Positions 1 through 61,432 of a DNA stretch of 61,432 bases are shown here, one piece after another (position 1 is the stretch's first letter; the number at the start of each line of letters is the position of its first letter). Source of the DNA: a virus. Its lineage: Duplodnaviria > Caudoviricetes. Under the pieces are notes generated by a model. The model had not been told where the DNA came from, did not search any database, and was given only the letters and a program-made list of their open reading frames with translations. The stretch spans positions 1-61,432 of the IMG/VR virus record IMGVR_UViG_3300031933_000107, one strand, 5' to 3'. The position numbers were made by a program, and so were the translations under genes.

Positions 1-227
1 GTAACTTCCCGAACCGTCTGGGTGATGGCGCCAACGTCTACCTGGCATCTGCCGAACTGGCTGCCGTTGCGGCGCTGGAAGGCAAGCTGCCGACCGTTGA
101 CGAGTACATGGCCTATGCCAATAAGATCGACAGCATGGCGGGCGAAATCTACCGCTACCTGAACTTCGATCAGATGGACAACTATGTAGCCAAGGCTTCT
201 ACTGTCATCCCGATGGTAGAGTCGTAA
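1..227 (+). CDS. acnB: 3' end of host aconitate hydratase B (partial; last codons supplied by the prophage)
   Basis: Frame from position 3 reads NFPNRLGDGANVYLASAELAAVAALEGKLPTVDEY...IYRYLNFDQ...TVIPMVES*, the characteristic AcnB C-terminus. Confidence 0.92.
   Translation, partial: NFPNRLGDGANVYLASAELAAVAALEGKLPTVDEYMAYANKIDSMAGEIYRYLNFDQMDNYVAKASTVIPMVES
200..213 (+). repeat. att core, left copy (TACTGTCATCCCGA)
   Basis: Exact direct repeat of 61378-61391; lies inside acnB codons. Confidence 0.93.
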
Positions 228-269
228 GACAAAAAGCCTTTTTAAAACAAAAGGTTAAGCCTAAATAGC

Positions 270-312
270 AAGCCCCGAAATACCGTGCAATATGGTGTTT
301 CGGGGCTTTTTT
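270..312 (+). terminator. Rho-independent terminator after acnB (phage-supplied)
   Basis: AAGCCCCGAAATACC...GGTGTTTCGGGGCTT stem followed by a T-run. Confidence 0.8.
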
Positions 313-332
313 GTTTCAATAACTTACATGGG

Positions 333-364
333 AGTTTTACGAGAGGTTTTCGGACGTTTTCGGA
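333..364 (+). promoter_or_regulatory. Putative integrase arm-type sites (left)
   Basis: AGTTTTACGA, GGTTTTCGGA and CGTTTTCGGA in tandem; AGTTTTACGA recurs at 61312-61321. Confidence 0.6.
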
Positions 365-418
365 CATTAAAGGCAAAAGGGCCACCAGATTGGCAGCCCT
401 GTTTTCAGACCCTAGCGG

Positions 419-739
419 TCACTTGCTCCAGATCTGTTCCAGCTCGTCAGCGATTCGTTCCAGCGTATCCGACAAACCCCATGTGGCGTACATGATGGTT
501 TCCGGCTCTGAGTTCTCAACGGTAGTATCCAGCAACATCATGTCGCATACAGCCTGGCCCTGCCGAGCTGCAATGATCAGCTTCTGGATGCGCTGGGCGA
601 TCTCTGCAGGAATTGCCGGTTCGCGTGTTTCTGCTACACTGTTCATGTCTGAGCTTCCTACGGAATGGATTAATCGGATATCTGGGCCCTTGGCGATGGC
701 AGTCGCCTTGGGCCTTTCTCTTTTGTGGATGGCAGTCAT
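419..739 (-). CDS. Hypothetical phage protein
   Basis: 106-aa ORF coupled (ATGA overlap) to the upstream ORF. Confidence 0.65.
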   Translation of the reverse strand: MTAIHKRERPKATAIAKGPDIRLIHSVGSSDMNSVAETREPAIPAEIAQRIQKLIIAARQGQAVCDMMLLDTTVENSEPETIMYATWGLSDTLERIADELEQIWSK

Positions 740-1374
740 TTCCCGCCCTCCACTAACCGCAATATCGGCGGCATGCGCACCATTGATACCGAGCCATCCA
801 TGTTTTCGAACCTCTGGTATCGAGGAAGCGGGCCGAACGTGTCATCAAATGCCTGCCCAATAGCCGCGCTGAACTCCTTGTTGGTGTGCAACAGGTGCGA
901 GAATTCATACCAAGTAGCCCAATACAAAGGGTTATCTCTCGCTGCCCGCCCGCCAGAAGACACCTCCTTCTCGAACCATGTTTCAGCTCCCATGAAAGCG
1001 GCGCTGTGTAGCGAGCCTTCAGTGACAGGGTTTTGCTCAACAAACTTTTGGTAGGCAACATGACTTATACCAAGTAGCTGAGCGATATCTTGCGCGTCTG
1101 GACTGATGCCGTCATAGGCTTTCATCAGATTTGACAGCGCAAGTCCAACCTCCTTTCGCTCACCCCGCATCTGAAGAACTGCTTGCTCAATAGCAGATTT
1201 TCTGTCGGTCAGCTGCCCGACTTTTAGGTGATTAAACCGGCTCTCCTGCAACTGGTGAATTTCCTTATCAATGCCCTTGATGTTGGCGCGCTGTGCATCA
1301 ATGAATTTGTCGCAGTGCCGCATCATTCGCTTCAACGTGAACATCAGCGTGTGCGCTCTTATCTTGTCACTCAT
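736..1374 (-). CDS. Hypothetical phage protein (helical/coiled-coil)
   Basis: 212-aa ORF with ATGA overlaps at both ends, in the antirepressor operon. Confidence 0.75.
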   Translation of the reverse strand: MSDKIRAHTLMFTLKRMMRHCDKFIDAQRANIKGIDKEIHQLQESRFNHLKVGQLTDRKSAIEQAVLQMRGERKEVGLALSNLMKAYDGISPDAQDIAQLLGISHVAYQKFVEQNPVTEGSLHSAAFMGAETWFEKEVSSGGRAARDNPLYWATWYEFSHLLHTNKEFSAAIGQAFDDTFGPLPRYQRFENMDGSVSMVRMPPILRLVEGGK

Positions 1375-2279
1375 GCCGCGTGCGCCTCCTTCCGCTTGAT
1401 TGCTAGCTCCTTGAAGTCGTAAGCCGCTACATCAATATCCTTGAGAGCATCAAGGAGGGAGCGGTAGTATCGGATTGCCTGAATCGATGTGCTTTGCCCG
1501 TTCTCTTTTTCAACATTCGCGTAATCAAGATGCTTGGACTTGATGCCTTTCTCGGTGATGCGCCAGCACGGTTTATATTCCCCCTTGCTATCCCGGCGCA
1601 TAAAGGTTTCAAGATAACCGAGATCCCAGAGCAGCAGGTTAAGGTACTGCGCCTTGCTCCTGCCGTTGCCAGGAACGCCTACTTCGTCTCCCAGTTCGGT
1701 AGCTGTTGCCACCTGAGACTGATTGCTGCAAGTCAGCGCCTTGATACCCAAGCCACCGAGAACATCAACGCCCTCTTCGCGCTTCGTCCAGTCGTTTGCG
1801 GCGAGAACAGCCTCCGGCCCCTTGAGGCCAACCATACGGGCAAGCTGCAGACGTGCCCGGTGGTTTTTCGCTACATCCTGCAGTCTTGGCTGCGACTCAC
1901 TGATCTGCTGTGCAGATTTTGCATTCACACTGACAGACACCTGCTTGCTGATCTCATCATCAAGGTGATGGGTCAGTGCCACCTGTGCTGTGGCGTTTAT
2001 CAGCATGATTGGCTTGCCGAAGGTTGCCTTAAAAGCTGGCGCAAAATCTGCGCTAGCTTCGGAACGCTGAAGCTCAACAATATCGCCACGCTCTACGTAG
2101 CGTGGATATGCCTCGATTGAGCGAATCAACCGATTAAAGTCTTTCAGCTGCTCATACTTGCCTTGATCGCCCGAGTTGTTCCGGTACTGCTGATGGAAGT
2201 AGTGACTGGTGAAATACACCTGCCCGTCCCACTGAATCGGTTGCATCAATACGTTGTTGATTGGGGTGATATTACTCAT
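1371..2279 (-). CDS. Antirepressor-like protein (N-terminal DNA-binding domain, KilAC/ANT-like C-terminus)
   Basis: C-terminal TATELG...LNLLLWDLGY...WRITEKG pattern; lies directly downstream of an arc-like gene. Confidence 0.65.
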   Translation of the reverse strand: MSNITPINNVLMQPIQWDGQVYFTSHYFHQQYRNNSGDQGKYEQLKDFNRLIRSIEAYPRYVERGDIVELQRSEASADFAPAFKATFGKPIMLINATAQVALTHHLDDEISKQVSVSVNAKSAQQISESQPRLQDVAKNHRARLQLARMVGLKGPEAVLAANDWTKREEGVDVLGGLGIKALTCSNQSQVATATELGDEVGVPGNGRSKAQYLNLLLWDLGYLETFMRRDSKGEYKPCWRITEKGIKSKHLDYANVEKENGQSTSIQAIRYYRSLLDALKDIDVAAYDFKELAIKRKEAHAA

Positions 2280-2440
2280 GCTGCTTTCTCCTCTTCTGGT
2301 TTGGTTTTATTCAGCCGCTCCTCAATAGCGACCAAGATCCATGAGTTCAGGCTGCGCCGCTCGCTCCTTGCTTGCTTCTCCGCCTTTATTTTCATCTCTG
2401 GATCAAGGCGCAACGCATACGCTTTAATCTTTTTGCTCAT
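2276..2440 (-). CDS. Arc-family ribbon-helix-helix repressor (54 aa, absent from ORF track)
   Basis: Translated by hand: MSKKIKAYALRLDPEMKIKAEKQARSERRSLNSWILVAIEERL...; ATGA overlap with the antirepressor. Confidence 0.85.
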   Translation of the reverse strand: MSKKIKAYALRLDPEMKIKAEKQARSERRSLNSWILVAIEERLNKTKPEEEKAA

Positions 2441-2453
2441 CTTCTAGAACCTC

Positions 2454-2536
2454 TTGATGATGTTAAGTTGCCATCAAAGGTTAGCATCATCATCAATGAT
2501 GTCAAGTTGCCCCAGTAGAAAAAATGTTAAGTTGCC
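2454..2536. promoter_or_regulatory. Operator cluster between divergent Arc/Mnt-like genes
   Basis: ATGT(T/C)AAGTTGCC at 2460-2472, 2499-2511 and 2524-2536; inverted pair TTGATGATG/CATCATCAA at 2454-2462 and 2488-2496. Confidence 0.7.
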
Positions 2537-2550
2537 ACTATTCTCTCGTC

Positions 2551-3006
2551 ATGGAAGATAAACGATACCCAAGTCATACCCTGGATAAGTTCCAGCTCAG
2601 ATTTCCTGATGGTATGCGCGACCGCATCAAGCAAGCAGCGGAGGAGTCTGGCCGCTCAATGAACGCCGAGATCATCCACCGGCTTGAGCAGAGCTTTGAG
2701 TCTTCTGGTGTTCCGATGGATGAGTTGCCCACGCCTGAGCAAGCTCGGGAGCAGGCTGAAAAAGCACGTGCCTCGCTGCAGGTGCAGTTCAGGAGCTTTA
2801 TCAGAAGGGAGTTGAGATCCGCTATTGAGCGTGGGCTGGACTCAGCGGATATTGATCTTCATGGCTTCTTCGACGTGGAGTCTATGGAAGACGCACCAGC
2901 TGATAAGCTGATCACTGAGGTTATCGATCCGGTGATCAATGAGCTAAGGCAGGCCGGCTACGATCCTAAGGTGCATGATTACAGCCTAGTGATAGTTGAT
3001 TTTTAG
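2551..3006 (+). CDS. Arc/Mnt-family DNA-binding protein with C-terminal extension
   Basis: DKFQLRFPDGMRDRIKQAAEESGRSMNAEIIHRLEQSF is a typical Arc domain; start placed at MEDKR. Confidence 0.88.
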   Translation: MEDKRYPSHTLDKFQLRFPDGMRDRIKQAAEESGRSMNAEIIHRLEQSFESSGVPMDELPTPEQAREQAEKARASLQVQFRSFIRRELRSAIERGLDSADIDLHGFFDVESMEDAPADKLITEVIDPVINELRQAGYDPKVHDYSLVIVDF

Positions 3007-3022
3007 CAGAATCGGCACCCAT

Positions 3023-3051
3023 AAAAAACCCGCCTCAGTGGGCGGGTTCTT
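3023..3051. terminator. Bidirectional terminator
   Basis: A-run, AACCCGCC-loop-GGCGGGTT, T residues; lies between convergent genes. Confidence 0.8.
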
Positions 3052-3055
3052 GATT

Positions 3056-3658
3056 TCAGTTGCACTGCATCATATTACCGACGCTTTGACAGACTCGCCC
3101 ATCTTGCCTGATATGAGTGGGACCAGCACCGTGATTGTACCGTGTACCGTAATTATCCCAGCAACCGCCTGAATCACAGCTGGTAATATGCCCTGGCGCT
3201 CGTGCTGGAGCAGGTGCCGACGTTGGTACTGATGGTGCAGGAGTAGATGTTCCTGATGGAATCCCAGCACAGCGGGATAGGACGTCCCGTTGTGCTGCGG
3301 TTAGTCCGCGCGAACCTTTATGGACAGTCCCGGCTTCCTTGCAGACTCGCTCTCTGGCGGCAGCAGCTATTTTGTCTTGTTCATTTTGTTGTCGCCGTTG
3401 AGCAGCTTCAGCACTTCGTTGGTTTAGAGTTGCTTCTTTTCGGGCTTCCTCCGCCTTTAACTCGGCATAACGTTGCCTGTCTGCAGCAAAACTGGAAGTA
3501 TTTACCTTGGTTTCTCTACGCTGCTCGGCATCATTACCACACGGGGTCCTGGAGAAGGATTTCTTTCCTGTTTCAGGGTCTGTGCAGGTGTAGTAGGTGC
3601 CAGCAAGAGTGGTCGTTGAACAGCTGATTAAGATCAGCAAGGTTGCCATTTTTAGCAT
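3056..3658 (-). CDS. Exported DUF4124-like protein with Cys-rich C-terminus (moron)
   Basis: Signal peptide followed by YTCTDPETGKKSFSRTPC motif. Confidence 0.65.
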   Translation of the reverse strand: MLKMATLLILISCSTTTLAGTYYTCTDPETGKKSFSRTPCGNDAEQRRETKVNTSSFAADRQRYAELKAEEARKEATLNQRSAEAAQRRQQNEQDKIAAAARERVCKEAGTVHKGSRGLTAAQRDVLSRCAGIPSGTSTPAPSVPTSAPAPARAPGHITSCDSGGCWDNYGTRYNHGAGPTHIRQDGRVCQSVGNMMQCN

Positions 3659-3805
3659 ACTTGAACCTCTCCATGGTCGATCATATCCTTGCAGTATAAC
3701 CAGCTATAAATTTGATGTCAGGTAAGCGAACGCACAGAATCCTGCCCTACCATTACTCCAGCGCCTACACTTAATCACTGAATCAACAGGGTTAAAAGGT
3801 ATGGC

Positions 3806-3985
3806 ATGACCATCGCAGAACATATCACCGCCATCGTGACACTCTTCGTGCTGTCACTGCTCATCGTGTTTCATGGCAATGCGTTCCATCGGCGCAACCA
3901 GAACATGACCACCGTTCTGCTGGTCATGATCGGTATTCCGGTATTTCTCATGGTAATTGCCCTGTTTGGCGCCATCCTTGGCTGA
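3806..3985 (+). CDS. Small two-TM membrane protein (59 aa, absent from ORF track)
   Basis: MTIAEHITAIVTLFVLSLLIVFHG...TTVLLVMIGIPVFLMVIALFGAILG*; stops just before the convergent giant gene. Confidence 0.6.
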   Translation: MTIAEHITAIVTLFVLSLLIVFHGNAFHRRNQNMTTVLLVMIGIPVFLMVIALFGAILG

Positions 3986-3990
3986 TCAGT

Positions 3991-6900
3991 TTATCCTGCT
4001 TTCTGCTCCAGGCGCTCGATGACACCCTGAGTCAGCCGGTTTCGTTGTGCTGTCAGAATGTCGATTCGGGCTCGTTTGGCTTCAGGGCTGAGGCTTTTGT
4101 TTGCTTGTGCCAGTTTGATCTGAGCATTTATCTTGCTGAGCTGCTGCTGAGTCTTGTTCATCAACTGACGGTAGCGAAGCGTCCCGCGATTTGCATTCAT
4201 GAGCCCTGCCGCCGCTTCAAATTCACCAAGCTTACGCAGGTTTTGGATATCGGCGTACACCATATTCACTTCACGCAAACGGTCATAGAACTCTGTCCCG
4301 TATCGGGTGAACGACTTGGGAAGCGCATCGTTCCGGTAGAAGCGCCTGATTGGCTGATACTCATACCAAGCCCGGTCTGGCCGTTCCTCTCCTTTTGCTG
4401 CCTTCGATATGACATCCACAGTGCTTGCGCCCATTCCGCCTACCCAACCCAGATACCCCTGAATCAGAAAATCAACTTGGACAGGGCTCAGCACCAGATT
4501 GTCACTGAGCTGGCCAGTGGTTCCACGGGTGGCCGCTGCCAGCCATTTGGCCAGGTCTGTCGTGTTTGCCCGGGTGCGATATTCAGAACTCAGACGCAGC
4601 ATTGACAGTGATTCAATATCCCGGCCAGTAAAGCTGTCCTTGTTCGCATAGAGGTCAAACATTGGCTTTGCCGCCTGAGGGATCGGATTGAAGGCAAAGG
4701 TATCGGTCAGAATGTGCCCCAGGCGTTCTGCAAACAGCTTCCCGTCCTTGGTGTCATCTACCATCTGCTCCAGTGATCGCTCTGCCATGGTTGCGATAGC
4801 GCCGATCTCAAATGGTTTAGGAATAGTGAAATGCTGATCACCGACCCACACATGCCAGTAGGCATCTCGCTCCCATTCTTCCAATTCCTTGAAACGCTCA
4901 TCATCGGCATTGGCCAGATACAGAGCGATAGTAGCTGCAGTGAGTGATCCCACCACAATGGCGAATCGCTGCGCCGCCTGGCGGTCTGTTATGGACGATT
5001 CAGGACCGCCCATCATATGCTTGAGGACATTGAAACTCGGCTTTATGCCGCCGCGGTACAAACGATCCAAACCAACCAAGCGTGCATTCAAGAATGGCAC
5101 CACATCGGTCAGGAACTTCACCGCCGGCCATGCTCCCTGGCTGGAAAAGTCCATCAGGTCTCGCGCTTGAAAGGCTGCATAGAGCTTACCTTTTTCAAGG
5201 TTCTGCTGGTAAATGGCGGCGCGGTTCGAGTTCTCCATTGTGTCGCCGTAACCGGTGTACTGATCCCAAACTGCACGCCACAGGTGCACAACATCTTTCG
5301 GTGAGTCGATTGAGCGTGCACCTTTGATCTGGCGTTGAATACCTGCTTTCAGCGCATCGACATCTCCGGCGCCGTAGATATGGCCGAAGCTGAACGCTGC
5401 GCCAGAGGCAAGCATCTCTCCGCGGGTCCGGCCCTTGCTGTTTGGGCCACCATAAGCCTTGGCGCCCTTGAACACGTTGCCGAACGCGTTGTAACTCATA
5501 TTCCCAATTGCGATCGATTGCAGTGCGTCCCTCAATGTATTTGCGACCACAAATTGAGGCGAGATGGTTGTGAATGACGTGAAGGTGCGCTTGAAGCTGC
5601 GCATGATGCGACGGCTCATGGTATTGCTACCAATATCAGAAAGCGCACTCAGCGACTCAAAGACCAGATCGTCTTCAATGTCGTACCAGACTTTCTCGCC
5701 ACGATCGAGGACATAGGTTGAGGACTTCTTGTTGCGGCCAGCTTCAGTCGTGCGCGTCGCAATACCCACCATTTCAGCATTCTCAAGCGCCTGACGTGCT
5801 GCGTTATTCTTCAGGGAAGCTGACAACAGGTGCTGGAAATTCATCAGTGTGTTCTCCAGCAGGTCATTAACCTCCTGGGTACCGCCTTTCAGTCGCTTGT
5901 AAGCCTCCTGACGGCTCAGCCCTTTGGAGATATGGGGTCCTTTCGTGCCCTCTTCCTCCATCACGCGATAGAACGGGACATAAAACTCATCTCGCCACAT
6001 CTGCCGGTTATCAGGTGTGATAATGCCTGCCTCTTCAGCAATGGCCAGTACGTCGTCACGGTGCTGCTGAAACTGCGCGAATACTTGCTTGTAGAGAGTA
6101 GAGCGTTCCTTGCCTTCCTTGGTTTCCCCTTGATTCAACTCGACACCCGCAGCCACCTCTTCGGGGGTAAACAAGCGCTCATCTACAGCCGCAGCATCCA
6201 GTTCACGGTTGATGACGGTATCCGCATCCTTGATGGCTTTATTGATTTGGCGAATTTTGAGCGGTGGCAGATCCGGTTCCTTCAGCATATCCTGAAGGTT
6301 CGCTTTCTCTGCTTTGACTGCAGCTGCCCGGTCCCTTGCTGCTTGCGCTCTTTCCATAATGCTCTTGGATCGGTTGGCAGCGATCCAGCCCATGAAGCGC
6401 TCGATCTCTGCTGTAGAGCCCAGAGTTTTGAGTACATCCAGCAACCCTTTGTTGTCCCCCTCCTTCAGATCAATTACCCCGTCAGCATACTGAATGCGTC
6501 CATGGGTCAGCATCGCTGACAAGGCACCATCTGCAGCGTGTGACATTTTGGACAGAACCCATGAGCTGAAACGGGTGCGGTTCTCAACCACATCTGCGCC
6601 CTGGGCCTTTTTATCCAGCTCCAGCAATGAAGCGTATCGATCGACCATGCCCTGTCGAGTCTTCAGACCAATATTGTCTACCACTCCCGCAATGCGGTCA
6701 CGGATGCGCTCCTTGGTGGTTTTGGGACCTATCTTGTTCAGGAAACTGGACTGAGGATCAGACAGGTCATCGAATTGCTCTGCTGTCGCGGTGCGCGAAA
6801 AGCGCACATTCTGATCATCTTCTATACTGTCAGTAGAGGTGGTAATATCCATCTCGGTTGAGGGTGTGCGCGGGACATTTGACTTCCCGGTCAGGACACC

Positions 6901-9900
6901 CTCTTCTTTTTTCTCAATACTGTGGTCGTAATAGCGTTTCCCGTCATTGTGCTCTTTGACTACAGCCACTATGTCGTGAACGCGGCCATCCACTGATACT
7001 TTTATCCCGTAGAAATGTGTTGCCAGTATGTTGGCATCACCCCTCTTGTCGGCCTCTGATCCAAGATAGACGCCCCGTTCCAGTATCTCAGGGGTTACAG
7101 CTACCGACTTCACCAAGTCTGCTTGTGCGCCGCGCAGAGTGTGCTTCACACCTTTTTTGCTGATGATGATTTCATCACCATGATCACGATTGGTCACCGT
7201 TCTATTTGCAAATTTATTGGCAAAAAGAAGTGCGCGATTACTCATCTCTCTGAGTGTTTTGCCCTTCGCAATCGGGCCGCCGTCAGTCTCGATAACGGGC
7301 GCATCATCGGGCACACGACTGAACCGGGTGTCACCGTAGACGATTGTCTCAAAGTCACGTACAAACCGCGGGTCATGGGTCAGAACCGTGATTCGGCTTT
7401 CACCTTCGACAACCGCTTTCCTTGCCGCTGCAACGATCCGCAGCACCTCAACATCGGTCATCTGATCAAGACGCTCCGCAAACCGGGTGCCGGCCATGAT
7501 TTTGCGAAGCCCTTTCCGGATCAAGTGTGCGATCTGTTGAATCAGATCAGGCTGAACGGTGCCGGTACCGGCGATATGAGCGATCAGCTCATCTGCCATC
7601 ATTTCCCGGCGCTCAGCCAGTGACATATCCCCGGCATTCTCCCAGTAACCGGACAGGTCAAAGCCATACTTCTTGCCGAGACGCTGGATGCCAGGGTAAC
7701 CCCCCACGCGATTGAACAGGCGATCCATGTGCATACCGAAGGCCGGGCCATAGAGCTGCCGTAGTCCGTAGTGACCCAGCGCCTCATGCAGTACAATGCG
7801 TTCAACGTCCGCTTCTGTCCGGATCTTGTCAGCAATCAGGTAAAACCGGCCCTTATGGAATACGCCATCTATTTTGCCGCGGGCATTCTGCTTATCTATG
7901 CGCTCCTGCATATCCGCCGGAAGGTCGCGATCCGTCGCAACCGTTACCATTTCGGGTGCATTCGTCCAGTTGGCAGTGATACGAGTGGCGGTGATCTCTA
8001 CCTGATCACGCGAGATGGGCGAGCCAATATCATTCGGGACCATAGAGTCGAATGAATCTGCTTCGGTTTCACGGCTGAACTTGCTTTCGATGATGTTGCG
8101 GTCAAACTTTCGAACGGTTTGATCACCTGCGCGTGCCCCTGTATCACGGGCAGAATACAGAACCGCATCCGGAGCCTTGCCGTTGTGCATCGCCAAGCGA
8201 CGGACGGCTTCGGATAGGAAGGACTTGGTAGCAGCATTGCCAATGTTGAGCTTGAGGTATTTCAGGCCTTGCTGATTGGTTGCCCCGGTATCGCTCAGGT
8301 ACTCCGTACCAGCAAGAGCCTGCGCAGCAGCACTACCTTCAACAGGGCCAAAGACACCCACTTCGTACTCATTGGGTCGTCGCTCCGTAAGGGTTATTGT
8401 CAGGACCTCTGCGCGATCACTGGAGCCATTGCCAATAAGCTCTGCTGGTGTCACCGTCAGCGTGAAGACATTTTCCCCATCAGCTGTTGTGCTTTGTCTT
8501 CCTCGGGTGAAGATTTCGTTGAATCCCGCGAGGCCCTTATCGAAGATAATGCCTTCTGTACCGCTTCCACCTCTGCCGGAGATAACCTGAACTCTTCCCC
8601 GGTCATATCGATGTCCTGCGGTGAGGTTTTCTTCGACCCATTTTTTCTGTACCAGTCGACTGTTTCCTGATCCGCGTCGAAGTGCGCCATTGTTCAATCC
8701 CTCCCAGAACGGATTGGCTTTACCAGGAGTGTATTCGGGATCGACAGAGTTGTCTTCAGTACGGCGGCTGAACATCACAACGTTACCATCGGCAGCGGGC
8801 TTGGTTTCAATTGTGCTGAACAGCTTGTCAAAAGCTTCCGATACAGGCCCCTGCTCATCCGGTTTTAGATATGGGTAACGGCCAGGGTCGCGCTTAAACT
8901 TTTCAAAACTGGTGACATTCGCCAGGAAGTCGTTTCGGTAGCCCTGCTGTGCAAGCTTCGCAATGATATGGGTTTCAAATGATCGAGCTGCCCGCTCGAT
9001 GATCTGTGACCAGTATCCATCCGCTTTACCTTTGTCGATCACCTGGGCGCGGGTCAGCATGGGCGAAGCATTCAGCGTATTCACCAGCTCGGCAAATACC
9101 TTTTCCACTTCGGGCCGGATACCCTTCGGATGCTCAGGGTCGGCTACCCACTGTGACTCTTCGAAGCCCATGCCGCGCTCTTTGCGACGGTTATATTCAG
9201 CCTTGGTAATCAGGTAGGGCGCACGACCACCCTTCATGCTGGGCTTGTACGCCATCATTGGCTCGGGCCGGTAGGTCACAAACGCGCCTTCACGGTACGA
9301 CTTCTGATCCCCGGTGAATTCGATATCGCCCCGCTTCCGACTGAAGTAATTATCCAGCGCGTGAAACCATTCATGCGCCAGTGAGCCGGCACCTTTGGTC
9401 TTGGTCAGGTTGATAACGGTTAAATCTGGCTCGAAGTGCGCTGATGCTCGCCCACCTTTACCACGACTGCCAAAACCAATACCCAGCCTGCCATCAAAGC
9501 TCAGCGCTTTCGGTGGCAACTCCAGCACATTTGCCAGATCCATAAAGGCATCATAGGCGTCATTCAACAGGCCCTGCCGCTCCTGGCCTGCCTTGCCCTG
9601 TTTCACCCAATTGCCAAATTCGGCACCACGGAATCCGAAGGTCTCAATGAATTCATCTGCGGTCACATCCCTGCCGTTGCGGTAATCCTGACCTGTACGC
9701 TCGCGGTTCTTATCACCGCGCATATCAGCCTTGGTGACATTATCGCGCTGCTTCACGGCTTCCCATGCTTCCACCAGGTCAGCGTTGTTGTTGCGGAGGT
9801 AATCCCGTGCTTCCTTCAGAGTGTCGAAAGTTTTGAGCGGTCGCTGTTCATTATCACCGGTCTTGTTGATCTGGTAGACCGTGTGCCGCCTGTCATGGCG

Positions 9901-12900
9901 GATCTCAAATTTCATGGCCGGCTGTTCATTCGCACTTTTTTCGAGGTGCGCGTTAACCGGCGCTATGATCTCGGAAACCTCAGACGCGCCCCGGTGGATA
10001 GTCATGCGCTTGTCGATCTCAACCAGCATCCATGAGCCAGACACCATTTCTTCGCCTTCACGATAGGTGCCGCTCGCTTTCTCTACGCGCCCGATCCGAT
10101 CCCACTGGCTGCGATCAACACCGGTCAGCAGCTCAACCTTGTCAGCGAATGACTGAAGGGAGTAGATGCGCTTATCACGAATTGCTTGGATGAATTTATC
10201 GGAGCCAATCTCATCAACCATATTCAGCAGATCACGCGCCTGCTTGACCTGATCCACCCAACGTTTGAGCTTGTACCCAATGCGCGGTTTGTTCGGCACC
10301 ATGTTACGGGCAGTGTGGTAAATGGCCGCACTGACAGGATCTTCAATCTTGTCGATCTCGTTCTTCGGCCATAGCTTTGACAGGGTACTGGACGCGATTT
10401 GCTCATCATCCATGTTCGCCAGACGCTCACGCGCCGTGCGCAATTCATCCTTTCGGGCACGGCCCAGCTTTTCGCCAACGTCCTCAATGACTGCAGGCTC
10501 AGTCGGTTCAGGGGCATTTGTAAGCTCGGCCTGCTGTGTTGCTGGTTGCTCTGCGCGCGACGTAGCACCCAGCCCAAACATATCATTCTGGCCACGGGAT
10601 GCTGCTACATCGGCAGTACGGTCCGAGCCAGTCAGGGTGAAATCGTTTACTTCGGCATCAGCTTGGGCTTTCTGTTCGGCTTCACGTTGGGCGCGTGCCT
10701 CAGCCTCTTCGACTGCAGTGCGGGTATCCGCCTGTGCCTGAAGATCTGATTCAGTGTATGACGATAGGAGGGGTTCGGGGTCAGGATCTACTGATCCCCA
10801 GATTTCTGCGGCTTGCTCTGGTGTGAAGGGTCGGCTTGCTGTGAGCGTTGCTTCAAGATTATCGCTGCCGCTTTCCTGACTTTCTCCGGCCTGAGTGCCG
10901 GACGCTTCTCTCGATTGGTTGATTGCATCATTCAGCTCCACAAGTGCGATAACAGGGTCATCGCTGTACTGTTCAAGTATGGCATCAATAACGGGTGCTG
11001 GCACGCCTTGCTCAAGAGCGTTTGCGTAGGCCTCACCGGCCCATGCCTCATCACTGGTGATATCATCAGCCAGCGGCTCATGCTCCTGCTGAAGCTGCGC
11101 CTCGGCGGCCGCTTCCTTCTCGGCCAGTGCTTCGTAGCCCTCCGGGGTCATGATCTTCGCATTGCCGTTAATGGCCTGATCCAGTTTGGTGCGCAAGTCA
11201 TCCAGGCGGTCAGCACGCGGATCAAGGTATCCATACTGAGCCAGACGTTCGGCCATGCCGTCGAAGCTGTCGCCTTTCTGACGCGGGAACACATACCGGA
11301 TACCGCCAGCCTGTCGGCCAAAATTCGCCGGATCGATACCTTCTGCTTCCGCCTCTGCCCGATCAATGCCGCCCATTAGTGCAATGGCATCCAGCATGTC
11401 ATCGTTGACAGTGTCAGGCTCACGGAACATGCGGCTCTTGGCCTGCTCTGACTTTGCCTGTGTCGCTTCCGTCGCTTGGGCTTCTGCCTGATCACGGGCC
11501 TGGGTATCGATCTGCACGGCAAAGCCGCCGTCTACCGGCACTACCTCGGCAAACTCGGCATTCTGCTTGTAGGGCATGGAGCGCTTGGCTGCAACTTCAC
11601 TGGCAAACGGGGTGCCGTCTGACTTCATGCGCAGTTCAGGCGCAATACTCTGAATAGCTGTAGGCGCGCCAGTGGCTGCTACTGCTCCACCATCCTGTTC
11701 GGAGCTCGGGAATTTATTCACCAGTGGTAACAGGTCGCGGATCGGTGCCTGTAGCTGGATAGCCTTAACCGGTTTGCCCTGCTCTCTTTTGGCCATCCAT
11801 TGGTGGTGACCGTCAATGACATAGCCATCTGAGGAGATCAGGATGGAGCGCTCACCGCCTTTGTACTGGCGAGCTTTGTCTACTTTTCCCGGGGCAAACT
11901 CCTGCTGTGTCGGCTTCAGCTGGACCGGATCGATTTCGACTTGCTTATGCTCTACACCCTTGGCATTCAGGAAATTGACCAGCGCACCACGGTGTTCAGC
12001 TTTTACCTGAGGCATTTGCGCACGCGGTACGCTCAGCGTTCCGGACTGAGGCGCGAACTCTGTCCATTCAGCGTCGATAGGCTGCCCGGCCAACTGGGGA
12101 TCAAGGTCAGACTGCATATTCTGAGTGACCGGCAGCGTGCCAGCATTCACCTGCTGCTTCAGCTTTGGCAATGCCTTGATCAGCTGCTTCTGCTCATCGG
12201 TACGGCTGGCTGGCTTGGTGGTGACTGCCTCACGGAACTGGCGCGTCAGATCAATCATCTCGCCTTGGGTGATCGTCTTGCGGTTCTCCAGACGCAGAGT
12301 ATCGGCGCCTGCCTGACGCTCGACCACGTTGCGACCCACGCCTTCATATTCAGTTGGTGTCGGCGTGAAGGTGCGCTCTGGGCTCTCACGACCCATATCC
12401 ATCTGGCCAGTGCCTTCCGGCAGCGCACCCATGCGGTTGTCTTCCAGTTGTGCCGGGCGCTGGTACTGGTTCGGCAGCATGCGACCTTCATCCGTGATCG
12501 TGCCGCTCTGGATGAAGTCACCCTCACGCGCTGGATCAGACTGCAACGGGGTTCTTCCCTCCTGACCGTAGCGAGCTGAGAAATCATCGGCAGCACGTTG
12601 TTCACGGGCAGTACGAACGCCTGCCGGCTCCTCGCCGTAGATGATGCCCTGATCGGTCAGTCGATTATCTTGACGCTGTTCCAGCAATCCCGGCGTAGGA
12701 TCGGCCATGCGGCGCGGCTGATCGAAGGTGTTGCCAGTGCGTTCCGGTCCGCCTTGGTACGGCCCGAGATCGCTACCCGTCACCTCTCCGGTCGCCACAT
12801 ACGGAACCGGGAACTGATCGGCAGCGGTACGGATCTGGTCGTTGGTTTCAGTTGCGGACTGGTACAGACGATTACCACGTTCGGCATACTGGCCTGCCAG

Positions 12901-14256
12901 CACCTCATCACCAGCGGCACGCGCTTGATCGGCCTGCTGGAACAATCGGCGGGCAGTAATGAGCTGCGCCGCCTCATCCGTGAAGCCCATGCGCTCAGTG
13001 GTGGCGATCAGTCCATCAAGGCCTTCGTATCCACGGTCAGTCTCGATGCCCCGCTGTGCTGCTGGCTTGTCGTACTGGCTCCAGTCCTGTTGCTCAGGGA
13101 ATTGCACACCAAGGTCAGCGGCAGTCTGTACCGGTGCCATCTGTGCGGCAGCGGCAGAGATCGGGCCATTGCTCGGGTCGGGCCTCTCAACCGGTGCCGG
13201 TGCGGGGTTGTCTGGGGTCGGAGTTGGCTGGACCAGGCCGGAATCAATGTCTCCTGCGCCTTGAACCTGGGGCTTAATCAGTCCGCCGGCCGCACCACCC
13301 ATAACAGCACCGGCCAGCGTGCCCATGACCGCCGCACCGTCTACGTTCTCACTCCAGTCTTTGTCCAAAGCAAGATTCTGCAGGATTTGTTCACTGACGG
13401 ACTGCGGCAGCTCCTCAAACAGACCTTCAACAATCGCGCCTTCAATGATGCGACGGGGCACTGACTTGGCGGGGGTTTGTGCAATCTCTGCAGCTACCTG
13501 TCCCGGCTTTATGCCGGTTGCCATCAGCGTGTCTACATCACCGATACCCAGCTTCTGCGCGACACGGCCACCGAAGTAGCCAAAAAGGGAGCCGAGCGTG
13601 CCGGTCATTGCGGCGTAACCCGATTGCTCAGGCGACAGCAAGCGATCCTCCGTCTGATTTCGGATCTCGGATGCCTGCATACCGGCCATGCTCAAGCCTT
13701 CAAAGAATGAGCCGATTGCAGGGATTGCCTTGCTTCCTTGTTTTCCGGCCTCAGGTAGAAGGTTCTTAACTACGGATCGTGTGGCGCCTGCAGCGCCAAG
13801 CATGTTCGGCAGCGATTCAGTAACCGTGTTGGCAATGAGCGCCGGATTGCTGATAGCGGCACCGAACTTTTCGCCAACACCTTCAGCCTCTGCAAACTCA
13901 GCCTGAGACTGCTTGTGCTGATCGGTATGGAATTGATCGAGATAATCCTTTGCCTGGTGCGGACGGAATCCTGCAATACCGCCTTCGTTCTCCAGAAATT
14001 TGCCGACACGGCCGCCAGTGGGGATGTCTGCCAGGCCAACAATGGATTCAGGCACCGCGATGGCGCCTTTGAGTGCAGAGATACCAAGATCCTTGGCATG
14101 GCCGATAAAACCACGCCCCTCTTCGGTTTGTGGCTGCGGCTGCTGCTTGAAACCGGCAGGCCCCTGCGCAATACCAGTGCTACTCCAGTCCATTTCCCAC
14201 GGTGCCTGAGTACTCTCCTGCTTGCTCCAGTCCATTTCCCAAGGCTTATCAGACAT
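3991..14256 (-). CDS. Giant polyvalent protein (~3421 aa): ParB-like, LPD5-, LPD1-, zincin MPTase-, LPD3- and LPD38-like domains; probably virion-packaged and ejected
   Basis: Motifs LKPTQ..ILISSDGYVIDGHHQW; IEDVGEKLGRARKD; FGFRGAEFGNWV..LAHEWFHALD..ERAARSFE; VLHEALGHYGLR; IIISKKGVKH..DGKRYYDH; WERDAYWH..IPKPFEIG. Confidence 0.85.
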   Translation of the reverse strand: MSDKPWEMDWSKQESTQAPWEMDWSSTGIAQGPAGFKQQPQPQTEEGRGFIGHAKDLGISALKGAIAVPESIVGLADIPTGGRVGKFLENEGGIAGFRPHQAKDYLDQFHTDQHKQSQAEFAEAEGVGEKFGAAISNPALIANTVTESLPNMLGAAGATRSVVKNLLPEAGKQGSKAIPAIGSFFEGLSMAGMQASEIRNQTEDRLLSPEQSGYAAMTGTLGSLFGYFGGRVAQKLGIGDVDTLMATGIKPGQVAAEIAQTPAKSVPRRIIEGAIVEGLFEELPQSVSEQILQNLALDKDWSENVDGAAVMGTLAGAVMGGAAGGLIKPQVQGAGDIDSGLVQPTPTPDNPAPAPVERPDPSNGPISAAAAQMAPVQTAADLGVQFPEQQDWSQYDKPAAQRGIETDRGYEGLDGLIATTERMGFTDEAAQLITARRLFQQADQARAAGDEVLAGQYAERGNRLYQSATETNDQIRTAADQFPVPYVATGEVTGSDLGPYQGGPERTGNTFDQPRRMADPTPGLLEQRQDNRLTDQGIIYGEEPAGVRTAREQRAADDFSARYGQEGRTPLQSDPAREGDFIQSGTITDEGRMLPNQYQRPAQLEDNRMGALPEGTGQMDMGRESPERTFTPTPTEYEGVGRNVVERQAGADTLRLENRKTITQGEMIDLTRQFREAVTTKPASRTDEQKQLIKALPKLKQQVNAGTLPVTQNMQSDLDPQLAGQPIDAEWTEFAPQSGTLSVPRAQMPQVKAEHRGALVNFLNAKGVEHKQVEIDPVQLKPTQQEFAPGKVDKARQYKGGERSILISSDGYVIDGHHQWMAKREQGKPVKAIQLQAPIRDLLPLVNKFPSSEQDGGAVAATGAPTAIQSIAPELRMKSDGTPFASEVAAKRSMPYKQNAEFAEVVPVDGGFAVQIDTQARDQAEAQATEATQAKSEQAKSRMFREPDTVNDDMLDAIALMGGIDRAEAEAEGIDPANFGRQAGGIRYVFPRQKGDSFDGMAERLAQYGYLDPRADRLDDLRTKLDQAINGNAKIMTPEGYEALAEKEAAAEAQLQQEHEPLADDITSDEAWAGEAYANALEQGVPAPVIDAILEQYSDDPVIALVELNDAINQSREASGTQAGESQESGSDNLEATLTASRPFTPEQAAEIWGSVDPDPEPLLSSYTESDLQAQADTRTAVEEAEARAQREAEQKAQADAEVNDFTLTGSDRTADVAASRGQNDMFGLGATSRAEQPATQQAELTNAPEPTEPAVIEDVGEKLGRARKDELRTARERLANMDDEQIASSTLSKLWPKNEIDKIEDPVSAAIYHTARNMVPNKPRIGYKLKRWVDQVKQARDLLNMVDEIGSDKFIQAIRDKRIYSLQSFADKVELLTGVDRSQWDRIGRVEKASGTYREGEEMVSGSWMLVEIDKRMTIHRGASEVSEIIAPVNAHLEKSANEQPAMKFEIRHDRRHTVYQINKTGDNEQRPLKTFDTLKEARDYLRNNNADLVEAWEAVKQRDNVTKADMRGDKNRERTGQDYRNGRDVTADEFIETFGFRGAEFGNWVKQGKAGQERQGLLNDAYDAFMDLANVLELPPKALSFDGRLGIGFGSRGKGGRASAHFEPDLTVINLTKTKGAGSLAHEWFHALDNYFSRKRGDIEFTGDQKSYREGAFVTYRPEPMMAYKPSMKGGRAPYLITKAEYNRRKERGMGFEESQWVADPEHPKGIRPEVEKVFAELVNTLNASPMLTRAQVIDKGKADGYWSQIIERAARSFETHIIAKLAQQGYRNDFLANVTSFEKFKRDPGRYPYLKPDEQGPVSEAFDKLFSTIETKPAADGNVVMFSRRTEDNSVDPEYTPGKANPFWEGLNNGALRRGSGNSRLVQKKWVEENLTAGHRYDRGRVQVISGRGGSGTEGIIFDKGLAGFNEIFTRGRQSTTADGENVFTLTVTPAELIGNGSSDRAEVLTITLTERRPNEYEVGVFGPVEGSAAAQALAGTEYLSDTGATNQQGLKYLKLNIGNAATKSFLSEAVRRLAMHNGKAPDAVLYSARDTGARAGDQTVRKFDRNIIESKFSRETEADSFDSMVPNDIGSPISRDQVEITATRITANWTNAPEMVTVATDRDLPADMQERIDKQNARGKIDGVFHKGRFYLIADKIRTEADVERIVLHEALGHYGLRQLYGPAFGMHMDRLFNRVGGYPGIQRLGKKYGFDLSGYWENAGDMSLAERREMMADELIAHIAGTGTVQPDLIQQIAHLIRKGLRKIMAGTRFAERLDQMTDVEVLRIVAAARKAVVEGESRITVLTHDPRFVRDFETIVYGDTRFSRVPDDAPVIETDGGPIAKGKTLREMSNRALLFANKFANRTVTNRDHGDEIIISKKGVKHTLRGAQADLVKSVAVTPEILERGVYLGSEADKRGDANILATHFYGIKVSVDGRVHDIVAVVKEHNDGKRYYDHSIEKKEEGVLTGKSNVPRTPSTEMDITTSTDSIEDDQNVRFSRTATAEQFDDLSDPQSSFLNKIGPKTTKERIRDRIAGVVDNIGLKTRQGMVDRYASLLELDKKAQGADVVENRTRFSSWVLSKMSHAADGALSAMLTHGRIQYADGVIDLKEGDNKGLLDVLKTLGSTAEIERFMGWIAANRSKSIMERAQAARDRAAAVKAEKANLQDMLKEPDLPPLKIRQINKAIKDADTVINRELDAAAVDERLFTPEEVAAGVELNQGETKEGKERSTLYKQVFAQFQQHRDDVLAIAEEAGIITPDNRQMWRDEFYVPFYRVMEEEGTKGPHISKGLSRQEAYKRLKGGTQEVNDLLENTLMNFQHLLSASLKNNAARQALENAEMVGIATRTTEAGRNKKSSTYVLDRGEKVWYDIEDDLVFESLSALSDIGSNTMSRRIMRSFKRTFTSFTTISPQFVVANTLRDALQSIAIGNMSYNAFGNVFKGAKAYGGPNSKGRTRGEMLASGAAFSFGHIYGAGDVDALKAGIQRQIKGARSIDSPKDVVHLWRAVWDQYTGYGDTMENSNRAAIYQQNLEKGKLYAAFQARDLMDFSSQGAWPAVKFLTDVVPFLNARLVGLDRLYRGGIKPSFNVLKHMMGGPESSITDRQAAQRFAIVVGSLTAATIALYLANADDERFKELEEWERDAYWHVWVGDQHFTIPKPFEIGAIATMAERSLEQMVDDTKDGKLFAERLGHILTDTFAFNPIPQAAKPMFDLYANKDSFTGRDIESLSMLRLSSEYRTRANTTDLAKWLAAATRGTTGQLSDNLVLSPVQVDFLIQGYLGWVGGMGASTVDVISKAAKGEERPDRAWYEYQPIRRFYRNDALPKSFTRYGTEFYDRLREVNMVYADIQNLRKLGEFEAAAGLMNANRGTLRYRQLMNKTQQQLSKINAQIKLAQANKSLSPEAKRARIDILTAQRNRLTQGVIERLEQKAG

Positions 14257-15944
14257 CAGGCTTCCTCCCAATTGCTTTTGTCATATGGGTCGCCGCCCAA
14301 GAAGCGCCGACCCTTAACAACGGTACCTGGCGGAGGGCCGCCCTGTGTTTGCTGCATGCCGCCCAGTACCCGATTTGTTGCAGGATCAACAGCTACCCGC
14401 ACGGTTGTTGGGTCACCCATACTGTTCTGAATTACCTGATCCACCATCACGTAGTCGTCTTGAACCTTTCGGTTGCTATTGCTTCCGTTCAGGATCTGCA
14501 ACTGCTCGGCAATGGCACTGCGCTGTTCGGGGGTCTCTGCTGCGGTGTACGCTTCTCTCAGTGCTTCAAGGCGCTCGTTCTGTCGAATCTGGAAGCCTTG
14601 CGCATACTGATCGCCAGCCAGTCGTTCGGTATCCAGAGCAAGACGCGCACCATCACGGCGGTCCTGCCCGGCTTGACTTATGGCAGTTTGATTCAGCATT
14701 CCATCGTTGCGCAGTACCTGCTGGTCAAAACCACTTCGCTCGCCACTCATGTTCCCGGCCAGCTTATCCAGCGATCCTCGTTGGCTGGCAGTTAACTGTC
14801 CGTTTTGCGAACCTCTCATTGCAGTTGTGGCCTGGCGGAAGATTTCACGCTCAACCTGTTTTTCAAATTCAGATTTTGGGGCACGCTGCGGCGCCTGGCG
14901 GGAAGCAAACCCGATAGCGGGGGCTTGCTGCTGTAGCTGCCGGGGCGCCATTGGCGGATTAACTGCAGCGGCGAGCTGCTTCATACTTTCGGACGGAACG
15001 ACATTCACGCTGCTTGAGAAAGGTTTTCCGTTCAGAGTTGCGCCCGCACCAACATTCCGCCCGGAGAAAGACTTGTTGCCTTCCTCGTTGATAGTCATGC
15101 GGATATCATTTTCCAGCGGTGCATCTTGAGCCGTAGAAGTCGGCGTGGCTTCCGTTCCGGTTTTGCCTGCTGCCTGGCTCTCGGTCTTGGTATCATTCTT
15201 GGCACCAGCTTCTTCGATCGCAGTTTCAGCAACGGGTGTGGTTTGGCCTTCCGGCGTAACGGCTGCAGGCTTTTTGAGAGCCTGCGCGTCCAGGGCATCG
15301 AGCTGGGTGTTAAGCGCATCAAGCTCGGCGTCCCGTGGGGCAGATTGACCGGTTAACGGCCCCGTGCCAACAGCAGGCTTTGCCTTTTCCGCTCCGGTAC
15401 CAGACAGTACAGCAGACTTCGCCTTATCCACGACAAAGCCCAGCCCGTCACTGACCGCACCCGTCACAGCGCTGGTCGCATCGGTAGCAGCATTAATGCG
15501 CCCCTGTAGCTTACTGAATGCGCGATCTTGATCTCGGGTTGGGCCGCCCTCAACGGATTCAGGATCACCGCCAGCCCAGCCGATAACAGCATTTCGCACA
15601 CTGTCAGCAGGCTTCGCAACAAGTGCACCGACCGTATCAAGGGCCGTCGCAGCCAACGGATTAATCAGGCCACTTTTGAAGCCCTTGTTCTCAGTCTCTT
15701 GCGTGGCTTGTGGTTCGTATGCAGCGGTCACGGCTTGAGGTGCTGCGTTCGTATTGGGTTGCTGGCTCATTGCCAGGCTGATGCTGTCAGGCTTGGGCCA
15801 TCGTCCCATTTGATCAACACCGGCCATCTCCTCGGACGGCTGGAGTTTCTTCTTGGGTGCGGGGGCGAGCTGCTGCTGTTGAGGCTGGAATCCTGCTGCG
15901 CCGCTATTGCGCAGCCGCTCCAGTTCTTCCGGGGATTGTGCCAT
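14256..15944 (-). CDS. Putative internal virion/ejection protein
   Basis: 562-aa Ala/Gln-rich low-complexity ORF coupled to the giant gene and preceded by the late motif. Confidence 0.6.
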   Translation of the reverse strand: MAQSPEELERLRNSGAAGFQPQQQQLAPAPKKKLQPSEEMAGVDQMGRWPKPDSISLAMSQQPNTNAAPQAVTAAYEPQATQETENKGFKSGLINPLAATALDTVGALVAKPADSVRNAVIGWAGGDPESVEGGPTRDQDRAFSKLQGRINAATDATSAVTGAVSDGLGFVVDKAKSAVLSGTGAEKAKPAVGTGPLTGQSAPRDAELDALNTQLDALDAQALKKPAAVTPEGQTTPVAETAIEEAGAKNDTKTESQAAGKTGTEATPTSTAQDAPLENDIRMTINEEGNKSFSGRNVGAGATLNGKPFSSSVNVVPSESMKQLAAAVNPPMAPRQLQQQAPAIGFASRQAPQRAPKSEFEKQVEREIFRQATTAMRGSQNGQLTASQRGSLDKLAGNMSGERSGFDQQVLRNDGMLNQTAISQAGQDRRDGARLALDTERLAGDQYAQGFQIRQNERLEALREAYTAAETPEQRSAIAEQLQILNGSNSNRKVQDDYVMVDQVIQNSMGDPTTVRVAVDPATNRVLGGMQQTQGGPPPGTVVKGRRFLGGDPYDKSNWEEA

Positions 15945-16004
15945 GAAGGGGTACCTGAATCAGTCTGGTCGTTATGGGATATTCCCAGCCGGACTGATTC
16001 AGGG

Positions 16005-16017
16005 CCAACCCTACAGG
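16005..16017 (-). promoter_or_regulatory. Late-promoter motif copy (CCTGTAGGGTTGG on minus strand)
   Basis: Same motif upstream of four late operons. Confidence 0.7.
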
Positions 16018-16026
16018 GTGCGCGGA

Positions 16027-17937
16027 TCAGTAGTTGTAGTTGTGGCTTGTGCTCAGGCTTTCTGAGTTGCTGCGGCTTCGACTGACGCTTGATGAACCGC
16101 TACCGCTAATGCTGGCAGATACGTGCGCGGCCGACATTGCACCTGCTGCCAGCTGTGCCGTGTACTGGCCTACCGCCTTGGCTGCCTCAAGAGCAATCTT
16201 AGCCTCCTCGACTGCCTTCTGCATCTTGGTCTGGTATTCGCTGATCTGCATTTCTGCATACGCGATACTGGTGCGGGTGTTCATATCCGCAAAGCGTGAT
16301 TGCATTTCAGCCTCGGCCACACTTGCGCTCGTAAGCGATTTCCATCCATCAACCTTGGCTGAATAGGCGGAAGTGACTGTCTGTATCTCGGCAAGGCTTG
16401 CCTGCAGTCTGGCCTTGTACGCATCCACATCCGCAAGGAATTTGGATACTTTGGTTCTGGCTGCCTCCATCTTCAGCTGTGCGCCCTTCACCTTGATATC
16501 AGCCTTGCTCGATACTGCTTGAACAGTTGAAGCGTATGCCCTTGATTGCGCTTCATACATGCCAACCTTGGCCGACTCTGCTTTTACCTGTGATTCGTAG
16601 GCGTCAAACTTCACCTTTTCGGCGCCTACTTGCTCCGCGAACGCCTGAATCTCAGTGCGGTAAGCGTCAAACTGATTCTTGATAACCTCTGCTCGCACCT
16701 GTGCGCCGCTCATCATGGCCTTGTAGACCTCGACATTCGATTGCACTGCGCCCAGCTTGGCTTTGAAAACCTCAACCTTCTGCTGGTTGATCTGCCCAAG
16801 TGCCGCCTGCCCCTCAATGGATGTCTTGTAGGCGGTCAGCTTGGCAATGGCGCCGTCCAGTTTCGTTCGGTACACCTGCGCCAGTGTCTCAAACGCCGAG
16901 TTCTGCGCATTGAACAGGCTGATCTGTGCGTTGAACACATTGATCTTGGCTTCGGCCTGGAAGCGGGCAACCTCAAATAGTCGCTTGGCTGTGTTCTCAA
17001 ACAGGTTCATGGTCAGCTGCTCAAGCGCCATGCCCTGCTGTACTGCAAAGCGGATACTCTCGATCTCCCACTTTGCGGCTTCGATCAGAATGTCACGGTT
17101 CAGCTCGGCTGCTTTCAGGCGGCCCTGCTCGCGGAGTGCGCTAACCTGCTTGGCGAGCATACCGGGCGGCATACTGAAGTCGCGGCTTGCCCAGACATCC
17201 ATCGCCTCCTGTACCGCACGCTCGGATTCTGCACTGTCTCGCTCCCTGGCGCGTGAGAACAGTGCATCCTCTACTGCTGCAGGCAAACCGGTGCCGCCAG
17301 CCATCATGTTCTTTACCTGGCTCTGCAGGGCATCAAGCACTTCGGATTTGTACTGCGGTTCAGACCAGTTAATGAACGCATCAGGCACTGTCACGCCATC
17401 AAGTGAGGGCGGCTTGCCGTCAAAGTCCGGCAGTTGCGGAAACTCAAAGGCGGGGATGTTTAACTTCTCCAGCACCTCCATTTCCGGCATCACCAGATCA
17501 GGCGAATCCGGCAGTTCAACATTGGTATCGACATTCGGCTTCTGCGGTACCGGAATGCTCGCCATTGTCGGGGACTGCGGGATGCTGAACGGTACCGGCT
17601 CAGGTGCTGGCGGAACGTCAAGATCACCCACATCAAGGTCAGATATCAGACCGTCAATATCAACCATTACCGGCGCGTCCGGTACCACCAGTGCCGGAAC
17701 ATCAAGCTCAGGCATTCCAGTGAGATCAATGTCGGGGACTGGTGTATCAGGCATCTGCATGGGCGTTGGCGGTGAAACCTCGTCCACACTGATATTGCCG
17801 ATGTTGGTCAGCGATTCCGACAGCTTCGCGTTATAGCGTTCCGCGATCAGGTCGAGATCCTGCAGCTTGTCCGTTACGGTACTGATAGCAGTGCCAAGAA
17901 TACCGTCCGCCTCATAAAGGCTGCTTGGTGCGGTCAT
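16027..17937 (-). CDS. Virion structural protein (Pro-rich N-terminus, long coiled coil)
   Basis: 636-aa ORF in the tail operon. Confidence 0.7.
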   Translation of the reverse strand: MTAPSSLYEADGILGTAISTVTDKLQDLDLIAERYNAKLSESLTNIGNISVDEVSPPTPMQMPDTPVPDIDLTGMPELDVPALVVPDAPVMVDIDGLISDLDVGDLDVPPAPEPVPFSIPQSPTMASIPVPQKPNVDTNVELPDSPDLVMPEMEVLEKLNIPAFEFPQLPDFDGKPPSLDGVTVPDAFINWSEPQYKSEVLDALQSQVKNMMAGGTGLPAAVEDALFSRARERDSAESERAVQEAMDVWASRDFSMPPGMLAKQVSALREQGRLKAAELNRDILIEAAKWEIESIRFAVQQGMALEQLTMNLFENTAKRLFEVARFQAEAKINVFNAQISLFNAQNSAFETLAQVYRTKLDGAIAKLTAYKTSIEGQAALGQINQQKVEVFKAKLGAVQSNVEVYKAMMSGAQVRAEVIKNQFDAYRTEIQAFAEQVGAEKVKFDAYESQVKAESAKVGMYEAQSRAYASTVQAVSSKADIKVKGAQLKMEAARTKVSKFLADVDAYKARLQASLAEIQTVTSAYSAKVDGWKSLTSASVAEAEMQSRFADMNTRTSIAYAEMQISEYQTKMQKAVEEAKIALEAAKAVGQYTAQLAAGAMSAAHVSASISGSGSSSVSRSRSNSESLSTSHNYNY

Positions 17938-19095
17938 TTACACTCTCCTCCTGACCTGTTGCGCCATAACGCTAAGGTCGTTGATATAGCCACGCTGCCC
18001 GAACATCCGCAGCTCAAAAGAAAAATGCCTGCCCCTCAATCCCCTGCCAAACTGGATTCTGCCGTTGGTCAGATGTTCCGCAACTTCATTCGGCAAAGGG
18101 TAGGTGTAGGTGGCTGGCATACCCGTCTGAGTTGTAGTGACACTCATATCGGCCTCGCCTTCCAATTCGTATTCAAGGTAGGCGGCAACGGGGTGGGTCA
18201 ACGGCCCTCCGCTCATATCAATGCGGCCAGTGACAACCTTCGCCTCGATCTGCTCACTACCACCTGACAGCGCAAACACGCCTGCGTCAGACTCGCCGTA
18301 CATAACCCCATCAATCACAACCAGCCGTGTGAACGTGTATGGTGCGTACCGGCTCATTGCCCAGCCATCCACACACGCAGTCCATGCCTGCCCTGCTTCA
18401 GATCCTTCACCCAGAACCTGATCGCCAATCAGAAGCCACTCGCTCACCACGTCTGCGGCGCTCAGGCTGTCTGTAACACCATCGCTCACAGATGCGGTTT
18501 CTGTTACCGCTACCGTTACTGTCGTGCTGGTATCGTCCACACCATCAAGTACAGTTGCAGCGTCTGCAACAACATCAAGCGCCTGCAGGGTTCCTGAAGC
18601 CTGACCAGATGCGCCTGCGGTATCTTCCACAAGATCGGTAGCGGCCTGGTAACTGTAATCTGCAATCCGTGCCTGATCAGTGACTGTTGACTGGCTGGCA
18701 CGATGACCAAGCACCTCATCAGTGATACGGGCCTGATCGGTAATCACTGACCCCGAAAGCTCGATCAAGGCGTCACCGGCAGTCGCAGCATCCGTGTGAA
18801 TCACGACAAGCCTGTGGGTGTACTGATCTGACACCCTGGCTGAATCGGACAGCAAAGCGGCTGATTGCCTGTGATCTATCAATTCATCACCGATAAAGGC
18901 CAACTCAGCTATGACGCCCAGACCGCTATCGAATACTTCGTCACCCATTGTCGCCTGATCGGTATGGATAACGCCGAGCGTGAACAGGGCAACAGCGGTC
19001 GCCTTTGCTGTGCTCTCTGCAATGCTGCGAAGCCCCATCCATGTGCCATCGCTGGCAACGGCTGTCTCCTGGGTGTCGTCCCGGTAGTTACTCAT
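17938..19095 (-). CDS. Virion structural protein with short acidic repeats
   Basis: 385 aa; recurring (T/S)DxAxxxD motifs. Confidence 0.7.
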   Translation of the reverse strand: MSNYRDDTQETAVASDGTWMGLRSIAESTAKATAVALFTLGVIHTDQATMGDEVFDSGLGVIAELAFIGDELIDHRQSAALLSDSARVSDQYTHRLVVIHTDAATAGDALIELSGSVITDQARITDEVLGHRASQSTVTDQARIADYSYQAATDLVEDTAGASGQASGTLQALDVVADAATVLDGVDDTSTTVTVAVTETASVSDGVTDSLSAADVVSEWLLIGDQVLGEGSEAGQAWTACVDGWAMSRYAPYTFTRLVVIDGVMYGESDAGVFALSGGSEQIEAKVVTGRIDMSGGPLTHPVAAYLEYELEGEADMSVTTTQTGMPATYTYPLPNEVAEHLTNGRIQFGRGLRGRHFSFELRMFGQRGYINDLSVMAQQVRRRV

Positions 19096-21685
19096 TGATA
19101 ACCCCTATGAAATGATGGGCAGATTTGTGATCGGCCAGACTGGTGTATCCCCAATGTTTGCGCTTGCCATCTACCTTCTCGGACAGGTTGGCATACTCGG
19201 AATCGCCAAACGTCACACTGCAGCCGTCACGGTAGAAAATACCCACGTATGGGTCTGGCGAACCCAGAAAATAGGTATTATCCAGTTTGTTTTTATGCAC
19301 CAGTCTTGGGTATGTTTGCTGGCTGTAATCAAGCCGCCATGACTCACTACCATCATCTTGTTCTGTGCGGGAGTAAGGCTGATGCGGCGGCGCACCTCCG
19401 CCCCCTCCCATTTGCCAAACATTGGCCTGCGGGTGAATAAGCCATGTGTAATCAGCAGGCAGGCCGGGTATCCAGCTTCCGTTATCCGCGAAGTCAGAAC
19501 AGGCGGACGGGTTGTACTCCTCCATTTCCACCCATACCGGGCTGCCGTCCTCTGGGTAGGGCCTGCCGTTCATTACCGGCAAACCACCGGCCCAATGCAT
19601 AACGAAGTCATACGTCCAGTAACGGTAACTTGTCGGGTCGCGCACATACTTCTGCACACTGCTTTCAGTTGTGCGCTCGCCTGTAACTCTATCGTGCTGG
19701 GCGTGAATCAGTGTGTTGCGGTTGAGGTAAGGGATGCAAACGGCCACCTCGAAGGAATGTCCTTCCGAGTACCGGGTATGGGTATCATGGGTAAAGTAGC
19801 GATTGCGCCACAAGGTCCCCGGCTTCCAGAACGGGGCGTCAAACTGAAACCACGGCGTATGGTCATACCCCTTATCCCTTCCCACGATCTTCGTGAAGGT
19901 TTCGGATGGCGTGATTGCTTTACGCTCGTCCAGATCCGTAGTGTAGAAGTGCCCCATCAGGGATGTTGACGTGTGCGATACCGTTTGCGTCCACGACCCA
20001 ACTATCATGCACTCCTCGTAATCGTTCTCAACGTCACGCTGGTAACTGCGGCCATCCCGAAAATACTTCACCACTTTCAGGTCATCGCCTGTGAAGTAGC
20101 AGAACATGATCGTGTCGCAGTTCGGGTAGCTGGATTTGTACCGGCCATTGATCAGCGGCAGAAAATCGTGCGATACGCAGCCACCCATAAATGGCTCCGG
20201 GTATTTGATCTGCGGCTGGTACATGAACTTGGCCGGGTGATAAAGATAGCCACGGCCAAACTCCACAACACTTCCCGAATGGCTGGCAATAGGCGTCATC
20301 TCCCTGGCGTCCCAATACTCAAGCTCGGCCTCGTCAACCTCCCATCTGGCACGATCCAGCAACTCATCAACACTCACGCGCCGGAGTTTGTACTTGATCG
20401 CAAGGTCTTTCGCCGTGTTGCCCTCCATCATGCGATACAAACCGCTCAGGTACATATTGAGTCTATTCATTTCATGGTCGGACTCTATGTGCCAGTCTCG
20501 GGGCAGGCGGCCGTTATTCGGGTCATTCCCAAGCCTTAGCGATAACTTGTAGGCCAAGCCATACCCCAGGCCTTCGTCATCGTAATAGTCGTAGCAGGTG
20601 TTGTAGCCCTGGCTTCCAGTGCTGTTGAATGACCAGCCGCACGCGGTTGAGTACGCAATATGTGAGTAGAAGTCAGCCGTATCGCAAACTTTGATGATCA
20701 CGCCAGCTCTGCGCCATGCCTCAAATTCATCAGTGCCGGCCGGGAATGACTCGCCGCTCGGCATCCCACCAAAGCGATCGAGTATCTTCAGGATCTCGCT
20801 ATCCCCTTTCTCCTCCATGAATTCACGAAAAGTATCAGTGGTAGAGGCTGGAACAATGGGGAGCGGCATTGCATAGACGCCTTTTGGCGATACGCGCACC
20901 AGCCACGGGCTGCGCTCAACATCAAACACAACCGCATCGGTGCAGTTGAATTTGTAGTCATAGCGAAATTGACCATCAACAGGCGGACGCCCTGTGTAGC
21001 CTGGCAGCCTGACGTTGCCAAGCTCAAGGCTGATCCTGTCCTGCACCTCTTTCGGCAGCGTCATTCTTGCCTGCTCAATCGGGTTGCCGGGCAGCTTGTC
21101 GAAGTCCTGACGGCCATAGCCGCCGACAATTTGCATAACTTCAGCCATCGCACCGGAATACCACGTTGGCCTCTGCTGGACGTACTGCGTATAGGTGTTC
21201 GTGCCGGGGTTTTCCGGCTCAAACTCAAAGAACATGGTGTGATACTTGATGCGGAATCGCTGCAGGGATACGTCTGCAGGAACCTGCGCCTGCTCGTCCT
21301 GCTGATCTTCTTCCGGGTACCTGGCAATCCTGCGCCGAGTCTCCTCGGTCAGTTGCATCCCAAGCCCCTGCTCCGGCTGAAGAATGGCATCCTTCACAAC
21401 ACCTGAGAAAAGCATGGGTATGTAATCCTGAGCCACACCATCAAAGGTTTCTGGCGGCTCCTCGCTCGAGCCTGGCTTGTGAGTAATGCACTTGAAAACC
21501 CCGCCCATATCCTGCGCGATCATGTAGCCGCCATCAGGCAGCGCCTTAACCATGCGTAGACTGCTTACGCCTGACAGGTGTTTCAGGTTGGTCAGGCGCC
21601 GGGCGGTCAGCTCGATGAAGGCATTGTCATCATCGGTCGGCTCGGCGCCATGAGCCAATACACCTCTTGGGCGGGGCTGGTGCAT
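19088..21685 (-). CDS. Putative tail structural protein
   Basis: 865-aa ORF coupled within the tail operon. Confidence 0.7.
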   Translation of the reverse strand: MHQPRPRGVLAHGAEPTDDDNAFIELTARRLTNLKHLSGVSSLRMVKALPDGGYMIAQDMGGVFKCITHKPGSSEEPPETFDGVAQDYIPMLFSGVVKDAILQPEQGLGMQLTEETRRRIARYPEEDQQDEQAQVPADVSLQRFRIKYHTMFFEFEPENPGTNTYTQYVQQRPTWYSGAMAEVMQIVGGYGRQDFDKLPGNPIEQARMTLPKEVQDRISLELGNVRLPGYTGRPPVDGQFRYDYKFNCTDAVVFDVERSPWLVRVSPKGVYAMPLPIVPASTTDTFREFMEEKGDSEILKILDRFGGMPSGESFPAGTDEFEAWRRAGVIIKVCDTADFYSHIAYSTACGWSFNSTGSQGYNTCYDYYDDEGLGYGLAYKLSLRLGNDPNNGRLPRDWHIESDHEMNRLNMYLSGLYRMMEGNTAKDLAIKYKLRRVSVDELLDRARWEVDEAELEYWDAREMTPIASHSGSVVEFGRGYLYHPAKFMYQPQIKYPEPFMGGCVSHDFLPLINGRYKSSYPNCDTIMFCYFTGDDLKVVKYFRDGRSYQRDVENDYEECMIVGSWTQTVSHTSTSLMGHFYTTDLDERKAITPSETFTKIVGRDKGYDHTPWFQFDAPFWKPGTLWRNRYFTHDTHTRYSEGHSFEVAVCIPYLNRNTLIHAQHDRVTGERTTESSVQKYVRDPTSYRYWTYDFVMHWAGGLPVMNGRPYPEDGSPVWVEMEEYNPSACSDFADNGSWIPGLPADYTWLIHPQANVWQMGGGGGAPPHQPYSRTEQDDGSESWRLDYSQQTYPRLVHKNKLDNTYFLGSPDPYVGIFYRDGCSVTFGDSEYANLSEKVDGKRKHWGYTSLADHKSAHHFIGVINE

Positions 21686-21687
21686 TG

Positions 21688-22263
21688 TTACACCGTCAGG
21701 CTGAGGCGGTAGCCAACATCATAGGTATCACCGTCCTGAAACACTCGGGCAGCGGTGTACTTGGTGGCCGAGATCAGCTTGCCGGTGGTGCCGCCTCTTG
21801 AGCTGTTGGTGAGCAAGGCTGCGCCGGTCACGTTCAGCTGCGAAGAAGTGGCAATGGTCAGGCTGGCAACAGCGCCCATGTTATCAATGGAGTTGCCGTT
21901 GGTGTCGGTCGGCGTCCATACGGGGCGAGTAGGGCTGGTATAGCCTTCGCTCATGCTGACAATTTCGGATGCAACAGTGGCAAAGTTCGCTGCAGTCCAG
22001 TTGGCTGCCGGTGCCGCACTGCCACTGAACAGGGCGATATGGTAACTGGCAGGCTTAGCTGCTGCGCCAAGCGCCACGTTCAGGATGTGAGCAAGACCCT
22101 CGTCCACGATCAGGTTGCTGTTGATCTCCCAAGCGCCGCCGTTCACGCGATCAAAGTATTCGCCTGATGCGATCACGCCCTGGCGGGGGAAGTACAGACC
22201 CTCCTCCGTCATATCGTAAACGTCATCCTTCAAGGCTTTCGCCAGTTCATTACGCAAAGTCAT
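21688..22263 (-). CDS. Putative tail fibre/tail protein
   Basis: NLIVDEGLAHILNVAL...YHIALF...GY..RPVW pattern typical of phage tail proteins; start moved to MTLRNE. Confidence 0.7.
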   Translation of the reverse strand: MTLRNELAKALKDDVYDMTEEGLYFPRQGVIASGEYFDRVNGGAWEINSNLIVDEGLAHILNVALGAAAKPASYHIALFSGSAAPAANWTAANFATVASEIVSMSEGYTSPTRPVWTPTDTNGNSIDNMGAVASLTIATSSQLNVTGAALLTNSSRGGTTGKLISATKYTAARVFQDGDTYDVGYRLSLTV

Positions 22264-22298
22264 TGGGGTACCCCGTTTGTTTTCAGCTGAATAAGTCG

Positions 22299-23486
22299 TC
22301 ACGATACAGCTGTAACAATGCGCCGCTCCAACTCTACAGAGGTGCCAGCATTCCCGGCGATACCATCCATAACGCCACGCTGTAGCTCTACCAGTTCGCC
22401 AGATGCGGTACCCACGACATACCCATTGCCAGCCAGCCAAAGCGCCGCACCATCCCCGGCAATCCCCATCTCGCCTGCTGTATTGGCTGAGAGCTGGATT
22501 GCGCTACCGGGTACCGGCGGGCGTGAGGCTTTGCGCATAACGGTCATTTGGTCTGGGGTTGCGCCCTGAATGAAGGCTACATGATCGACTTGCCCAATCC
22601 AGATACCGCCGCTCACCGGCTGCACAAAGGTGATTCTCTGCGGCATAATGATGAAGCCGTGACGCTCATCGTGAAGGTGGTACGCCAGCGGTTCCGAGAA
22701 CCTGAGAATGTTTGCACGCGCATTGATCAGGCGGCCACGCCAGTAGTGAAGGAAGCTCCCGGTCGGCATTGGTGACAGGTACCGGAAGGCCGCAGTTCCT
22801 CCAAGATCCGGCATGGTGGTAATCGAAACAGTGGTCACTGACAGCGGGTAATCGTGCTCTTTGCGCAGCTCCCCGCCATCAGGATCGGTCAGGTACAGCC
22901 GGTATCCGGTCACGGACAGATCAAGGCAAAGGGGTATGGTAATCTCAAGCGATCCGTTATCCGGCAGAGTGATCTGTGTCATCTCAGACAGACCAGACTC
23001 CTGCCCGTCACGCAGCCATGCGACAGCGGCTCCGTAGCGCCCTGCTGCCAGCGATCCGCTACCCTCGCCCACCATTGGGGCGGCTGGTGTTTCGAGCGTC
23101 AGACGCCGCGCCTGCTGCCCGTCAAAGGCAAAGATGCCGGAAGGCGCAGCCACCACCACCTGATTGTTCAGCACAGCATGGAAGGCGTCACCCTCGCCAA
23201 CAACGGCCAGAACGGTATGCGTCCACTGATCGGGGTTGACCAGCACCCATTCATCGCCCAGCGTTGCAAAGGTATCGCCATGCAATGGGCTTTGCCATAG
23301 GTTCCGGTACGGCGTGTCTGTGACAAGCATCACACCTTTGCGCATCAGTATCTCGCCGGAAGCGTTGATATCCACGTTGACAGCATCACGCACATAATGG
23401 CGCCGGGCATCGCCCTGTTGGTGGAGTCGCTTATCTTCGATCTCGGTGCTCATGCCGGTAATTGGCATCAATGAAATATCCGGCAT
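22299..23486 (-). CDS. Putative tail tubular/stabilisation protein
   Basis: 395 aa, beta-rich; VRDAVNVDI..G...RKG N-terminus. Confidence 0.6.
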   Translation of the reverse strand: MPDISLMPITGMSTEIEDKRLHQQGDARRHYVRDAVNVDINASGEILMRKGVMLVTDTPYRNLWQSPLHGDTFATLGDEWVLVNPDQWTHTVLAVVGEGDAFHAVLNNQVVVAAPSGIFAFDGQQARRLTLETPAAPMVGEGSGSLAAGRYGAAVAWLRDGQESGLSEMTQITLPDNGSLEITIPLCLDLSVTGYRLYLTDPDGGELRKEHDYPLSVTTVSITTMPDLGGTAAFRYLSPMPTGSFLHYWRGRLINARANILRFSEPLAYHLHDERHGFIIMPQRITFVQPVSGGIWIGQVDHVAFIQGATPDQMTVMRKASRPPVPGSAIQLSANTAGEMGIAGDGAALWLAGNGYVVGTASGELVELQRGVMDGIAGNAGTSVELERRIVTAVS

Positions 23487-26400
23487 CAGAATGCCCCCTT
23501 GCGGTATTGGTTTGCGTTACCGTCCGGTCGTATGTAATGAACGGCGTGTTTAATATCCGGTGTACCTGCCTGCTCGAATTCAAATCCTGCGGCCTGTACC
23601 TCCTGCTCTTTCGGTGCGGGCATGTAGGCGTTGCGTACCCTCATGCGCTGATCGAAAGCCTCCAGCTGGTACTCGCTGATAAAGGCATTGAATCCATCCA
23701 TCACAACGTCACGCACCCGCCTGGAAACCCACGGCTCAGGCACGACCGACTGATCCATGCCTTCAGGTATGGTTGGCATCAGCGGCCCTACGCGCAGCCC
23801 TTGCCACATATACGGGCCGTCTCCCCACTTGCGGGTACCCATCAATGCAGCGTCACGGCCCTGCGGGTGGATCTGCCGGTGGAGGTGCTCAATCAGGGAC
23901 TTGCTGAACTCGGTTGCAAGTAGCGCCTTTGGTTTTACTGCCCTCGGCCCTGGCGGGACGTAGTGCCAAACCTCTGGCCTGCCGTAGACCGCCATGTTTT
24001 CAGAATCGAATTGCACAAGCTCGCGTGTTCCGGGTACCTCATGGAAGCCGTTACGCAGCGTATTGAACCCATCAGGCAGAATGTAGTTGGTTCCGAGCTG
24101 AACATCAGGGCGCCCGACAAATATCTCGGTGTATCCATTGCGACGGGTTACTATGGTTCGGTGTCGCAGCGTTACGGCCGCTCGCCCGAATACGGCAGTC
24201 GGAGTCCTGCGGTAGCCGTCAATAGGGTGTAGCCCTGGAGTTCCTACAGGGTGGTTTATCTTTGCCTGCTGCGTAGCCTCGGTCATGGCGTATATCGTGT
24301 GCGGTGACACTCTAACCCGCTCCGGCTCGAATACCTCATCGTTCGGGAATGGCTCAACCAGCAGGCTTCGCACCTTCAGGCCAACATACGGCTCGCCAAT
24401 GTTCAGTTCGTAATACCCTGGCTCGACACGGATAGAGTTTGATTCGACAAGGTGGCCGCCAAACTTGGTAGCTGGATCTTCCTGCTGCACATAGATCACC
24501 TGTTGGTTGATAACAGGCATCGGCACCTGCCGGTTTGTCTCGTCCTTGGGCGGCTCAATGCCGTAGCCTTCGCCAATGGGTGTTCCGTCAGGCTCATATT
24601 CAGAATCAAGGCTGATTGTCTGCAGCGAATACGGCGGCGCCCCTGTTCTGATAACTGTTAACTTGTCGCCAAACGAAAGCGCCCGGATGCCAGTAATCGG
24701 TATCGTCCTGTCTCGATCCGCGATAGATGCCCTGCCGAACAGCGCCGTAACTGCCCCGTCCATATTGATAGGACGCCATTCAAGGCGTACATGCGTATCG
24801 CCAAATTCATCTGAGGCCCGGCCACGGGTGCCCAGCTCGGGCGTAACATTGTGAACACGCGGATAGCCGTAGTCGTTGCGCAGCGTCCAGCGAGGCGTTA
24901 TCCGGTTGAAGCGAATTGTCAGTGAGGCAAGCCCTATGCCGCTTGAATCGTAGCCGATACCATCCACATAGCGGGTGTATAGCTTGACGTTCTGAGGCTC
25001 AATTCTGGGCGCATCAATGCTGTATCGCTTCTCGATAGACAACTCTCGGATGCGATCCGCCACCATCGGGTATCCCAGCACGGCAGCATCATAGCCGCCA
25101 ATCCAGTTGTAATACCGGCGCGTGTTCTCGACAGTGTGCTGATCCCCGGCCTGATCACTGAAGCCTTCAGGTCTGACCACCATCGCATCATTGGCGATAA
25201 CAGACCATGATGAAATGTAGGGCGCCTCCATGCCTTCAATGCGCAGCAGTCGGTAACGCATTGCAACCATGCTGGATTCGTTAATGGTTAGGCCATCAAT
25301 CCCTTCCGGCAGTATCGGCCTGGCAGCATTAAACACCTGCTGATCGCCAATACGGGCAGCGTTCTGCCCTGTGGTTCTCAGGCTCTTTGTCCGGTTCTCT
25401 ATGGCAGTCCACTGCGGCCAGCGAGGGGGGTTAAGCTGACTGTCTGGGTCGAAGTACATTGTGATGTACTGGCGAAGATTCCAGATACTGACCTTGCCCC
25501 AGCGGTCAGCCGGTTGCGCCCACTTCGCGCTATCAGGCAGAACCGTTTGCAGGCTGTTGTATGCCAGCGCCTGCCCGTACAGGCCGGTAAAGCCAAGCGG
25601 ATAGACGGTCGTGATTGGTGGAATGACACGGGTACCAAATCGCGCAGCATCAAACCCTATCGGCAACAGGATGCGGGTGCCGCCTACCATGTGGCCGGTC
25701 GCAAACTCAGTGAATATGCTCCTGGGTTCAATCTGCCTGTCAGCATTTGAAAGCATCGGCCTTCCGTGCCGGTCAAGCTGCGAACCAAACGCCAACATGT
25801 AGCGGCGTCCGTGCTCAATAAGCGGCTTGCTGTACCGGCTCTGGTCCTTGCCTTCATGCTCGATGTGGCGGTACCTGAACCAGATTGAAGGCGCGCCATG
25901 AAGGTCGGCATTCTTGCCGGAGGCAAACAGCGTTCGGATTCGGTGCCAAACAGTAGGGCTGCCGGTTAACCCTGCCATGCCAGCCGGTGAGATCGAAGGC
26001 GGCTGCGTGACCTTTGCTGTCCCTATTGCCAGCTGATCTGATCCCCTGCCGTAGATGTACCGGATGCGGAAAGAGATAAACTGAGAGACTGGTGTTAACG
26101 GCTCGACACCATCAGGAATGATTGAGGGCGTCTTGTTGCGGATACTGGTTTCACCGGACAGTAGCGCATCAAAACCTGCAGCCGGAACATACCGCCTATT
26201 GCTGCGAAACTCCGCCCAATCTGAACCTTCAAAGGCGTAAAGCCCATACGGGTAAATGAAGGCTGATAAGTTTCGAGCTGACACATCACCGAAGATGCCT
26301 GTTCCAAGTACAAGGCCGGGATACACCCTGCGGGTCGGGTCAAAGACTTTAGGGTATCCAATAATCTCACCAGTGCCTAGGCCTTGAGGCTCAACAAAGG

Positions 26401-27502
26401 TAGTCCAAAAATCAATCTCAGGATCGCCAAACCTTGACGAAACCCAGCCTTGAGGACGTGGCGGGAATTGAACCAGTGGGCCGCTGATAGCCGTGCCGTA
26501 AATGCTCGACGGGTACACCATGCGCGGTGATACATTTGGACTCCCCGCACCGAGCCAGGGCATCCCTTTAACCGTCACGAACTGGTCTGCGGTGGTGTTT
26601 ACTACAAGCGCCCGGCCATAACTCGCCTGATCACGCCCCGATACGTCTACATGCTTGACGCCACCAAGTACGGCAGGCTTTCCGTGTGCGTCAGACTTCC
26701 AGTCGTGCGCCCACAGGAATGACAGATAGTTGTAGAGAACAGGGTGTCCGTAATAGGTTTCAACAAGACCGGATGGATGAATGCCGTGCGCTGCAAGTCG
26801 CACATTATGATGGGCGCCAATACCTTCTGGCGGTAGACCCTGAGGCGAAACAAATTCAAGCATCCGCTTAACAGACGGCGTTGAAAGCTCAAGTGAATCC
26901 CATCCCGTTACAGGTACCTGAGATTCTTCTGCGGGCAGCGTCCACGCAGCATTCAACACCCATTGAGCGGGGTTGTAGTCGGACTTTTTCCCCACCCAGT
27001 TTGCGTCAAGCACCCACTCAGGGAAAGCGTATTCCCACGGGTGTAGAACGTATATCTTGCCCTGAATCAGGGATGTGTTCGCACCCTGGGGCCGTATGGT
27101 TTCAGTCCATGTGAGGATAGGTTCAGGAACTGGCTCGTCCTGAATACCAAGAGGCGATATGTAGGTGAGGTTGGCCCAGGTTGCCGTGATACCGAATTGA
27201 GGGCTGCTGTACTGATCAGCACCTACCCAGCTTGCATTGATAACGAACTGTTGTGGAAGGTAATCACCGGCCCTGCCGATTGTCATCCAATCAGCTACAG
27301 CACCTGGTGCGATCCCTTGCGTCGCCGCAATCTCAGTCCATTTCAGTAAAACAGACTCGACAGGCGGACAAGGCACGCCCTCTGCTGCGAGATATCTCGG
27401 GTTACTTCCCCAGAATGCCGCAATGGTTGAAGCCGGTGCCGGGTAGCTGTCAGAGCCAAGCCATGTAGGGTTGATCATGGCAATCGGCGCACTGTAGCTC
27501 AT
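23486..27502 (-). CDS. Large repetitive tail (fibre-like) protein
   Basis: 1338 aa with repeated I.P.G......G.P.V units and N-terminal NAxW repeats. Confidence 0.7.
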   Translation of the reverse strand: MSYSAPIAMINPTWLGSDSYPAPASTIAAFWGSNPRYLAAEGVPCPPVESVLLKWTEIAATQGIAPGAVADWMTIGRAGDYLPQQFVINASWVGADQYSSPQFGITATWANLTYISPLGIQDEPVPEPILTWTETIRPQGANTSLIQGKIYVLHPWEYAFPEWVLDANWVGKKSDYNPAQWVLNAAWTLPAEESQVPVTGWDSLELSTPSVKRMLEFVSPQGLPPEGIGAHHNVRLAAHGIHPSGLVETYYGHPVLYNYLSFLWAHDWKSDAHGKPAVLGGVKHVDVSGRDQASYGRALVVNTTADQFVTVKGMPWLGAGSPNVSPRMVYPSSIYGTAISGPLVQFPPRPQGWVSSRFGDPEIDFWTTFVEPQGLGTGEIIGYPKVFDPTRRVYPGLVLGTGIFGDVSARNLSAFIYPYGLYAFEGSDWAEFRSNRRYVPAAGFDALLSGETSIRNKTPSIIPDGVEPLTPVSQFISFRIRYIYGRGSDQLAIGTAKVTQPPSISPAGMAGLTGSPTVWHRIRTLFASGKNADLHGAPSIWFRYRHIEHEGKDQSRYSKPLIEHGRRYMLAFGSQLDRHGRPMLSNADRQIEPRSIFTEFATGHMVGGTRILLPIGFDAARFGTRVIPPITTVYPLGFTGLYGQALAYNSLQTVLPDSAKWAQPADRWGKVSIWNLRQYITMYFDPDSQLNPPRWPQWTAIENRTKSLRTTGQNAARIGDQQVFNAARPILPEGIDGLTINESSMVAMRYRLLRIEGMEAPYISSWSVIANDAMVVRPEGFSDQAGDQHTVENTRRYYNWIGGYDAAVLGYPMVADRIRELSIEKRYSIDAPRIEPQNVKLYTRYVDGIGYDSSGIGLASLTIRFNRITPRWTLRNDYGYPRVHNVTPELGTRGRASDEFGDTHVRLEWRPINMDGAVTALFGRASIADRDRTIPITGIRALSFGDKLTVIRTGAPPYSLQTISLDSEYEPDGTPIGEGYGIEPPKDETNRQVPMPVINQQVIYVQQEDPATKFGGHLVESNSIRVEPGYYELNIGEPYVGLKVRSLLVEPFPNDEVFEPERVRVSPHTIYAMTEATQQAKINHPVGTPGLHPIDGYRRTPTAVFGRAAVTLRHRTIVTRRNGYTEIFVGRPDVQLGTNYILPDGFNTLRNGFHEVPGTRELVQFDSENMAVYGRPEVWHYVPPGPRAVKPKALLATEFSKSLIEHLHRQIHPQGRDAALMGTRKWGDGPYMWQGLRVGPLMPTIPEGMDQSVVPEPWVSRRVRDVVMDGFNAFISEYQLEAFDQRMRVRNAYMPAPKEQEVQAAGFEFEQAGTPDIKHAVHYIRPDGNANQYRKGAF

Positions 27503-27505
27503 CGC

Positions 27506-28741
27506 TTACGGCACAAGCTCAGGCATGGCATTGGCAAAGAAAAGATCGTTTAGCTGTTCGCCATCCTCTGTCATAAACTGAACATCGCAAGGGCTTGCGT
27601 CTGGCAGATCCATTGAATAGTTGCCGGTTGTTGCGTCAGATTCAACTTGTGCCAACAGTACCCCTGTTGCCCTGTCATGCGCCCTGACTGTTCGCTTTGC
27701 GGGATTATTGCTGATGTCGCGCACGGTGCCTGTTAATCGGCCAGTATTCTTCTGCGCGATCGCCATGTGCCCATATCCATCGGGCAATATATCGAACGCA
27801 GGATTAGATGGGTACTGCTCCCATGTTGTTGCATCAAACACATTTAGACCAGCATCCCCATACGATCTATACGCTTTAACCAACAGCTGGTTTGACGCAG
27901 CATCAAAACAGCAGTGCGTTACTTGCCTTGTACCCCAACCATTATATGGCCATATATCCGTCTCGGTGCCTGCCTCATAATCAATCTCACCAACTTGCCT
28001 GCGGCTGCTGCTGGCAGCGCCATACCAATAAACAACTGATTTACTCTTATTCGGGTTGGGTATTATCCCGCCAGCCGTCCTATCAACATAATTGTTATTG
28101 GAATCCGTGTAGGTGTTCACGACTGAAATCGTTGCCGCATCTACCGCCGCTACATAATAAGGATAGCCGTTACCACAACAGAAGATCAGGCTATCATCCG
28201 CTGTAAAGCACACATGATATTTGCCTGCCCCGACATTTCCCGACACGTCAGCATAAGACCAATCATTGGTGTTATACACTCGCAAATACGGGGACGAAGA
28301 ATGTACGACCGCAAGCATTGACCCATCATGGCTGAATGACACACCATAAACAGTCCCCAGCCCTTGCGTGTTAACTGCCTGAACGCTCAGGTCTGCCCAA
28401 GCGTACACCATCAGTTTTGCGCCGCTGGAGCCACCCGTTGCGATTAAATCGTTACTGGCCGTGCATTGGCAAAGATAACCAACACCTGGCGGAACGCTCG
28501 GTGTTGTGTAGGTATTCAGATCTTCAATATCCAAAAAAACTGAAAGATATTGGTAGTTGCTGATTACGCAGCGTGTTGCATCAGGTGTAATGGCAACGAA
28601 TGGTTTGTATCCACTGCTATACGAAAAAATTGGAGATGCTGTTCCAATTACGCTATCAAAAGAAGCGGGGGCGCCATCGAGCAGATTGAATGATGCAGCG
28701 TTAACACCATTTCCCGAGCCTGTATAAATCAGCTTTTTCAT
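27506..28741 (-). CDS. Beta-propeller (WD40/YncE-like) protein with C-terminal adaptor domain; candidate receptor-binding protein
   Basis: VYGVSFSHDGSMLAVVHSSSPYLRVY blades; C-terminal GRLTGTV...RTVRAHDRATG; visibly AT-richer than neighbours. Confidence 0.65.
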   Translation of the reverse strand: MKKLIYTGSGNGVNAASFNLLDGAPASFDSVIGTASPIFSYSSGYKPFVAITPDATRCVISNYQYLSVFLDIEDLNTYTTPSVPPGVGYLCQCTASNDLIATGGSSGAKLMVYAWADLSVQAVNTQGLGTVYGVSFSHDGSMLAVVHSSSPYLRVYNTNDWSYADVSGNVGAGKYHVCFTADDSLIFCCGNGYPYYVAAVDAATISVVNTYTDSNNNYVDRTAGGIIPNPNKSKSVVYWYGAASSSRRQVGEIDYEAGTETDIWPYNGWGTRQVTHCCFDAASNQLLVKAYRSYGDAGLNVFDATTWEQYPSNPAFDILPDGYGHMAIAQKNTGRLTGTVRDISNNPAKRTVRAHDRATGVLLAQVESDATTGNYSMDLPDASPCDVQFMTEDGEQLNDLFFANAMPELVP

Positions 28742-29040
28742 ATCGCTTCACCCATGCAGCTCTCGTTCGGCCAATAGCCTTTATCCGCGTGCCACTGCTT
28801 GTACTTCTCCAGCAGGGTTTCGGCATCCACTTCGCGCACGAACCGCTCGACATACTGGATCGTCCAGCGTTCCGAGTCGCCATCCGGCGGACAGGGGCTG
28901 CGCTCATGGACGAACATCTGGAACGGCGGCAGTGCGGCCAGTGCCCGCCAGTCAATCACCGGTACCGGCTCATTCATGGTCACTGGATTGGCTTCAATGC
29001 CCTGGGCAGAAACTTTGATCGGTGGAGGCTTCTGGCTCAT
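28738..29040 (-). CDS. Hypothetical phage protein
   Basis: 100 aa, ATGA-coupled on both sides. Confidence 0.7.
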
Positions 29041-29711
29041 TCATTCAGCTCCTTAATGCGTTTCTCGACTTTGCGCCTCTCGGCTGGCGTCAGCGAATCC
29101 AGCAGGTCAATCACTTTGTCCACCATCCTGATACCATGCGGGTCTTTCCTGCTTGTCCCGACACCGGTCCAAAGCTCAAGGTTCTCGGGCCGGTTGTCGT
29201 CACGCTTGCCGTTTTTATGGTGGACGCGCTCTGACTTTTTGAGTGGGCGGCCAAGCACTTGCTCCATGACAAGGCGGTGCTCCATGACTTTCTTGCCGTC
29301 ACGCCTTACCATGATGTATCCACCTGTTGATCGGATCTTGTCTGCAACAACTCTGGCATCAAGCGTGATCTCGGGCTTCTTCATCCCCATCCTTCTTGCC
29401 TTACCAGAGCACTTTACAGAGCAATAGGCCCGGGTCTTTCCATGCGGCCTTTCAAACGTGCTGCCACAAACGGCACATACACACGTCTTGTCTTTTGATG
29501 TTCCTTTGGCCTTGCATTGAACGCTGCAGTATTTCTGCTGCGCATACTTTGCCTTGAACTCTATGCCGCAGCATTCGCAGCTCTTCAGGTTTTTTCTTGT
29601 TGTTGCGTACCAGCATTCTTTGCAGCAATAGGATTGCTCAGCTCTCTTGGGCCGAAATACCTTACCGCAATGACTGCACTCTCTATCAGGCAATGAGCGT
29701 AATGCCGCCAT
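29037..29711 (-). CDS. Free-standing HNH homing endonuclease with three N-terminal Cys4 zinc-ribbon repeats
   Basis: [14 protein letters not shown]...[19 protein letters not shown]; three CxxCG..F...YC(S/C)xxC repeats. Confidence 0.92.
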
Positions 29712-29721
29712 AATTGATCCC

Positions 29722-29774
29722 CCTGTGATTCAAAATCTCAGGTAAATTATATCATTCAGCGGCACTACTGTCCC
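29722..29774 (-). promoter_or_regulatory. Sigma70-type promoter and RBS-overlapping hairpin of the HNH gene
   Basis: GGGACA (29769-29774), 17 bp, TATAAT (29746-29751) with extended -10 TG; hairpin CCTGAGATT/AATCACAGG at 29722-29742 overlaps the AGGGGG RBS. Confidence 0.7.
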
Positions 29775-29788
29775 ATGTTAATACACCC

Positions 29789-30489
29789 TCACACCTTGAA
29801 TATTTTATTTGTGCCGTTGTCCCAGGTCACTATGCCGAACGTTCGGAATGGCTCGCTACTTCCATTCCCGCCAATTCCATTTGGCAGCTACATATCGCTA
29901 TGTAGAGCAGACTATCTCTTCAGCCAAGTGCGGCTGCTGTCGCGCGCTTCGGGCCGCTTGGCCCTACTCCCTTTCGGGATAGTCGTTACACCCCGCCCTT
30001 TCGGGCCTGGCACGGTATTGTCTCTGTCGAGATGTTCACCGTTTTCACGCGATCCACCCCCAGCCTCAAAGGCCGCAACGGTCTGGGGGGCACCTTTGTT
30101 TAGTGGTCTTTCTGACCACACGGGGTAATGTCCCCGCCGTTCGGCGTGATAGGAAGGCCGGTAGCCGTGTCGATATAGGCGATCAGCGGGCTGGTACTCT
30201 CGGTACCGGTGTCGGAGTAGATCACGATGGACTCGATACTCGCCCCACTCACGCTGGTGAATGTGCAATCGGCCGCATCGGCAGCGCCGCCGGTAGTTGC
30301 CTTGTTGGTCAGCGTTACCGGGCCTGCAATGCGAGCAGAGGTCGGAATGTCAGATAGGTACTGGTGAACGGCGGTCTGAGGCGTGTAGGCACCGGTATCC
30401 ACCAGAATGCACTTGATGGTATCGGTCATCCAGTTGATCTGCGCCTCAAGGAAGCGCTGGCGTGCAAAGTCGAAAAGGGTATTAGCCAT
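29789..30489 (-). CDS. Intron-split virion protein, join(30489..30128, 29834..29789), 135 aa
   Basis: Exon 1 ends ...GLPITPNGGD plus AT; exon 2 is C plus IVTWDNGTNKIFKV*; the joined end reads NGGDIIVTWDNGTNKIFKV. Confidence 0.88.
29835..30127 (-). ncRNA. Group I self-splicing intron (IA-type, no internal ORF, 293 nt)
   Basis: Exon 1 ends in U and the intron ends in G; R element UGUAACGACUA (29980-29990); S element AAGAGAUAGUC (29910-29920); P3, P4, P5, P6, P7.1, P7.2, P8 and P9 stems can all be drawn. Confidence 0.92.
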
Positions 30490-30561
30490 GTGCGGTATCT
30501 CCTGCCTTTGGCATGGGAATCGGTTACATGGCGCATTGTCGGGTAGGAAATGGCAGCGCAG

Positions 30562-30574
30562 CCAACCCTATAGG
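30562..30574 (-). promoter_or_regulatory. Late-promoter motif copy
   Basis: CCAACCCTATAGG on plus strand; GACAAT 21 bp downstream on minus strand. Confidence 0.7.
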
Positions 30575-30592
30575 GGGCCGTGCGCTGCAGGG

Positions 30593-31261
30593 TCACACGA
30601 AGAAGGCTTTAACGTGGTGCGGCTCGTCTTCGCGCACGATGCGGCGCAAATCTGAGTCCTGCCGCAATCCAAAGTATCGGGTGAACTCGGATTCAGCCAG
30701 TGCGGCACGGCTTGGGTCGAACACTTCGGCATCCGGTACGCTGAACACTCTGAACAGAACCCACTGGTGCAGGTGCCGGTGGTGTGCCGCGTTGATCTCG
30801 GGTTCGTCTGCAACGTCCGTCATTTCTGACAGCGGCAGCCGATAACCCTCCACCTTCAGCGTACCGTCAGCTTCTGGAATAGGTACCAGTCGCAGTGCTG
30901 TATCATCCTGGACCGCGTACTCCGGCCGCCCCGTGATCTCCCGCCATTGTGGAAAGACGCTATCCAGCTCCTCCGTTGAGGATAGCCTGATCGACTGGCT
31001 CCGGTGGCTGCCCTGCTGCTCAAGACGGATATGCGTTAGCTCGTACAGAGCTGGATGCAGCGGATACACCGCCTGTCCTGCTGTTACAGCGATTTCGCAC
31101 ACCGCAGGGTCTTGGGCTTCATGAATCAGTCTGCCTCTTGTCACAGCCTCATGCTGCGCTTCATTGAACAACGGAATCAGGTCATCATCCGCAAAGAAGT
31201 AAGGCTCAACTGTATCGTGGGCCGCCACACGGTACTGCCGGATCATGGCCTCAAGGTTCAT
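30593..31261 (-). CDS. Head-tail adaptor protein
   Basis: PYFFADDDLIPLFNEAQHEA...AGQAVYPL...LRLVPIP motifs; position after capsid genes. Confidence 0.7.
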   Translation of the reverse strand: MNLEAMIRQYRVAAHDTVEPYFFADDDLIPLFNEAQHEAVTRGRLIHEAQDPAVCEIAVTAGQAVYPLHPALYELTHIRLEQQGSHRSQSIRLSSTEELDSVFPQWREITGRPEYAVQDDTALRLVPIPEADGTLKVEGYRLPLSEMTDVADEPEINAAHHRHLHQWVLFRVFSVPDAEVFDPSRAALAESEFTRYFGLRQDSDLRRIVREDEPHHVKAFFV

Positions 31262-31677
31262 ACGACACCGAATTGATCAACGTAACCGATAACTTCTTCA
31301 CGCAGATTCTCAACGGAACGGCGCTTGTTCACGGTCTGCTGGTACCGGGTAAAGGCGAACTCGGCCAATGCCTCTTTGTCCATTGTCATTACCTGATCAA
31401 CAATACCCTGGCGCTCCTCAAGCGCAGACTGATCCTCAGCATTACGCGCTGCGGCATCAGCCAGCAGTTCAGCCGTGTCGTCAGTGTCAGGCGCATTACC
31501 CTCGCCACCCAGCTTGGCCTCTGCAAAAAGGTCGTTGTGGCGCAACAGCTTACGGGCCAGCTCTACCGGCACGCTGCGGATCTGCCCGGGCTTGAACGTC
31601 AGGCCAGACTTGTATCGGCGCTCGATCCATTCATCACGCGGCCCGATAAATTCAATCGCTACGGTTGGTTTGCTCAT
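31258..31677 (-). CDS. Hypothetical virion-associated protein
   Basis: 139 aa, coupled to the adaptor gene. Confidence 0.7.
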   Translation of the reverse strand: MSKPTVAIEFIGPRDEWIERRYKSGLTFKPGQIRSVPVELARKLLRHNDLFAEAKLGGEGNAPDTDDTAELLADAAARNAEDQSALEERQGIVDQVMTMDKEALAEFAFTRYQQTVNKRRSVENLREEVIGYVDQFGVV

Positions 31678-31687
31678 GCTGTACCTC

Positions 31688-31714
31688 GAAAAGAAGGCGG
31701 CGCTATGGCCGCCT
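31688..31714 (-). terminator. Terminator after capsid/decoration genes
   Basis: AGGCGGC/GCCGCCT stem followed by TCTTTT on the minus strand. Confidence 0.6.
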
Positions 31715-31720
31715 ATGGCA

Positions 31721-32200
31721 TCAACGTGGGCCGGTCAGCTCGCCGGTCACGACTACATGCAGCTCACTCGCCTTGGCGTTGTCAGCAGTGCCAACGGTCA
31801 GCACCAGACGGGCAGGCTTTGGCAGTGTCACCAGCTTGGAGCCAGTGGCACGCAGACGGCCGGCGGTCGCAACGTCAGCGGCAGACAAGAAGTAAGCCGC
31901 ATCCTGCGGTACTTCGGCTGAATCCACTCCGTCCTCATAGATAAAGCCCAGGCTGCCAGTCACCGTGGCGGTCATGCCGGTGGTCACGAACAGGGAGGCA
32001 TCATCAAGACGCATACCTTCCGGCAGCGCACCAAGATCCACCACATCACCGTTAGCCAGTGCGGAGGTGGAGTCTGCGTTGATTGCAGCGCCTGTTGAAT
32101 CGGTCTTGAGCTCAAACGGCAGTGCAGTTGTGTTGCCATACGGCGTGAAACCACCAAACTGGCGGTTGTGGTACTGGTTGATCGCTACTTTAGCCATCAC
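31721..32200 (-). CDS. Putative capsid decoration protein
   Basis: Beta-rich 159-aa ORF directly after the capsid gene. Confidence 0.6.
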   Translation of the reverse strand: MMAKVAINQYHNRQFGGFTPYGNTTALPFELKTDSTGAAINADSTSALANGDVVDLGALPEGMRLDDASLFVTTGMTATVTGSLGFIYEDGVDSAEVPQDAAYFLSAADVATAGRLRATGSKLVTLPKPARLVLTVGTADNAKASELHVVVTGELTGPR

Positions 32201-32251
32201 TATCTCCTGATCAGTCGCATACAGGGCGGCCGGTTAGACCGCCCAATGGCA

Positions 32252-33544
32252 TTACTTGCGAGCGCCGATGATCGGCACAGCGGTGTCGATGGCAGTCACG
32301 CCGTAATCGGTGATCTCCTTGCCTTCACCGGTATCCACTTCAAAGCGAATCTTGGATACACCACGAATCGCACCCAGCAGCAGCTCAACCTTATCGCCGT
32401 GATCCAGCTCTTTCTCAGACCAGAAGAACGGGATTGAGGACTGCTTGTGTGCCGCCAGTGCTTCAGCAACCGCCTGACCACCCAGCAGCAGTGCGCGATC
32501 CACTGCGAAGTTGGTACCGAAAGTATCCGGCACCACGCACGCGCTTTCAGTCTCGCTGTCACGCGCCGCGCAATACTTGATGGTGTCGCCAGCGTAGAAG
32601 CGGATCGGCTTCGGCATCTTCACGATCAGCACACCATTCCAAAGACCGGCCTCACCCAGGAACAGCGGATGCTGGTTCGCTTGGTTGGCACGGGCCATAG
32701 AGGATGCCTGCAACTGACGGAAGCTCGGATCAGTCGCAAAGGAGCTGTACTGAGCCGGGGATACCAGCATTACACGCAGCGGGGAGTCGTCTGCAGCCTT
32801 GTCGCCTTCAAACTTAACGACAGGGGGCGGCAGTGCAATCTGATCCATCACGGTACGCACAGAGTCGATCACGTCCATGTTCATCAGGTCGCCGGTGGTC
32901 AGATCCACCGCACCCGCATTGACGCCGAACTCCTTAATTGCGCCGTTGTCGGCAATGAAGTGGCGGTTCTTGGTCGGCGCCTTGACCTGGTTCACCATGA
33001 TGGATGCGAAATCCGCGTCCTTGTCGGTCGGTACCACCCACTCGATGTTGTTGTGGTAGCCACGCGCACCCGCCATGTGAACCAGCAAAGACTGGTCGAT
33101 ATAGCGATCCATCAGGTTTTGCGCTGCCGGTCGTCCCAGCGAGCGGAACTCAACGGGGGAGCGGATGCTGGTCATAGCATCGCCCAGATCAAGAGGGAAG
33201 CGTGCCTGATCCACACGCAAGCGATCTTCGCTGATACTCAGGCCGGTTCCTCGGCCCTCAGCGTAGCGGCTGCCCATGATCGGCTTGGCACCAACAGGGT
33301 TCAGCAGGTGGAAAGTCACCTCGTCACCACGGCCCTTGCCAAGATCCTGGCAGCGCACAATCGGCATGTGCTGGCTGGTCTGTTTACGCAGCGTAGCCTC
33401 TGCACCGGCCTGACCCTTCGGCATTTTGCCGGTGAGTCGGTTCAGCGTTGTGTTGCGCTGCATGTGGGTAGCAAACAGACCGGCAGCCTGCTGCACCATG
33501 TTTTTCGGATCGCCGTATTTGGCGTGTGTCTTGTTAGCAGACAT
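32252..33544 (-). CDS. Major capsid protein (N4-gp56/DUF4043 family)
   Basis: PIVRCQDLGKGRGDEVTF...AEGRG...LFLGEAGLWNGVLIVK...VDRALLLGGQA...DYGVTAIDT. Confidence 0.88.
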   Translation of the reverse strand: MSANKTHAKYGDPKNMVQQAAGLFATHMQRNTTLNRLTGKMPKGQAGAEATLRKQTSQHMPIVRCQDLGKGRGDEVTFHLLNPVGAKPIMGSRYAEGRGTGLSISEDRLRVDQARFPLDLGDAMTSIRSPVEFRSLGRPAAQNLMDRYIDQSLLVHMAGARGYHNNIEWVVPTDKDADFASIMVNQVKAPTKNRHFIADNGAIKEFGVNAGAVDLTTGDLMNMDVIDSVRTVMDQIALPPPVVKFEGDKAADDSPLRVMLVSPAQYSSFATDPSFRQLQASSMARANQANQHPLFLGEAGLWNGVLIVKMPKPIRFYAGDTIKYCAARDSETESACVVPDTFGTNFAVDRALLLGGQAVAEALAAHKQSSIPFFWSEKELDHGDKVELLLGAIRGVSKIRFEVDTGEGKEITDYGVTAIDTAVPIIGARK

Positions 33545-33562
33545 GCTGCCCTCCTGGAGCTA

Positions 33563-34528
33563 TCAAATGAGTCGATTCAGTAGGGACTCAATCTGCTCAG
33601 GCGACATATCTTGCATACGCTCAAGCAAATCAGTCCCATCAAGACCGGCCACCTGCTCCTCCAGCGTTGCCCCGCTTGCGCGTCCGCCCGGGATATCGGA
33701 CAGACTGACAGGCGGCTCTTGCCGTGCGGACTCAGCGGCTTGCCTTGCTTTGGCCCGAATATCTTCGGCCGGCTGTGCCTTTCCAGTGGATTGTTTGAAG
33801 GCAGTGAACACTTCAACGACTTGCTGAGCGCTTCCCGTACTCAGGGCAGTTTCGATACCGAGCTTCACATGGCCAGGCTGTGTGGCTATCCACTCGGCCA
33901 GCTCCTTGCTCTCGATAATCGAATCGGCATCAGGGTGTGCGTTGTAGATCGTGTCGTAGTGCGCTTTAGCGGCTGCGTCACGGGACTGCTGCTCAGTCAT
34001 CTTTTGCGTTTGCTGCTGCAGCCGCTGATCGATGAGCTTCATCACGCCTTTTGCCAGATCCTCCTCGGAGAAATCCCCAAACAGATCTGGATCGATCCCC
34101 TGATCAATAGCCTCTTGTGCAATTGCCGCATTCTGGTCGGTTGCGGTTGGCGCTTCGCCTGCATCAGCTCGGGTCTGGGCCTGCTCGCGGAGTCGTTCCA
34201 GCTCTGCGGCTGCCGCTTCTGCCTGTGCTTTCCAATGCCGTTCACCTTCCCGCGCTTCAACCAGCTTTTCATAGGGAATCGTATGCTTGCCGTCCTTTGC
34301 CAGTAGTACCGGATCAGGTTCGGCCTGCCCTGCCGCCTCTTCAATCTCACTTGCCTCTTGATCGACAGCATCTACCTGTTCAGTGGGAGCGTCGGGCGTC
34401 TCGCTCTCCAGTTCCGGCACGCTGCCGGTATCGCCCTCCAGCCCAAACTCAAGCATTTGAGCCGCCTGCTCTGGCGTGATGTTTTCTGCATCAAGATTCT
34501 GGAAAAACTCGTCTTGGTTTATCGTCAT
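33563..34528 (-). CDS. Scaffold protein
   Basis: Acidic, helical, KDGKHTIPYEKL motif; between portal and capsid. Confidence 0.75.
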   Translation of the reverse strand: MTINQDEFFQNLDAENITPEQAAQMLEFGLEGDTGSVPELESETPDAPTEQVDAVDQEASEIEEAAGQAEPDPVLLAKDGKHTIPYEKLVEAREGERHWKAQAEAAAAELERLREQAQTRADAGEAPTATDQNAAIAQEAIDQGIDPDLFGDFSEEDLAKGVMKLIDQRLQQQTQKMTEQQSRDAAAKAHYDTIYNAHPDADSIIESKELAEWIATQPGHVKLGIETALSTGSAQQVVEVFTAFKQSTGKAQPAEDIRAKARQAAESARQEPPVSLSDIPGGRASGATLEEQVAGLDGTDLLERMQDMSPEQIESLLNRLI

Positions 34529-34620
34529 ACCTTTTCCCGCCACATATCGCCGTGGCCGCATAGGGTTCAGGGGTGTGTGGGCAGTTGCCCATTGCCTTTC
34601 GGCGCAGAGTGAGAATATGA

Positions 34621-34650
34621 GTAGGGTTGAAATGGCTCCAACCCTACAGG
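34621..34650 (-). promoter_or_regulatory. Late-promoter motif copy with inverted half-site
   Basis: CCAACCCTACAGG at 34638-34650; inverted GTAGGGTTG at 34621-34629; TATTCT 20 bp downstream on minus strand. Confidence 0.7.
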
Positions 34651-34677
34651 GGGGCGCGCATCCCTGCGCTGAGTGGC

Positions 34678-37011
34678 TTATGCCGGTAGGTTATCGTCCG
34701 TGACCGGGGTTTCGATGCCGCGCATACCCTGTTCGGCCTCTTGCGGTACCGGCGGGAAGCCTGGGCTTGTGTTGGCCCGGGCATTCATCATGGCGGGGTC
34801 GAGTTCAGTGGGTACCGGCTCCTCGGTCGGCATCGTCTCAGCTGGCATGCCCTGATCCATCGGTATGACCGGCTGGCCAGGTACCGGGAAGTTGGGATCA
34901 ACGCCTGCCGGATTCGGCATCTGGTAGCCTGCGCCCTTCATCACTTCGTCAGCGATCGGGGCGATCTGCGGCATCTGTGCGATCTGTGCGCCTGCCTGCA
35001 TTGCAGAGAACGCTGCTTGAACACCGATCTGAACTGCCTTGGCGTCCAAATTCTTCATTTCACTGTCAGCCTTGCGCTCTTTGATGACCAGCTCACGCTC
35101 CTTCAGCTCGTTTCCGGCATCTTTCAGCGCCTGCTGTACCGCCTGCTGAGTCTGCTGTTCGATCTCCTCTGGTGTCGGCATCTGCCGCACCTGCCTGATA
35201 GCTTCCACAACATCCTGCTTGTACGGAACATCCATCAACGACACCATGAACGGCAGCACTGCAGCCTGATACTCGGCCGGCAGTGACTTGACGGCTTCAG
35301 ACATTGCCGCCAGCTGCTGCGCTCGGTAGCTGCTGCTGCTCGGTACATCCTCCAATGCCACCTTGAGTCGGGTGCGTTGCAGGTCGTTGGACAGGTAGGC
35401 AACGCCGGTCTGTGGGTCAACCTCCGGCTTGTTGATCACCACGGTGCGGTCCTCGCGCACTGCGTCACCCTCGATGATCACAGTCTGCGGCTGGTCTCCC
35501 AAGTCCTCAATGATCAGCGCCATCAGCAGGTTGCCAACTTGTGTACGCGCCTCCCTGAAGTTGTCCATGATACGTGCCAAGCCCTGATTACTCTGCTCTA
35601 CCTGCGTCTGCTCCTGCAGACCGGAAGTTGCCGTGCCTTGCTTACCCATGAAACCCGCTGTGATATTGCTCACTCGCTCAATGGCCTGCCGGTTGTCGTT
35701 GAGCATCTGGAAATGCTGGTCGGACAGCTGGTAGTCACGCTTGACCTCGAACCGGGCGCCAGGCTGCGCCATGTGCGTTGCATCCAGCACAATATCGGCA
35801 TCCGGCCGTGCCACCTGTTTGCGCAACTGGGCATCGGTCATGGCAACAGCGCCTTTGGTGCGCTCAACCCGGGCTACACTCATACCCCAACGCAGCTTAC
35901 TCAATCCGCTGTTCAGGCTGTCCTGGGCGTACTTCATGCCCCGAACGTAGCCGTATGGCACGCCGGTACCATCTTCACGGAAGCCCCAGAATGGGACATA
36001 CGGAAACTGCCGGTGCGGATAGGGACTCGGCCCATCATCCAGCATATGCGGCCCGAGCCAGTAGCTACGGCGCACCCGTGCAACGATCGCTTTCACCACC
36101 TTGGCTGCACCACTGGCAACGGCAACGGCATGGTTCAGGTTGTTCTCGTCATACTCAACGGCCCTTCCGTCCGGGGTTTTGATGACCGGCACAGACACCC
36201 AACGGCGGTACCAGACTTCAGCCAGACACATTTCCTTGCTGCTTTGGTCGTACCACCGTTGCTCGTGGTGCGTCCATGCCCTCGCCTGATTCCATGCGTT
36301 CTGCAGCCCGGTACTTGTGCCGCCCTCAATTGTGGCCGTACTGCTGTCTGCCCACCAGTCACCACCGTGAACGCCCATTGTCTCGATCAGCTCGGCATGG
36401 TCCGGGAACGCCAGTGCGATACGGTCAGCGGTCAGCCACCGTTGGCGGCACAGCCATCTTGCATCGGACAGATCCGGCTCCTTGGCCTTCATATCCCAGT
36501 GGATCTCGTTGCGGTGGACGGCTGCGCATCGATACGGGTATTTGAACGGGTCTTTCTCCCGGCGCACCTCTACCCAGCCCAAACCGGCGGCGATCTGCGG
36601 CCGGAAGGCATCGGAACAGGCCCGGTCAGCCTTGGATTCGCGCTCAGCCTGGTTCAGCTTGTAGTTCAGCGCATCAGCAACATCCTGCCCGCCTGTTTCC
36701 CCGTTGGGCGTCACCCGCCAGTCAGTGCGCGTACTGGCCTCGAACCCCTGAAGGGACAGTAATGCCGGGCCGATCAGATCCTCAATCGCCGGTGGAATAC
36801 CCAGCTCGGCTTGGCGCCTTAGAAGTTCGCTGTCCAGCTGGTTGCCGTCAGCGTAATCCATCTCCTTGTCGGCCACTGATCGCCAGTGCGGTTGTTCCTC
36901 GATCTCGGCAAACAGGTCGCTGTACTCCTCGAACGTCAGCGTTCCGCCTGCCTTGTCCTGCTCTACACCCTTCGGTTTGGTGTCTGGTCGTTGCATTGTC
37001 GTCATCCTCAT
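34678..37011 (-). CDS. Portal protein (P22/933W-like)
   Basis: DYADGNQL...AGLGWVEV...FPYVPFWG...PYGYVRGMKYAQD; follows terminase. Confidence 0.88.
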   Translation of the reverse strand: MRMTTMQRPDTKPKGVEQDKAGGTLTFEEYSDLFAEIEEQPHWRSVADKEMDYADGNQLDSELLRRQAELGIPPAIEDLIGPALLSLQGFEASTRTDWRVTPNGETGGQDVADALNYKLNQAERESKADRACSDAFRPQIAAGLGWVEVRREKDPFKYPYRCAAVHRNEIHWDMKAKEPDLSDARWLCRQRWLTADRIALAFPDHAELIETMGVHGGDWWADSSTATIEGGTSTGLQNAWNQARAWTHHEQRWYDQSSKEMCLAEVWYRRWVSVPVIKTPDGRAVEYDENNLNHAVAVASGAAKVVKAIVARVRRSYWLGPHMLDDGPSPYPHRQFPYVPFWGFREDGTGVPYGYVRGMKYAQDSLNSGLSKLRWGMSVARVERTKGAVAMTDAQLRKQVARPDADIVLDATHMAQPGARFEVKRDYQLSDQHFQMLNDNRQAIERVSNITAGFMGKQGTATSGLQEQTQVEQSNQGLARIMDNFREARTQVGNLLMALIIEDLGDQPQTVIIEGDAVREDRTVVINKPEVDPQTGVAYLSNDLQRTRLKVALEDVPSSSSYRAQQLAAMSEAVKSLPAEYQAAVLPFMVSLMDVPYKQDVVEAIRQVRQMPTPEEIEQQTQQAVQQALKDAGNELKERELVIKERKADSEMKNLDAKAVQIGVQAAFSAMQAGAQIAQMPQIAPIADEVMKGAGYQMPNPAGVDPNFPVPGQPVIPMDQGMPAETMPTEEPVPTELDPAMMNARANTSPGFPPVPQEAEQGMRGIETPVTDDNLPA

Positions 37012-38612
37012 AGCCGCCAGTCCGGTGCCTCGGCTTCTTCATAATCAATGACTGCGTGTTGCAGCATGTTCAGCTCCTTCGCTTGCGCCCACTGCCGGAA
37101 AGCGTCTGCGCCCTCGGTGCAGCCGTTGCTCTTGTCTGGTTGGTCGATGTACCGGTTGTCGGTGCGGCTAAAGCGCTTGCGGTACCCTTCAAGCCTCGAA
37201 ATCCCTTCCGCACACTGCAGTTCGTCAATGAAACAGCCCTTCATGTGCTTGCGGGTCGCATAGATACCGGTCATCAGCTCCGTTACCCTGGGCACAATGA
37301 CGAAGCGCTCTCCTGGCATCAGCTCCTGCAGCTGTTCGCGGGTCGATTTGTTGTAATCAGACAGTCGCTTGTGATCAGCGTCATGGGGTAGATAGTGGGT
37401 ACCGAACAGAAAGCCTCGCTCGCGCAGGTGGGCAACGTAGTGCCTCAAGTCCTCATCGTGGGCCTCGTAGTAGCCGATAAAGCGATCCTCGCCCCTCAGT
37501 TCCTGATGGAACCAGATCGCACAGCCGTCACTGCGACCAATGTCCCAGAACGTGTTAACCGGAAGATCCAACGCTGGCACACGGGTGATACCGCCACGCT
37601 TGCGCAGTTGCAGCATATCCTTGGCGTAGTAGTTGCCCTCGGTGGACACCTGGAAGGCTTCGGCCGGGAAAGACGGATACTCCTGCCACATCTTCTCATC
37701 GGCGCCACTGAAGTCGGCTTGCTTGGTGGCCGTGTACCAGGCTCGCTGGTCGGGGTCGATAGTGACCTGCTGCCCCATATCCTCTGCAACGCGCAGCTCA
37801 ACCTGGTCGAAGTAAGCGTGATCCTCGGGTGTCATCAACACCTTTCGGGAGTCCATACGGTATCGCGGCTCCATCCACCAAGCGTAAAAGTGCAGTCGGT
37901 AGTCACGGCTGGTCAGTAGCTTGCGGCTTGCGTGATTCTTCTCGGCAACGCTCACCATCTTGAAGAATTCGCCCTCTCGACCTTCGGCGGTGGACTCGAT
38001 CACGGTCACGCCGGTCAGCGGCACGGCCGGTATGGAACCAGTGATCACTTCCTTGGCCTTATCGGGGTACTTTGCACAGATCTTGCCGAACTCAGAGATA
38101 TGGAGCCGGTGAATGGTGCCGGATCGCATTGATGTACCCACTCGGACGCTGCTGTTGTTGTGTGCAAACAGCAATTCAACGGCGCTATCACGGGCCAGCG
38201 GGAATCGGGCACGGATCTCGTCAGGCAGGTTTTCGTAGGCGAATTTGACCTTATCGCGGAATATGGTTTCCACGGCTTCGCGGTCCTGGGCGATGATGCC
38301 GCAACGCTGGTTGCCATTGAATAACGCGTGATCCAGCCAGACCACAGCAATCAGGGTCGTGAACCCCAACTGTCGTGCTTTCAGGATCAGGTTTCGGTGC
38401 CAGAGTCGGCGAATAAAACGGCACTGGGCGGCATTGGGCTTAAATGGCAGCACAAACGATTCACTGCTCTCGTCATCACCTTTGACCATGATCTTGTACA
38501 GACAGCCCGAGAACAGTCGCCACTCGGGATCAGCCAGGCATCGGGCCAACTCCTCTGCATCAGTCGGCAACTCAATCAACGGCTCATCGATCACGGCGGC
38601 GTCAGTCGTCAT
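37008..38612 (-). CDS. terL: Terminase large subunit
   Basis: LILKARQLGFTT (Walker A), LHISEFG (Walker B), IESTAEG, FWDIG nuclease motif. Confidence 0.93.
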   Translation of the reverse strand: MTTDAAVIDEPLIELPTDAEELARCLADPEWRLFSGCLYKIMVKGDDESSESFVLPFKPNAAQCRFIRRLWHRNLILKARQLGFTTLIAVVWLDHALFNGNQRCGIIAQDREAVETIFRDKVKFAYENLPDEIRARFPLARDSAVELLFAHNNSSVRVGTSMRSGTIHRLHISEFGKICAKYPDKAKEVITGSIPAVPLTGVTVIESTAEGREGEFFKMVSVAEKNHASRKLLTSRDYRLHFYAWWMEPRYRMDSRKVLMTPEDHAYFDQVELRVAEDMGQQVTIDPDQRAWYTATKQADFSGADEKMWQEYPSFPAEAFQVSTEGNYYAKDMLQLRKRGGITRVPALDLPVNTFWDIGRSDGCAIWFHQELRGEDRFIGYYEAHDEDLRHYVAHLRERGFLFGTHYLPHDADHKRLSDYNKSTREQLQELMPGERFVIVPRVTELMTGIYATRKHMKGCFIDELQCAEGISRLEGYRKRFSRTDNRYIDQPDKSNGCTEGADAFRQWAQAKELNMLQHAVIDYEEAEAPDWRL

Positions 38613-39348
38613 GCTCACCTCTGCTGATCGCCAGGCTGCTGCCAGTCGGCTCCGGTGGCAGCTCGGGGTCATCGGTGATCGGCATGAATGCGCTGTTGCT
38701 CTGCTTTGCGATACCGTTCAGCAAGGTGGTCAGACCATCGGCCGGGGCGGTGTCCTTGTCATCCATGCCAAAAGCCTGCCGCTCAAGCCCGATAAGTACT
38801 CGCAGGGACTCGCCCAAGTCCTTCATCGTCTTGGCACGTTGAGGAAGAGAAATGACTTTGTGATACAAATCATTCAGCTTGTCTACGCCGCGCTCATCTT
38901 CATCACGCATGATCGTTCCAAGCTGCTCCAGTAGCGCAACCTGCTCTGCGACAGTCTGTTGCTCCAACTCTTCCAGCAATGACATTGTGATTGCCCGGGA
39001 GCGGCGGATATCGCCCCGATGAGCAATCTTTACCTGGGCAACGGCAGAAGCATTGGCCTCAATGGTTTCGCGCTCAGAAACAGCGCAATCGGTGCGTACC
39101 TCGGTGCGTACCTCACTCTTGCGTACCAACTCATCCGCTTTGCTTTGGATCTTCTGGGCAAGGTCTCGGGTCCAGCCATCACGCTTGGCACGCTTGCGTA
39201 TAGCGCCTTCGGATATGCTGTGATCAGCGCCAATCTCACGCAGACTCTTCACACCAGCCCGATAATCAAGCTCTATGCGCTCCCAGTCATGCGTCTTTCG
39301 TTTGGCTTTTGTGGTGGCGGGCTTATCGCCCTGCTTTGAAATGGTCAT
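38602..39348 (-). CDS. terS: Terminase small subunit
   Basis: N-terminal HTH DWERIELDYRAGVKSLREIG...IRKRAKRDGW; upstream of terL. Confidence 0.8.
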   Translation of the reverse strand: MTISKQGDKPATTKAKRKTHDWERIELDYRAGVKSLREIGADHSISEGAIRKRAKRDGWTRDLAQKIQSKADELVRKSEVRTEVRTDCAVSERETIEANASAVAQVKIAHRGDIRRSRAITMSLLEELEQQTVAEQVALLEQLGTIMRDEDERGVDKLNDLYHKVISLPQRAKTMKDLGESLRVLIGLERQAFGMDDKDTAPADGLTTLLNGIAKQSNSAFMPITDDPELPPEPTGSSLAISRGEHDD

Positions 39349-39381
39349 GCCGAGAATGATCCCGGCATGATGATAGAGGGT

Positions 39382-39394
39382 CGAACTCTACAGG
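39382..39394 (-). promoter_or_regulatory. Degenerate late-promoter motif copy
   Basis: CGAACTCTACAGG, 2 mismatches, upstream of terS. Confidence 0.55.
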
Positions 39395-39400
39395 AGGGGA

Positions 39401-39859
39401 TTAACTGGCGATGGGTAAATCAGCCTGTGCAATTATGCGCTCAAGCTGACGGAGCCGCGCTGAAAGTTCAGCATTTGCGAAGACTGCCGCATTACCCAAG
39501 TCAATTTGGGCGGCTTGCATCGCCCTGCCACCCAGCATGGCACCTAAGGTCCGTGCTTCACGGGGCGTCAGGTGCAACACTTCATCACCAATATCCAGCA
39601 CAACCGTGCCATCAGGCAATTCCGTGTGGCTGATCTGGCGTGCCGGCGGGTGCTGAGCCACTGGCACGAATACGCCACGCTGTACTCGCACAATGCGCTC
39701 ATCTGCTACTAAGGCTTTCAGACGATCGTCAATCACACTCAGCTTCAACCCCGTATGATTCGCCAGTGTTTCTCGGGTGACAATCTGTTCTAGACGGTGC
39801 AAGTCTTCAACGGCTTCCAGTACCAGCTGCTTGTTCGTCTTTATCATGCCGTTATTCAT
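39401..39859 (-). CDS. Winged-helix DNA-binding protein; candidate late activator
   Basis: TRETLANHTGLKLSVIDDRLKALV..ERIVRVQRGVF wHTH pattern. Confidence 0.6.
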   Translation of the reverse strand: MNNGMIKTNKQLVLEAVEDLHRLEQIVTRETLANHTGLKLSVIDDRLKALVADERIVRVQRGVFVPVAQHPPARQISHTELPDGTVVLDIGDEVLHLTPREARTLGAMLGGRAMQAAQIDLGNAAVFANAELSARLRQLERIIAQADLPIAS

Positions 39860-40109
39860 GAGTCATGCTCTCCACTGCTTTGATCAACCCAAGTTTGCCC
39901 ATAGCGCACTCGGTATACATGCCTACCAGCTCAACGTCCGACAGGGTGAGCTCGCCCATCTGGATCTTGCCGTCATCCTGGGTCGGGATCATCGGCATTG
40001 GCGGGCACGGTGCCATCAGTGCGGAGTCGATCGTTTCCGGCTGCCCGGGCTTCGTTGAGCAACCGGCTGCCGTCAGCAGGCACAACACAATCGATATAGA
40101 CCGGATCAC
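39852..40109 (-). CDS. o-spanin (Rz1-like lipoprotein)
   Basis: Lipobox LTAAGC, Pro-rich, overlaps the i-spanin in another frame. Confidence 0.8.
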   Translation of the reverse strand: MIRSISIVLCLLTAAGCSTKPGQPETIDSALMAPCPPMPMIPTQDDGKIQMGELTLSDVELVGMYTECAMGKLGLIKAVESMTHE

Positions 40110-40350
40110 GGATCACCTCCTGGCGGGTTTTCTGGTAGATGGTGCGGTTCTCGATGCGGATTTGACTGATCGCTTCCTGAGTGGCCTTTGCCATTTCCGC
40201 CACCAGACGGCGGTTTTCGGCCTGTCTTGCGGCTTCGGCGGCTTCATTTCGCGCCTGTACGCTTGCGAAACGCCATGTTGCGACCTGCCACCCTGCTCCG
40301 AAGCACAGAGCGCACACAGATAACGCGGCGATTGCCCGAATACTGATCAC
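39973..40350 (-). CDS. i-spanin (Rz-like)
   Basis: N-terminal TM plus coiled coil, after the endolysin. Confidence 0.8.
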   Translation of the reverse strand: MISIRAIAALSVCALCFGAGWQVATWRFASVQARNEAAEAARQAENRRLVAEMAKATQEAISQIRIENRTIYQKTRQEVIRDPVYIDCVVPADGSRLLNEARAAGNDRLRTDGTVPANADDPDPG

Positions 40351-40811
40351 AGCCCTACCTCGCACAACTCCCGCTCGGTTGCCCGGCGCTTGACCAGTCC
40401 AGGCAGTACCTGTCCACCGGCATACACCCAGCGGTCCAGCTCTTTACAGGCACCGACAGTATCACCGGCATTCAGTTTGCGCAGTAGAGTCGAGTTCTTG
40501 AACGCCCCTTCCCCGACATTGAATACAAACGATGCCAGCGCGGCTCGGCGCTCTATCGGCAGTTCAACCTTGGTGTGCCGGTCCACTGCCGCGAATGCCG
40601 TCCCGAGATCCTGCTCCAGTAGAGCATCACACTCCGCATCGGTCAGTGTCTGGCCCATCTTAGCGGTACCGGTATGGCCATAGCAGATGGTCGGAATTCC
40701 CACGGCATCCAGGTAGGCGCTATTCCGCTTACCCTCGTACCAGCTAACAAGAGGCGCGGCCACGGCAAGTGCAGCGCCCAAGGATGCAACAGCCAAACGC
40801 TTCTTAATCAC
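40347..40811 (-). CDS. Endolysin (GH24 lysozyme, probable SAR type)
   Basis: EG...AYLDAVGIPTICYGHT catalytic motif; Ala-rich N-terminal anchor; GLVKRR..E. Confidence 0.93.
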   Translation of the reverse strand: MIKKRLAVASLGAALAVAAPLVSWYEGKRNSAYLDAVGIPTICYGHTGTAKMGQTLTDAECDALLEQDLGTAFAAVDRHTKVELPIERRAALASFVFNVGEGAFKNSTLLRKLNAGDTVGACKELDRWVYAGGQVLPGLVKRRATERELCEVGL

Positions 40812-41031
40812 GGCTACCGCCCCGCTTTTTGCGTGCTTTGCGCCACTCTACAAACTGGCACCGGTATTTAGGGATGAGTAGACCGATTGAGCCGAAGAGA
40901 TACACCAGCGTAAAGATAGCCACCCAGTCAGCCAGCGGTATCCCCAGCAGGAAATGACCGCCCGCTACAGCTACTGGCGGGGCCGCCTTCCCTGCCTCAA
41001 TAATCATGTCGTGGGCCATCTGATTGGACAT
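40804..41031 (-). CDS. Holin
   Basis: KAAPPVAV...GIPLADWVAIFTLVY resembles T7-type holin; basic C-terminus. Confidence 0.78.
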   Translation of the reverse strand: MSNQMAHDMIIEAGKAAPPVAVAGGHFLLGIPLADWVAIFTLVYLFGSIGLLIPKYRCQFVEWRKARKKRGGSRD

Positions 41032-41056
41032 GCTTTCGATCCCTATCCGTTACGTG

Positions 41057-41293
41057 TCAGCCATGAATGCTATGTCCCTGAGTTCTGCGTTCAACACCGG
41101 TAGCGGATATCGGCAAAAAAGATTCCGACCATGGCGAGCCTCGGAGTCGTCGCTTTTTCACGGTATCCCACTTCAGCCCCAGCACAGACGCAACAACATG
41201 CGCAGGCGCAATCATGCGATAACACTGATCACCGGCCAGGATGTAAACGCACAGCGTTTTCTGTCGGCTCGCCACGCACTGATCAGGGTCCAT
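41057..41293 (-). CDS. Small hypothetical protein, possible HTH
   Basis: VASVLGLKWDTVKKRRLRGSPW; start placed at MDPDQ. Confidence 0.5.
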   Translation of the reverse strand: MDPDQCVASRQKTLCVYILAGDQCYRMIAPAHVVASVLGLKWDTVKKRRLRGSPWSESFLPISATGVERRTQGHSIHG

Positions 41294-41447
41294 GCTGCTC
41301 TCTTCGTTGCTTAATGATCCGTTCACGTATCTCATCGCGCATCTGCTGGCTTTGCTTCTTCGCCCAGGATTCCTGCCGCTGCCGTGGCTGCCGGGCTACC
41401 CAGCGAGCGAGGCAGTCGAGAAAGTGTTCTCGCTGATCTCTATCCAT
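41283..41447 (-). CDS. Small hypothetical protein (54 aa, absent from ORF track)
   Basis: MDRDQREHFLDCLARWVARQPR...; overlaps both neighbours. Confidence 0.55.
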   Translation of the reverse strand: MDRDQREHFLDCLARWVARQPRQRQESWAKKQSQQMRDEIRERIIKQRREQHGP

Positions 41448-41904
41448 GCGCCATCCCGTACAGTCCTATCAGGACGGCATCAGCAAGCGCCTGCCCTTTC
41501 GCCTTCAGATCCAGCTCCCGGCATTCTGGGTACAGCTGGATGCAGCGGGTACGGCTGGCATCCTTGTCTTTGCCGATTAGACCGTGGTGCTTCTTCCAAG
41601 ACTGCGGCGTGACCAGCGTCATAGGCACTTGCATACCGGCCACGACACCCTCCACCAGCCCGGCGGCATGACCGAAGCTGAACATGCTGGCTACGCCCTG
41701 CCCCGGCATTGCGCCAACTTTTTCGATGTAGCAGTGGTGCGCACCCTTGTACTGCTGCAGAAAGCCAGCCAGAGCGGCTGCATTGACACGGTTGCGTTTA
41801 CCCATCTTCACGGTTGGCGTGTGCTGATGGTCAATCAGTGTGCCGTCCAGTTCGTTCAGTACAGCAATGCAGCCGCTGACGCCGGGATCAATAGCTATAA
41901 TCAT
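41440..41904 (-). CDS. RuvC-like Holliday junction resolvase
   Basis: IAIDPGVSG...YIEKV...SMFSFG...PQSWKK...ADAVLI. Confidence 0.85.
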   Translation of the reverse strand: MIIAIDPGVSGCIAVLNELDGTLIDHQHTPTVKMGKRNRVNAAALAGFLQQYKGAHHCYIEKVGAMPGQGVASMFSFGHAAGLVEGVVAGMQVPMTLVTPQSWKKHHGLIGKDKDASRTRCIQLYPECRELDLKAKGQALADAVLIGLYGMAHG

Positions 41905-42197
41905 GCCGCCACCTCCACTAATCCGCGCCGTGTTAGCTGCTGCAATGTCAGCACAATGGCTCGATCCATCCGCTCCCGGCGCTCCTCGCGGCTCAGGTGG
42001 TTGCCGTTGTCGATCTCATGGTGACAACTGGGACAGAGCGCAGCGGTTAGGCTGTCGTCGTTCTTCTGCCCCATGCCTCGGCCCTCGTTGCGGTGCGCGA
42101 CCTGGATACCCCAGGCGCCACAGAGTACGCACTGATCCAACTGGCCCACGGCGGCCAGCCACTTGCGGTTGCGGTATGGTTTGGTTTTGAGATTCAC
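41901..42197 (-). CDS. Zn-binding His-Me finger-like nin-region protein (DUF968/DUF1364-like)
   Basis: CVLCG...QVAHRN..GMGQK.DD..TAALCPSCH. Confidence 0.75.
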   Translation of the reverse strand: MNLKTKPYRNRKWLAAVGQLDQCVLCGAWGIQVAHRNEGRGMGQKNDDSLTAALCPSCHHEIDNGNHLSREERRERMDRAIVLTLQQLTRRGLVEVAA

Positions 42198-42688
42198 GCC
42201 GCCTTCCTCCCTTCCTGCGCTTCCCGGTACTCGGCATAGATCGCAAGTGCCGGTTCGCTCCAGTTCACACCCATCTCACTGCCCTGCTGATACAGAAATT
42301 CGATGAATTCTGACGCTTCCGCCTTGCGGAACTTGGTCGTAGATGGCCGAACGGTAATGGTGCGCTGGCCGTCCATGCTGGTGATCAGCTGGCCCGGGTG
42401 ACTCAATGGCTCACCCATCGCGGCCTTCTCCTGCTCAAACTGATCGACAAGCAATGCCTTCCACACTTCGGCGTCATACCGGCGCTTGCCAAAAAACGTC
42501 ACCTGCTGGGCAATGTCGCGGATCATGGCGTGAAACTTCTTGTTCATTTCCGCTGATCGGCTTGGCCGGGTGATTGTGATCGCTACCGGACCGCCTTCGA
42601 TCATATGCTTTACCAGCTCCCACACGCGCAGCATGATGCCGCGCATGGTGGACTCGTCGCGGATCGTGATCGACTTACTCACCGACAA
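42194..42688 (-). CDS. ninB: NinB-family recombination protein
   Basis: RS.EMNKKFHAMIRDIA...WK.L...STTK....EASEFIEFL..G...GV.W. Confidence 0.8.
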   Translation of the reverse strand: MSVSKSITIRDESTMRGIMLRVWELVKHMIEGGPVAITITRPSRSAEMNKKFHAMIRDIAQQVTFFGKRRYDAEVWKALLVDQFEQEKAAMGEPLSHPGQLITSMDGQRTITVRPSTTKFRKAEASEFIEFLYQQGSEMGVNWSEPALAIYAEYREAQEGRKAA

Positions 42689-42896
42689 ACCTCCGCAGCA
42701 GGTGAATCGGAATGATCACCGCTTCGGTGTGGCCGTAGCGTGTGATGCCGCACAGAGTCTTGTCGTCCAGTACATCCTTCAGGCCACCACCCGTCAGATC
42801 GCCCGTCTTGATCGGATTCTGCGTAGCCTGCTGAACGATCTCCTCGACCAGCTTGAGTTTCTGTTCCAGTTCGCGGATGCGGGTTTCAGGTGTCAT
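42675..42896 (-). CDS. Hypothetical protein
   Basis: Short ORF with GGAGG RBS, between dnaC-like gene and ninB. Confidence 0.55.
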   Translation of the reverse strand: MTPETRIRELEQKLKLVEEIVQQATQNPIKTGDLTGGGLKDVLDDKTLCGITRYGHTEAVIIPIHLLRRFVGE

Positions 42897-42901
42897 CGTG
42901 T

Positions 42902-43783
42902 TCAGTCCTCCATCGGGAATGGCGACAGGCATGCCGGAGAGTGTTTCGCTGGCTCCGTGCGAACCGGGTATTCAGCACCTGGCAGATCGCTGTCTTCCGC
43001 CACACGACCTCGATAGCTTTCCCAGTCGAATACCACCAGCTTGCCGCCACCTTCGCGCAGACGATCCAGGGCGCGCTCACCGATGTAGTCCTTGATCTGG
43101 TTGGCCGTCAGGTTTGAGAGAATGATGGTCGGGGCAAAAACAGAGTTGCGCTCGTTGAGCACCTCAAACAGCAAATGCTCCTCGGACTCGGTGCCGCGCT
43201 GGACGCCCACCTCATCAATGATCAGCAGATCAACATCACGCAGAGAGTCGATAATCTGCTGCTCCGTGAATTCAGAGTCCCGGCGGTATGTTTCGCGGAT
43301 TTTGCGGATCATTTTGGACGCGGTAATAAACACACACGTATGGCCTTGCTCGATCAGGCTGTTCGCGATGGCACACGCCAAGTGGGTTTTGCCTGTGCCT
43401 GGTCGGCCAGTCATGATCAGGCCAGCGCCTGTACGCTGGAAGCCGTAGAAGTCCTCAGCAAAGCGCTGACAAGCTGATAGCGCCTTGAGTTGATCAGGCG
43501 TTTCAGCACGGTAGTTATCGAAGGTGCGTGTCAGGTACTTCTGAGGAATCAGGCTGCTCGATACACGGCGTTCAAGGCACTGGCGCTCGTATGCAATCTG
43601 GCGCTGCTTGGCTTCCTCAGCCATACGCCTCTGATCTTCGATGCGCTCCCGCTCCACCCGCTCTTTCAGGCACTCAGGGCACTCGCCTTCCAAAACGCGG
43701 CCGCCCAGCTTGGTGAACTCGCATACCCAGTCGATGCCGTGCTCCTCGCAGTGGCGATTTTCGGTTTTGATGACCTTAAACAC
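42902..43783 (-). CDS. DnaC/IstB-like helicase loader ATPase
   Basis: GRPGTGKTHLA, LLIIDEVG, TIILSN, DRLREGG; GTG start overlapping the O-like gene. Confidence 0.9.
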   Translation of the reverse strand: MFKVIKTENRHCEEHGIDWVCEFTKLGGRVLEGECPECLKERVERERIEDQRRMAEEAKQRQIAYERQCLERRVSSSLIPQKYLTRTFDNYRAETPDQLKALSACQRFAEDFYGFQRTGAGLIMTGRPGTGKTHLACAIANSLIEQGHTCVFITASKMIRKIRETYRRDSEFTEQQIIDSLRDVDLLIIDEVGVQRGTESEEHLLFEVLNERNSVFAPTIILSNLTANQIKDYIGERALDRLREGGGKLVVFDWESYRGRVAEDSDLPGAEYPVRTEPAKHSPACLSPFPMED

Positions 43784-44633
43784 GTTCAAAGCCCTCCGCT
43801 CCGTTGGCGTAATCAACCTGGTCGAATGATGGGGTTGCCTTACGCTGCGGCATGCTGCCTGACTTCGGTGCGAACACCCCCTGCCAGCCATTCACGATGG
43901 ACTCATCGAGACATGCGTTCGGGTCGATGCCCTGCTGCCTGAAGCCATCCAGTTTGGTAATCAGTCGGGTGAGTGCTACCTGCGTCATAGGCTTCTTGAT
44001 CGCCTTACGATGGGCCGCAAAATCTTGAACGGTTTGCGTACTCAGCCACTCAGGCACGACCGACAGGTCGAGCCCTTTGTTTTTTGTAGTAGTGTCTTTT
44101 GTAGTATTGTCTTGTCTTTTGTGGGTACTCGTTTGGGGACTCATGCGTCCCTGTTTGGGGACTTCTGCGTCCTTCTTTGGGGACTTTTGAGTCCCTGTTT
44201 GGGGACTTTCTACAGAGTCCCCATTTGGGGATTTTTGGTTCTTCTTTGAACGAGTGGATGGTGCCAGTGACTCATCAGCAACCCATTCAGAGATCACCTT
44301 GTTTATGCCAATAGCACGACCTTTCCGGTACAGAATGTTGCGTTCAACAAGACCTTTGATAACGGCAGAGATATGGTTTGCCGCTATCCCCGTCAGGCCC
44401 GAAATCTGGTCACGGCAAACCCAATCGCAGGGTTTGTTAAAGCCAAATGTCTTGTTGATGATGGCGAACATCACTTTGGTTTCTCGCTTACTCAGATCTG
44501 TCTTGCAGAGCTGCAGGACTAGATCATTCGCAAGCCGGGTATACCCGTTCTCAACCTCGGCCACCCTTCTCTCCTGTGTGTCTCCAGAATCCTGTGGCGC
44601 TGGAAACTTGTAAATCTGCGCTGTGTTTGCCAT
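43776..44633 (-). CDS. Replication initiator (lambda O-like)
   Basis: VENGYTRLANDL...KTFGFNK..DW N-terminal domain; contains iterons. Confidence 0.88.
   Translation of the reverse strand: MANTAQIYKFPAPQDSGDTQERRVAEVENGYTRLANDLVLQLCKTDLSKRETKVMFAIINKTFGFNKPCDWVCRDQISGLTGIAANHISAVIKGLVERNILYRKGRAIGINKVISEWVADESLAPSTRSKKNQKSPNGDSVESPQTGTQKSPKKDAEVPKQGRMSPQTSTHKRQDNTTKDTTTKNKGLDLSVVPEWLSTQTVQDFAAHRKAIKKPMTQVALTRLITKLDGFRQQGIDPNACLDESIVNGWQGVFAPKSGSMPQRKATPSFDQVDYANGAEGFERV
44132..44233. repeat. Replication origin iterons
   Basis: TTTGGGGACT at 44132, 44154, 44176 and 44198 (22-bp period) plus a variant at 44224, next to an AT-rich tract. Confidence 0.85.
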
Positions 44634-44737
44634 AATTAAATCCTCTCTGATGACCCTCGTTGTGGCCGCCCAGCCATTAGCAGCGAGGGTTTTCTTTTGC
44701 CTATTCAGCGCGGAGCGTTCGCCCCGTTCGTAAAGTT

Positions 44738-44882
44738 GTTGTGGTGGCCGGAGCTGATCCCGGCATGCTGACTTTCGCTGCTGGCTTAACGACGATCGTC
44801 ACCAATTGCAGAGTCGTGGAGCCTCGTCTTACTCCGTCCTATCAGCTACGCATCCGTAGTTAGCCTGCGCATTCACCACAAC
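44738..44882 (-). ncRNA. C4-like/tRNA-like structured RNA, copy 1
   Basis: Closing stem GUUGUGGUG/CACCACAAC; 3' T-arm-like hairpin GCCGG-GAUCAGCU-CCGGC followed by CACCA. Confidence 0.6.
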
Positions 44883-45021
44883 GGAAAAAGAGCGGTCCGC
44901 TCCCGTGTTTTCGGCCCTGTTCGGGTTCAGGACTTCAGCCGAGTGGGTAGCTACTTTTTTGCACGCCCGCGCTCTTTCCGTTGCCCCCTGCTTCCTTAGC
45001 CCGCGCAAGGGGATGCGGGCG

Positions 45022-45215
45022 AGTTGTGATGGCTGGACGCGACTCCAGCGACTGGTATCAGTGCGCTTCTCGATGACGGGCCAACTGGCCTTACTGTGCT
45101 GATACCCGGAACCTCAACCGTTGCCGACTCATAATGGGCGCTTGTTCCCGCCCTTCCCGCGTGTCTCCTGGATGCCTCTACTGCAACACCCTGCTTTCCA
45201 CGCCGCACCACAACT
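45022..45215 (-). ncRNA. C4-like/tRNA-like structured RNA, copy 2
   Basis: Closing stem AGUUGUGGUG/CAUCACAACU; T-arm-like GCUGGA-GUCGCG-UCCAGC; GCGUG/CACGC arm. Confidence 0.5.
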
Positions 45216-45589
45216 GAACAGCACCCTCATTCCCTGCCTGCGGGCCAGGAAAAATACCCAGCGGCCGAAGGTGCTGTTCGGTTCCCTCTCCTTTGCGCCA
45301 CCGGCGAGAGGGCTACCGGCTGAAGGGGGAAATTGATAAACCCCTGGCTTGCAGATTGTCTTGGGCGCCGATCTGCCAGCGGCACTACATGCCCGGATTA
45401 GAGCCATGTCCCGTTGCCGCCACCGGTGGGACTGACCGGCTCACTGGGCGGAGTACGCCCGGCTAAAGCTGGATCTCCTGTCAGCTTTTTCGATGCGCAC
45501 GATCCGAACGCATGGAAAAAGGAGACTGGGGAAGGAAATCCGAAAACCAGTCTCAAGGGCCCCGTGCAAGAGCCAGGGATCAGAGTTTG

Positions 45590-45775
45590 TTAAGCCGCAC
45601 CCGGCACACAGTCAGAGCAGACGACATAGCCAAGGTTGTACCGGTCATTTGGTCCCCCGCACTTGCGGCAATCCGGCTCGCCCTTCATATGCGCGGCATT
45701 CGCCTTTGCGCGGGCTACGAAATAGGACTCTTCTCGCTCGATGCGCTCCTGCGCCTGGTCGACTACATCAGCCAC
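45590..45775 (-). CDS. TraR/DksA-like C4 zinc-finger protein
   Basis: (M)ADVVDQAQERIE...CRKCG...CSDC. Confidence 0.65.
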   Translation of the reverse strand: MADVVDQAQERIEREESYFVARAKANAAHMKGEPDCRKCGGPNDRYNLGYVVCSDCVPGAA

Positions 45776-46007
45776 GGCTAACCCCTTCACCATTCCCGAC
45801 AGTTCTTTCAGTACTCGCCGCACCATTTGCCGAACCAAAGATGCGGTGCATAGACTGAAACTGACGCTGCTTCTCAGCGAGGTGAGCCATGATCAGATCG
45901 CGCAGATATTCAGATGCAGAGATACCGACCAGATCGGCCAGCGCCTTGATCTGTGCTTCTTCTTCATCGGTGACGTGGGTGGCCAGGTGGCCGGGTAGTT
46001 TTGCCAT
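45768..46007 (-). CDS. RHH-like regulator at the cII position
   Basis: THVTDEEEAQIKALADLVGISASEYLRDLI. Confidence 0.65.
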   Translation of the reverse strand: MAKLPGHLATHVTDEEEAQIKALADLVGISASEYLRDLIMAHLAEKQRQFQSMHRIFGSANGAASTERTVGNGEGVSRG

Positions 46008-46018
46008 GAGAGCTATCC

Positions 46019-46255
46019 TTAGGCTGCGTCAGAGGTTGACTTCAATGTTTCTGAAAGAAGCCAGTCAGATGAGAACGCACCGCCTGAAATGTCAGCGAGC
46101 CGCTTTGCGTACTCGGTTTCGCCTGTGTAGTCGGTGCGTGGCAGTCGGCCTGCATCAATCCACTTGTAGACCGCACGGACACTGACACCACAAGCCTTTG
46201 CTGCGGCTGGGATCTTGCCCGGTATCTGGTCAATGGAGGTCTTCAAAACATTCAT
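46019..46255 (-). CDS. cro: Cro-like repressor
   Basis: IPAAAKACGVSVRAVYKWIDAGRLPRTDYTGET; divergent from cI. Confidence 0.85.
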   Translation of the reverse strand: MNVLKTSIDQIPGKIPAAAKACGVSVRAVYKWIDAGRLPRTDYTGETEYAKRLADISGGAFSSDWLLSETLKSTSDAA

Positions 46256-46271
46256 TTGCGGGGTCTCAATG

Positions 46272-46344
46272 TGAACTTTGGGTACATGATAGAACATGAA
46301 CTGATTGTTCCGCAAGACTATTGCATCATTGAACTTGAGGTTCA
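46272..46344. promoter_or_regulatory. OR-like operators (three 15-bp TGWAC-N5-GTWCA sites) with divergent promoters
   Basis: Sites at 46272-46286, 46297-46311 and 46330-46344. Confidence 0.78.
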
Positions 46345-46360
46345 TAAGCGAGGCGGTCGG

Positions 46361-47038
46361 ATGAGTATTGAGTTTGGCGAGCGGTTACAGAGAGCGCTCG
46401 AGTTAAGGGGGGTGAAAAAACACGGTTCTGGTGCCTGGCTGCACCGGCTTACTGGTGTAACCCCAAAAGCTGCCAGTAAGTGGCTGAATGGCGAAAACGT
46501 GCCCCGCCGTGAAAAGATAATTCAGATCGCCAATGAAACCGGCGTTCGCAGTGAGTGGCTTGAATACGGCGCGGAGCCAATGCTGCCGGGCGCAATAGCC
46601 GCAGAACCTAGCAATGTTGCTCCGGCGTATTTCAAGGAAGAGAGGAGGTTTCCTGTGATTAGCTGGATACAGGCAGGTGAATGGTCTGAAGCGATTGATA
46701 CGTTCCAACCTGGCGATGCTGACGAATGGGAATCATCAGACAGCAACGTGGGCGATAATGCCTTTTGGCTTCGCGTTATCGGTGACAGCATGACAGCACC
46801 ATCAGGCCTAAGCATCCCAGAAGGCCACATGATCTTGGTTGATCCGGCCTCACCTGCTGACAATGGCAGCTTGGTGGTCGCAAAACTGACAGACTCAAAT
46901 AAGGCTACATTCAAAAAGCTAGTGATCGATGCTGGCCAGAAGTACCTCAAGCCGCTAAATCCAAGCTACCGAACCATTGAGATCAACGGCAACTGCCGTA
47001 TCGTGGGCGTTGTTAAGGAAGCAAAGATAAAGCTATAA
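46361..47038 (+). CDS. cI: CI repressor (HTH plus S24 autopeptidase)
   Basis: PVISWIQAG cleavage site, GDSM serine, ATFKKL lysine. Confidence 0.93.
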   Translation: MSIEFGERLQRALELRGVKKHGSGAWLHRLTGVTPKAASKWLNGENVPRREKIIQIANETGVRSEWLEYGAEPMLPGAIAAEPSNVAPAYFKEERRFPVISWIQAGEWSEAIDTFQPGDADEWESSDSNVGDNAFWLRVIGDSMTAPSGLSIPEGHMILVDPASPADNGSLVVAKLTDSNKATFKKLVIDAGQKYLKPLNPSYRTIEINGNCRIVGVVKEAKIKL

Positions 47039-47056
47039 CCATGGAGGCGCTGGCAA

Positions 47057-47743
47057 ATGGAGATACTGGCTTTCATTGCGGCCTGCGTAGTCATTTGGAA
47101 ATTAATTGACTCCGCAAGCAGCAAAACCGAAAACAAAGACACCGTTCGGCAGACTACAACCATTCGCCAGAGTGGCGGAAAAACAACAACAGAGACCGTC
47201 ATTCATCAAGAGTTCGTGCGCGGCACAGCGCACGGATCGGTAAACTTTCAAAATACACCAGCAGACCCGACAGTAGGCCTTAGTGATGCCGACATAGTTG
47301 GCATAAAAACCATCCCGGGAAGCGAAGCACCCACCCATAAGGCGCTGAATCACGATGAAGCCCAGCCGCAGCAGCCCTATCAAGCCACAGCACGATTGTT
47401 TGGCAGAGAGCCAGCATTACAGTCGCCCTCGAAGTCGTATGCTGAACCCAAGCAGCCACCGGAACGAATAAGCACAACCCAGAATACAATAACCACAAAA
47501 CGCTGCACCAAGTGCGGGAAGTCTCAACCTGCTGTAACAGAGTTTTACCGCAGCTCAAAGCAGCCTGATGGTTTTTCTGTATGGTGCAAAACATGCCACG
47601 CAAATAGGGATAAAGAAGATCCGAGATACAAGCGTTGTCCAAAGTGCAAGAAACGAAGGCTTCGGACAAGTTTCTATAAATCTGACAAGAACCCAGATGG
47701 ACTGACTAAATGGTGCCGGTATTGTTTAGACAAGCAGCGATAG
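47057..47743 (+). CDS. Membrane-anchored protein with two C-terminal Cys4 zinc ribbons
   Basis: N-terminal TM; two KRCxKC...FY.S.K.PDG...WCxxC repeats. Confidence 0.7.
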   Translation: MEILAFIAACVVIWKLIDSASSKTENKDTVRQTTTIRQSGGKTTTETVIHQEFVRGTAHGSVNFQNTPADPTVGLSDADIVGIKTIPGSEAPTHKALNHDEAQPQQPYQATARLFGREPALQSPSKSYAEPKQPPERISTTQNTITTKRCTKCGKSQPAVTEFYRSSKQPDGFSVWCKTCHANRDKEDPRYKRCPKCKKRRLRTSFYKSDKNPDGLTKWCRYCLDKQR

Positions 47744-48363
47744 TATTCTTGTGCACTATTGCACTGCATCAGGCTCATGCTGAAACAATTACCGGCAAAG
47801 TGGTTGAGGTTTCTGACGGGGATACCATTACTATCTTGGTGCCGGGCAATAATCAGCGAAAAGTACGACTTGCCGAGATTGATGCTCCTGAGCGCGGCCA
47901 ACCATACGGATCAAAGGCAGCTCAAATGCTGGCCGATATGGTGGCTGGTAGATCGGTGCAGGTTCGCTCAAATGGTGCGGACAGGTACGGTAGAACTATC
48001 GGGCGGGTGTTTTCATCTGGGCGTGACGTGAATAAATCAATGGTTGAGATGGGCGGTGCTTGGGTTTATCGCCAGTACATGACAGACCCTGATTTTTTAA
48101 TGGTCGAGAAAAAGGCGCGTGCAAGCATGGCAGGTCTATGGGCTCTACCTGAATCGGAGCGAATTCCGCCTTGGGATTGGCGCAGACATAAACGTAAGCC
48201 TGTCGCATCAGTTGCCCCCAGCACTCCAGGTGCCTGCGGTATGAAATCAACTTGTGGCGAAATGAGCAGCTGCGCCGAGGCGCGGTTTTATCTGAAGTCA
48301 TGTGGTATTCATCGCCTAGATGGTGATGGCGATGGCACCCCGTGCGAGTCAATTTGTAGATAA
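47710..48363 (+). CDS. Secreted thermonuclease (SNase family) with Excalibur Ca-binding domain
   Basis: Signal peptide; DGDT, RLAEIDAPE, DRYGR; C-terminal CGEMSSCAEA..LDGDGDGTPCE. Confidence 0.9.
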   Translation: MVPVLFRQAAIVFLCTIALHQAHAETITGKVVEVSDGDTITILVPGNNQRKVRLAEIDAPERGQPYGSKAAQMLADMVAGRSVQVRSNGADRYGRTIGRVFSSGRDVNKSMVEMGGAWVYRQYMTDPDFLMVEKKARASMAGLWALPESERIPPWDWRRHKRKPVASVAPSTPGACGMKSTCGEMSSCAEARFYLKSCGIHRLDGDGDGTPCESICR

Positions 48364-48390
48364 CCCTCCCCTTCAGCATAAATACAGAAC

Positions 48391-48413
48391 AGCCCGCTTC
48401 GGCGGGCTTTTTT
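48391..48413 (+). terminator. Rho-independent terminator
   Basis: AGCCCGC-TTCG-GCGGGCT followed by a T-run. Confidence 0.9.
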
Positions 48414-48431
48414 GTGCCCAATTAAAATTTA

Positions 48432-48475
48432 TGTACTTTTGGTACTTGACCTAATGTGTACTTATGGTTCATAGT
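48432..48475 (+). promoter_or_regulatory. PL-like promoter with two operators
   Basis: TTGACC, 18 bp, CATAGT; operator matches at 48432-48446 and 48457-48471. Confidence 0.75.
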
Positions 48476-48504
48476 CTCATCAACATAGCAGGCCAGCCCT
48501 GCAC

Positions 48505-48517
48505 CGCTCTTTAAAAA
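48505..48517 (+). promoter_or_regulatory. boxA-like antitermination element
   Basis: CGCTCTTTAAAAA just downstream of the PL-like promoter. Confidence 0.65.
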
Positions 48518-48796
48518 CCAAAGATCCCGCACCAGATCCACGCCTGCAGCACTATCGCAGTCGTCGGCGGTTAATCGTCTGGTACATGGTGGCTATGTAA
48601 CCACCCACTGCTCCGCAGTGCTTCCCGAATACTCCCTCTTCGCTTGGCCTAAGAACGGCCAGCTGTACCGATGACAGTCTGACGGTTGATAAGCAATCGC
48701 CCAGCTGACAGTGGCGTGTAACTGCAGCAAGTGACACCTGAATATTCCGTTTGCGCCTTCATTGAGGGCGCATTCTGAATCAACAGGAGAACCACC

Positions 48797-48982
48797 ATGA
48801 CAAACCTGCACAGCTTCAGTGAGCGCAACTACATCATGGCAATGCGCAACAAGGCAAAAGCACGCGCCGAAAGGCTTGCCAAGTTCCAGATCGTTATCGA
48901 GTCGGTACACCCCGGCCACTTCGGCCAGCTCCCGCCATCACCAGAGGAGTTGGAATCAAAAGCCTTCCTTCTCGGACTCTGA
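48797..48982 (+). CDS. Small early hypothetical protein
   Basis: AGGAG RBS; first ORF of the early operon. Confidence 0.6.
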   Translation: MTNLHSFSERNYIMAMRNKAKARAERLAKFQIVIESVHPGHFGQLPPSPEELESKAFLLGL

Positions 48983-49039
48983 AAATTCTCGCTGCGCATT
49001 CTTACGAGTGTGCAGCCGGAATTGAAACAGGAGGACCTT

Positions 49040-49420
49040 ATGAAAGGCGCAAGAGAATACGCACGGCTTTTCGAAACAGGACAATACGGAAGGCTTTATT
49101 TGGTCTCTGGGAGCCATGCCAGGGGCAAGACATTTCGCGTCTATATTCTGCCCGCTAACGAAGAGGCAAAGCAGAACGGGCCTCACAATCCACCGCTCAA
49201 TAAAGATGCAGTTGAAGTCTATGGCATTACCGGCGGTCAGCCTGGATGGACAGAGACTTATGGCTGGCTGCATGAGGGGAGATGGCAAGAGGATTTCGAT
49301 CTCTTAGTTGAGCAGCGGCGCAGTGAAGTAGCCGCACGTGAAATTGCGAATGAAGAGGCCCAATCGGATGCCAATAACACTGAAACCCAGCGTGTAGCGT
49401 CATTGCTCGCTACGTACTGA
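49040..49420 (+). CDS. Hypothetical early protein
   Basis: AGGAGG RBS, 126 aa. Confidence 0.75.
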   Translation: MKGAREYARLFETGQYGRLYLVSGSHARGKTFRVYILPANEEAKQNGPHNPPLNKDAVEVYGITGGQPGWTETYGWLHEGRWQEDFDLLVEQRRSEVAAREIANEEAQSDANNTETQRVASLLATY

Positions 49421-49440
49421 ACACTCTGCCGGATATAGCC

Positions 49441-49626
49441 ATGAGAAATCTATTCAAGCGGCAGCGTAGCCGCACACAGGTCATCGTCTTGCGCGGTGAC
49501 GGATGGATTCACCCTGATAGTGACGTTGCAAACGAGAAGCGGCGCATTCGCTGGATGTATCGGCGCCTTGCACGCAATCGGCAGCCAACGTTGCAGTTTG
49601 ATATTCCGATCTATAAGCAGGAGTAA
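49441..49626 (+). CDS. Hypothetical basic protein
   Basis: Co-oriented ORF in operon. Confidence 0.5.
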   Translation: MRNLFKRQRSRTQVIVLRGDGWIHPDSDVANEKRRIRWMYRRLARNRQPTLQFDIPIYKQE

Positions 49627-49631
49627 TCGCC

Positions 49632-49967
49632 ATGTACGACCACGGAGCCAATTTGCGTGCCCAGGCCGGTGCGCTGGAAGAATTGTTGTTTGAACGTAGT
49701 GATGAAATCACCGAGCTGGTGGATGTGTTCATGGAGTCCGGTTTAACCATCGGTAACCGCTGGCACAAGCTGCGTGATGCACATCTGGCCTTCTTTGAGT
49801 CGCCTCAGTTTGAAGACTGGGATCAGCGCTCAATGCAGCCGGGATTGACTGATGCGCAGAAGCAGGCACTGGCTACCGAGTATGAAGAACTGATGCAGGC
49901 CTATATCCGGCACTACGTTGAGATGCTGGAGCCTGAATTGACTCGGGAAATGGAGGACGCGGCATGA
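49632..49967 (+). CDS. Hypothetical protein
   Basis: RBS and ATGA coupling. Confidence 0.7.
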   Translation: MYDHGANLRAQAGALEELLFERSDEITELVDVFMESGLTIGNRWHKLRDAHLAFFESPQFEDWDQRSMQPGLTDAQKQALATEYEELMQAYIRHYVEMLEPELTREMEDAA

Positions 49968-50197
49968 GCACCATCACTCTTTACGCCTACTGCTGGGCAA
50001 TCGGTGATACCGAAACCATCCGTTACCGCGCCTTCCCGATTGAGGATGACGAACGGCGTCTGAGAATGATCCAGATCGCAGAGGTTGAAGTCGAAGTGCC
50101 GGATATTGACCCGGTTGTACTGGCCGCCGCCAAGCGCTGCGGGTATCTGCAGTATCAGGCGGCAAAACGAATTAAGGAACAGGAGAACGCAGCATGA
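49964..50197 (+). CDS. Hypothetical protein
   Basis: Coupled at both ends. Confidence 0.65.
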   Translation: MSTITLYAYCWAIGDTETIRYRAFPIEDDERRLRMIQIAEVEVEVPDIDPVVLAAAKRCGYLQYQAAKRIKEQENAA

Positions 50198-51063
50198 ATG
50201 CCATCGTACAACAGGCCCAGGAACGGGCCTTAAGCCAGTGGTTTGAATCCAATCCTTGGGCAGCTATGCGCGGAATTGACGAAGCCATGTGGAACGCCCT
50301 TTGCACCACTATTTACCCGGGCGCAAAAACCGAGTCAATTCTGATGGCAGTCGATTACTGCAAGGCCCGTAGTTTGGACATCATGTTGAAGCCCGTCCAT
50401 CTGGTGCCTATGCAGGTCAAGGATGCGCAGACCGGTAATAAGGCGTGGCGTGACGTTCCGATGCCAGGTGTCGGGCTTTACCGTATCCAGGCTGATCGGT
50501 CTGGAGATTATGCCGGTGCGGATGAGCCTGAGTTCGGGCCGATCATCGAAGCTGAGTTTGACGGTCAGGATTACCAGAAGAATCCGATCAAGGTAAAGGT
50601 GCGCTACCCAGAGTGGTGCAAGTACACCGTCTACAAGATGATCGGGGGGCAACGAGTTTCGTTCAAGGCTACCGAGTTTTGGCTGGAAAACTATGCCACT
50701 CAGTCAGCCTACAGCGAAGCGCCGAACGCCATGTGGAAGAAACGACCCTTCGCACAGCTGGCCAAGTGCGCCGAAGCGCAAGCCTTGCGTAAAGGATGGC
50801 CCGAGATCGGTCAGGAACCAACAGCCGAGGAAATGGAGGGTAAGGCATATATCGAAAAAGATATCACCCCACCCCGTCAGGCAGATAGCGCACCGGTTGC
50901 GCTGGAGCATTACCCGGCTGATTCCTTTGAGCAGAACTTCCCCAAGTGGAAGGCCGCCATTGAAGCAGGCAAACGCACCCCGGAGCAGATCATCCAGACA
51001 GTCGAATCAAAGGCTGCGCTGACACCGGAACAAAAACAGCAGATTGAAGGAGTAGCAGCGTGA
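50194..51063 (+). CDS. bet: Bet/RecT-family ssDNA annealing protein
   Basis: YCKARSLD...KPVHLVP...YRIQADRSG.YAG..EP...MWKKRPFAQLAKCAEAQALRKGWP. Confidence 0.9.
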   Translation: MNAIVQQAQERALSQWFESNPWAAMRGIDEAMWNALCTTIYPGAKTESILMAVDYCKARSLDIMLKPVHLVPMQVKDAQTGNKAWRDVPMPGVGLYRIQADRSGDYAGADEPEFGPIIEAEFDGQDYQKNPIKVKVRYPEWCKYTVYKMIGGQRVSFKATEFWLENYATQSAYSEAPNAMWKKRPFAQLAKCAEAQALRKGWPEIGQEPTAEEMEGKAYIEKDITPPRQADSAPVALEHYPADSFEQNFPKWKAAIEAGKRTPEQIIQTVESKAALTPEQKQQIEGVAA

Positions 51064-52730
51064 ACATCTTATCCCTGCAGCAAGGCACCCAGGCATGGCA
51101 CGAAGCGCGTGCCAAGCACTTCACCGCAAGCGAAGCACCGGCAATGGCCGGTGTTTCCAAATATACCAGCCGGTCAGACCTGCTGAAGCAGAAGAAAACC
51201 GGTATCGCCCCCGAGGTTTCGGATCACCAGCAACGCATCTTCGACCGCGGCCACGCAGCAGAAGCCGCGGCACGATCTATTGCCGAGGAGACAATCGGAG
51301 AAGAGTTGTTTCCGTGTACCGCCACCAGTGACGAATACCCGCACCTGCTGGCCTCATTCGATGGGGTCACAATGCTGGGTGATGCGATCTGGGAACACAA
51401 GCATATCAATGACGAATTGCGTCATGCGAATGTCGATACACTGCCCGAGCATTACAAGGTACAGATGGATCAGCAGCTGCTGGTATCCGGCGCTGAGAAG
51501 TGCCTGTTTATGGCCAGCGATGGCACAAAGGCCGACTGCAACTGGTTCTGGTACGAGTCCACGCCGGAGCGATTCGCAGCCCTGCTTGCTGGCTGGGAGC
51601 AATTCAAGGCGGATCTGGATGCCTACGAGCCGCAGCCGGAAAAGGTTACCGCCACCGGTACCGCCCCTGATTCGCTGCCAGCTCTGGTGGTGGAGCTGAC
51701 CGGCGCCGTGCGTGCAAGCAACTTGGCCGAGTTCAAGGATATCGCACTGGCTCGCATTGCCAGCATCAAGACTGAACTGGTCACAGATGAGGACTTCGCC
51801 ACCGCTGAAAAGACGGTCAAGTTCTTGGACAAGGCCGAGAAGGAGCTGGAGAACACCAAGGCTGCAGCACTGCAGCAGACAGCCAGCATTGATGAGCTGT
51901 TCAAGACCATTGATCACCTCAAGGCGGAAATGCGCGACAAGCGGTTGCTGCTGAATCGGACAGTGAAAGCTGAGAAAGAAAACCGCAAGGCGCAGATTGT
52001 CGAGCAGGCGGATAAAGCCTTTACCGCTTGGCTGAATCAGCAAGCATCACCGGCACCGGTCAACGTCCACTTTGCCCCCGCTATTGCCATGAAGGGCAAA
52101 AAGACCATCAGCAGCCTGCAGTCTGCCGCCGATGACGCCCTGGCCGCAGCCAAGGTGGAGGCCAAGCAGCAGATCGACCTGTTCAAGTCGAACCTGGCGA
52201 TCCTGGAAGCCAAAGGCAAGGAACACCGCTTCCTGTTCAGTGACTGGAAGCAGCTGATTGCAAAGCAGCCGGAGGATCTGGAATCAACAATCACCGCTCG
52301 CATTGCCGAGCATGAGCAGCGTGAGCAGGCAAAGCTGGAAGCCGAGCGTGAGCGTATCCGCAGCGAGGATGAAGCCAAGGCCAAGGCCGAATCGGAACGC
52401 CTGCAGCGAGAAGAGCAGCGAATCCAGCAGGAGCAGGAGGCGAAGCAGCGCGCTAAAGACGAGCAACTTGTTCGTGAACATGCGGAGCGCACGGAGCAGG
52501 CAGCACCAACTACAACGCCTGTTAGCGAACGACGCGAACACCCGGCTCCACCGGCGAAACTTCACCCGCATGAGCTGATCGATGTGGCTGCCGAGGACAC
52601 CGTTACAATTAGCCGTGCCGAGTATGAGCAGCTGCTGGCTGATCAGGCAAAGCTGCACGCCCTTGAGGGTGCAGGTGTCGATAACTGGACAGGTTATGAC
52701 GATGCCATGGAGGCGCTGGCCGCAGCGTAG
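51060..52730 (+). CDS. YqaJ/lambda-exonuclease-family protein with coiled-coil tail
   Basis: QGTQAWHEAR...TASEA...GHAAE...LASFDG...WEHK...QMDQQL. Confidence 0.9.
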   Translation: MNILSLQQGTQAWHEARAKHFTASEAPAMAGVSKYTSRSDLLKQKKTGIAPEVSDHQQRIFDRGHAAEAAARSIAEETIGEELFPCTATSDEYPHLLASFDGVTMLGDAIWEHKHINDELRHANVDTLPEHYKVQMDQQLLVSGAEKCLFMASDGTKADCNWFWYESTPERFAALLAGWEQFKADLDAYEPQPEKVTATGTAPDSLPALVVELTGAVRASNLAEFKDIALARIASIKTELVTDEDFATAEKTVKFLDKAEKELENTKAAALQQTASIDELFKTIDHLKAEMRDKRLLLNRTVKAEKENRKAQIVEQADKAFTAWLNQQASPAPVNVHFAPAIAMKGKKTISSLQSAADDALAAAKVEAKQQIDLFKSNLAILEAKGKEHRFLFSDWKQLIAKQPEDLESTITARIAEHEQREQAKLEAERERIRSEDEAKAKAESERLQREEQRIQQEQEAKQRAKDEQLVREHAERTEQAAPTTTPVSERREHPAPPAKLHPHELIDVAAEDTVTISRAEYEQLLADQAKLHALEGAGVDNWTGYDDAMEALAAA

Positions 52731-52919
52731 GCCAATGTCCGACTACCTCATCTACCTGAATAAAAGGCTGGTCACCACGATCAGCCTTTCTTGTTTTCCC
52801 CGCTGCAACGGGACGGCAGTTGCCACCCGGCACGCCCGGCAGCTTTTCAAAAATCCCAATGTCCGCGCCGTTTTGGTGCGGTGATCAATTCGCAAATAAA
52901 AACCAACAGGAGAAGCCCA

Positions 52920-53258
52920 ATGGCTACTGACCTGCATACCCTGCTGCCCGACCTCGACGGTGGCGTGTTTGAACAGAAAATCGCTTCAGTTCTTTCTGAT
53001 GTTGCCTTTGGCGTCGTGACGCATGGGCGCCAAGGCAAAGTCACCATTGAGTTTGACCTGAAACAGATCGGTGAAACCCAGCAGGTGAACGTGAAGCATT
53101 CACTTAAATACATCAAGCCGACGAAGCGCGGCAAAGCAACAGAGGAGGACGCAACAGTTACCCCGCTCTATGTCGCCAAAAATGGCGACCTTTCGCTCTT
53201 CCATCCTGACCAGATGGACTTTGGATTCAAGAACCGCAAAACCGCAGAACAGGAGTAA
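52920..53258 (+). CDS. Conserved phage protein (YfdP-like)
   Basis: DLDGGVFEQK..LSDVA.GV...GKV...PTKRG...EED...TPLYV; precedes DUF2303 gene. Confidence 0.75.
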   Translation: MATDLHTLLPDLDGGVFEQKIASVLSDVAFGVVTHGRQGKVTIEFDLKQIGETQQVNVKHSLKYIKPTKRGKATEEDATVTPLYVAKNGDLSLFHPDQMDFGFKNRKTAEQE

Positions 53259-53264
53259 CACCGA

Positions 53265-54077
53265 ATGTCACTGACACCCGAAGCAATCAACCGTATCGCT
53301 GAGCTTTCCGCAAATACCGCCATTCCGGTCACCACCCTGACCAGTGATCAGGCCGTTGCCCTGCCGGAAGCCATGCGCATCCATGATCTTGAAAAGTTCA
53401 TGCCTCTCCGTCGCCGTTTCCGTGGCGAAATGAACACCGAACAGGTTGCCGCCTTTTGTGAATACACCCAGCACCAGAGTGCCGCCGAGGTGTTCATCAA
53501 CACCGATGATATGCAGGCTGCCGCCTTCTTCGATATGGGTAACCGAGAAGAGCCTGGCCACTGCGAGCACCGTGCAGCACTTTCACTGAACAAGACAGCC
53601 GCCTATTCCGCACTGTTGAAAATCAACGGTCAGACCAACAGTCAGCGCGAACTGGCCGAATGGCTGGAAGATTGGGGCCGCTTCGTTGAGTGCTTCGATG
53701 ATGAAGAAAAGCCGCTGCATATCAGCAAGGCGCTGGCCTCCGTACGCAAGATGACGATCGAAACCGCGCGCAAGCTTGAATCCGAAGAGAACAACATGGG
53801 CCAGAAGCTGTCGGCCATGGAGCAGATTGACGTGCGCTCTGCCGGCCAGCAGTTGGGCGGCATCCTGTTCACTTGCACACCTTATCCGAGCTTTGAAGAG
53901 CGCACCTTCCGCCTGCCCCTGAGCGCCCTGACCGGTGGTGACAGTATCCGCCTGAAACTGCGTGTTCAGGAGCTGGAAGCCACCAAGGAAGAGATTGCCG
54001 ACGAGTTCCGCGGCAAGATCGAAGGCGCGCTGGCCGGCGACAGCTTCAACGTCTGGATGGGCACGTTCAAGGCCTGA
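53265..54077 (+). CDS. DUF2303 (YfdQ-like) protein
   Basis: DLEKF...RRRFRG...PGH..H.A.L...QRELAEWLEDW. Confidence 0.85.
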   Translation: MSLTPEAINRIAELSANTAIPVTTLTSDQAVALPEAMRIHDLEKFMPLRRRFRGEMNTEQVAAFCEYTQHQSAAEVFINTDDMQAAAFFDMGNREEPGHCEHRAALSLNKTAAYSALLKINGQTNSQRELAEWLEDWGRFVECFDDEEKPLHISKALASVRKMTIETARKLESEENNMGQKLSAMEQIDVRSAGQQLGGILFTCTPYPSFEERTFRLPLSALTGGDSIRLKLRVQELEATKEEIADEFRGKIEGALAGDSFNVWMGTFKA

Positions 54078-54137
54078 TCCAAAACGGCGGTGCCTGCCGG
54101 TACCGCCTTATTTCGCACTGAATGGAGATCCCCGCCC

Positions 54138-54617
54138 ATGCAAAAGTACATCGGCACCAAAACCATCAACGCCCAGCCCGTGAGCCGCAAGGAATACAAC
54201 GACCTGCGCGGCTGGACTGTTCCAGCAGACGAGAGCCCGGCAGATGAGGGTTATCTGGTCGAGTACATCGACGGCGGCCAAGCCAACCCGGACTATGCCG
54301 GTTATATCAGCTGGTCACCGAAGGAAGTGTTTGAGCGGGCGTATCGCCCCACCACCAACATGACCTTTGGTGATGCGCTGGTGATGCTGAAGGAAGGTAA
54401 GCGTGTATCTCGGGCAGGCTGGAATGGTAAGGGCATGTTTGTGTACCTGGTCCCAGCGAACAGCTATCCAGCACAGACTGACGCAGCCCGTGACTGCTTT
54501 GGCGAAATGGTGCCATACAACCCCTACATGGCAATCAAGAATGTCGATCACACCGTCAGCACTTGGGTGCCAAGCGTGAACGATGCACTTGCCGAAGATT
54601 GGATGCTGCTCGATTAA
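54138..54617 (+). CDS. Fusion of a YIGTK...SWSPK domain and a Tad2-like (DUF2829) nucleotide-sponge domain
   Basis: C-terminal MTFGDAL..LKEGKRVSRAGWNGKGMF...WVPS.NDALAEDW matches the Tad2/DUF2829 signature. Confidence 0.82.
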   Translation: MQKYIGTKTINAQPVSRKEYNDLRGWTVPADESPADEGYLVEYIDGGQANPDYAGYISWSPKEVFERAYRPTTNMTFGDALVMLKEGKRVSRAGWNGKGMFVYLVPANSYPAQTDAARDCFGEMVPYNPYMAIKNVDHTVSTWVPSVNDALAEDWMLLD

Positions 54618-54641
54618 CCCCACAACTGGAGACCCACACCC

Positions 54642-55016
54642 ATGAACGAACAGCAACAAGAAGCCGAGATTCAAACCAAGAACCTGAATGCGCCCCGCCT
54701 GACGCCTTCCGCCATCGACTCAGTGATAGCCAGTGAGCATTACTTTACCGCACGTCATGGTGTTGTTGGTGTAGAGCTGGATGCTGGCCTGATTGATGAG
54801 GCCAGTGAAATCAATACACCTGACGCACTGCGCCTACTGACCTTCTGCGTTCTGGTGCTGGAGAATGGCTTTACCGTTACCGGCGAATCGGCGTGCGCAA
54901 GCCCTGAAAACTTCGATGCAGAGATCGGGCGAAAGATCGCCTATGAGAATGCGCGGCAAAAAATCTGGCCGCTCGAAGGGTATCTGCTGAAGCAGGCTTT
55001 GCACGACGGCAAGTAA
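54642..55016 (+). CDS. N4 Gp49/Sf6 gp66-family protein (Acb4-like sponge)
   Basis: LTFCVLVLENGFTVTGESACASPENFDAEIGRKIAY..A..KIWPLEGYLL. Confidence 0.8.
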   Translation: MNEQQQEAEIQTKNLNAPRLTPSAIDSVIASEHYFTARHGVVGVELDAGLIDEASEINTPDALRLLTFCVLVLENGFTVTGESACASPENFDAEIGRKIAYENARQKIWPLEGYLLKQALHDGK

Positions 55017-55024
55017 CCACAACC

Positions 55025-55051
55025 AAGCCCCGCCAGCCGGGGCTTTTCTTT
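55025..55051 (+). terminator. Rho-independent terminator
   Basis: AAGCCCCG/CGGGGCTT followed by TTCTTT. Confidence 0.75.
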
Positions 55052-55064
55052 GCAAGGAATACAG

Positions 55065-55469
55065 ATGATGCAGAAATACTGTTGCGATGGTTTCACTGAG
55101 GAATACCACGAATCCTTACCGGCGACACCATTCCCGCCTGAGATTGTCGTGGATCTCAAAGAGTACATACAGGCCAGGCCGATCAACACTCTTCAGGATG
55201 CCATAGATGCACTGGATGAGTCTGTGCTGATCATGTTTGAAGGACTTAGAGATAGAGGTCTGAATGATGCGTCCGATGTCCTTTACGGGCATATCGAAAC
55301 GAACATCACCCAGATGATCAAACCGCACGGATCTGACCTGAGTGATTGGGCTTGTCCTAATGATGAATGCGAGTGCGAGAAGCGCGCGCAGCAAATGAAA
55401 AACGATCAGCCTGAATGCCAAGCATTCTCTGCGGGGTTGTGTGCCACAAAGTGTGAGGACTGCCAATGA
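55065..55469 (+). CDS. Hypothetical Cys-rich protein
   Basis: ORF coupled to dUTPase. Confidence 0.55.
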   Translation: MMQKYCCDGFTEEYHESLPATPFPPEIVVDLKEYIQARPINTLQDAIDALDESVLIMFEGLRDRGLNDASDVLYGHIETNITQMIKPHGSDLSDWACPNDECECEKRAQQMKNDQPECQAFSAGLCATKCEDCQ

Positions 55470-55885
55470 TCTACTTCAAGAAACTGCATGAGAACGCGCA
55501 GCTGCCCACCCGCGGCAGCGAAAACGCCGCCGGTCTGGACCTGTACGCCGTTGAGCGAATGGATATCTGGCCGGGTGCCCAGGTAATGATCCCCACTGGT
55601 CTTGCCGTTGCCATCCCTGCTGACCACTACGGTCGTATTGCACCCCGCTCCGGCCTTGCCGCCAAGTACGGCATACAGGTTCACGCCGGGGTGGTGGACA
55701 GTGACTATAGGGGAGAAATGCGCGTCTGCCTGATCAATCACGGTGACAAGATGGTGGAGATCAAGCCGGGTGATCGCATTGCCCAGCTGATCATTGAGAA
55801 GTGCCTGATCGTGCCGGCAGCATGGGCGGATGAATTGGACGGCACCGAACGCGGCGCCGGAGGCTTTGGTAGTACAGGACTGTAA
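55466..55885 (+). CDS. dut: Trimeric dUTPase
   Basis: AGLDL, PRSG, GVVDSDYRGE, GDRIAQL, RGAGGFGSTG. Confidence 0.96.
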   Translation: MIYFKKLHENAQLPTRGSENAAGLDLYAVERMDIWPGAQVMIPTGLAVAIPADHYGRIAPRSGLAAKYGIQVHAGVVDSDYRGEMRVCLINHGDKMVEIKPGDRIAQLIIEKCLIVPAAWADELDGTERGAGGFGSTGL

Positions 55886-55887
55886 CC

Positions 55888-56199
55888 ATGAACGTGAACG
55901 CAGTACTCCATGACGTGAAGGAGACAGACAAATCCTTGAAGGCCATCGCAGCCGAACACGGTTTGAAGAGCGGCCTTCACGTTACCAGCCTGTACCTGGA
56001 ATATGGCATATCAAAAGCATTCATGAAGGCACGCGCCGACCGGATGCGCCGATTGAATGCCAGCAGGCCCAGACCTAATGGGCGTGGGCCCAAGAAGCAA
56101 CGCGATAAATTTCACCGGCCAGAGCCAACGGAGTTCATCAGGGAGTCAATGACCGGTGACGGTTTCTCACTCTACTGGCTCGGGAGGGAATGGGTGTGA
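55888..56199 (+). CDS. Hypothetical HTH-like protein
   Basis: SLKAIAAEHGL helix pattern. Confidence 0.55.
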   Translation: MNVNAVLHDVKETDKSLKAIAAEHGLKSGLHVTSLYLEYGISKAFMKARADRMRRLNASRPRPNGRGPKKQRDKFHRPEPTEFIRESMTGDGFSLYWLGREWV

Positions 56200-56708
56200 T
56201 TTTACCGGATAACGGACGCTACAGAGCGAACAAGTACAAGCAGGCGGAATACCCGCTACCGCCTGAAGTGATTGATGACTTCGATAACTCGCTACTGTCA
56301 TTTCGTGAAATCTGCCTCAAGCACGGGTACGGCCAGAAGTCTCTCGCCGGCGTGCTGCGTGATCACTACGAGTACGATCTGCCGAAGCGCGCAGCTGACA
56401 TTGCAAAGCGCAGACGGGAGAAAGGCCACAAAGAGCGGCGCGAGGCAATCAAGACCGCCAATCGTGATGCCGTATTGCATGCGCTTGACCATACCACCCT
56501 GTCCACTGCAGAGATCGCCAAGGAGCTGAAGATCCCACTGAAAGCCCTGTACGACATTCTGCGTGATCTGAATTACGACACCGAAGCGCGAGGCCAGCGG
56601 ATCAGGATTCAGCGCGCCGGCCTGGAACGAAAGCCCGACCCAATGGATGCCCCTATGTGTTCAATCAGCCGGGAGTGGCTCGGTAAACCTTGGAGAACAA
56701 CACCGTGA
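56190..56708 (+). CDS. Hypothetical double-HTH protein
   Basis: SFREICLKHG and STAEIAKELKI repeats. Confidence 0.6.
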   Translation: MGVILPDNGRYRANKYKQAEYPLPPEVIDDFDNSLLSFREICLKHGYGQKSLAGVLRDHYEYDLPKRAADIAKRRREKGHKERREAIKTANRDAVLHALDHTTLSTAEIAKELKIPLKALYDILRDLNYDTEARGQRIRIQRAGLERKPDPMDAPMCSISREWLGKPWRTTP

Positions 56709-57211
56709 GAACAGAGAGCACCAGCGTGACAGATACAGCAATAGAAAATCTTGTGATCCAAGGCTTCGATCTGGATAACGCCCCCGTGGATGCCACGCAT
56801 TACGACACCAAGCTGAAATCTTGGATAAAGATAAAGGCCACACCTAGCGGGAATGAATATTACTGGTACAACCAGCACGGTTGGCAGCCGTTCGCTAACT
56901 GTGATCACGATCAGGAGAGACTTGTGGAGATAAAGCGGCCTGACAAGATCATTCAGAAGCCCACCGTGAAAAAGCCCAGTATGGCCGAGATGTACCCGAA
57001 GTATTACAAAGACTTCACTGGTGTAGATGAGGCCGATGTGTACCTGGTTCACGACCGCTTCCAGATCGATGACCCGTCCGGCTGCATCCACCACGCCAGT
57101 AAAAAGCTGTTGCTGTGTGGCGTCCGCACCGGCGGCAAGGATATGGCAACCGAGATCAAAGAAGCCCGCGACACGCTGACGCGAAAGCTGCAACTGATGG
57201 GGGTGGAATGA
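56705..57211 (+). CDS. Conserved phage hypothetical protein
   Basis: C-terminal DVY.V...F...DP...HA.KKLL..G.R.G.KD...I.EA motif common in phages. Confidence 0.65.
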   Translation: MRTESTSVTDTAIENLVIQGFDLDNAPVDATHYDTKLKSWIKIKATPSGNEYYWYNQHGWQPFANCDHDQERLVEIKRPDKIIQKPTVKKPSMAEMYPKYYKDFTGVDEADVYLVHDRFQIDDPSGCIHHASKKLLLCGVRTGGKDMATEIKEARDTLTRKLQLMGVE

Positions 57212-57462
57212 TGACACCGGAACAGGTTAAACAAGCCAATGCGCTTGTCGAGCAGATCGAAAAGCTGGAGCTGTTACTGACTGCAGTCGGCTCCACCAAG
57301 ACCGATCAGATCAAATTCCAGCGACAAGGCAGTAGTGATCTGTTTGTGTCTGGCGAGATGCTTACCCGCCTGCGCAGTCGATTTGAAGATGCGATCAACG
57401 CCGAGCGGCTTGAGCTGCTGCAAGAGCTGGCCAGCAAGTACAACGTGAGGGCGGTGGCGTGA
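57208..57462 (+). CDS. Hypothetical protein
   Basis: ATGA-coupled ORF. Confidence 0.6.
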   Translation: MMTPEQVKQANALVEQIEKLELLLTAVGSTKTDQIKFQRQGSSDLFVSGEMLTRLRSRFEDAINAERLELLQELASKYNVRAVA

Positions 57463-57556
57463 ACGCAATTAACAACCACTTCACCACTCAACTGGATGGG
57501 GCATGGTGCGTGCTGCCATGAGCATATGAAAGAGATCCAGCAGAAGGAGCAAACCA

Positions 57557-58237
57557 ATGAGTGACCTGATTGCAGAGCTGCACGCACTGGCACAGCGCAT
57601 GGCAGCAGCCGGAGAAACAGACGAGCCGGTAACCGTATCGTTGGCAGCTGAGGAAATTGAGCGGCTGCGGGGCGAGGTAGAAAAACTCACGCGCCGTAAC
57701 GGGCTGATTATCGAAGAGGCCGAACGAGAGGGCCAGCACAACCGCCAGCTTCGGATCGAACGATTCCGCCAGTTCGGAAATGAGGACTGCTGGATATACG
57801 GCGGCGATGATCATGACAATCTGGAAACACTTGTCTGTCCAGTTGTCATGAGTCCGCAGCACCTGATCGAAATCCTGCAAGAGCGCGATCAGTTGAAGGC
57901 AGAGGTGCCGCCTAATGAGTGCGGTTCAAACCGTTATGGCCTTGATTGCTCATATTTCCGTGGCGTAATCAACCGCGAACTAAACCGCCCACTGGTCGAC
58001 TTTAAACCAGATGAGTTGGCCCGCGTCCTGATGCGCATGGCTGTCACAGCAGATGCGGCTGTTTTGAGTGAGCCTGAATTTTTACGGCGCGTTGATCTCG
58101 CTCAGCACGATGCGCAGGTGATCAAGCAGTTTGTGCGTGATTACACAGATTGGCAGGGGATCGACTGGATGTTGACTGATTTTATGCATAAGCGTGTAGA
58201 TGAGCTAAACCAGAAGGCCAAGGAGGTGCAGTCGTGA
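57557..58237 (+). CDS. Hypothetical protein
   Basis: AAGGAG RBS, 226 aa. Confidence 0.7.
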   Translation: MSDLIAELHALAQRMAAAGETDEPVTVSLAAEEIERLRGEVEKLTRRNGLIIEEAEREGQHNRQLRIERFRQFGNEDCWIYGGDDHDNLETLVCPVVMSPQHLIEILQERDQLKAEVPPNECGSNRYGLDCSYFRGVINRELNRPLVDFKPDELARVLMRMAVTADAAVLSEPEFLRRVDLAQHDAQVIKQFVRDYTDWQGIDWMLTDFMHKRVDELNQKAKEVQS

Positions 58238-59794
58238 GTATCAATAACAAAACAACCGACTTTGATGACTGGTTTTCAACCCTGCAAATGCACGTCCTCG
58301 ATAACACCGGAGTCGAATTTCGGAACATCGACGCAGCAAAGGAAGACTACGAACAAGGCCGGGATGTTTTTGATGTCGTTGATGAGATAACCGCAGAGTA
58401 TCAGTGAGGTAACCGAATGACAGGCAACAAATTCTTTCGCGTCCTGCCCTACATCGTCATCGTGATTGTTGTAGCAGTGGTGTTCGGTGTCGGGTATGGG
58501 ATTTATCAGTGGGTGGCGGGATGACGCACGAGAAGGGACAGTAAGCTATGAATACAGATCCTGATAAACCAATCGACGCAGCGCTGGACAAGGTGCTGCG
58601 TGCCGCTGGCAGCAGGTTCGACAACTACACGGTACACAAAACCCGTGAAGCTATGCGGGAGGCAATGCGCGATGTTATGCGGGCAGCATGGATTGAAGGC
58701 AGCAACGCCGGATGGAAAGCAGCGAGGTGAGGAATGAACGATCCGTTCGACTACAGCGCAACCATTGCCAAGGCCGCAAGCCGGGCAATGGGTGACAGGC
58801 TCGGTAAGCTTTACCAGTTGTGCGAACAACAGAAAACAGTTTCGACACGCAAGCTATGGCGACTGCTTGAAGAGCTCAGGGATAGCGATCAGCAGGACGC
58901 CATTCACTTCAAAGCCTTGGCCGACAGGCTGAAGTCGATGCGTCAGGGAGATAGCCGATGACCCTACCCCTTGACGTACCCCGGTGCGCTGGCCGGTATT
59001 GCTTTGACCCCGATGGAGAGTGGTGCCCGGAGCGCATGAGTTGTGAGCGATACCGGGCGTGGATGCTGGGCGATGAAGAAACAGGCATCCCGAATTACAA
59101 AGGCATCCCGGTCAGCATGGCTGTGCGGGATTGCACAGACAAGATTGAGGTGAGTGAAGATGAGCATTCAGAAACTGGTAGCCGATCACGCCTTCTGGGC
59201 TGATGAGATCCGGCGCCTGAAGAAAGCAGGACAAGAAGAGGCAGCTGCCTGCATCTACCTTGAGGCCAGCACGATAAAGGCTGCGTCAAGCAATGGAAGT
59301 CGTACCTTAATGCACGGTACGAACTGCATCGAGCGTGCCTGGAATGAGCTTCAGGAAGAGCGGGCAGCAAGCCCATTCGAGCGCTGGGAGTACGACGAGA
59401 TTTTCGAAAACCTGGAGCCGGAGGCCTGCGAGCACTGCCGAAAGGTGCGCGCACTGAGGCGCGAACGCATGAATGCAAGCAAGCGCCTGGGTGCAGTAAG
59501 GGCTGCAATTACCCGGGTTGGTAGGCGGCTGCAGGAAGAGGAAGCGACAGCATGAGTAAAAAGAACCACATAATGGGTCAGCCAGCACTGACTACCACAC
59601 AGATATGCCAAATGCTCAGGGTTTCTGTATCGGCAAGGTTTATTGAGGAAGAGCTTGGCATCCCGCCTGACGAGAAGACTAAATCAGCCAGCTTATGGCT
59701 TGAATCGAAATTCAATTACATCTGCTATCAGCTCGCCCAGTACGCCATGGATGTTAGGGAAGCTCACATTAGCGGGGACATTAAGCCCGTATGA
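58234..59794 (+). other. Run of small coupled hypothetical ORFs (58234-58407, 58417-58524 TM peptide, 58548-58730, 58734-58961, 58958-59203, 59160-59555, 59552-59794)
   Basis: Co-oriented, abutting or overlapping starts and stops. Confidence 0.6.
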
Positions 59795-59961
59795 AGAAAT
59801 CCAAAATAGCCCTCGCCATAGCCGGTGCAACAGCAGCGCCCATGCTCGCACAGGCTGATGCAGCACTCTACGGCAGCTTGCGCCCACGGTTGCGCCCTCC
59901 CCAGCCGCAGTATTGGGACTGGCGAGCGGTGTCACGGCAGATTAATCGGAGGACATAACCA

Positions 59962-60159
59962 ATGCGCAGACGCAAGATGAGCGTCACAGAATACTGTGAC
60001 CGCGAATTTACGCCTGAGTCGCGCCCCTGTGAAAAGACCGTTATTCGATGGATACAGAATGACATTATCGAAGGCGTGCAAATTGGCAAACGCTGGTGGG
60101 TGTACGAGACTGTAACGGAAGCAGACCGACTGGTGGAGAATGTGTTGAGGTCCGCATGA
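59962..60159 (+). CDS. xis: Excisionase
   Basis: Small basic wHTH (P.EKTVIRWI...I...QIGKRWWV) overlapping the int start. Confidence 0.8.
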   Translation: MRRRKMSVTEYCDREFTPESRPCEKTVIRWIQNDIIEGVQIGKRWWVYETVTEADRLVENVLRSA

Positions 60160-61292
60160 ACAGACCAAGAAACAAGCAGAACAAGGATCTGCCCCCGAAT
60201 CTGTACGCAGATCGCCGGGGCCGTATTACCTACTATGCCTACAAGCACCCGGCCACCGGTAAGCGGCACGGCATGGGTGCGAACCGCACTCAAGCAATTT
60301 TGGCGGCCAAGCAGCTCAATACCATGCTGTCGGCAGAGCTATGTCTGGTTGACCGTGTGCTGGGCGGTACCAATACCCTGACACTTTGGATCAAGAAATA
60401 CCTGACTATCCGTGAAGCTGAAAATATCGCCCCGGATACCGTGCGATCACTGAAGGTTAACCTGAAGGCAATAGATGCTCACTTGGGCACTTTGCCCATT
60501 GCGGACCTGTCGGTATTCCATGTTGCTGAGTTCCTGAATAAGTGGACCAGTGAAGGCAAGATGACAACAGCCAAGCATTTACGCAGCACGCTGATCAAGT
60601 GCCTGGACTACGCGATCAGCAACGGCCTGATTGATGACAACGTGGCCAGTAAGACACTACCCATTACCGCCCAGGTTAAGCGCCACCGGCTAACCAAAGA
60701 GCAGTTTGACGCCATCTACAAGCAGGCGCCGATCCATGTGCGCAATGCAATGATGCTTGGGCTTCTGACGCTGCAGCGCCGCGAGGATATCGTCAATATG
60801 AAGTTCACCGATATCCGTGATGGTTATCTGCATGTTGTGCAAAGCAAGACCGCCAAGGCTCGCAATGGTAAGCGTGCCGACTCGCAGAACGTATCCGCGC
60901 ATCTGCGCATTGAAGTAACAGAGCAGCTTGCCGCCGTGATCCAGTCATGCCGCAGTACGCGCATTGTATCGAAGTACCTGGTTCACCAGATCAGGACGCA
61001 GCGCTTTGGTGGTGCCAAGTCTGGCGAAATCCGCAAAGGTGAACAGCTGGATGCCGATGTGATCACCCGGGGCTTTCGCAATGCGAGGGATAAGGCCGGA
61101 CTGTTCAGTGATGTGCCTTCACGCGAACGCCCCAGCTTTCATGAGATACGCGCATTGGGTGCCCACCTATACCGAGATCAAGGCATCAATCCTCAGGCAT
61201 TGCTGGGTCACACAAGCGAGAAAATGACAGCCCTGTATCTGGATGGCCATGGCGAAGAGTGGACCGTGGTACAAGCCAATCTGCAGGTGTGA
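60156..61292 (+). CDS. int: Tyrosine integrase with lambda-like N-terminal arm-binding domain
   Basis: LPPNLY..YY.Y.HP.TGK; TLQRREDI (R), KT, FHEIRAL (HxxR), LLGH, Y. Confidence 0.95.
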   Translation: MNRPRNKQNKDLPPNLYADRRGRITYYAYKHPATGKRHGMGANRTQAILAAKQLNTMLSAELCLVDRVLGGTNTLTLWIKKYLTIREAENIAPDTVRSLKVNLKAIDAHLGTLPIADLSVFHVAEFLNKWTSEGKMTTAKHLRSTLIKCLDYAISNGLIDDNVASKTLPITAQVKRHRLTKEQFDAIYKQAPIHVRNAMMLGLLTLQRREDIVNMKFTDIRDGYLHVVQSKTAKARNGKRADSQNVSAHLRIEVTEQLAAVIQSCRSTRIVSKYLVHQIRTQRFGGAKSGEIRKGEQLDADVITRGFRNARDKAGLFSDVPSRERPSFHEIRALGAHLYRDQGINPQALLGHTSEKMTALYLDGHGEEWTVVQANLQV

Positions 61293-61301
61293 GCCACAAT
61301 C

Positions 61302-61366
61302 GTTTTTCCAAAGTTTTACGAAAGTTTTACAACAGAAAGAAAAACAATATATGAATCAATAGTTTA
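61302..61366 (+). promoter_or_regulatory. Arm-type repeats and IHF site at the right att
   Basis: AGTTTTACGA 61312-61321, AGTTTTACAA 61323-61332; AATCAATAGTTTA 61354-61366 is an exact match to WATCAANNNNTTR. Confidence 0.65.
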
Positions 61367-61377
61367 TGAATACCTTA

Positions 61378-61391
61378 TACTGTCATCCCGA
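61378..61391 (+). repeat. att core, right copy, followed by the displaced original acnB 3' end (TVIPTVEA*, stop 61403-61405)
   Basis: Exact repeat of 200-213 in the same reading frame. Confidence 0.93.
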
Positions 61392-61432
61392 CCGTTGAAG
61401 CCTGATTGCGCCGACCGGGGTGATGTAAGTCA

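Follow-up and report, generated by a model that had tools for sequence, protein, structure and literature searches.

In an F116-like temperate phage, a small virion gene has a group I intron at its conserved 3' end, accompanied by a free-standing HNH endonuclease gene, and the comparison of related sequences leads us to propose, at about even confidence, that the two form a selfish pair spreading by collaborative (trans) homing. The locus, whose elements (split gene, intron, HNH gene and next gene) all lie on the minus strand, belongs to the window, that is, the whole stretch of 61,432 nucleotides that was analysed. In a mixed infection, or when a lysogen is infected, an intron-plus genome would meet an intronless allele, which the HNH enzyme would nick or cut inside the conserved GGDIIVTWDNG coding stretch; the sequence-only reading had predicted a cut near GACAT^CATAGTG. 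Repair templated by the intron-plus genome would then copy the intron together with the tract down to the HNH gene, and the enzyme's own genome would be spared because the intron splits the recognition site. In a recipient that already carries a related HNH gene the tract would resolve in the shared catalytic half, with intron gain and a swap of the nuclease DNA-binding module as the outcome. A temperate lifestyle is supported by a tyrosine integrase gene at 60687-61244 and by homologous loci found within large bacterial contigs.

The split gene and its intron

Exon 1 (30128..30489, 362 nt, codons 1-120 plus 2 nt) is assigned to phrog_644 in a profile search (E 9.6e-45), and its residues 1-121 share 86% amino-acid identity with F116 gp48. 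The product of phrog_644 is annotated 'minor tail subunit' in some records. Unspliced, the frame continues into the intron up to a stop at 30100. Exon 2 (29789..29834, 46 nt) provides the last base of codon 121, 14 codons and TGA; its translation, IVTWDNGTNKIFKV followed by the stop, is the C-terminal 14 residues of F116 gp48 with no difference, and the 7 nucleotide differences between them are all synonymous. The joined exons (362 + 46 = 408 nt) have the same length as F116 gp48 (NC_006552 33550-33957), and a split gene with a 46-nt second exon, as described in an earlier sequence-only reading, was recovered at the same positions. Removal of the intron restores the host reading frame exactly in the window and also in the related loci L005 and L019. 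In a tblastn search of phages with the unspliced ORF as query, 448 of 449 matching records cover at least 80% of the query, and all 60 matches listed end at its residue 121. The gene that follows the locus (28738..29040) is a homologue of F116 gp49 (phrog_11163, E 2.3e-31).

The intervening sequence (29835..30127, 293 nt), here called type A, is a group I intron, predicted to be self-splicing, which interrupts codon 121 after a U (GACAU^) and ends in G; splicing would restore a frame of 135 codons. The match to the Rfam model RF00028 (30164..29888) scores 42.1 bits (E 1.5e-8) against a gathering score of 50 bits, while diverged type A copies at the same site reach 50.5 bits (L005) and 62.2 bits (L019). 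Compensatory changes affect 21 of the 87 predicted pairs among three intron copies, with a covariation term of -8.63 kcal/mol, and this comparison shows that the predicted ribozyme fold, with its core helices P3-P9, is under selection. All three copies have U as the last exon base and G as the last base of the intron. The intron's core is similar (~72-82% across some 100-160 nt) to introns in the DNA polymerase genes of phages, T3/T7-like ones among them. ORFs of at least 30 aa crossing the intron had no match in a Pfam search, in agreement with the earlier description of the intron as ORF-less.

A candidate internal guide sequence, GUGCCCC (30087..30093, intron +35..+41), is predicted to pair with the exon sequence GGGGACAU and to place a U.G pair at the splice site. 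In this candidate P1, 83% of the cells are paired and the U.G is present in three of three copies, with one invariable A.C mismatch; a competing hairpin, formed by exon -10..-5 and intron +3..+8, is 100% paired, has one compensatory change and leaves the splice-site U in a loop. A P1 that is not canonical or is ambiguous, and an RF00028 score in the window below the gathering score, both count against the main proposal. The ATA codon of exon 2 was considered as a P10 partner and rejected, for the candidate P10 pairs at 3 of 5 positions and ATT would pair better. Among the sequencing runs listed as containing the stretch, none is on record as RNA, and two runs guessed to be RNA contain 0.08-0.10 of its words. 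One of the two, X19, was discarded as an RNA source: it matched just short conserved pieces of the intron core and looks like DNA. Its four joints have short sides (22-34 nt) at 90% likeness.

The adjacent endonuclease gene

The free-standing HNH gene (29037..29711) encodes 224 aa, with three zinc ribbons in the N-terminal part, an HNH_3 domain in the C-terminal part, and a helical tail. The gene starts 123 nt from the intron end, its ATG 78 nt beyond the last base of the split gene's stop codon, and its own stop overlaps the ATG of the next gene (ATGA). The protein matches PF13392 (HNH_3) at residues 145-182 with 40.5 bits, the cut-off being 24.8, and phrog_20891 at 5e-25. All twelve cysteines, arranged in three CxxC...CxxxC repeats, as well as H164, H165, N173 and N177 are invariant across 14 aligned HNH relatives, a comparison which shows the gene to be intact and conserved; an HNH gene with three zinc-ribbon repeats, 78 bp past the stop, was also what had been read from the letters alone. 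An AlphaFold model (mean pLDDT 79, pTM 0.33) contains three modules, each a hairpin plus a helix, and a beta-beta-alpha part at the C-terminal side, and the three zinc ribbons are probably the DNA-reading part of the enzyme. A sequence search of the PDB returned one weak zinc-finger match (E 0.007); Foldseek gave no match to the PDB at E <= 0.001 for the whole model, its best matches being tandem zinc-finger proteins at a non-significant E of 0.05-0.1.

It had been claimed that the gene carries its own promoter. A promoter-like site upstream of it (29746..29774; GGGACA, a 17-nt spacer and a TATAAT preceded by TG) does fit the consensus at 10 of 12 positions, but the scan found 2 sites where shuffled sequences give 1.3, so the likeness stands and the promoter itself is less secure. 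The TATAAT box is present in the spacers of L019, L085, L316 and L003 and missing from those of L005, L232, L236 and L233. In the same spacer region, 9 of 23 loci with an HNH gene have a target-like copy, TGGGAYAAYGG, no more than 130 nt beyond the stop, against 5 of 120 loci without HNH. As an operator-like element this copy was set aside, since the window matches it at 9 of 11 letters and the copy of L237 looks like a remnant of the gene end.

The overlap with the next gene and the invariance of the catalytic residues in the 14 relatives would both suit a nuclease domesticated for a phage function, either associated with packaging or used as a weapon against competing phages, rather than a selfish one. 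We regard such a role as very improbable. Flanked by the gp48 and gp49 homologues, both virion genes, the gene lies downstream of capsid and adaptor genes and not beside the terminase, and 116 of the 131 relatives that could be judged (best 80 per query) lack it. Its spread among relatives is sporadic: the listed cultured F116-like phages match an HNH-spanning query only in exon 1 and not beyond, and among the matches listed the best HNH relative of a cultured phage is 37% alike. Moreover, the DNA-binding module has been swapped between close lineages. In Mycobacterium phage Jabbawokkie, too, a phrog_20891 HNH gene (1.9e-92) comes immediately after a phrog_644 gene (1.2e-40), as would suit a mobile element attached to this gene.

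Joint inheritance of the intron and the nuclease gene

The window shares with contig L004 a stretch of 932 nt without a mismatch (29254..30185), which takes in the final 58 nt of exon 1, runs through the intron, exon 2 and the spacer, and ends with HNH codon 152. On either side of this tract, within a shared module of 1743 nt, the two sequences differ by 4-10%: 12 mismatches fall in 30491..30186, and some 50 in 29253..28751. Past 30491 the two sequences are 76% alike and past 28751 there is no blastn match, the gp49 homologue forming the right end of the module, in which similarity reaches 28751. Contigs from two more sequencing runs, X3 and X6, also have a module of the L004 type, with identical mismatch positions. 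The alignment of the window with L004 shows that a single tract, made up of the intron, exon 2 and, from the HNH gene, the DNA-binding two-thirds, has recently moved between diverged phages; the nuclease gene has travelled with the intron, which is probably how a selfish pair would behave. The earlier idea that intron, exon 2 and HNH gene are one travelling block is thus supported by the tract up to HNH codon 152 but not further, since a perfect tract that ends inside the HNH gene means that the whole nuclease gene is not always carried along.

Alleles resembling the states before and after such an event were found twice. L003 and L004 are 94-97% alike upstream, and again in the catalytic half of the HNH gene; they differ by the intron and by the HNH N-terminal module, which in L003 is a zinc finger plus HTH, and the site in L003 is uninterrupted. 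Because an insertion always breaks an alignment, the end of homology at an intron site is partly trivial, and exon 1 and exon 2 were therefore compared directly. L005 is 95% like the intronless L008 and L006 in exon 1 and 74-78% like them in the stretch of exon 2 (p 2e-5 and 2e-4), with likeness returning at HNH codon 160, whereas L019 and L057 present no such step (79% in exon 1, 76% in exon 2). In these close lineages the DNA-binding module of the nuclease is exchanged and the catalytic half is shared.

These tracts bear on a second explanation, possible though clearly less probable than collaborative homing, in which the enzyme homes by itself and the intron hitch-hikes. In genomes lacking its gene, the HNH enzyme would cut at or near its own insertion point, either the gp48 stop or the gp48-gp49 spacer; insertion of the HNH gene would spare the carrier, and the intron, about 120 nt off, would be dragged along and give no immunity. 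In L003/L004 and L005/L008 the exchanged tract runs from the intron site to a point within the HNH gene, which fits a break near the intron site rather than one beyond the stop. In the comparison of L429 with L077, on the other hand, the HNH cassette starts right after the stop and likeness is back about 930 nt later, as hitch-hiking would predict.

The base composition of the gene end speaks partly for the same alternative. The sequence-only reading had described exon 2 as AT-rich, unlike exon 1, and its G+C content is indeed 0.43 versus 0.58, with the ATA, ACA and AAT codons present; however, the same stretch in F116 has a G+C content of 0.47, and third positions in the window are barely shifted (0.67 in codons 121-135 vs 0.71 in codons 1-110), which indicates that the contrast comes mostly from the encoded amino acids. 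An exon 2 that is not clearly AT-shifted in the window is a point against the main proposal. Among high-GC alleles, third-position G+C in codons 121-135 is 0.56 with HNH and 0.87 without (p 6e-4), and an AT-rich gene end in high-GC HNH carriers is as expected of co-conversion from a donor of lower G+C. These AT-rich third positions go with the HNH gene even where there is no intron, and in carriers of an HNH of the zinc-finger/HTH type the AT-rich tract begins only near codon 130 (L013); both observations favour cleavage near the HNH insertion point.

The association was counted in a census of 139 loci found via the split gene alone, 131 of which could be judged (best 80 per query of roughly 390 IMG/VR relatives). 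Of the 5 intron alleles in this sample 4 have an HNH gene alongside, compared with 10 of the 126 that are intronless (Fisher p 4e-4), a p-value which overstates independence because the counts contain related contigs: L004, L231, X3 and X6 are one lineage, and the HNH rows of L233 and L234 are identical. In the HNH clade of the window (support 97/97), all nine tree rows have an intron at the site, five of type A and four of an unrelated type B, and the partial locus L019 (type A) is consistent with this pattern. The sites of the two types are 2 nt apart. A single founder carrying a passenger intron does not explain how one nuclease clade came to lie beside two unrelated introns so placed. Their placement suggests selection for interrupting that very stretch.

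The pair is not obligate, and the co-occurrence called for earlier was confirmed in the census and in the clade without being complete. A related HNH gene adjoins an intact site in ten intronless alleles (L003, L006, L008, L009, L013, L039, L068, L071, L308 and L358), from which it follows that the HNH family needs no intron to spare its own genome; this counts against collaborative homing and in favour of a hitch-hiking intron. Type B introns without HNH, in L077 and L016, are a further point against the main proposal and the exceptions to a joint inheritance otherwise seen in the tract, the census and the clade. Where 'HNH-less' loci have a long gap downstream of the gene, a Pfam search of 10 ORFs, taken from 8 such loci, revealed no nuclease family. 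A scan of IMG/VR for the junction pattern yielded 18 stretches, with the gene in 3 known contigs and no gp48, HNH or intron match in the other 15; a pattern for the type B core proved too unspecific, giving at least 115 stretches, with the gene in none of those listed.

Intron diversity at the gene end and known collaborative systems

Introns occupy at least 4 sites within the last 24 codons of the gene and represent at least two lineages. In types B and C the guide sequences fit GGGGAU and UGGGAU. Two or three introns at times stand in tandem, and tandem introns are present in L016 and L237. Type B introns also occur with other HNH clades (L237) and with an HNH of the zinc-finger/HTH type (L429). 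So many sites, with guide sequences matching the local exon, may mean that the RNA rather than a nuclease chooses them. This would suit a third explanation, in which the intron spreads by reverse splicing or ordinary recombination and once had, or never needed, its own endonuclease, the HNH genes being independent invaders of a hot spot and the association a matter of physical linkage and shared descent only. The tandem arrays, the type B introns that lack an HNH neighbour and the divergence of intron, HNH and host gene in one rank order (L004, L005, L019) are compatible with it, and nuclease turnover has been proposed for such loci by Barth et al. 2023 (PMC10448857). We nevertheless consider it unlikely, given the strong association in an unbiased sample, the perfect tract that spans both elements within diverged flanks, and an intron without a remnant ORF.

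Collaborative homing has precedents. In the window a free-standing HNH gene lies close to an ORF-less intron in a conserved gene, the configuration by which collaborative pairs are recognised and which is known from cyanophage S-PM2, T3/T7-like phages, T4 mobE and ICP1 (PMC3984707, PMC10448857); the locus adds a case to this arrangement as far as its sequence organisation goes. The S-PM2 psbA intron and its free-standing F-CphI (Zeng, Bonocora & Shub 2009, via PMC3984707 and PMC10448857), the precedent already named in the sequence-only reading and confirmed by these papers, share with the window pair the proposed logic that the nuclease target is the intron insertion site. F-CphI, however, has an Endo VII-type catalytic motif (PMC6083498), whereas the window enzyme is an HNH_3 protein with three zinc ribbons; cleavage by F-CphI has been demonstrated, whereas the window pair is known from sequence comparison; and the host gene is psbA there and a virion gene of a temperate F116-like phage here.

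The DNA polymerase intron of T3/T7-like phages and its free-standing HNH enzyme (Bonocora & Shub 2009, via PMC3984707 and PMC10448857) likewise converge on one site, and the intron core of the window resembles those introns. The host gene is different, and in the window the nuclease and the intron lie in the same genome, 123 nt apart, within a family that has several intron lineages and sites and swappable nuclease DNA-binding modules. For T4, 'trans homing' was described for mobE and the nrdB intron with its defunct I-TevIII (Wilson & Edgell 2009, PMC2790892); there too a free-standing HNH gene adjoins an intron-containing gene and is proposed to mobilise the intron and its flanks by gene conversion, but the T4 intron keeps a degenerate endonuclease ORF, whereas that of the window holds none, and T4 is virulent and an experimental case, while the present one is built by comparison only. 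In Vibrio phage ICP1 (Barth et al. 2023, PMC10448857) the terminase gene, likewise related to morphogenesis, has an intron and a T5orf172 nuclease gene next to it and not inside, and nuclease genes there mark the edges of exchanged tracts, as the tract ends do here; its nuclease family and host gene differ, and ICP1 is lytic. In the literature searched, the arrangement was found described for no virion gene of a temperate phage, F116-like or otherwise, in keeping with the sequence-only reading, which was aware of no such case.

The ways in which mobile group I introns arise and the persistence and spread of introns without a nuclease have so far been approached through a handful of phage cases, and the present one adds a temperate phage family, where the interrupted gene is a virion gene; the family also occurs as prophages in many Proteobacteria. 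The natural before and after alleles (L003 vs L004, L005 vs L008) define substrates. If the nuclease cuts the insertion site, the two intron lineages 2 nt apart, the other sites close by and the head swapping on a common catalytic half could, in one gene, address both the role of introns as immunity against a neighbouring nuclease and how nuclease specificity turns over. In addition, the locus marks the edges of exchanged tracts and bears on the mosaicism of phage structural modules.

A wider interpretation, which we put forward tentatively and consider distinctly less probable than the pairing itself, is that the gene's end, its last 24 codons, is the site of an arms race, in which HNH enzymes that swap their heads drive the repeated gain of ORF-less immunity introns. 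The HNH heads may be modular, with three zinc ribbons or a zinc finger plus HTH set on one catalytic half. Part of the same tentative picture is a 'mini-intron' of 49-67 nt seen in some relatives, which has P1, P2, P10 and a terminal G and no catalytic core, and whose position is in every case 24 nt upstream of an intron that is complete. Lacking a core, it would have to be spliced by that of the neighbouring complete intron, on which it would depend; if so, it may represent, as judged from the literature search, a new kind of dependent group I intron.

Split gene and intron

The window phage is a member of the phage F116 group, since its capsid (PF13252), SU10-type adaptor (PF24175) and phrog_644 genes lie in F116 order; the 61.4-kb record (completeness estimate 97%) also carries a tyrosine integrase gene (60687-61244), and every gene discussed below as part of the finding is on the minus strand. 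The observation of an intron-split gene beside a free-standing HNH endonuclease gene was confirmed. ORF 30489..30100 resembles F116 gp48 up to residue 121 only; in a tblastn comparison against phages, query coverage was at least 80% in 448 of 449 matching records, and the match ended at residue 121 in all 60 among the matches listed. The 46 nt of exon 2 (29834..29789), 293 nt further on, complete codon 121 with its last base and go on to encode IVTWDNGTNKIFKV and a stop codon, which is the gp48 C-terminus of F116, and together with exon 1 (30489..30128) they make up 408 nt, the same as in F116. Upstream, the adaptor gene is only about 100 nt away from the split gene (30490-30592), a gap that holds a CsrA-like gene overlapping the gp48 start in F116 and about 1.8 kb extra in the homologous locus L004.

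The 293-nt gap (30127..29835, type A) is a group I intron, scoring 42.1 bits against RF00028 (E 1.5e-8; below the gathering score of 50), with a core resembling introns in the DNA polymerase genes of many phages, a U as its 5' neighbour and a terminal G; inspection of its ORFs found no credible one. Diverged copies at the same site in loci L005 and L019 (84% and 75% alike to the window) score 50.5 and 62.2 bits, and their removal restores the frame identically. Among these three copies, compensated two-sided changes keep 21 of 87 predicted pairs, which indicates that the fold is under selection. Two candidates compete for P1: a guide at intron +35..+41 that places a U.G at the splice site but has an invariant A.C mismatch, and a fully paired junction hairpin in which the splice-site U falls within a loop of six bases. 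In addition, an unexpected helix links exon 1 positions -18..-12 (30146..30139) with a segment made up of the six 3'-terminal intron bases and the first base of exon 2 (29840..29834), and occupies equivalent columns in L005 and L019. It is fully paired in all three copies, with compensatory changes in both L005 and L019 in which synonymous Pro/Asn codon changes on the exon side are matched by intron changes, and its covariation score was reached by only 4 of 500 shuffles.

The neighbouring nuclease and its association with introns

The HNH gene (29711..29037, minus strand) matches PF13392 above the cut-off. The three ribbon repeats of its product together contain 12 Cys, all of them invariant, as are the catalytic residues, and the stop codon of the gene overlaps the gp49 homologue's start. 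As to the proposed promoter of its own, the 77-nt spacer holds a consensus-like site, but matches of this kind are no rarer here than chance. The motif TGGGAYAAYGG, corresponding to the split gene's own codons 125-128, recurs just past the stop in 9 of 23 HNH-bearing loci versus 5 of 120 without HNH, inverted in L003, L013, L308, L243, L039 and L240 and direct in L232 and L237; the window copy is weak (29777..29767, 9 of 11 letters) and overlaps the -35 hexamer. Such a spacer copy might serve as a binding site, form a hairpin or be a remnant. Further downstream lie genes for a 411-aa beta-propeller-like protein (27506-28741) and a 1338-aa protein (23486-27502), without blastn likeness to L004, which form the variable tail end of the module.

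At the same spot, other loci carry an HNH with a zinc finger plus HTH_3 head (L003 3463-4305, L013, L068, L308, L243 and L429 3309-4172), on a catalytic half that hardly differs from the one in the three-ribbon form; the head differences amount to module swapping within one nuclease family. A related HNH again follows distant split-gene homologues in L089 and L358. In Mycobacterium phage Jabbawokkie (L368, 1868-3037), gp29 belongs to phrog_644 (1.2e-40) and is directly followed by gp30 of phrog_20891 (1.9e-92), the best PHROG family of the window HNH, so that the gene-nuclease adjacency is present in an actinophage too.

An exon 1 search yielded 139 loci, 80 from IMG/VR (the best 80 of 392 relatives) and 59 from genome contigs; 131 were judged by script and seven others were too short or too distant. 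Intron and HNH occurred together in four judged loci (L004, L005, L019, L316), the intron without HNH in one (L077), the HNH without intron in ten and neither in 116 (Fisher's test, p 4e-4). L016, undecided by script, has two introns and no HNH by eye and Rfam, which brings intron alleles with HNH to 4 of 6. HNH-based searches added 15 IMG/VR and 77 metagenome loci. A maximum-likelihood tree of 28 HNH proteins places the window in a nine-row clade (support 97/97) in which every HNH has an intron at the split-gene site beside it, namely type A in the window, L004, L005, L232 and L236 and the unrelated type B in L085, L316, L233 and L234; all five rows of the zinc-finger/HTH clade are intronless, and two other three-ribbon clades have introns in 2 of 9 rows (L237, L240). 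Census and clade counts take in close relatives and thus overstate independence. Intron and HNH are associated but not obligate partners: the proposed co-occurrence stands in that independence is statistically rejected, and fails as a strict pairing.

Co-transfer of intron and nuclease

The window and L004 have in common a 1743-nt module (30491..28751) that is 96.6% alike, as against 76% upstream and no blastn match downstream. From 30185 to 29254 there are zero mismatches over 932 nt, and the two flanks, 306 and 503 nt long, contain 12 and about 50 mismatches, respectively; by our own arithmetic, such a mismatch-free run has a chance of about 1e-16 at the lower flank rate. This tract takes in the 3'-terminal 58 nt of exon 1, runs through the intron, exon 2 and the spacer, and covers the first 152 codons of the HNH, ending at the start of the catalytic domain. 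The sequence-only reading, in which intron, exon 2 and HNH travel as one block, therefore largely holds, except that the downstream end of the block falls within the HNH gene. Contigs of two wastewater or bioreactor runs contain the L004 form, mismatched at identical positions; in 15 sequencing runs (X3-X17), all wastewater or bioreactor runs of 2025, possibly of one campaign, the L004-type form of the module (window 28802-30491) was present at 0.61-0.71 of its sampled words, with very high contig depth in X3.

L003 and L004 are one lineage (94-97% alike upstream), and L003 has an uninterrupted site, a zinc finger plus HTH_3 at the HNH N-terminus and a catalytic half that matches L004. The pattern recurs between L005 and L008/L006: likeness is 95% in exon 1, drops to 74-78% over the exon 2 stretch (p 2e-5 and 2e-4) and picks up again at HNH codon 160. 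Tracts of this kind are what one would predict from a break close to the intron site that is repaired with an intron-plus genome as donor and resolved in the nearest downstream stretch common to both; the HNH would be a candidate for the enzyme making the break.

Exon 2 had also been described as AT-rich. High-GC alleles that lack an HNH (n 44) have a third-position G+C of 0.87 over codons 121-135, against 0.56 in intronless ones with an HNH (n 7; p 6e-4), so that the AT shift tracks the nuclease cassette rather than the intron; in the window it is slight (0.67 versus 0.71). The shift fits co-conversion from lower-GC donors.

Passages in PMC3984707 and PMC10448857 describe collaborative or trans homing for S-PM2 psbA with F-CphI and for T3/T7-like DNA polymerase genes, and PMC2790892 contains a description of trans homing involving T4 mobE and the nrdB intron; the same intron-nuclease arrangement is noted for the ICP1 terminase in a passage of PMC10448857. 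A literature search on F116 and group I introns found no relevant description, and the locus is accordingly regarded as a further case of a known arrangement. We consider the full collaborative-homing mechanism at this locus an even bet, with the HNH cut position and intron-given immunity as putative elements.

Further introns and mini-inserts

Type B introns score 50-95 bits (Rfam), have no blastn likeness to type A and follow GGNGAT, at a position 2 nt upstream of the one that type A occupies, with a canonical P1 that covaries with the exon (GGGGAU/GUCCCC, GGUGAU/GGUCACC, GGAGAU/GUCUCC). Other introns lie after TGGGAT (L237, L240) and after AATGGT (L016). With at least four intron sites and up to three interruptions per gene, the last 24 codons may be under pressure to be interrupted, and RNA-guided site choice is equally backed. 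L016 has two full introns in tandem in this small gene (3412-4060; 83 and 88 bits, about 23 nt apart), L237 a mini-insert plus two introns (515-1250), and L240 the TGGGAT-site intron only (275-630).

The mini-insert consists of 49-67 nt directly after GGCTT (codon 112), with an in-frame stop and a terminal G (L077 and L016 3337-3387, L429 about 2837-2887, L085 2462-2528, L237 about 515-563, L435 about 1795-1843). Its start fits the Rfam P1+P2 consensus at high posterior while the P3-P9 core is absent, and its guide is complementary to the exon on either side, a compensatory change included (CGGU with ACCG; AUUGG with CCAAU). In all five judgeable cases a complete type B intron follows 24 nt downstream, and the insert was not found in the type A or intronless alleles compared. 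One possibility is a coreless mini-intron whose splicing is carried out by the neighbouring intron, an element for which literature searches found no description. At about position 1860, exactly at the type B insertion site, L435 switches to unrelated opposite-strand sequence, possibly an assembly break at a polymorphic site.

What the first reader, a model, noticed from the sequence alone, without database searches (positions are those of the whole stretch)
29789..30489. Hidden ORF-less group I intron splitting a virion gene of a temperate prophage
Seen: the ORF called 30100-30489 ends abruptly (...NGGDI-TPCGQKDH*), and 293 nt further on there is an orphan IVTWDNGTNKIFKV*. Removing 29835-30127 joins GAC AT|C ATA GTG in frame, with U before the 5' site and G at the intron 3' end. 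The insert has the R and S elements (GACUA 29980-29984 pairing with UAGUC 29910-29914 as P7). It also has P3 (30046-30052 with 29940-29947), P4, P5, P6, P7.1 (29968-29979), P7.2 (29951-29964), P8 (29921-29936) and P9 (29888-29905). Established: these are group I hallmarks, P7.1/P7.2 indicate subgroup IA, and the classic phage examples sit in DNA-metabolism genes of lytic phages. Inference: an intact ribozyme whose splicing is needed to make the full 135-aa structural protein; automated annotation would report a truncated gene.
Basis: partly seen in the sequence, partly recalled or inferred. Interest (0 to 1): 0.9.

Follow-up and report, generated by a model that had tools for sequence, protein, structure and literature searches.

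The report
Hidden self-splicing intron in phage tail gene
A 293-base group I intron with no gene of its own interrupts a small tail-protein gene of a temperate phage, next to a free-standing homing endonuclease gene; it is a real but fairly ordinary mobile intron that gene callers misread as a truncated gene.

Summary
On the minus strand, window 30127..29835 is a 293-nt insert. Removing it joins GAC AU|C AUA and gives a 135-aa protein whose tail (...NGGDIIVTWDNGTNKIFKV) matches intronless homologues.

Rfam's group I model hits it at 42.1 bits, below the cut-off of 50. Three diverged copies at the same site score 50.5, 52.7 and 62.2. Across the four variants, 19 of 78 proposed pairs show compensatory changes, against 6.9 +/- 1.9 in shuffles and 0-4 in slid controls.

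I add:
- the guide sequence at intron nt 30-37, with a P10 covariation;
- a conserved exon-intron hairpin that holds the 5' splice site in its loop, which I cannot explain;
- a free-standing HNH endonuclease gene (29711..29037) directly downstream. It is present in 6 of 6 intron-bearing contigs and 6 of 79 intronless ones.

The host gene is homologous to Bxb1 gp31, "tail wing arm". The record is a viral contig with an integrase, not a demonstrated prophage.

Splicing itself is not shown. This is a new member of a known kind.

The parts
30128..30489 (-). Exon 1 of the tail-wing-arm-like gene. It covers codons 1-120 plus the first two bases of codon 121 and ends ...GGG GAC AU.
   Evidence: Homologues match residues 1-121 and diverge exactly there. 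DNA homology between L077 (intron-bearing) and L002 (intronless) stops at this base.
29835..30127 (-). ORF-less group I intron, 293 nt, IA-type. The first nt is U (30127) and the last is omega-G (29835).
   Evidence: RF00028 scores 42.1 bits, E 6e-9. Copies at the same site score 50.5-62.2 bits. 19 of 78 pairs are compensatory across 4 variants.
30100..30127 (-). Read-through of exon 1 into the intron (TPCGQKDH). The in-frame stop UAA is at 30102..30100, intron nt 26-28.
   Evidence: In-frame stops early in phage introns are discussed in the PMC3984707 passage.
30121..30136 (-). Exon-intron hairpin. Exon -9..-5 (CGGGG, 30136..30132) pairs with intron nt 3-7 (CCCCG, 30125..30121). The 5' splice site lies in its 6-nt loop.
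   Evidence: It appears in the MFE fold. It is 5 of 5 paired in 4 variants with one compensatory change, C-G to U-A in L239. Its function is unexplained.
30103..30119 (-). Hairpin inside the P1 loop, intron nt 9-25 (GUGGUC/GACCAC).
   Evidence: Each of the 4 variants folds a different 5-8 bp hairpin at this place, -8.2 to -9.2 kcal/mol.
30091..30098 (-). Internal guide sequence, intron nt 30-37 (CAAAGGUG). GUG pairs with exon-1 CAU with U.G at the splice site (P1). CAAAG faces exon-2 CAUAG (P10), 3 of 5 paired in the window.
   Evidence: In L082, L111 and L239 the 8-mer is fully complementary to the ligated exons, and it is the only zero-mismatch window in each intron. P10 pair G34:C+1 becomes A34:U+1 in L239. 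Relatives in other genes carry their guide at the homologous place (my reading).
30057..30089 (-). P2, nt 39-45 paired with nt 65-71.
   Evidence: 5 of 7 pairs have compensatory changes.
29940..30052 (-). P3 (nt 76-82 / 182-188). It encloses P4 (86-91/111-116), P5 (96-99/104-107), P6/P6a (117-138), the P7 5' strand GACUA (144-148), P7.1 (149-160) and P7.2 (164-177).
   Evidence: Rfam alignment. RNAalifold recovers these helices de novo.
29910..29939 (-). P8 (nt 189-193 / 203-207; the window also allows the register 192-196 / 203-207), J8/7, and the P7 3' strand UAGUC (214-218).
   Evidence: P7 is invariant, so it is uninformative. The window has an A.G at 193:203.
29845..29905 (-). P9 (nt 223-240, GCGA loop), P9.1 (243-258) and P9.2 (260-283).
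   Evidence: Compensatory pairs are 3 of 7, 2 of 3 and 3 of 7 respectively.
29789..29834 (-). Exon 2: C AUA GUG ... = (I)IVTWDNGTNKIFKV, with stop UGA at 29791..29789.
   Evidence: The tail is identical in intronless homologues.
29746..29774 (-). Promoter-like site (GGGACA-17-TATAAT with TG) in front of the HNH gene.
   Evidence: This is weak: 2 sites were found against 1.4 +/- 1.1 in shuffles.
29037..29711 (-). Free-standing HNH endonuclease gene, 224 aa. It has three Cys-rich repeats followed by the HNH motif.
   Evidence: Pfam HNH_3 at 2.1e-10 and PHROG HNH families. A homologue sits directly after exon 2 in 6 of 6 intron-bearing contigs, and in 6 of 79 intronless loci.

Best explanation
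Window 30127..29835 (minus strand) is a genuine ORF-less group I intron of the IA type. It sits inside the most conserved motif (PNGGDI|IVTWDNG) of a 135-codon tail accessory gene in a temperate-type tailed phage.

**Proposed working**
1. The late transcript carries exon 1, the intron, exon 2 and the HNH gene.
2. A ribosome on exon 1 stops at the in-frame UAA, 8 codons into the intron.
3. The RNA folds into the group I core: P3-P8 with the P3/P7 pseudoknot, P7.1/P7.2, P9, P9.1 and P9.2.
4. The guide sequence at nt 30-37 pairs its GUG with the last exon-1 bases CAU, with U.G at the cleavage site.
5. A free guanosine bound in P7 attacks after U30128.
6. The terminal G29835 then takes the guanosine site, the CAAAG part of the guide holds exon 2 (P10), and the exons are ligated to GAC AUC AUA GUG.
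7. This restores the full protein.

**Mobility**
The HNH endonuclease gene just downstream is most likely a free-standing homing endonuclease. I propose it cuts intronless alleles at or near this site, so that intron and endonuclease gene spread together (collaborative homing), while the intron protects its own genome.

**Shown and inferred**
- Shown: the boundaries, the fold with covariation, the restored ORF, the intron-HNH association and the mosaic distribution.
- Inferred: catalysis in vivo, the endonuclease target, and the role of translation.
For: **Restored gene**
- The joined exons give the tail found in intronless homologues.
- The motif across the junction is conserved as far as Bxb1 gp31: PNGSDIRVIW against PNGGDIIVTW.

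**RNA family**
- RF00028 scores 42.1 bits for the window.
- It scores 50.5 for L082, 52.7 for L111 and 62.2 for L239 at the same site.
- The core is similar to introns in phage DNA-polymerase genes.

**Structure**
- RNAalifold recovers the core de novo from 10 ORF-less relatives, with 14 of 37 pairs compensatory.
- On the 4 same-site variants, 98.7% of cells are paired.
- 19 of 78 pairs changed on both sides, against 6.9 +/- 1.9 in shuffles (0 of 500 reach the observed value) and 0-4 in slid controls.

**Guide sequence**
- In 3 of 4 variants a unique 8-mer fully complements the ligated exons.
- P10 covaries once: G:C to A:U.
- Relatives inserted in portal and capsid-like genes carry guides matched to their own exons at the same place (my reading).
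- U precedes the 5' site and G ends the intron in 4 of 4 variants.

**Persistence**
- Near-identical copies occur in other samples: L083 and L143 at 99.8%.
- A 2025 wastewater contig covers the intron and the HNH gene.

**Mobility**
- HNH is present in 6 of 6 intron-bearing contigs and in 6 of 79 intronless loci.
- L077 and L002 share a 93-97% identical backbone up to exactly the 5' splice site, and only L077 has the intron.
- L077 and the window share the gene-intron-HNH block at 96.6%, but their backbones are about 77% identical or unalignable.
- The wastewater contig's 10 listed differences all lie in exon 1 between 30186 and 30298. None lies in the intron.
- Collaborative homing is an established mechanism (PMC3984707 passage; PMC2790892 title and abstract start).
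Against: - No RNA evidence of splicing exists. The one exact exon-exon joint (run X16, depth 6, 23 letters on the shorter side) is in a library flagged 'probably DNA'. Intronless alleles are common, so it cannot be told from an intronless phage.
- The window's copy is the weakest of the four. It is below Rfam's gathering score, has two A.A mismatches in P10 and one A.G in P8.
- P1 as modelled is only 3 bp (CAU/GUG) and invariant, so it has no covariation support of its own.
- The same CAU sits in the loop of a conserved, covarying exon-intron hairpin, which competes with P1 or must be reconciled with it.
- Covariation rests on 4 related sequences, and I derived the structure from them. That inflates the percentage paired (tool caveat).
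- The endonuclease's target is unknown.
- Eight distinct intronless contigs carry an HNH homologue (six; two more, L225 and L226), so HNH can persist without the intron.
- HNH identity is lower in the intronless loci (48-63%) than in the intron-bearing ones (65-99%).
Confidence: 0.8

Rival explanations
1. Decaying intron. The insert is a true group I intron by descent, but this copy no longer splices or splices poorly. The phage would then make the truncated 129-aa protein, or none, because the tail-wing arm is dispensable.
For: - The window scores 42.1 bits, against 50.5-62.2 for the other three variants.
- P10 is 3 of 5 paired and P8 has one A.G only in the window.
- In Bxb1 the gp30-dependent wing proteins sit on a non-essential appendage. 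The gp30 deletion is viable, and relatives lack the homologues of genes 30, 31 and 33 (PMC12646305 passages).
Against: - All core helices are intact and 98.7% of cells are paired.
- Exon 2 is kept in frame, with a tail identical to intronless homologues.
- Almost the same copy occurs in several independent samples.
- P10 is not essential for group I splicing (my knowledge, not tested here).
Confidence: 0.1
2. The intron is real and splices, but the neighbouring HNH gene has nothing to do with it. It would be an independent free-standing endonuclease, or one with another role, that happens to occupy the next intergenic slot. The intron would then be inherited vertically or moved by ordinary recombination.
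For: - Eight intronless contigs carry an HNH homologue in the same slot.
- L188 and L240 have other introns in this gene and no HNH homologue.
- No target-site data exist.
Against: - The association is 6 of 6 against 6 of 79. My hypergeometric estimate for 4 independent variants is about 1e-4. The loci are not phylogenetically independent.
- The gene-intron-HNH block is shared at 96.6% between backbones that are otherwise about 77% identical or unalignable.
- Homology between intron-bearing and intronless relatives breaks exactly at the insertion site.
Confidence: 0.2
3. Not an intron at all. The insert would be an assembly chimera, a recombination scar, or an alternative C-terminus with a chance downstream peptide.
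For: No hit at Rfam's gathering threshold in the window.
Against: - The same architecture occurs in 6 contigs from different samples.
- The covariance-model hits, the compensatory changes and the exact restoration of a conserved motif all argue against it.
Confidence: 0.02

Closest known systems
Group I (IA2-type) introns in DNA-polymerase genes of T7-like phages. Database matches include Klebsiella phage IME184, Pectobacterium phages, Xanthomonas CP1 and Ralstonia BOESR1. The Pf-WMP3 intron is called IA2 in the abstract of PMC3428280.
   Same: The catalytic core sequence is shared. 44 nt match Pectobacterium phages at 97.7%, and nt 81-241 match IME184 at 82.5%. A 28-nt core stretch is identical in 54 IMG/VR contigs. 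P7.1 and P7.2 are present.
   Different: - The host gene is a tail accessory gene, not a replication gene.
- The intron has no internal ORF, whereas many relatives carry an ORF in the P6 loop.
- It has a long P1 loop with its own hairpin, and the guide sequence lies 30 nt into the intron.
Collaborative homing: an ORF-less intron plus a free-standing endonuclease. Examples are the T4 nrdB intron with MobE, and the cyanophage S-PM2 psbA intron with F-CphI.
   Same: An ORF-less intron lies next to a free-standing HNH gene. The distribution is sporadic and mosaic, and homology breaks at the insertion site. The mechanism is as described in the PMC3984707 passage, the PMC2790892 title and abstract start, and the PMC6083498 abstract start.
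   Different: The endonuclease's cleavage site is untested here. The HNH gene lies downstream of the whole interrupted gene, in a virion module of a temperate-type phage.
Staphylococcus phage Twort orf142, a small structural gene with three group I introns.
   Same: A small virion gene of about 140 codons is invaded repeatedly. Here relatives carry introns at other sites in the last ~15 codons (L188, L240). Twort orf142 encodes a tail tube protein according to the discussion of PMC11878797. The figure of three introns is my recollection.
   Different: - The hosts are Gram-negative-type, as judged by the named relatives.
- The window itself has only one intron.
- The protein family differs (Bxb1 gp31-like).

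Membership tests
Group I intron (Rfam RF00028) | Covariance-model score at or above the curated gathering score of 50 bits | tested here: inconclusive
   The window scores 42.1 bits, E 6e-9. That is below the cut-off, and there was no hit at gathering. Orthologous copies at the same site score 50.5, 52.7 and 62.2 bits.
Group I intron | Conserved core of P3-P8 with the P3/P7 pseudoknot, plus P4-P6 and P9 | tested here: met
   The Rfam alignment places P3, P4, P5, P6, P8 and P9 and the GACUA/UAGUC strands. RNAalifold recovers the core de novo. P7 and P7.1 are invariant and therefore uninformative.
Group I intron | U at the end of the 5' exon paired with G of an internal guide sequence (P1), with the guide also pairing the 3' exon (P10) | tested here: met
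   U30128 pairs with G35. The guide 8-mer fully complements the ligated exons in 3 of 4 variants. One P10 pair covaries. P1 itself is 3 bp and invariant, and it competes with an exon-intron hairpin, so this is met only as a model.
Group I intron | Terminal G (omega-G) at the 3' end of the intron | tested here: met
   G at 29835. G is present in 4 of 4 variants.
Group I intron | Guanosine-binding G-C pair in P7 next to a bulged nucleotide | tested here: met
   G144-C218 follows an unpaired C143 in the sequence. That this arrangement is the G site is recalled knowledge, not a tool result.
Group I intron | Precise excision restores the host reading frame | tested here: met
   An exact joined form exists in a public run, but its nature as DNA or RNA is unknown.
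Group I intron | GTP-dependent self-splicing | not testable with these tools
   Needs an in vitro or in vivo RNA assay.
Subgroup IA | Extra helices P7.1 and P7.2 between P7 and P3' | tested here: met
   The helices are at nt 149-160 and 164-177. P7.2 has 2 compensatory pairs. The criterion comes from the PMC3984707 passage. Assignment to IA2 rather than IA1 or IA3 was not tested.
Collaborative homing pair (ORF-less intron plus free-standing homing endonuclease) | A free-standing endonuclease gene adjacent to an ORF-less intron, with both sporadically distributed | tested here: met
Collaborative homing pair | The endonuclease cuts intronless alleles at the intron insertion site, and the intron disrupts the target | not testable with these tools
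   Needs a cleavage assay on intronless alleles such as the L002 type.

The most novel reading that the evidence does not exclude
The conserved, covarying exon-intron hairpin (exon -9..-5 with intron nt 3-7) is functional, not an accident. The 5' splice site would be presented from the loop of this hairpin to a remote 3-bp guide (nt 35-37). One way is as an H-type pseudoknot that stands in for a normal P1. The other is as a switch that masks the site until the ribosome on exon 1 has melted the hairpin. Splicing of a late virion gene would then be gated by its own translation. As far as I know, such a P1 arrangement has not been described for group I introns.
Probability: 0.15. Interest if true: 0.65.

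Novelty: new member of a known kind. Interest (0 to 1): 0.5.

Why it matters
**Annotation**
- Gene callers report this tail gene with false C-termini.
- Among the 32 database homologues I inspected, 13 have read-through tails from this site and 9 from a second site five codons on. I chose those 32 for odd length.
- Proteome and structure work on these phages would therefore start from wrong sequences.

**Biology**
- The finding extends the T7-like DNA-polymerase intron family into virion genes (tail wing arm, portal, capsid-like) of temperate-type phages. By their named relatives these phages infect Pseudomonas and Acinetobacter.
- The field's own summary is that phage introns favour nucleotide and DNA metabolism genes (PMC11878797 discussion).

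**Experimental value**
- It offers a compact natural system for collaborative homing: intron-bearing and intronless alleles in near-identical backbones, with and without the HNH gene.
- It also offers an unusual 5' splice-site context that can be tested by compensatory mutation.

Tried and rejected
**Rfam at gathering.** One search gave no hit in the window. I did not treat this as refutation once the E-value run and the orthologous copies were in hand.

**P1 models rejected**
- The hairpin CGGGG/CCCCG as P1. The cleavage site would lie in the loop and there would be no U.G pair.
- U(-1).G7 with ACAU/GUGU. It pairs only in the window and fails in L082, L111 and L239.

**P8 register.** Only the second fits the other three variants.

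**Pattern scans for more copies**
- Metagenome scan: 29 stretches, of which only L143 is a true copy by blastn.
- Genome scan: 15 stretches, none true.
- Searches also returned chance hits (L084, L085, L182).
- No record of the 50,697 GenBank phage records covers 80% or more of the intron.

**Read laying.** It gives no verdict on splicing. All runs were contigs. The RNA-labelled runs X16 and X17 are flagged 'probably DNA', and X18 covers only the conserved core. Parts without cover mean nothing.

**Alignment artefacts.** MAFFT misaligned the P1-loop hairpin, and P6a in L239. I left the hairpin out of the count and folded it per sequence instead. The three gap cells in P6a come from this.

**Promoter scan.** Not above shuffles.

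**Literature**
- 'group I intron' + 'F116' gave 1 irrelevant paper.
- 'group I intron' with prophage, Pseudomonas, HNH and structural gene gave no report of this intron in the listed titles and abstract starts.
- 'group I intron' with portal, capsid, tail and prophage gave none either.
- Only 12 of 101 and 12 of 567 hits were listed, so an existing report cannot be excluded.
- Supplementary Table S1 of PMC11878797, a list of split phage genes, could bear on novelty. Supplements were closed.

**Closed or unused tools.** I did not use the look-up of encoding contigs, which is declared closed, so I could not fetch the ENA and Logan contigs behind most intron-bearing protein hits. I did not build my own covariance model, fold the protein, or run complex prediction.
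Full report
**What is there**

The window is a whole viral record of 61,432 nt, about 97% complete by CheckV. It has a tyrosine integrase at 60687-61244 and no tRNA genes.

On the minus strand, an ORF runs 30489..30100 and ends ...PITPNGGDITPCGQKDH*. The peptide IVTWDNGTNKIFKV* lies 293 nt downstream. Removing 30127..29835 joins GAC AU|C AUA GUG. The translated product is 135 aa.

A protein search returned 3,639 relatives, of which the best 120 were listed. The common form is 135 aa and ends ...NGGDIIVTWDNGTNKIFKV, exactly like the joined product. All matches to the window's 129-aa ORF stop at residue 121, which is the splice point.

**It is a group I intron**

- At gathering thresholds Rfam finds nothing in the window.
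- In an E-value run, RF00028 aligns end to end with 29888-30164(-) at 42.1 bits, E 6e-9. It places P3, P4, P5, P6, P8 and P9 and the conserved GACUA/UAGUC strands.
- It is the only such match in the record.
- Three diverged copies at the same codon score 50.5 bits (L082, 82% identical), 52.7 bits (L111, 76%) and 62.2 bits (L239, low G+C), against a cut-off of 50.
- The core resembles introns in DNA-polymerase genes of T7-like and other phages.
- One 28-nt core stretch is identical in 54 IMG/VR contigs.

RNAalifold on 10 ORF-less family members predicts P3, P4, P5, P6, P6a, P7.1, P7.2 and P9 without guidance. 14 of 37 pairs keep pairing through double changes.

I wrote a full structure of 78 pairs in 16 helices for the four same-site variants and counted pairs:
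- 98.7% of cells pair.
- 19 pairs changed on both sides.
- Shuffles give 6.9 +/- 1.9, and 0 of 500 reach the observed value.
- Slid controls give 0-4.

The structure was derived from these four related sequences, so the percentage paired is flattering. The double changes in P2 (5 of 7), P7.2, P9, P9.1 and P9.2 are the real evidence.

**Splice-site recognition**

The last exon bases sit in the loop of a stable hairpin, exon CGGGG with intron nt 3-7 CCCCG. That cannot be a working P1.

Three observations place the guide sequence at intron nt 30-37:
- In L082, L111 and L239 an 8-mer there (CAAUGGUG, CAAUGGUG, CAAUAGUG) is the only window in each intron that fully complements the ligated exons (CAU|CAUUG, CAU|CAUUG, CAU|UAUUG), with G opposite the splice-site U.
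- In L239 exon 2 starts with U instead of C, and the facing guide base is A instead of G. This is a compensatory change in P10.
- ORF-less relatives inserted in other genes carry guides matched to their own exons at the homologous place, just 5' of P2/P3. Examples are CGACAU/GUGUCG in the portal-gene introns L096 and L118, ACAUCUU/GAGAUGU in L132 whose site is shifted 3 nt, and GGAGAU/GUCUCC in L099. I read these from the sequences, and their junctions are inferred from reading frames only.

In the window the guide is CAAAGGUG. P1 (CAU/GUG with U.G) is intact, but P10 has two A.A mismatches.

The exon-intron hairpin is itself conserved and covaries once (C-G to U-A in L239). All four intron-bearing variants use a GGG glycine codon that pairs with the intron, whereas most intronless alleles use GGC or GGT. 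I cannot decide among three readings:
- a competing conformer that masks the site;
- a pseudoknotted extension of P1;
- a by-product of co-converted exon flanks.

**Host gene**

- The spliced protein matches PDB 9d93, 'Tail wing arm, gp31', at E 2.2e-14. The alignment runs through the junction motif: PNGSDIRVIW in gp31, PNGGDIIVTW here.
- In Bxb1, gp31 is a tail-tip wing component that depends on gp30 (PMC12646305 passages).
- Pfam finds no family for the window's 129-aa ORF, and PHROGs place the 135-aa homologue P0001 in phrog_644, function unknown.
- The upstream gene is a SU10-type adaptor. Other neighbours are structural-module ORFs.
- Named relatives are Pseudomonas phages such as PA8, phiC725A and vB_PaeP_E220, and Acinetobacter prophage proteins. 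That these are F116-like temperate podoviruses is my recollection.

**The neighbouring endonuclease and mobility**

A 224-aa HNH_3 protein gene starts 77 nt after exon 2, at 29711..29037. A homologue follows exon 2 in all 6 contigs that carry this intron. Those contigs are the window, the contig behind L077/L083/L192, L143, L082/L221, L111 and L239. The L111 and L239 homologues are cut by the locus end.

Only 6 of the 79 intronless loci have a homologue (L002, L009, L011, L013, L016, L060). Two further intronless contigs with one turned up (L225, L226).

Three mosaic patterns point to transfer of the block:
- L077 (intron-bearing) and L002 (intronless) are 93-97% identical over 3.3 kb upstream. 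Their homology ends exactly at the 5' splice site.
- L077 and the window share the gene-intron-HNH block at 96.6%, while their upstream backbones are about 77% identical or unalignable.
- A 2025 wastewater contig covers 29400-30491 with 12 differences. The 10 listed ones all lie in exon 1 between 30186 and 30298, and none lies in the intron.

This is the pattern expected of a homing cassette with short co-conversion tracts. It matches the 'collaborative homing' arrangement of an ORF-less intron with a free-standing endonuclease (PMC3984707 passage; PMC2790892). The target of the enzyme is untested.

**Is it spliced?**

This is not shown. One contig in a wastewater library labelled RNA-Seq, but flagged 'probably DNA', joins 30128 directly to 29834, skipping exactly 293 nt. 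Since intronless alleles are common, this proves only that the joined form exists.

The window's copy is the least canonical of the four: lowest Rfam score, a weak P10, and one A.G in P8. The case for function rests on four points:
- an intact core;
- an intact in-frame exon 2;
- recurrence of nearly the same copy in several samples;
- an in-frame stop 8 codons into the intron, as in other phage introns.

**How new is it?**

Group I introns in phage genes, ORF-less introns beside free-standing endonucleases, and repeated invasion of a small structural gene (Twort orf142) are all known. The discussion of PMC11878797 notes that most split phage genes are in nucleotide and DNA metabolism. A tail-wing gene is therefore an unusual but not unprecedented host.

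I found no report of this intron (listings only). No GenBank phage record contains it. I file it as a new member of a known kind.

The unusual 5' splice-site context and the density of different introns in the last ~15 codons of this gene in relatives (L188, L240) are the parts most worth following.

Noticed in passing
L188:2879-3228 (+); also protein tails P0004, P0005, P0031, P0036, P0058, P0076, P0079, P0108, P0112: A second, different group I intron (RF00028, 67.3 bits) sits five codons downstream in the same gene, between TGGGAU and AAUGG (D|N). Nine of the 32 homologues I viewed have read-through tails starting after ...IIVTWD. No HNH homologue lies downstream in L188.
   Followed up: partly
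L240:2837-3555 (+): One relative has two group I introns in this gene: 2912-3223 (Rfam hit 83.2 bits) and 3248-3555 (88.2 bits). They are separated by a 24-nt mini-exon (IIVTWDNG). There is also an unexplained 51-nt in-frame insertion ending in TGA (2837-2887) after ...TATGL. The first intron's site is 2 nt upstream of the window's site.
   Followed up: partly
L091, L096, L118, L132 (portal-like gene); L099 (capsid-like gene); L086-L137 generally: The same intron family (28-nt identical core, 54 IMG/VR contigs) also interrupts portal-like genes (...EWLLDI | FNGGRTDSG...) and a capsid-like gene (...KALEI | LENNLV...). Many members carry an ORF that runs into the 3' side of P6. L096 has an ORF with repeated GNPxxGK-like motifs just upstream of the split portal gene.
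   Followed up: partly
window 30121-30136 (-) and the same place in L082, L111, L239: A conserved, once-covarying hairpin between exon 1 and intron nt 3-7 encloses the 5' splice site in its loop. All intron-bearing alleles use a GGG Gly codon there, while most intronless alleles use GGC or GGT.
   Followed up: partly
window 29400-30491 against run X3: A 2025 wastewater contig (8.7 kb, depth about 980) is identical through the HNH gene and intron. It differs at 10 listed sites, all clustered in exon 1 (30186-30298). This looks like a recombination or co-conversion boundary.
   Followed up: no
window 60687-61244 (+): A tyrosine integrase (PF00589, 51.3 bits) in a 409-aa frame lies at the very end of the record. 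This is consistent with a temperate phage or an excised prophage end.
   Followed up: no
window 27506-28741 (-): A 411-aa ORF two genes downstream has only weak beta-propeller Pfam hits (E about 1e-3) and a weak match to a large PHROG of unknown function. It may be a tail fibre or receptor-binding candidate.
   Followed up: no
L188:820-904 (+): An Rfam sRNA-Xcc1 (RF02221) hit at 69.8 bits, above its cut-off of 53, lies upstream of the tail gene in a relative.
   Followed up: no
L240:3719-4156 (+): A 145-aa ORF right after the split gene looks like a distant paralogue of the same tail-wing-arm family (...SFPCVSGNDITGILIYQD...).
   Followed up: no
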